Translations under genes and position numbers: made by a program | Shown: piece after piece, positions 1 through 64,000 of the stretch | How positions within the stretch are numbered: position 1 is the first letter of the stretch | Layout of the letters: the number at the start of each line of letters is the position of its first letter | The notes under the pieces: model-generated | Told to the model about the DNA's origin: nothing | The model's input: the letters and a program-made list of their open reading frames with translations, nothing else | Databases searched by the model: none | Assembly: GCA_051362555.1 (NCBI GenBank) | Contig: CM120644.1 | Location: forward strand, 4,100,954-4,164,953 | Source: Lingula anatina | Taxonomy: Eukaryota; Animalia; Brachiopoda | Length of the DNA stretch: 64,000 nt | Direction of reading: 5' to 3'

Positions 1-111
1 GACTATAACAGTTGAAATGCTCACATTTTCTCTACTTTACTTCCATACAGTCTCAGATGATATTTATTTCACTATTTTGCTTCTGCCAATATACCTCTAT
101 CTCTGTGACAG

Positions 112-3100
112 GAAGTGGAACCAAAATTGAAGTATGAGAGAATCCAGAATGATCTTACAACCATTCTACAGAAAGAGGCTGCTAGTTGTATGGCAGTTCA
201 CCCAAAGGTAAAGCTATAGAAACGGTAAGGACTCCATCTTCTTAGTGGGGAAAATTATATTTTACTGCTACTGTATTTTTTATAATGAAAATCTTAAAGA
301 GAGAACATTCCTATAAAGTTGTAGCAACAAAACTAAAAAGCAGCCTACCTAGGCTTATAGTTCTGTTCTATATAGAAAAAGAACCACGTGCTATAAGGAA
401 AAATGAACTTTAATGATTCCAAAATTATGTAGCAGAAAGACAGATAATTTTCCTCATTGAAAAGATATAATTAATATATATGTTGAAATAACAGTAGAAA
501 CAACTTGACAGCACCAAGTTATATATTAATTGATATCTGTTATTTATTTGTTTATTGATTTTTCTTTCAGTTCTTAGCCCTAGGTACTCACTGGGGAGGA
601 GTGTATATATTAGATCACAGTGGTAACAACATCAGAAACAAGGAGAGGAATCCAGTAAGTTAATGTCTAAGTTTAACTCTGAATTTTGAATTCAATTCAA
701 GTATTGACTGATTGTCTCCATCAAGAGATGTGACGTACCAAGAAACAATTCTCTTCTGTATGTTCATGGGAATTCACTAGACTTCTGTTTTTTGATTATT
801 CTCATTTTATTTATCTTGTTACTTAAGTTATTCAAATAAATAAATAAATAAATAAATAAATAAATAGATAAATATTATAAAAAATAAAAATAATAAGAAT
901 GAAAGAAAACTGAATATTATACATTTAGTTTTTTTTTTTTACTTTTCAGCATTCCACCACAGTGAACCAAATCAGCATAGACAGCAACGGAGACTACATG
1001 GCTAGCTGTTCAGATGATGGCAGGGTACGTGGTACGGTAATGGCTCTGTCATTTCAACAGGAAAAAATTATCAGTTTTTCATATATACATTAATATTTGG
1101 AATCATTAAAAATGCATTTCTGTGTTGCGTGCTTTTAATGTATAGAATAAAACTATTTGGTAGTCTGCTTTATTACTTAAAAAGGTACAGTATCTGTAAA
1201 ATTCATTATTTTCCTTGTTGAAGTGATCAAGCCATTACCATAGATTAAAAGTAAAATATTTAGAATTTTTCTTTGACCCTATTTAGCCAAACAACTCCTA
1301 AAGATTTATGTGTTAAAAATTCTGGTATCTGGTAATGACTAAGTTTAAAGTTAATGGTACATTCCATGGGTCTTTAAATCCCAAAAATGCTTATTTTTTG
1401 CCATCAACAGCTTCTTATGAAGTCTTTCATACACCATGCAGAGTTTACAGTATCATTTCCCTCTTTCTTTATTTCTTCTTTCTATATACATATACTTGGT
1501 TGAATCTTATATTCCCATCAGGTTGTCATCATAGGCCTGTATGGCTCAGACAATAATCAAGAGTTCCAGTTTGATCGTCCAATCAAAGCCGTGTCCCTGG
1601 ACCCAGGATTTTACCGCCCTAACATGGGGCGACAGTACGTCACTGGAGACGAGAAGGTAAGAAGGATGGGGGGGACAACAGACTTCACTGATCAGATAGT
1701 GTAGACACTGGTGTTTGTCTGGAGGGTGTTTGATTCATCTTAAATTGTAGGTGTAATACTGCCATTTTGCTTCATCTAACGACATTGAAAAATGTAGTTA
1801 TTGATGAAATAAAGACACTCAGCCAGCCCCTGTCACCCACCCTGTCGGCTCTTATATATTTGCTAGTTGAATAAGCTCCCCCCCCCCCCCCCAGATAAAA
1901 CATACATACCCTGCCCCCTGTGGATATGCCAGTGTACTTAATACAGTGATATTTGCACCCAACAAACACAACAAAATGTTCATTCTTCCAGCTCACTCTT
2001 CATGAGAAAGGTTTCCTGAGTCGACACAAGACAACCATACTTCATGATGGGGAAGGTCCTATTAGGAATATCAAGTGGAGGTCATACTTCATTGCATGGA
2101 CAAATGATAGGGTGAGTTACCAATAAAAGAGCACTTGGAAATATCTTGTTATTATTTTTTATTATCTACAATTGGCTGAATAATATTCAAATAAAATGAT
2201 TACTATAAATTTATTTCTATATATTATTGCAATTTCTTTTCATTAATTATTTTTAATTTTATATTTAGGGTTTGAAAATGACAAGGACAGGTGAATGAAT
2301 CACACCAATGCAGATTTTAAAATTAAAATATTTATATATTGTCAATAGATATTTTTATCTCATTGTCTTTTATTTGATTTGATTCATTTTATCAAGGGTA
2401 TTAAAGTATATGACATGAGCACCAAGCAAAGAATCACATACATCCAGAAAGACATTGATAAGAGGTAAATATATTATATAAAGGTTACAGAACACATTTT
2501 CATTTGAGTGCCAATATCTCACGAGTTTTTCGTATCCTCATCTGTTTTCAGTTAGATTGTTGGGAATGGAAAGCCTGTATAAAACAGGTTCTTCAACACA
2601 CTTGTTGTCAAACATGCACAATAAAAGAAGGAGTATAGAAAATTGTATTCATGTTTACTAGACCTTGTCAGTGCATCTGTGTTGTTTGATGACAGTTTTT
2701 GGCTCCCCCCTTTCTCTCCCTCTCTCTCTTAGAAACCCTAATAAACTTAAGTAAATATTCATGGTATAAGTTTATGGCTGTCTTCCTTTTACCAAATCAT
2801 TTTGTTTGACCTATTTTACAATCAATAACAGCAGTGCCATTTACTATTTCTAGCCTCCGCTCAGAAATCTACCGCTGTCATTTGAGCTGGAAGGATGATA
2901 GAACTCTTTTGATTGGCTGGGCTGACAAGGTCAAAATTTGCGTCATTCGGGAAAGGGACAGGAATGATGTCCGAGACCTGCCTAGTCGATATGTAGAAAT
3001 AGGTGATAGCTGGGCATAGTGATGTATTTTTGTATACAGTAGAGGCAAAATTTCTTTGTAAGTAGCATGACTTAGATTGAAGATAAATAATGTGTGTTAG

Positions 3101-6100
3101 ACCTTTTCATTATAGTAAAGTTTAATTTTGTTAGATATTTAACAATTTCTCTTTGTATTCAGTGGCCATGTTTGATACAGATTTCTACATCTGTGGTATC
3201 GCACCAATGGCGGACAAGCTAGTGTTGTTGACATATGAGAAAGAAGAAGTAACTGTGAGTGATAGTTTGATAATTGGTGTATTTCTCTTAATGTGCCCAA
3301 TGTTTTTATCTTTAAGCTGGACAATTTTGATGGATTTTTATTAAAATTTTTGTTCATTTTAATTATTAAATAAATGTTGCTCAGAATTTCAAAAGATGAT
3401 AACATCTTCAAAAAATTTATGCATATAATGGCAGAAGGTTTCTGTCAGATCCCATCAGAAAAGAATTTAGAACAGAGCAAGCTGTTTCAAAACAAGTCTG
3501 TATCTTTGTCTATAAGACTTAATAACACTGAAGATACTGAAACTATTTTTAGGAGGGAGGCAAAGTGGTGGCAAACAGGCCCCACCTCCAAGTGATTGAC
3601 CCCAAAGTTGACAGCTACGAGGAGATCTCCGATGATGCTCTTTCCATACGTGGATTCCAGGAGTATAGATGTAGTGATTACCATTTAGGTGAGAAGGTCA
3701 TGTGTGGGGAAATTCTGGCTGTTGTTATGCTAGATGTGATTGTGCTAGACGTGACAATTTGGGGGGGGGGGGGGGGGAGGGGGTGATTGTTTTAGAAAAT
3801 TTGCAAAGGGGTGTACAGATTTGCCTGCTTTTATATACTTGTCCTAAGTTTTGTTTCTGTTTTATTTAACAGAGTCTATAATAGAAGAGAACCTGTTCTA
3901 TATCATTAGTCCTAAAGATGTGGTAGTGGCAAAACCAAGGGATCTGGATGACCATTTGGATTGGTTACTACAACATGAAATGTATGAGGTGTGTGTAAAG
4001 TAAAGTATTACTGCTAATCGTGGATATTGGGATCATCATAGAGAGAGAGCGATGCAACCTTATATACATGCTTTGTGTAATAGAGCTTTCTGCATTTTTC
4101 CTTTGCAAAGCATCATGAACAAAGCCACAAAGTTTCCCTGACTTTCCCCCAAGTACTTTACGTTACAAAGCAGCGTGCCAGACATTTAAGTTGCTTTAAC
4201 TGAATGCAATTTAGCTAAATTCCCCAAGGAGTTAGATTGATCCAGTTAGTGTTATGAGGTTGTAGGAATGCTCCCAAAAAGACAGGCTAATCTTGCTGTC
4301 TGGATATGCCTTTGGTACACACAGAAAATGTCTTCATGTTCATCACTTATGTGTTTTATACCTTGTGTTAAAGTAACACTGAGATAGCAGATTATTCTTA
4401 AGGTTTACCTTTGAGTTAACAACCCAGTGTATTAAAAAAAATGTTTTGTTATTTTTTCAGGAGGCCATGGAAGATGCATCAAAGAACAGCAGAGAGTTGA
4501 AGAGAAACTCATATCAGGTGGTGTGCCATGGTTTTAGACAGAATTTAAGATTTAAATGTCAAAGTATTCTTGATAAAATTAATAGTTTTCCTAGGGTCAA
4601 GTTTTATTAGTGTCTTGATATAGACCTAATATAGGGAGGTGGGTTGACATGAAAAGTAACCCAACTCTCTATAGCTTCTTTTTCTCTGACACAGCCATGT
4701 AACAGAAATGATACAGTTTACCATAAAAAAAAGTTTTAAAATGTGGTTGGATTTATGTTGGTGATAAAAATTTCTCTCTCTCTTTCTATCAGGAAATAGG
4801 CAGACTGTACCTGATGCATCTTCTTGAAGAGAGAGAGTTTGAGGAGGCGGCCAAGCTCTGTGTGAAGATTCTCGGGAAGAGCAAGGAAGCTTGGGAGGAT
4901 GCCATATACAAGTTTGCTCAGAGTAGACAACTTAGGGTGAGATAAAAATATTGAAAATATGAATGTTTTTTTTTTCTTTGTGAATATTTTTTTCTTACCT
5001 GCCTTGAGACAATACTTCAATATGCACAGGTGATTTTGATGCCATTTGTAAATTTTGATTTAATATGAAAGAATTATGGAAATATGACATTGTTCATTTG
5101 TCAATCGAACTTAAAAAGTTCAACAAATTTAAGAAGTTTACAAACTGCCGTTTAAGCATACTTCAGTTAACACAGTCACCCCAGCCCCAACTGACATAAT
5201 GGTGTCTATATATATCCAGGTCATAGCTCCATACATCCCCACAGGGAGGGGACAAGATGTCAAACTCAGTGAACCTATATATGAGATGGTGCTTAATGAT
5301 TTCTTACAGTCAGATTATGAGGTAGGACAGTCAAGATGTGTGTGTGCGTGTGTATGCATGTTTGTAATTTGTTCATCAATATGTTATATGTGTTTATGTT
5401 TGTATGTGTGTTTGCATGTCAAATTGATTCATTTTCATATTACAATATGATATATCATACTGCTATAGGTCTATCAGAATTGAATATACTTCAAAGTAAG
5501 GTGGAGAAAACACTTAAATGATCTGAAATTGCCCTAGATTTGGTGATTATACTTTCATATCCGGCTCAATGGAGTGACACATATACCTCTACTGTCTCAG
5601 TTTGAATATCTCTTAACTTAAAAGGATAATAACTCTTCGTTTTGTCAAAAAAATTAATTTTCCTGGAGTAAACAACAATTTTCCCATACTTACCAATGGT
5701 TAATGAATCCATTTTTACATTCGAAGTTAGACCCTGGTTTTTTTCTAAAAAGTTTTTTTTTTTTCTGTAATAATCTCTCTTAAGAGATAATTACAGAGTA
5801 TAGCCATCAATGGAGGTCACGTGGTCTAAAGACAAGCTCAGATATCAGAATAATAGCTATAACTGCCAGTTATCTTGTACAACAGAATATATAATATTTC
5901 TATGAGTTGTTCACAATGATTTTATTGTGAAATATAGATCTCATACAAAGAGTCATTATCCCTTTAACAACCTCTGTCAACAGAACCAGTAAAATATTTA
6001 TCTGTAAATTTTATACAGATTTTTATTTATTTTTGATGTCTTGGATTTTCATGATATCTTAATGTTTCAGGGTTTCAAACGGCGTATCAAGGAGTGGCCG

Positions 6101-7369
6101 CTGGGTCTGTACAACAATCAGGTGCTGGTAAATGCTGTCCTTGACCGGCTGGACAGTGACGAGACCAATATCACTCTACTGGAGTGTCTGGGAGAACTGT
6201 AAGTATTGTTGTATTTCAGATTATTAGAAAATGGAGCCTTTATGAAAGTTTTTACTGGATTTTATTACATGGGGAACCTCAGCTGAAAAAAAATGGGGGT
6301 ATTTCAAGTCACAGTGTTATAGGTGGAATGGGGGTGGAGACGACAATTTTCATGTAGATACTGGTACTTTATATCAAGAACACGCAAAAGTGTTACAACC
6401 AGAAACATTAATTTCATCATATAAAACACTGATGAGACTTTTCCGACTTTTGTCAGAATTCTGCCTTTTCAGGGTCATTTGGGTTATTCTTATGAAAGGT
6501 GTACCCTGAACCCCCGGCCAATTTTCCTACTTTTTCAGTAAAGACTGGTCTCATCCCTGATATATGACTGTGATAACATGAGATTTCATCTGATGCAACC
6601 ATGAGTCATTCATCATTACGCTGAAATGTATCTCAATATCTCATTCCAGTTATACCAATGCCAGGCAGTTTGACAAGTCTTTGGCAATATTTCTCAGGTA
6701 GAGAATAAGTGTAGTACAGTTTTCATTGAGTACATCATTGTGGAACCAAAATAAGTCTTAATGTGATTTGTAAATTGATTCATTTTACCCAGAATTTGGT
6801 TTTGCATAATAAAGAGTGATATATTTGTCATAAATACTATACTATACTGCAGGGGCGGATTTAGGCCGTCTTCTGGGTCTTCCGGAAGACGGTCAGATTT
6901 TCAAGTTTACATTGACGGGTATCCAATTTTTCATGTTGGAAGATGGTCAAAATTGAAGGATGAATCAACAAAGATAATTTGGAAGACTGTCAGTAAATAG
7001 CTCTGGATCCGCCCCTGTACTGATATGTTATATAAATGTAACACATTGTCAGCTTTTACCCATCTCAATTAAGTGTACAATACATGCCTAAGTCAGTGAT
7101 TCAAAAACAAAACCTCTTTTATTCTAAAATTGAGAAGATAAATGAATCAAAACCTTTCTGTCATTACTTAAACCTGTCCTATCCTCACTCTTCTAACCAT
7201 ATTCCAGGTTACAGCATCCAGAGGTTTTCCAGCTAATTCACAAACATAACCTGTTTGACTCCATCGCTGACAAGATTGTCATGTTGATGAAGTTTAACAG
7301 AGAGAAGGCAGTCGAGATGTTTCTGGACAACATGGACAAAGTGCCGGTCAGTTTCAGACAACACAACTG

Positions 7370-7442
<73 letters not shown>

Positions 7443-10400
7443 GAGAGAGAGATACTTACATTAAAAAAGTTTTAATATCATATACTTGAGTGTCCTGTAA
7501 AATTGTAAGGTCGGCAATAGGTTAAAATTTTTATTTATGCAAAATATGACTTGATGACTTACCTCCTATTTTATGTTCTGACTTTTAGGAAGAACGAAAT
7601 TGAGAGAAAAATATAAATGTGTGATTTATTTGATTTAAAATATTTAAATGATATTGTTAGTTTGGTATTTTTTCAAGCAAAATGTCAACCATTATTGTGT
7701 TTTGATTTTTTCCATGTAATATTCCTCTTTGTTCAGATCAAGGAAGTTGTACATCAGCTGGAGAAAACACCTGAACTTCTTCATGTGGTGAGTGAAGTAC
7801 AGTTTTTAAAAATTATTTTTATGCATGCTGCATTCAGGAACAAGTTCACTACTAATCAAGTTTATCACCTACTCAGTTTTATCACATAAAAGAGTGTGTC
7901 CATGTTTTATTAAAACCATTTACACCAGGAACAATTTCTGAAAAAAAAAGAAGGAAAAAAAAAAACTTGACCTAGTTTTGTGACCTACTTTCAGTACCTG
8001 GACAGGCTGTTCCAGAAGGACCACCACATTGGTCAAGAGTTCCATGCACTGCAAGTCAAACTGTATGCCGAGTACGACCGGTCAAAACTGCTGTCCTTCC
8101 TGCGTAGCAGCAACTACTACCCTCTCCAGAAAGCCCTAGAGGAGTGCCAACAGAGACAGCTCTACCCTGAGATGGTGTTCCTGCTTGGTAAGACAGGGAG
8201 AGAGAGAGAGTGAAAAGAAATCATCAAATAATACTGCAATTTGAGAAAATTAAATACGTTGTTAAAAAATGTTTTCTAGTGAAAAGTGTCATCCATATTC
8301 GATTGTGCTAGTTGCTAGTAATGTGTATTCTCGGAGGGACATATTATGTTATCTGAACTAGGAGATGACTGCTACTAAACCAGATTTTACCCTCAATTTT
8401 TGAGCCCAGTGGTCATACTGAAACTGACAGACTACAGAATAGACTGAATCAATTTAAATTAAACCAAAAAATGAGTTCTGTCATTTTACATAGCATGGAG
8501 AAATGATTTATATCACATGCTAACATCTGATGATCCACTTGAACTAGTACCTTAGAAAAATCCCACATTTTGACTAGTCTGGTTCTTAATATACTGGTCA
8601 ACTGACTGGCACCAGTGAGTAAAAAGTGTCCAACTTGTTTCTTTAAGGTCGTATGGGGAACACCAAGCAGGCTCTGATGCTGATCACGCGAGAGCTGGGA
8701 GATGTCAGCCAAGCTATAGAGTTCTGTAAGGAACACAATGACCAGGACCTGTGGGATGACTTGATAGATTTCTCCATTGGGAAACCTTGTAAGTATTATG
8801 GCAATGGCTCTATCGTTCCAACCGGAAAAGTTGTGAATTTTGCAGATATTGTACGTTTTAAGTAAAAAATTCTTGAAATTAGAATGTTACTGTGGAGTGG
8901 AAGCAACACAATTGAAATGCAGACTACTTGATAGATCTGGCCCCCGTAACTCGAAAGCATCGCGCATTGTGACCGAGCGCAAGCATCTCGATTCCATAAC
9001 TCGTCCATACTCGCCCCATATAATACAATGTAGCCTGTGATAAAGATGTGATAAAGCTATTCGCAATGCGCAATGCCTTCGAGTTACGGGGCCCTGTTCT
9101 ATATGGTAATAGCACCAAAATGCCACATAGAAATGTACTTTAAATGATTTCATAATTATGTAGCTGAAAAATTGATAACTTCTCCTGGTTGTATTATTAT
9201 TATTATTAGTGTTATTATTATTGTCATGAAGGTTAATGAATTCACAAATTTGGTAGCTAATGTTTCTTTATTGAAGTACAAAAGCACTTTCCCTTTTTAT
9301 CACCTGGGTAGCTTTGAATAAAGTAATAGCTACAAATACCTAGCTTTTAAAAAAAGAACCAACTTCAGATAATGATATCCAATTTTGGCCAAATTGAATT
9401 TTTAACTAAATCAATGTCTAAAAAAAAATCAGGAAATAAATCATCAAGCTTATGTGTGTGTTATGAGCTTTAATGTCTTATTCACTGAATTAAGTTGTTT
9501 TATTTCCATTCCAGTGTTCATCAAGGGATTATTGAACAACATAGGGACTCACGTGGACCCCATCATCCTGATTAAAAAGATCCGAGAAGGCATGGAAATC
9601 CCAGGGCTACGAGATTCCCTGGTCAAGATTCTTCATGATTACAATTTACAGGTAAATACTGGAGGATAGGGGCGCTTTATAGAAATGAACAGGTGAAAAA
9701 TACACCAGGTGACCAAAATATCATATTGAGTTAATACAGAAAGACGTGAAAAATATACTGAAGTGAGGAAAAATTATTGCAAATGTCTCTTTAAGATAAT
9801 GCTAGATGAAAAAGCGTTTCTGGAGTAAAAGCTCTTGGTAGCTACATGCTACAGAAGACAAAGGGGAGGGCGGGAGCATAAGAGTATGACAGATAGCTTG
9901 GAAACTGCTTCCTTTTGATAACTTTTAAGTTTTGATATGGATATAAATGTTTTAGATGTCATTGAGAGAGGGGTGTCAGAAGATTCTGGTGAAAGATTGT
10001 TATGGTTTATTGGAGCGTCTTGTCAAAACACAGAGAAGAGGAATATGTGTGGACAGTGAGTTATCTTTACTATAATTAGAAACTTAAAAAAATACTACCC
10101 AAATAGTCTTTCTTATTAAGCGTTACTGAAGCATAAATGGATACATAAAAAAAACTTTTTAAGAATATTACACAAATGGTCTTATTTAGTGTCATTGGAA
10201 GCATAAATAGATACAAAACAAGTCCTAATTTACCCAAAAATATTTCCTTACATTTTTGCCTTGACTAGTTTCTCATTATATATATTAGAAAAAAATGAGA
10301 GAATTTCATGTGATTTCAGGTGAACTGAAGTGCCAGACTTGTCACAACACAATACTAGTCAGAGGTAGGCATCTGTTTGGTTGGAATTTATTACAGATCA

Positions 10401-11441
10401 ACATTTTTCCACTTTAAGATTAAAAAGAATATATTAACATTTGTTTTTTAGTTATGGTCAATGTTATCATGAAGGAAAATGTGAACTTTATCATAAATTA
10501 ACATTGATAAAAATTGTATAATTGTATAATTTCAATTTATATAATTTATAAAAATTTAAATGGTAACAGATATTTTATTAATTTTTATTCAAATTTTATT
10601 TAAACTGACAGTTAACATGGTTATAAATACATAATCAGCTGTAAGTGGGAAAGAAATAATGATATATTTATTTTTTAATTCCAGACATGCGGTTTGCTAG
10701 TGATGTTGTTATTTTCTACTGTCGCCATGCATTCCATGAAGATTGTCTTCCAGCAAATGCCACTGTACGTTCTTTCAATATCTCACTGCAAAAATTTGGT
10801 ACAGATATGTTTAAAGCAAGAACTTTTTTCTCTCAATTATTTAAGAATTTTCCTGGAGTAATTCAATTTTCTTCCATTTTAACATTTAACTTGCTTTTTA
10901 TCATATGAAAAAAAGTATTAAATCAGAGATGTTGCAATTATTTCATTAATTAAAAAAAAAGACATGTAAATTCATTTTCAAAAATCTTGCTAATTCCTCA
11001 AGTAAAAGCTTAAAAAAGCTTAAAAACAGTAGTTCTGCAGTGTGGTTGGAGTGACTTGTTGAACTGATTGTGGTTGGTGTGATTTCAACACATTGCATGG
11101 ATGAGACAAAACACAATCGTTGCCTTTAAGGCAATATTGTTCCACACCTTTCCTTTTGAATTTGACCAATTAAAAAGCCTGATACATAGAAAAAAGAAAT
11201 TAATAATGTTTTTGAGTTTTTTCTTCAGGAAAAAAAAACATTTTTTTCTTTTAATATAATCCTTTTCTTTTCTCTTTTGAAAAAATATTTTATTACTCAT
11301 GTTGAGCCTGTTAGCAGATTTTTCCCAATGAATAAAATATTGTTGGAACTTAAAGTTTCAAAATGTCCGTTTCAGGAAAACTGCAGTATCTGTAATGCCC
11401 AGAGGAGAGGTCCTGGCAGCACCATCACATTCAGGAAATGA
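112..11441 (+). CDS. VPS41: Vacuolar protein sorting-associated protein 41 (HOPS subunit), 5'-partial, 24 coding exons
   Basis: Exons joined by hand, all AG/GT with consistent phase: 112-207, 571-654, 950-1024, 1522-1656, 1992-2111, 2397-2464, 2854-3002, 3163-3254, 3553-3688, 3873-3988, 4461-4517, 4793-4936, 5220-5321, 6071-6198, 6650-6697, 7208-7346, 7737-7787, 7995-8187, 8648-8788, 9515-9651, 9956-10055, 10320-10364, 10685-10764, 11376-11441 (TGA). Translation shows Vps41 hallmarks: EPKLKYER, FLALGTHWG, ASCSDDGR (WD40 propeller), SPKDVVVAKPRDLDDH, FLRSSNYYPLQKALEEC and GRMGNTKQAL (clathrin-repeat region), and a C-terminal RING-H2 (CQTC...CRHAFHEDC...CSIC). Start codon lies upstream of the window. 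Confidence 0.97.
5622..5963. mobile_element. Non-autonomous TTAA-target DNA transposon (Kolobok-like), copy 1
   Basis: TTAA on both sides (5618-5621, 5964-5967); TIR A(A/G)GGATAATAACTCTTCGT...TACAAAGAGTCATTATCCCT; a closely similar second copy lies at 22702-23271. Superfamily inferred from TTAA TSD plus purine-purine termini. Confidence 0.8.
6850..7017. mobile_element. MITE with CAGGGGCGGAT TIRs and 5-bp TSD
   Basis: CAGGGGCGGAT at 6850 and ATCCGCCCCTG ending 7017; TACTG duplicated at 6845-6849 and 7018-7022. Confidence 0.8.
7372..7452. repeat. Compound (TA)n(GA)n microsatellite
   Basis: Directly visible dinucleotide runs in a VPS41 intron. Confidence 0.95.
8940..9093. mobile_element. MITE with ~33-bp TIRs and CTG TSD (PIF/Harbinger-like)
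   Basis: GCCCCCGTAACTCGAAAGCATCGCGCATTGTGA ... TCGCAATGCGCAATGCCTTCGAGTTACGGGGCC, with CTG at 8937-8939 and 9094-9096. Confidence 0.7.
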
Positions 11442-11889
11442 CCAGCATGAGTGACATTGCTTGACCAACTTGATGGACATTGTTAAACCATAATAATGGA
11501 CAGAATTTAACCAACATGATGGATGTGGCTTGGGCAACATAATGGGAAAGGCATGATTGATTTATCTCATGTATATCTGATCCTCACTTGATTGATTTTT
11601 CTATTACTTGTACAAAACAGAAAATTAAGCTGAGATCTTTAATTTTAAAGACTGCTTTATGTACAGTTAAAGGTCATGTTCACAGCTGTTTACAAGAGGG
11701 TGGAAACTTAAATTTAAATTTTTGGGCACAGTTTAAATGATGCTGTGTGACTTGTTTTCTATTATTTAATGATATACTGGTGGTCATACCACACACAAAC
11801 AAACTGAAAGAAATTATGTAATCAAACTTGGGTCATTGATTGTTATTGTCAGCAACTACATTTTCAGTTGTAATATCTTGATATATGTA

Positions 11890-11895
11890 AATAAA
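11890..11895 (+). terminator. Probable VPS41 polyadenylation signal (AATAAA)
   Basis: AATAAA about 450 nt after the stop codon, followed by a GT/T-rich tract (TTGCTTGGTGTTTTTT); an alternative AATAAA lies at 12231-12236. Confidence 0.55.
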
Positions 11896-12148
11896 ATGAA
11901 TTATTGATGTCATTGCTTGGTGTTTTTTAAATCTTACTTTACATGTGAGTGGTATGTACAATTTAAATTAAGATATTGATTATCGGTGTTTAACTAGGGT
12001 GGTCAGTTTTAAGTATTTTCTTGAATAATGCCCATTAAAAAAAGCTTACGATAGAAAGGAAGTTGACAAAGAATATTTACCAGCATATTAAAAAGTACTT
12101 TTACCTTGTAGTGCCCCCCCTCCACACACACAGACACACACACAGACC

Positions 12149-12198
<50 letters not shown>

Positions 12199-12473
12199 GA
12201 AGGACAGTTTATTGGGTTTTAGTTTTCTGTAATAAAATGCGTATTGTTTTTTGCCTTGCCGTGAGAGGGCAGCACATATTAAAATGAATGATTGTTGACC
12301 AAGAGAAGACGACATTAAATAAATTGTTGTTCAATTTGCAATTCCTGGTTCTCTATCACAATATAAACATAGCTATCTTTTTAATGACTGCTAAATGTTC
12401 TTAATCATACTGCTGAAAGGGCATCGAGGCAACTGATAACGAGAGCAAACAGAAAAGTTTGAAAAGGACGGAA

Positions 12474-12530
12474 GGTTCAGAGAGAGGTCAAATTGTGACG
12501 TCAGAGGTCATCAAACCGCTCCATTCATTC
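12474..12530 (+). promoter_or_regulatory. Putative promoter of the STK17/DRAK gene (CRE, nuclear-receptor half-sites, Inr-like motif)
   Basis: Start of a relatively CpG-rich stretch upstream of exon 1; GGTTCA(12474)-N5-AGGTCA(12485), perfect TGACGTCA (12496-12503), AGGTCA (12505), TCATTC (12525). Motif matches only. Confidence 0.4.
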
Positions 12531-13104
12531 ATGATGCAGCACACAGGAATTTTGTGGCCGAGCGAAAGAAGGTAGTTCAACAAAACTGCGGGAAATTAAC
12601 AAGCTTATAAACGCTCAACGCATCAAGGAAGTTAGGTTGTACTGATTTTGATTACCAAGCAGGTTGATATTGGATACCTGACGGGAAATTTGTGCGCGAG
12701 GTGTCGGACTCCGGTGACAAATTCATAACTGCCATTTGAAGTTTTGCACCGATTCGAGTTTGTCATTAGAGGGGATAAGCAGTTATCTGCGTTCATAAAA
12801 TTATCTTCACATATCTCACATTTATAATGTGACCTAACCGTTTCTGGTCGACGTCATTCTGTTTAAATCTGAATTATCATCAGCACGAGCGAGGAATTAA
12901 TTGTGGACAATCAGACTGCACTGGTGACAGATCGTGATAATAAGGCCGAAAATATTCAATTTTTTTCACACGGTCTTTTTAACTTGGTCAGAACGGGTAA
13001 AAAGTTGGATCAAGCAACACAACCTTCTTGTGTCACACCAACAGACACAGAGAGGGTCGCAGTGAAGGGACACCAGTGAATTTTACCACATTTGTGGGCC
13101 AACG

Positions 13105-49741
<36,637 letters not shown>

Positions 49742-50590
49742 GTATGTCACCCATGTGCAACTTAACTGTAGACATAAAATGTAAAATGTCCTGTTTCCTT
49801 TTTTCAGAATTTTTTTTTTATTTGTGTGTGTACTCTATAAGGGAATGTGTGTGTGTGTGTGCAAATGTGCATGCCGCAGGGAGAGAGTAACAAGGAGGGG
49901 GGTGGGGGGAGAGAAAGAGAGAGGATCAGTGGAGAAAGAGATCTTGTAACAAAGAATAAACACCCAGTGGGACCTGCTGCCATGTTGCTCCAAGCACAGT
50001 GTGTTTCAGCCAGTTTTTTCTCACTAAGAAATCATTGACTTATTGGGCAAAGTACCAACAGTTTACTACTAGCGAGGTTATACGACTGCAGGACGTTTGC
50101 AGTGTCATTTTGTTAGATTTATTTTTCTACTTTGGCAAATCCAAGCCTTCCCGACAGTAACAGTGCAAATCGTTGCAAATTTACTTGTTCTTTTTCAGTA
50201 GGCTTTTTTACTTGTGCTCTACGTGTTCCCTTATTTTTCCCCTAAAACTTGGCAATTTTTTATTAATTTTTTTTTTTCTTTTGGTTTATTAATATAATAA
50301 GACCTGGTATGAAGTATTGCATTTTGATGATGTTGTTTTCATGATTGTTTTTGTGATGTTTTTTAAATGTTTTTTTAGCATAACTGTCAGTAAGACTTCA
50401 CAAAAAAAAAAACAGGAGGATAAAATGTAGCAAAATCAAAGAATGTTAACGACTGTTATTGTTATTTGCAAGTGTCTGACACTCTGCTCTCTGCTATAAT
50501 GATAGATCACATTGTGTTCCCTGACTTTTCAAATCTCAGCTTTCCATTATTCTCAGTTCTTGACCACAACACCCCAACCTGGGTGACTTA

Positions 50591-50907
50591 CAGGCCTACC
50601 CAACTACCAGACTCGGCACCGAATGATCCTGAATTCACCGGTAGATCAGACCACACTACCCGTTTTCAAGGTGTGTGTCAGTTCGCATTACACAGTATCA
50701 GACGTGACACCGCTCTTGCCTAGTACGCGATGTGATAGTGACGATTCTCAGCGGGGTTGAAAAGCATTGCATCACCACTCAAAATTTGTTCAGGGTATGA
50801 TACTGTGTAATACGATCTTACACACACCTTGAAAACGGGTAGTATGGTCTGATCTACTGGTGAATTCAGGATCATTCAGTGCCGAGTCTGGTAGTTGGGT
50901 AGGCCTG
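50591..50907. mobile_element. Short, internally deleted copy of the 18850 family, opposite orientation
   Basis: CAGGCCTACCCAACTACCAGACTCGGCAC TIRs; interior matches the reverse complement of ~19625-19710 and ~18950-18978; flanks ACTTA / ATTTA. Confidence 0.85.
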
Positions 50908-51003
50908 ATTTAATTTGAGCTGAGTACACCCTGGTCTTTAAAGGGGCTCTACAGAGTCAGCACCAATCACAACAGTGGCAAGAGTGGCAAAGTCATAAAA
51001 AGC

Positions 51004-51218
51004 TTTATCATTAGCTAAGACTTTATATTCATATATCAAATTTTTGTTCATTTTATGATCTAATGGTTGATAATGGATAAAGTAATGGGGCAATGGAGTC
51101 ACTTCCTACGTAATGGATCGCGGTTCGCGAGCTGCCAATTACATAATATTATGTTGGATTACGCAAAGCTTAAAGCTTAACTCTGTAGATCATAAAAGGT
51201 GGGGATTACTTCCCGCCA
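51004..51218 (-). repeat. Split direct repeat B2 (215 bp)
   Basis: No differences seen by eye versus 51628-51842. Confidence 0.93.
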
Positions 51219-51316
51219 ATAAATTGAGTATCATAAATTTTGATACTAGGTAAGTGTTGAGAAATGAAAACAGAAGCATGTGAGTTGAATGTAAACGGGG
51301 GACAGGGTTGGGTGGG

Positions 51317-51842
51317 AAAGTGAATAAACGAAGGTAGTAACTTACCCTTGATCGGTATTGATGTTATTTGGTGTTGACTTCTACTTACGCGCTTGTCTTA
51401 TTTGTCCGTGTGGCTGAGCTGTAAGCCAAAGAGTGTCTTCAGGAATGTGCACAAGATGCGTGGTCTCTGTCTTCCTCCGCACGTGATTCAAACCCGCGGC
51501 GCGATTGGCTAATAGTGCCATAAGGTTAAGTGGATGACGTAATGTTATTTACAGAGGCAGCTGTAGGAAGCGACTCGGGTAAAATCTTAGCTTGATAAAT
51601 TAGATTATGGGCATGCAATAATCTTTATTTATCATTAGCTAAGACTTTATATTCATATATCAAATTTTTGTTCATTTTATGATCTAATGGTTGATAATGG
51701 ATAAAGTAATGGGGCAATGGAGTCACTTCCTACGTAATGGATCGCGGTTCGCGAGCTGCCAATTACATAATATTATGTTGGATTACGCAAAGCTTAAAGC
51801 TTAACTCTGTAGATCATAAAAGGTGGGGATTACTTCCCGCCA
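51317..51842 (-). repeat. Internal B1-A2 junction repeat (A2 51317-51634, B1 51628-51842, sharing TTTATCA)
   Basis: A2 matches 61368-61685 and B1 matches 51004-51218; the two overlap on the 7-mer TTTATCA. Confidence 0.93.
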
Positions 51843-52423
51843 TAGAAAACTTATCGTAAAACCGAATGGTGAAGCTCGGTAAGTTTTCTGCCCCACCCAA
51901 AAATTTGTATAATGTGTAAAAATTGTAAGAAACAGGCTGAGAGTATCTTGTAAAATACAAATATGATTTAATGTCTATCAAAATGGAATACAGAATTACT
52001 ATATAAATTATACAATTCAAAGATCTCCACTGTCTAAGACCTCTGGACCGAGGACCATGGAGGCATTTGGAAGCTGACCCATCAAGGTGATGGGAATATA
52101 TCTATCAAATATGAATACTGAATCTCTATCCTAACTATGTAATTTTCTAGAACTTAAAAATCCCCACGAACCAAGACCCCTGGACCGAGGATCATGGAGG
52201 ATTTTTTGGCATTTACACATCTAATTAGTAAGCAATCTGCATGACAGTGATTGTTCATGCTCAGTTTGTCTACGCTCCCGGACTAGTGAATCCAAGGCAA
52301 GAACGGTTAAGTGACAATTAATCCTTAATACTGACATTCTATAATATACATTATTCTATTGTTGAATACAATGGTCATGTGCATAAAATATTGGTGCCCA
52401 GATTTTGTGTATGGTCTCTGCTT

Positions 52424-52594
52424 AGTATATTGAATGAAAACATGATCTGGTTAAGTGGCACTTCCAGCCGCTATTGGTCTTAGCATATTGCAAGAAGACG
52501 TGACCTGATTAATTGACACTTCCAGTCGCTAGTGCCATAGCATATTGGAAGAAAATATGAACTGATTAATAGACACTTCTAGTCGCTAGTGCTA
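52424..52594. repeat. Three ~57-bp degenerate tandem units downstream of the recombinase stop
   Basis: AG(C/T)ATATTG...GACACTTC(C/T)AGTCGCTAGTG repeated three times. Confidence 0.75.
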
Positions 52595-52849
52595 AGAATC
52601 TTAAATAATATAAAATTCATAAAATAGTTAAAACCGGAGGTATTTCATATATGTATCGGATCTCCATCTGCTTAGGAGTTTGATTCGAGTTTCCGACATG
52701 CTGCTACTTGCTGCAAGCGTAGCACCGCCAATGCGAAAGCTATGGCTTTTAATATTCAGGTGGGAGAGGTTAGCTGTCTTCACACCGTTGTCCAAGCATT
52801 TAATGAAATCCTGGGAGCGAACTGGGGATCCTTCAGCGTGAACGAAGAA

Positions 52850-55584
52850 TTTATTGTACCACCAGCGTTAGCGCTGGCGGTACACATGGTTTCGGTCCCG
52901 TCCGGATCGTTCCGCCGGCTCCGTTGGCTCCGCCGGCTCCGCCGGACGGCTACCGTTACCGCTTCTCCTCCTAGACGGTAAGGGCCCCAGTACCCATCTC
53001 ATGGATTTAGGTCACCTATAATCTCAACTCGTTCCACGTAAAATTTGGGCTTTGTCGGTATTGGGGTCTGGGTGTGGCACTCATTGCAATGCACCCTTGT
53101 CTAAAAATGGCAAAATTAAATGCTAATTATCTACCCTACGGAAGGAGTTATGGGAAAAATTTCTATAGACGGCTTTCCAAAAGTCATATGTGTAGATTTC
53201 AAATATATCCTTGGATTTGACCTTTGACCTCTACTTCAAGGTCAAATGGGCCAAAATTTTCAAAAAAATGAAATTTTTCACGAAAAAAATTTTTTTTGCC
53301 CTGTTATTCAGACATCACACAGACTTAACCAATAATATTATTGGAAAGTGTTACCCTTCAGGTCATCTTTCATCTCCATGAATTTGGGGTCAATCGGTGC
53401 ATTTTCACGGGAGTAGCGGCCATAAGATACCGAAACTGAAAACTGTCTCTAATTCGGGAACCGTTAATGCTAGAGACCCATTCTTTTTTGCATTTTGTAG
53501 AGCATGTAAAGCCCAACACTGGAGGTGGTCTCGGTTTTTTTGTATTCCATACGGTTTTCGAGTTACGCTGTATCAAAAAGTACATATTGGTGGTAAAAGC
53601 AAAATGTGCAGTATGGTAATGGATAATAAATTTTGAACTCTGGAAAAATAAAACATAAGGCTTGGCAAAGCAGACAACTTGTGTTCAAAAATGACATTAT
53701 TTCATCAAATTTGAACTTCTGAAACTTCAGAGCACCTCCTATTTCAAGAATTTTGACCAAAATGACATTTTCTTTATTTTAATTAATTTTTTCTGTACGA
53801 AATTTAAGGCACATTATGGTAACTCCAAAATTATAACATCTAGTCCCTTATATCTCCAAAACTGGCAGAGATAGGTCCATAGTTACTATTGAACTTGAAT
53901 AGGAAGTCATATACTGGCAATCTAAATGTGACCTTGAAATTTACCTTTGACCTACTTTTTACCATGAACTGAACTTTGCAAATTTTTCTTCCCTTTTATC
54001 TCCAAAACTGGCAGAGATAGGTCCATAGTTACTATTGAACTTGAATAGGAAGTCATATACTGGCAATCTAAATGTGACCTTAAAATTGACCTTTGACCTA
54101 CTTTACACCATGAACTGAATTTTGCAAAATTTGCTTCCCTTTTATCTCCAAAACTGGCAGAGATAGGTCCATAGTTACTATTGAACTTGAATAGGAAGTC
54201 ATATACTGGCAATCTAAATGTGACCTTAAAATTGACCTTTGACCTACTTTTCACCATGAACTGAACTTTGCAAATTTTTCTTCCCTTTTATCTCCAAAAC
54301 TGGCAGAGATAGGTCCATAGTTACTATTGAAGTTGAAAAGGAAGTCATATACTGGCAATCTATATGTGACCTTAAAATTGACCTTTGACCTACTTTACAC
54401 CATGAACTGAATTTTGCAAATTTTGCTTTCCTTTTATCTCTAAAACTGGCTGAGATAGGTCCGTAGTTACTATTGAACTTGAATAGGAAGTCATATACTG
54501 GCAATCTAAATGTGACCTTAAAATTGACCTTTGACCTACTTTTCACCATAAACTGAACTTTGCAAATTTTGCTTCCCTTTTATCTCCAAAACTGGCAGAG
54601 ATAGGTCCATAGTTACTATTGAACTTGAAAAGGAAGTCATATACTGGCAATCTAAATGTGACCTTGAAATTGACCTTTGACCTACTTTTCACCATAAACT
54701 GAACTTTGCAAATTTTGCTTCCCTTTTATCTCCAAAACTGGCAGAGAAAGGTCCATAGTTACTATTGAACTTGAAAAGGAAGTCATATACTGGCAATCTA
54801 AATGTGACCTTAAAATTGACCTTTGACCTACTTTACACCATGAACTGAATTTTGCAAATTTTGCTTCCCTTTTATCTCCAAAACTGGCAGAGATAGGTCC
54901 ATAGTTACTATTGAACTTGAAAAGGAAGTCATATACTGGCAATCTAAATGTGACCTTAAAATTGACCTTTGACCTACTTTACGCCATGAACTGAATTTTG
55001 CAAATTTTGCTTTCCTTTTATCTCCAAAACTGGCTGAGATAGGTCCGTAGTTACTATTGAACTTGAATAGGAAGTCATATACTGGCATTATAAATGTGAC
55101 ATTAAAATTGACCTTTGTCCTACTTTTCACCATAAACTGAACTTTGCAAATTTTGCTTCCCTTTTATCTCCAAAACTGGCAGAGATAGGTCCATAGTTAC
55201 TATTGAACTTGAATAGAAAGTCATATACTGGCAATCTAAATGTGACCTTGAAATTGACCTTTGACCTACTTTTCACCATGAACTGAATTTTGCAAATTTT
55301 GCTTCCCTTTTATCTCCAAAACTGGATTCAAGTCATATACTGGCAATTTACTGTGACCTTGAAATTGACCCTTGACCTACCTTACGAAGAATTTAAATTT
55401 GATTGTACCATATATATTTTTTGCAATAGTTTAAAAATTCTTGTTGATTGCATTTTTACAGCTTGTCAAGCACAAAACTGGTGGCTGTGTCCCTTATTTT
55501 GTGTATGTGGGGGTCTATACGAATGCGCTTGCTCCAGCTGGTGGTACAATATTTGGAGGCGGTATCGCCTCTCTGATCCTCTAG
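52850..55584 (+). mobile_element. Non-autonomous Helentron-associated element (HINE / DINE-1-like) with internal 146-bp array
   Basis: 15-bp asymmetric subTIRs TATTGTACCACCAGC (52852-52866) / GCTGGTGGTACAATA (55537-55551); 5' stem-loop; short GTCCG/CTCCG-type repeats near 52895-52950; central tandem array; 3' hairpin GAGGCG-GTAT-CGCCTC (55556-55571) then CTAG; inserted at an A|TT site with no TSD. Confidence 0.85.
53851..55381. repeat. 146-bp tandem array, 10 full units plus a partial unit
   Basis: TATCTC(C/T)AAAACTGG at 53851, 53997, 54143 ... 55165, 55311 (period 146); TGACCTT-rich unit. Confidence 0.96.
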
Positions 55585-56135
55585 TTGTCTATTGCTTGTG
55601 CTAGGGCGTAGGGATACATATTCAGAGACCCATCTCACAGGACATACCTTAGGCATCCTCTTGCGAATTATCACCGTGTGATTTGAGTTCTGACCTGCAT
55701 GTTTAAAAGAAGGGAGATATAAGGTGATGGCACCTTCAGACTGATTCATCTTAACATTGCCCAGTTGAAGATGGTGGTCAGTTTCACTAGATACAACTTC
55801 ACTTATCCCTAAGAGTCCAAAGAATGCAAGCGTAAACATGGCAGCCATTAAGTGTACTTTGTAGGCTGACTGCATACCGACGGTGAGGATCTGTATCAAC
55901 ATAAGTAGGATTGACAAAGTAACTGGGGACCTTGTGTCGCATGAGGGGTTTTTCTTCTTCGGGCCCCGAATTGTTTGTTTCACTATGAAAGCAGATGTTG
56001 AGTCCGAGATGCTTGCCATCTTGTATTTATAGCTTAACGCAGGGAGGTGTGTCCTGGTAAATGATGGCTTGTATCATTCACTTAGATAATGTACAAATAG
56101 GGTCGTCGCTGTTGGATCTGAAGGGAATGTTCTCA

Positions 56136-56182
<47 letters not shown>

Positions 56183-56269
56183 TAATAGATATAAATTCAA
56201 TAAAAAGGTTCAATTTTGCTGTAAGTTCTCCTGGTGTTTGGACGTAGGGTGAGGATCTGCCAGTGGTTG

Positions 56270-56908
56270 CAGTCTTCTGAAGGCCTGTAAATTAGGCCGA
56301 GATAGGGCATTAGCAGCACAATTGTCCACGCCGGGTATGTGGGTGGCTCAAAAATTTTTTGTTCTTTAAACAATGTAGAATAAGTTTTTTCAGTAGTAAC
56401 ATAATGGAATGATCCTTCGAGGTGCAATTGTTTAGAATGTAAATCAAGGCTTCATTGTTTGAAAAAATGGTTACTTTTTTGTTTTTCAAGTAATCTTCCC
56501 AAACAAAAAAGGGGGCAGACCTCCGGATGAGTCTGTGAAAATGAAAGCTACTGGGAACAAAGACCAATGATCATTATAGAGAAAGCTACGCCCATTTAAA
56601 GTTAGGAGGAATATATGCCACGTAGAAAGGTCCGCACGGGCTTCATTGTTGAGACGGATTTTGTAGTGGGGTTGGGTTGTCCCAACATTGAGATTGATAA
56701 GCCGCCTTAAAAAGGGCCCTCCCGACCGGGATAATAAAGCAGCAAAAATCTTTAAGGCCGATGGTCGATAGGAGATCATGCAGTGCTATTTTCCTTTTGG
56801 ATATGGACTAGTTCTAGGTAGTTTTTGATTTTTCCCAGGGGGCAAGCGTGCCTCCTGCAGTGAGGTGTCCAGTTCTATACCGGCAAAGGATATTACAATA
56901 GCTGGGGA

Positions 56909-56985
<77 letters not shown>

Positions 56986-57538
56986 TCTGATTGTGCTCCT
57001 ATCAGCTGACAAAGATCTATGAAATGGTCAAGACGTTTTAGACATTCTTGTTTGGTTGGGGACAGGATGAGGAAATCATCCAGCAAGTATAGGATATCAG
57101 GTATCCGACACTTGTTTTTAGCTATCCATTCTATGGCCGAACTAAAGGTTTTCGAATTTTTAACAACAAGAGCGTAAGCCCATGGGTAATTTTTTGTCAA
57201 AATAGTACTGTGATTTTAAGGAGAAACCCATTAGAAACAAAAGTCTTTGTAATGTGAGAATTCTAAATGGTTCTGGATGTTTGCTTTAGCCAGGTAGGCA
57301 TCTTTTCCTATGGATTTAGCCAGTTGAATAGCATCAGAGGCATTGGCATACGAAACGTTGCCGATTTGTCCTTAATGCCATCGTTGACGGAGTAGTGTTT
57401 CGGGGAGGAAAGATTATGTATGAAACAGAGCTTTCCTGGGGTCTTTTTGGGGACAACATAAATTGGGGACGTGACGAAGAATGGGGGGTGGGGGTGTGGA
57501 GAATGAGCTCACAATACGTGCTGCTTCAATTTCTGTGC

Positions 57539-57580
<42 letters not shown>

Positions 57581-57714
57581 CCTTCCACCAGATAATAAGA
57601 AATGTGGGGGTTATAGCCTGCAAGTAAGTTTTCTAAGATTTGATACTTAACAGGTGTCGTAATATTGTCGACAATGGGAAAGGAGGATTCGTTGATTGTT
57701 ATTATGACTTGCAT
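56270..57714 (-). pseudogene. Reverse transcriptase / RNase H of the retrotransposon, frameshifted
   Basis: ITTPVKYQILENLLAGY...YLVEGF; SVNDGI; YLAKANI; LPMG; YLLDDFLI (YxDD); FLRRLINL...IRLNNEARADLSTW..FL...NG; FTDSSG; SNNEALIYILN..TSKD; HIPGVDNCAANALSR. Several frameshifts and homopolymer/microsatellite tracts. Confidence 0.92.
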
Positions 57715-58269
57715 AGGATTATGTTATCTTTTTAATTGATATAATCATCATCTCAAATTTTGTCTCAATTTTGAGTTGACGTGGTAATCTATATTAGTTC
57801 TTGGAATTTGCTTCTCTAAAATGAAGAAAGGAAGTATAGACTCCATATGGCAGAGGTGAGAGGGATAGAAGAGCCCTGCCAGCTCAAAAGAGGAAGCCTA
57901 AGGAAGTGTATTAACAGAAATAAATGATTAATTGATAATCTGGTTCAATGAGATGTACGGAACAGCGTATGCGAATGCTAGCCATTCAGTTTTACAAATT
58001 GCAGAATCTATTTTTAGGCCAATTGCTAGTTAAAGGTACCCGTAGCAATGTATAGTGCTTGTTATCGTAATATTAATTCATTATTGAAAAAGTTGCAAAT
58101 AATGTATAATATGTTGGCAAGTTAACTTGCTGTAGGTGCACAAGTATGTGATAGAGGCGGACAAGTATATGTCCAGGTATAAAAAATTAAGGCATAAGCA
58201 ATTGTAAGCAAACAAGATAATAACTATTGTCTACATATGTCATGTAGCTGTGCCATCCTTTAAGCTGGT

Positions 58270-59915
58270 TGAATGCGGCCACGCATTGCGGCCCAAGACT
58301 ATGTTGGTGCAACATAGGTAAGAGTAAAGCGACTACGTGCTGCAGTCTTTTGTACAGCCATTTTTTGCACTTGGCTTAGGTAAGAGTAAAGCGGCTACGT
58401 GCTGCAGCCTTTTGTACAGCCTTTTTTGCATTTGGCTTAATGCAGCCACGCATTGTGGCCCCAAAATACAGTAAATAAGAGTAAAGCGGCTACGTGCTAC
58501 AGCCTTTTGTACAAATAAGAGAAAGCGGCCTTGTGATGGGCCCATTGGCAGAAATCAATGGCGAAGTAAATGTATGTGAATGTAACTATAAAACAAGTAT
58601 CAATCAAGCTATAGCGTGTTTGCATTTGGTGTAATGCGGCCACGCGTTGTGGCCCCAAAATACAGTAAATTGGAGTAAAGCGGCTACGTGCTACAGCCTT
58701 TTGTACAAATAAGAGAAAGCGGCCTTGTGATGGGCCCATTGGCAGAAATCAATGGCGAAGTAAATGTATGTGAATGTAACTATAAAACAAGTATCAATCA
58801 AGCTATAGCGTGTTTGCGATTTGGTGTAATGCGGCCACGCGTTGTGGCCCCAAAATACAGTAAATTAGAGTAAAGCGGCTACGTGCTACATCCATTTGTA
58901 CAAATAAGAGAAAGCGGCCTTATGATGGGCCCATTGGCAGAAATCAATGGCGAAGTAAATGTATATGAATGTAACTATAAATCAAATATCAATCAAGCTA
59001 TAGCGTGTTTGCACTTGGTATAATGCTGCCACACGTTGTGGCCCAGGCTCTATTAATGCCTCATAAGCAAAAGAAAAGCGGCAGCATGCTGTAGCCCTTA
59101 AAGTAAACGAGAGAAAGCGGTTGTATGATGGGCCCACTGGTGGATATCAATGTCATTCGCACAACAATTGTTGAATGCACAGCATAAGGCTTCGTTCACA
59201 TGCAATGTCCACCTTCCACCTTCCATCCTCCACCTTCGGCACGTCCCACGATCACGCTCCGCGCCCCGAACATCCCGCGGCGCAATTACTGGCTTCTTAT
59301 AAGTAACTGGCTCGCGCTGCCAGTAATTACGCCGCGGGACGTCCAGGGCACAGAGCGCGATCACAAGACACACCGAAAATAGAAAATAGAAAACAGAAAA
59401 CAGACATTGCATGTGAACGAAGCCTAAGCTTAGGCTACTCTTACGCATAAGTTGGTAAATATGGTGGTGAGTCAATGGCTAAGTAATTGTACGTGAATGT
59501 AACTATAGATCAAGTATAAATCGAGCTGTAGCGTGTATGCACCTGGCATAATGAGGCCACGCATTGTGGCCCAGGCTGTATCGATGTATCATAAGTAATA
59601 GAAAAGCAGTAACATGTTGTAGCCCTTATAGTCACAAGAGAAAGCAGCCGCCTGATGGGCTCACTGATCGAGATCAAAGTCGTTCGCATACCAATTGTTG
59701 AAGGCACATCGTAAGCTTAAGCTACTCATATACATAAGTCGGTAAATATGGTGGCGAGTCAATGGCGAAGTAAACGTATGTGAATGTAACTATAAATCAA
59801 GTATAAATCAAGCTATAGCATGTTTGCATTTGGCTTAAAGCGGCCATGCGTTTTGGCCCGATCTGTATTTATGCAGTTTAAGTAATAGAAAAGCGGCAAC
59901 ATGCTGTAGCCTCGG
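58270..59915. repeat. Complex tandem array (core period ~194 bp, with shorter and longer variants) inside the retrotransposon
   Basis: GGGCCCA at 58538, 58732, 58927, 59130; longer ~290-bp units to the right and truncated units to the left. Confidence 0.9.
59188..59424. mobile_element. 237-bp PIF/Harbinger-like hairpin MITE, T>C (minus-strand A>G) hypermutated copy
   Basis: Same 22-bp TIRs and central segment as 22713-22949; TAA TSD at 59185-59187 and 59425-59427; the next repeat unit (~59712) shows the empty site. Confidence 0.93.
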
Positions 59916-59924
59916 AAAGATCAT

Positions 59925-60441
59925 CATAGCATACGAGTGCCTAACTCATTCATGTGTACCCCTTCTTGACGGATTGTTCTCCCATTGTTCGGTGGCACCC
60001 ACATGCCGAAGAAAGTGGACCTTAGCCTGTCCCTGTAAGGTCTTATTCAGTTGCCTGACACATTCGTAATAACTGTCCTGGTCAGCTTTCGTTGGGAGAT
60101 ATCAGCAGCTGGGCGCAGATCGAAATAGGAGCTGTCCCAGAAAATCACAGCATCTGGATTTAAGTCCTGAATGCATAGGTTGAGTGATACTATCTTGCTT
60201 GTAATTTGTTGCGCATCGCATCGAAGGGGGGGCGGGGGGCTCGCACATAATTTCCACCCAATTGAAGGAGGTTCTAGGAGGTCATTCTGGGAAGTCATCA
60301 CTGGACAGAAAATGGCCCAATCGGGCTCCACTTTTTCCATAGCCATTGAACACTAAACCCTCCTGGATGGGGGTTGAGATTTGGAGGGGCTTCCTGTTCT
60401 AATCCTCTAATAAGACTGCGACCAGTTATCATAATTTCCAT
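59925..60441 (-). pseudogene. SGNH/GDSL-type hydrolase of the retrotransposon, frameshifted
   Basis: Across frameshifts: MEIMITGRSLIRGL (block I), GYGKSGARL (block II), LQLGGNYV (block III), DAVIFW, RQEGVHMNELG (block V, DxxH-like). SGNH ORFs are known in some Ngaro elements. Confidence 0.75.
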
Positions 60442-61367
60442 ATTAAGGAAACTTAAAGGCATGCAACTATCTGAAACATAATAAATTAGGGTAAAGGCAA
60501 GGCATTACCAGCCCCTAATAAAGCTTATGGTATTAAGAATCTAGCAATATAGAGATAAAAAAGGGGGGGGGGGTGAGCAGATGCGATCCCTCAACGTTAG
60601 TTAACATTAGTTAATAGTGAACTTTTTACAATTGTTATAATTATACACTGTAATAAATATTCTTAAAACACTGTATAAGTAGTAATCCATAGTGCTGTAT
60701 AACTATTTATTTATCCATCTATTTGTAGTATAGAGGGCTAACAAATGTAACTGTCATATTTAATGCTCGAATAAATTATTATTATTATTAATAATCCTAG
60801 ATCTGGATGTATAAAATTTTTGCTTCTCCCAGGGTGTCGAGGCATCAAAGCATATATCTGACCACCCGGCATGTGCAAGCAATTAATGATTACGTAAGCG
60901 TATCCGGAGGCGCCATGTTGTCCGGTACAGGATGCAGCCGAACAAAAGTGGATGTTTTCCCACGACTCACGGTGGTAGGAGAAGATAGGGAATTGCATAT
61001 ACTACCATTAAACGCATAATTCATTCGTAACTGTCTGTACGAGTAACACCTAACCATAAGAATCTTATTGTGTCAATTAGTCGATATCAACTAACAATTT
61101 AGGAGTCCGCCATTTTGACTCGCTTCGATGCGTAGAACGTACAGAAACTGGCCATTTTATCGGAAGTTATAACTAATCGGGTCGTTTTCTTTGTTTCCTA
61201 AGCAAAGTTTACTGTTAAAGAAATAGAAAAGTACTTAGCTGTACCTATTACCAAGGGTGTGTAACAGGAAACAAATACATATGAACCAGCGAAACTCGTG
61301 CTACTCATGTTATTCGTGTTGTAGCTAATAAGCGCCGTGTGACGACGTAAAGCTCGTGAAAGAGCGT

Positions 61368-61685
61368 AAAGTGAATAAACGAAGGTAGTAACTTACCCTT
61401 GATCGGTATTGATGTTATTTGGTGTTGACTTCTACTTACGCGCTTGTCTTATTTGTCCGTGTGGCTGAGCTGTAAGCCAAAGAGTGTCTTCAGGAATGTG
61501 CACAAGATGCGTGGTCTCTGTCTTCCTCCGCACGTGATTCAAACCCGCGGCGCGATTGGCTAATAGTGCCATAAGGTTAAGTGGATGACGTAATGTTATT
61601 TACAGAGGCAGCTGTAGGAAGCGACTCGGGTAAAATCTTAGCTTGATAAATTAGATTATGGGCATGCAATAATCTTTATTTATCA
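61368..61685 (-). repeat. Split direct repeat A1 (318 bp), 5' end of the retrotransposon
   Basis: No differences seen by eye versus 51317-51634; on the minus strand it contains TTACGTCA, CCAAT, CACGTG and a GGTAAGT donor-like motif. Confidence 0.93.
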
Positions 61686-63025
61686 CCATCGAAATGTTTG
61701 CCCTTTGTTTACTGCCTGGGGACTGTTTGGCCTTTGTTTTCCATGGTTCATAAAACGGGTGCTGGGAGAGAGACAGAGAGAGAGTGAGAGAGAGAACAGC
61801 AGAAAAATATAAAAACATACATAGAGGATTGTTTGCTCTCCAGTACATTATAAAGTGCTATATTTCATGTACATGTAGATATGTTACTGATACAAATGGC
61901 TTTTTATTGTCTGATGGTTTTTGTCCAGTTCTACATATGTGTTGTATCCCACACATCCCCAAGCATGGACAGCGGCCACTCTTTCAGTTACTGGTCAGTC
62001 GTTCAGTTATTACTGCACTTGGAAAAATATTTGATAAGTAGCAGCAGCTTCCGTTGTTTTGTGTGTCAGTTGGCAGTTAGTTTGACCTCCCTCTGGCCTA
62101 TACTGTGTGTTATGAATGACCGGTCAAAAAAAAAGAAAAGTGGCCGCTTTAACAACAGTGTGTGTTTAATTTCAGCTACAAGTTTAAGATGGATGCTGAA
62201 GACAGGGTGAAAAATGATACGTTTTATAATTTTTTTTTTCTCAATGTTGAAGACATTTAAAGAAGAAATGCAACGTTTTAAAACTAGTTTTGAACAATGC
62301 TTTGTGTGGGTTAGTTTTTTTTATGGTTGGAGAAAAGCTATCATGACTTAACAAAAATTTAGATTTACTGATGTTGGAAAAAAGTTGAAAACAACTTGAC
62401 TGAAGAAGGCCGCAGGTTGTAAGGTGCCTCGTATTAATGGACCCCGCTAAAAGGATTCATGAAACTTTAAACTCTTCAAGAATTTATACTCTTTTAACCA
62501 AAGCAATGTTCTCCTGATTCGAAAAGTCGAAACTCTTTTTGAAAGACTTAACAGCCCTTGACTGGAATGTAAGCTGGGGGCAATTTGATATAACATCTAA
62601 ACGCTCTTAAAGGTAGTCTTGGACGGCTAAGTGAGATGTGGAAATCCAAGTGTTCCAGGGAGACAGCTGCAGTGACAGTGTGTTGCTGGTACGTGCCCTG
62701 GGACGGTTCAATTCAAGTGCCTACTCAAGATAAACTGTCTTAATAAAGGTCTTTTTCAGGGCTGGAGTAATCCCCTTCTCTCTTCTCCCCCCCCCCCCCC
62801 CCCTCCCCCTTCAATTCTATCTCCCTAATGTGTCTGAAGATATTTCATCATTGTTGGTTTGGGGGGGGGTCAATTTGTAAAATGACAAGGTTTTCAGAGC
62901 TACATTAATCTGTTTCTCTCTCCTCTCACATTACATTTTTAATTGTGCCTGTGGGGTGGCGGGGGGGGGGGGGGTAGCACACATGAGATAACTCGGGTCA
63001 GATCCTATTCGTATAGAGATAGAGT

Positions 63026-63125
<100 letters not shown>

Positions 63126-64000
63126 TCCAACCTCCATGGAAACCATCCTAAAACACGGTGGTTGTCACTAAAAGACTAAAAAAACCTATGCGGGAGTCTG
63201 TGCAACCTCCAGGCATATATATACCAATACCCAGTCTGTTGTAAGCTGAGCTAGTTTCTGTTGTGTAAACGTTCCTTTTGGCCAGTTGTGCAATGGTGGT
63301 TAACAGTCTGGACAGAGAGGACTTGGGGAGGAAGCTGTGCCTGGTGTCTCACTCAACTCATTTCACGGTCCATTATTTTATGGTGACCCTTCTGCACGCG
63401 GGATTAACTTAAACTACTGCCCATTGTCCACCTGAGGCGGGTGGTGTGTTAAAGGGACAGTTAAGTAAAATTGGGGCCCATTCACAGTTAATTGTGGCAT
63501 GCTGACCAGTTGTTAGTGATTAAATGTTTTATTATAAATCAATGGCATTTTCCATTAAATTTTTCAGTTTTTCACAATCTTCTTTGAAATTTTTACTAAC
63601 TGGCTTAAAGACCAATGCAAATTCAACTGAATCCACAGTAAAAGACATCTGAGATTGCTGGGCCCACATTGCTGTAGTTCTGGAGGTATTTGATTTTGCT
63701 TTTTGAATAGATTTAGATATATTCTTCCTAAGTGAAGTATGGTGAGGTATGGTCTCTTCTCACTGAGGTTCAGGAGCTGTCATTGTTTCATGTATTGGTA
63801 TACATATATATATTTGTGCCAGACATAAGACTTGAACTATCCATGGCCCAAACATTTGCTTTCTTAAGGTTGGATTTGTCTGCAGTCTTGGAGCCAGACA
63901 TTGGTTTCGGACCATAAACACTGACCATGTAACAAGTGACCGCTTGCCTGGCTGTCTCCCTATCTGACAAGCTGACCAAAGTGGTCTAAATCTGTGCAGG

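Follow-up and report, generated by a model that had tools for sequence, protein, structure and literature searches.

RNA edits appear to have been written into the genome of the brachiopod Lingula anatina. Within the 64,000-nucleotide stretch analysed here (the window), a 237-bp fold-back MITE at 59188..59424 lies inside a defective tyrosine-recombinase retrotransposon, Ngaro-type by its layout, and 28 of the 61 adenosines (46%) that the hairpin arms hold on the minus strand have been replaced by G, while none of the 61 adenosines of the plus strand has. It is quite probable that the MITE entered a donor copy of this retrotransposon, that the duplex formed in the element's RNA was hyper-edited by ADAR, and that the edited RNA was reverse transcribed and integrated. 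The same course had been proposed in the initial annotation, and is now supported by an allele of the carrier lacking the MITE, by T in at least 99% of the MITE family at six of these sites and by stranded RNA reads. When the two other routes weighed below that also pass through edited RNA, earlier editing of the MITE elsewhere and conversion of the locus in place, are added to it, the writing of RNA edits into DNA is highly probable.

Structure of the edited hairpin

The MITE, assigned to neither strand, was delimited by the alignment of its arms and by its absence from an otherwise identical contig. Read as minus-strand RNA, it consists of a 5' arm (59319..59424), a loop of 25 nt (59294..59318) and a 3' arm (59188..59293), and is flanked on the plus strand by a TAA target-site duplication (59185..59187 on the left and 59425..59427 on the right) where the empty allele has a single TAA. 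Re-alignment of the two 106-bp arms reproduced the initial description, as they pair without gaps and are mismatched at 28/106 pairs, of which 21 show C in the left arm versus A in the right and 7 show A in the left versus C in the right. All 28 mismatches represent T>C on the plus strand, hence A>G on the minus strand, affecting 21/43 adenosines of the 3' arm and 7/18 of the 5' arm; the nine minus-strand adenosines of the loop are retained. At even odds, the probability of finding all 28 on the same strand by chance is 7e-9. The changes are confined to the duplex, since not a single difference from the family contig is found in 511 flanking bases, and G-to-A on the sense strand, the sign of APOBEC, occurs at 0/28 positions in the hairpin. 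Because every mismatch is a G-U pair on the minus strand, the RNA hairpin still folds fully, with a predicted 106-bp duplex at -206 kcal/mol. Once the 28 changed sites are set aside, the arms are identical, indicating that the MITE was young at the time of the change.

In line with a MITE, the element is short, non-coding and bordered by terminal inverted repeats, has a TAA duplication on both copies in the window and occurs in many copies. The 3-bp TAA duplication is a trait of PIF/Harbinger (Tourist-like) MITEs, making this the candidate class here. A search of metagenome contigs for the 22-nt terminal repeat gave no matches. At the right end, MITE and flank together form a perfect 16-bp palindrome (59421-59436).

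As initially claimed, 27 of the 28 changed adenosines lack a 5' G, this base preceding 1/28 changed versus 12/33 unchanged adenosines (Fisher p=0.0018). The parallel claim on UAG sites stands as a count, with 4/4 being changed, but is weak evidence taken alone: a 3' G follows 7/28 changed versus 3/33 unchanged adenosines, which is not significant (p=0.16), and a UAG preference was therefore dropped as independent proof of ADAR. Hyper-editing in invertebrates has no downstream G preference according to PMC5625713.

The footprint also has a shape along the duplex. In each arm, editing ceases ahead of the 3' end, the last edit lying 21 nt away from it in the 5' arm, where this end is on the loop side, and 22 nt away in the 3' arm. 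Beyond this 3'-end cut, which was set after the data had been seen, 0/7 of the adenosines without 5' G are edited versus 27/41 elsewhere (p=0.0016). According to the available part of PMC10713624, editing is strand-specific and takes place upstream of duplex breaks, at a distance of 26 nt for ADAR2 or 35 nt for ADAR1 that is determined by the RNA-binding domains; an ADAR needing duplex on its 3' side would fit the positions where the edits end. Such a 3'-end rule leaves unexplained four unchanged adenosines of the 5' arm, at a distance of 10-17 nt from its 5' start. Neither terminal repeat is edited in its outer 22 bp (0/11 adenosines), and this intactness keeps alive the alternative of an already edited MITE jumping as DNA.

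The carrier and its host context

The carrier extends over 51004..61685 on the minus strand, with one 7-mer standing at either end and recurring at the B1/A2 overlap, and all of its genes are broken. By self-comparison, two pairs of split direct repeats were found on this strand, A1 (61368..61685) and A2 (51317..51634), identical at 318/318 positions, and B1 (51628..51842) and B2 (51004..51218), identical at 215/215 positions. On the minus strand, the element thus reads A1-internal-B1-A2-spacer-B2, with 98 bp between A2 and B2. Identical repeats in the arrangement A1-[ORFs]-B1A2B2 are described for Ngaro in the available text of PMC9210276 and PMC8547959, and a short end sequence shared in this way is expected from integration of a circle by the recombinase (PMC7192593, available in part).

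The gene order on the minus strand is reverse transcriptase (RT), RNase H and then tyrosine recombinase (YR), the match of the latter being weak. A 626-aa relative, found with an RT fragment, aligns to 57657-56240 on the minus strand (tblastn E 6e-22), where the RT and RNase H remnants (56240..57657) are disrupted by stops, frame changes and long poly-A runs. This relative has an RVT_1 match and a weak RNase H match and ends just past RNase H, with no methylase match; in the carrier, less than 200 bp separate RNase H from the YR frame, this copy being much decayed. A methyltransferase following RNase H would set PAT-like elements apart from Ngaro. The YR gene is split by a DNA-transposon-like insert of 2.7 kb (52854..55549, assigned to neither strand), which has 13-bp inverted ends with TA on both sides and contains ten 146-bp tandem units. 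The rear part of the recombinase (52631..52851, minus strand) possesses the catalytic H-x-x-R and Y motifs and a PF00589 match at E 0.021, below the cut-off. Its front part is presumably encoded at 55552..56073 on the same strand, as judged from position and motifs and without a database match, 0/43 candidates having passed in the homology search. Pfam searches with 14 carrier fragments yielded nothing beyond YR and RNase H matches below threshold, and Rfam gave no match on the carrier. Three poly-A runs of 34-45 bases on the element strand interrupt the RT region (56141-56174, 56909-56984 and 57543-57576), one of which adjoins a trinucleotide repeated in 11 units; the window has runs of this kind in other places as well.

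From the split-repeat layout and the gene order, the carrier is classed as putatively Ngaro-type, with PAT-like elements having the same split repeats. The initial annotation had named a tyrosine-recombinase retrotransposon with its RT and YR genes on the A>G strand. The element type was confirmed and can be given more exactly as one with split direct repeats; as to the strand, the claim is firm for RT and RNase H, the recombinase contributing only the weak PF00589 match.

The MITE is inserted in a tandem-repeat region of the carrier (58246..59911, assigned to neither strand), the units of which differ pairwise by mixed substitutions. A short-word search of the carrier found no second long inverted repeat, although this search is a weak one that fragmented the edited hairpin as well. 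Between the split repeats, divergence amounts to 0/533 pairs (95% upper bound of 0.6% per site). Split repeats are made equal at each transposition and, on this model, their identity would mean that the last integration was recent and that the proteins were supplied in trans.

On the plus strand of the surrounding DNA, exons of a Ser/Thr kinase are located at 42924-43220 and 49538-49762 (Pkinase), the second stopping inside the catalytic loop. The kinase presumably resembles the DRAK/STK17 group, going by its motifs. The next kinase exon was sought up to 64 kb and none was found; the retrotransposon is thus most probably located within an intron of the kinase gene, in antisense orientation. 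With the kinase exons on the plus strand, editing of the host pre-mRNA would yield A>G on this strand, which is the opposite direction and is seen at 0/61 sites, so that the host transcript was rejected as the edited RNA. The A>G changes belong to the retrotransposon's own strand. Elsewhere in the window, VPS41 exons are found on the plus strand at 1504-10905 (seven frames with Vps41 Pfam matches).

Ancestral state and the empty carrier allele

As an outgroup for polarity, the window offers an unedited sister MITE at 22713..22949 (assigned to neither strand), with TAA on both sides. At the 28 sites, it has T in both arms in 25 cases and in at least one arm in 27, and never C, and a comparison of its two arms shows 4 transversions and one 2-base gap; the polarity read from this copy in the initial annotation is therefore borne out. 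Mixed mismatch spectra are also found in three more inverted pairs of the 64-kb window, two of them hairpins, and the one-strand bias regardless of context that had been named as contrary evidence was encountered neither there nor in the sister copy. Other fold-back MITE families of the window, at 36594-36785, 50591-50907 and 18850-19813, serve as controls with mixed arm mismatches. A repeat pair of 88% identity (22950-23273 and 5630-5965) starts precisely where the sister MITE ends on its right side, placing this copy, too, in or beside another repeat.

Sequencing data of the species add the state of the family. Nine runs from three studies contain 0.77-0.80 of the words of 59050-61400, none being above 0.80 and none being listed as RNA; three entries with 0.04 or 0.00 of the words were left out, and four of the 21 listed runs (X3, X11, X14 and X17) were compared with 59050-59800. 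X3 is a DNA run by an assignment guess, with which its near-fixed T agrees. The right-arm figures for the family and for RNA cover six of the seven changed right-arm sites, 59364 being left out. At these six sites, the MITE family in X3 has T in at least 99% (non-T at 0.99, 0.94, 0, 0.09, 0.01 and 0.33%), with 0% non-T at 59358. This near fixation points to a T:A ancestor, the family consensus thus being T and not C:G at 6/6 sites. A sign of the copy number of the MITE is given by the up to 60 contigs per site in X3, with a summed depth near 950,000.

A contig of 931 nt and depth 448 in X3 represents the empty carrier allele. It covers 59050-59184 and 59425-59800 with 0 differences over these 511 bases and skips 240 bases, corresponding to the MITE and one TAA, at the joint 59184>59425. 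Contigs of MITE variants have depths of about 11 to 194, and this suggests, depth not being a copy number, that the MITE-free carrier is multi-copy. In X3, depth is 0 at 59232-59257 and no contig extends over the edited core, nor does any contig add depth across the right junction of the MITE, so that neither the edited copy nor an unedited MITE-bearing donor copy was seen in this single DNA run; the C alleles are known from the assembly alone. Given the missing core contig and the family T, the X3 animal has no amplified subfamily of the C-rich form, and the free-standing C-rich variants that had been named as possible counter-evidence did not turn up in this run.

Two compensated pairs, 59271/59341 and 59257/59355, distinguish the edited MITE from its family. 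At 59341, it has G where X3 has A in 99.8%, and at 59355 G where X3 has C in 94.5%. By these pairs, the edited MITE belongs to a minor subfamily in which the two arms evolve jointly, and the pair 59271/59341 could be an older edit later made symmetric.

Editing of the same sites in RNA

In the stranded RNA runs X11 and X14, first mates of reads outside the MITE map to the plus strand only, indicating RNA from the minus strand, the sense strand of the carrier, if the library type is that of most stranded libraries. Two X11 RNA reads span the empty joint. Of the reads inside the MITE, 89-98% continue into unlike sequence and hence stem from other copies of the MITE. Over the six right-arm sites, the proportion of non-T bases by strand is 204/487 (42%) versus 24/229 (10%) in X11 and 297/570 (52%) versus 5/153 (3%) in X14, while values in the unstranded X17 are 220/791 (28%) versus 225/765 (29%). 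A strand contrast at the same six sites was thus obtained in 2/2 stranded RNA runs, from reads of other MITE copies, with DNA staying below 1%. At single sites, the contrast reaches p=6e-15; none is seen at 59371 in either run or at 59343 in X11. These RNA levels are inflated, as the edited copy used as reference attracts edited reads and non-T was counted as C. In the loose end of 60 X11 reads, T-rich heptamers have become C-rich, which is the same conversion as in the genomic copy.

The lowest RNA level (10-16%) is found at 59343, the sole changed site with a 5' G. Together with 59358 and 59371, it is among the sites that are changed in the genomic copy and show only 10-30% in sense-strand RNA, whereas 59226 (21/29 and 67/83) and 59286 (9/13 and 16/17), which the genomic copy has kept unchanged, show editing in the majority of RNA reads (69-94%). 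The genomic pattern accordingly resembles one draw from live editing and not a majority vote, which speaks against polishing of the assembly with RNA.

Origin of the edited copy

In the preferred reading, a TAA in one member of the carrier family would have received the MITE, the insertion itself being evident from the empty allele and its location in a donor copy being assumed. Transcription of the carrier from the minus strand, as indicated by the two stranded runs, would then have allowed the MITE to fold into its predicted 106-bp duplex, in which 46% of the adenosines may have been deaminated by ADAR, the presumed enzyme behind the editing that the RNA of the family displays at the same sites. 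RT and YR supplied in trans would have read I as G, as is established for reverse transcriptase, and integrated the resulting cDNA in the kinase intron, in antisense orientation, and the edited copy, being present in the assembly, has presumably been inherited.

It is unlikely, by comparison, that the MITE had been edited and reverse transcribed earlier and elsewhere with its terminal repeats preserved, and reached the retrotransposon by DNA transposition once the latter was already integrated, the match in strand being chance. The clean TAA duplication and the unedited outer 22 bp at both ends would agree with such a jump, but the loop end of the 5' arm is spared as well, where transposase selection has no action. 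Moreover, the edited core has no contig in X3 and 59358 shows 0% non-T, so that the edited form is not an amplified subfamily there, and two rare events plus a landing in sense orientation in a young retroelement would be required. Slightly less credible still is a conversion in place, with an unedited MITE entering the resident copy and an edited cDNA of the locus recombining back, which involves ADAR and RT and no new integration. DIRS-1 is described as producing linear single-stranded cDNA (PMC7192593, available in part), and a conversion would account for the fact that no donor copy was seen; however, it has left no direct sign, and the identical split repeats allow little time for two further events.

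That edited RNA reads or a systematic error entered the assembly consensus is very improbable. Although the C alleles are unseen in the DNA run X3 and clustered sequencing errors of the G-to-A type have entered references before (available text of PMC2873906), the genomic pattern is that of a single molecule and not of the majority of RNA reads, which come from other copies. Besides, the sister copy and the other hairpins are unaffected, and carrier RNA is seen without the MITE (2 reads). Least of all can the changes be ascribed to a process at the DNA level, be it a deamination, either of cytidines in a C:G ancestor or on the cDNA strand, or selection favouring changes compatible with G-U pairing. 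Such selection would be in line with every mismatch being G-U on the minus strand, with the RNA fold kept, but it would also allow C>U and predicts no 5' G rule, while cDNA-strand deamination would give A>G on the plus strand, observed at 0/61 sites. C-to-U from a C:G ancestor has the wrong polarity and is excluded by the T:A ancestor, this polarity largely refuting a DNA-level process.

Comparison with known systems

ADAR-type A-to-G hypermutation of reverse-transcribing elements is known from the avian retroviruses Rous-associated virus as well as avian leukosis virus (Felder 1994; Hajjar and Linial 1995; both as cited in the available part of PMC12925331). There, nearly half of the inverted-repeat adenosines were changed to G (PMC12925331), similar to the 46% found here. 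The present case differs from these viruses in that an endogenous tyrosine-recombinase retrotransposon of an animal assembly acts as carrier, that a captured DNA transposon forms the duplex, and that RNA of the species is edited at the same sites. A deaminase-made, strand-biased cluster fixed in a genomic retroelement copy is also what has been described for APOBEC-edited LTR retrotransposons (Knisbacher and Levanon, PMC4866542, available in part). APOBEC editing, however, is G-to-A on the sense strand and takes place on cDNA, whereas the changes reported here are A-to-G, made on RNA and confined to a duplex; membership in the APOBEC class is ruled out by G-to-A at 0/28. According to the available text of the APOBEC screen, such editing was found neither in 19 invertebrates nor in DNA transposons, and the pairwise filter kept G-to-A and not A-to-G (PMC4866542). 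With metazoan RNA hyper-editing (Porath et al., PMC5625713, available in part), the present case shares clustered A-to-G changes in dsRNA of mobile elements and the depletion of an upstream G, but that editing is of RNA only, while here one molecule is recorded in DNA. As to the carrier, the A1-[ORFs]-B1A2B2 arrangement with identical repeats, RT, RNase H and YR genes and the short end repeat is like that of Ngaro elements of the order DIRS (PMC9210276, PMC8547959 and PMC7192593, each available in part); unlike these, all of its genes are broken, two DNA transposons are carried as cargo, and a 98-bp spacer separates A2 from B2.

A search of literature outside the subscription journals found no title on ADAR scars that had become fixed in the DNA of endogenous retroelements, nor a paper on such scars in elements of the order DIRS or in MITEs carried as cargo, and the available part of PMC12458077 contains nothing on a route from RNA edits to DNA. 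The case is well supported; the route as such is known from avian retroviruses, the carrier class is new and the control set is unusually complete.

Biological meaning

What the locus offers is a single-molecule DNA record of RNA editing for which one can see the family in its unedited state, the MITE-free carrier and present-day RNA editing at these sites. The initial annotation went too far in calling it proof of an RNA stage of the cargo-laden element and evidence of germline ADAR activity, as the germline setting and the entry of the MITE before integration are what we infer. If the preferred reading is true, A-to-I edits can become inherited mutations via a DIRS-order retrotransposon, an order whose cycle has, to our knowledge, been tested only for DIRS-1. 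Carrier RNA would then meet ADAR ahead of reverse transcription, hyper-editing would be no bar to integration, and a fully broken element with two cargos would still be mobilised. A cheap genome-wide screen might be possible for one-way G-U hairpins in young retroelements, which APOBEC-oriented screens filter out.

A broader reading, to which we give belief and doubt in equal parts, is that ADAR acts as a germline mutagen of retroelements in animals without APOBEC3-type editing. Any hairpin cargo in retroelement RNA, DIRS-order elements included, might be hyper-edited and written back, and the scars could serve as tracers proving an RNA stage and the trans-mobilisation of a broken, cargo-laden 10.7-kb element. 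Since ADAR, on this broader reading, spares duplex ends, a scarred MITE would keep its terminal repeats intact and may found a G/C-richer subfamily by DNA transposition.
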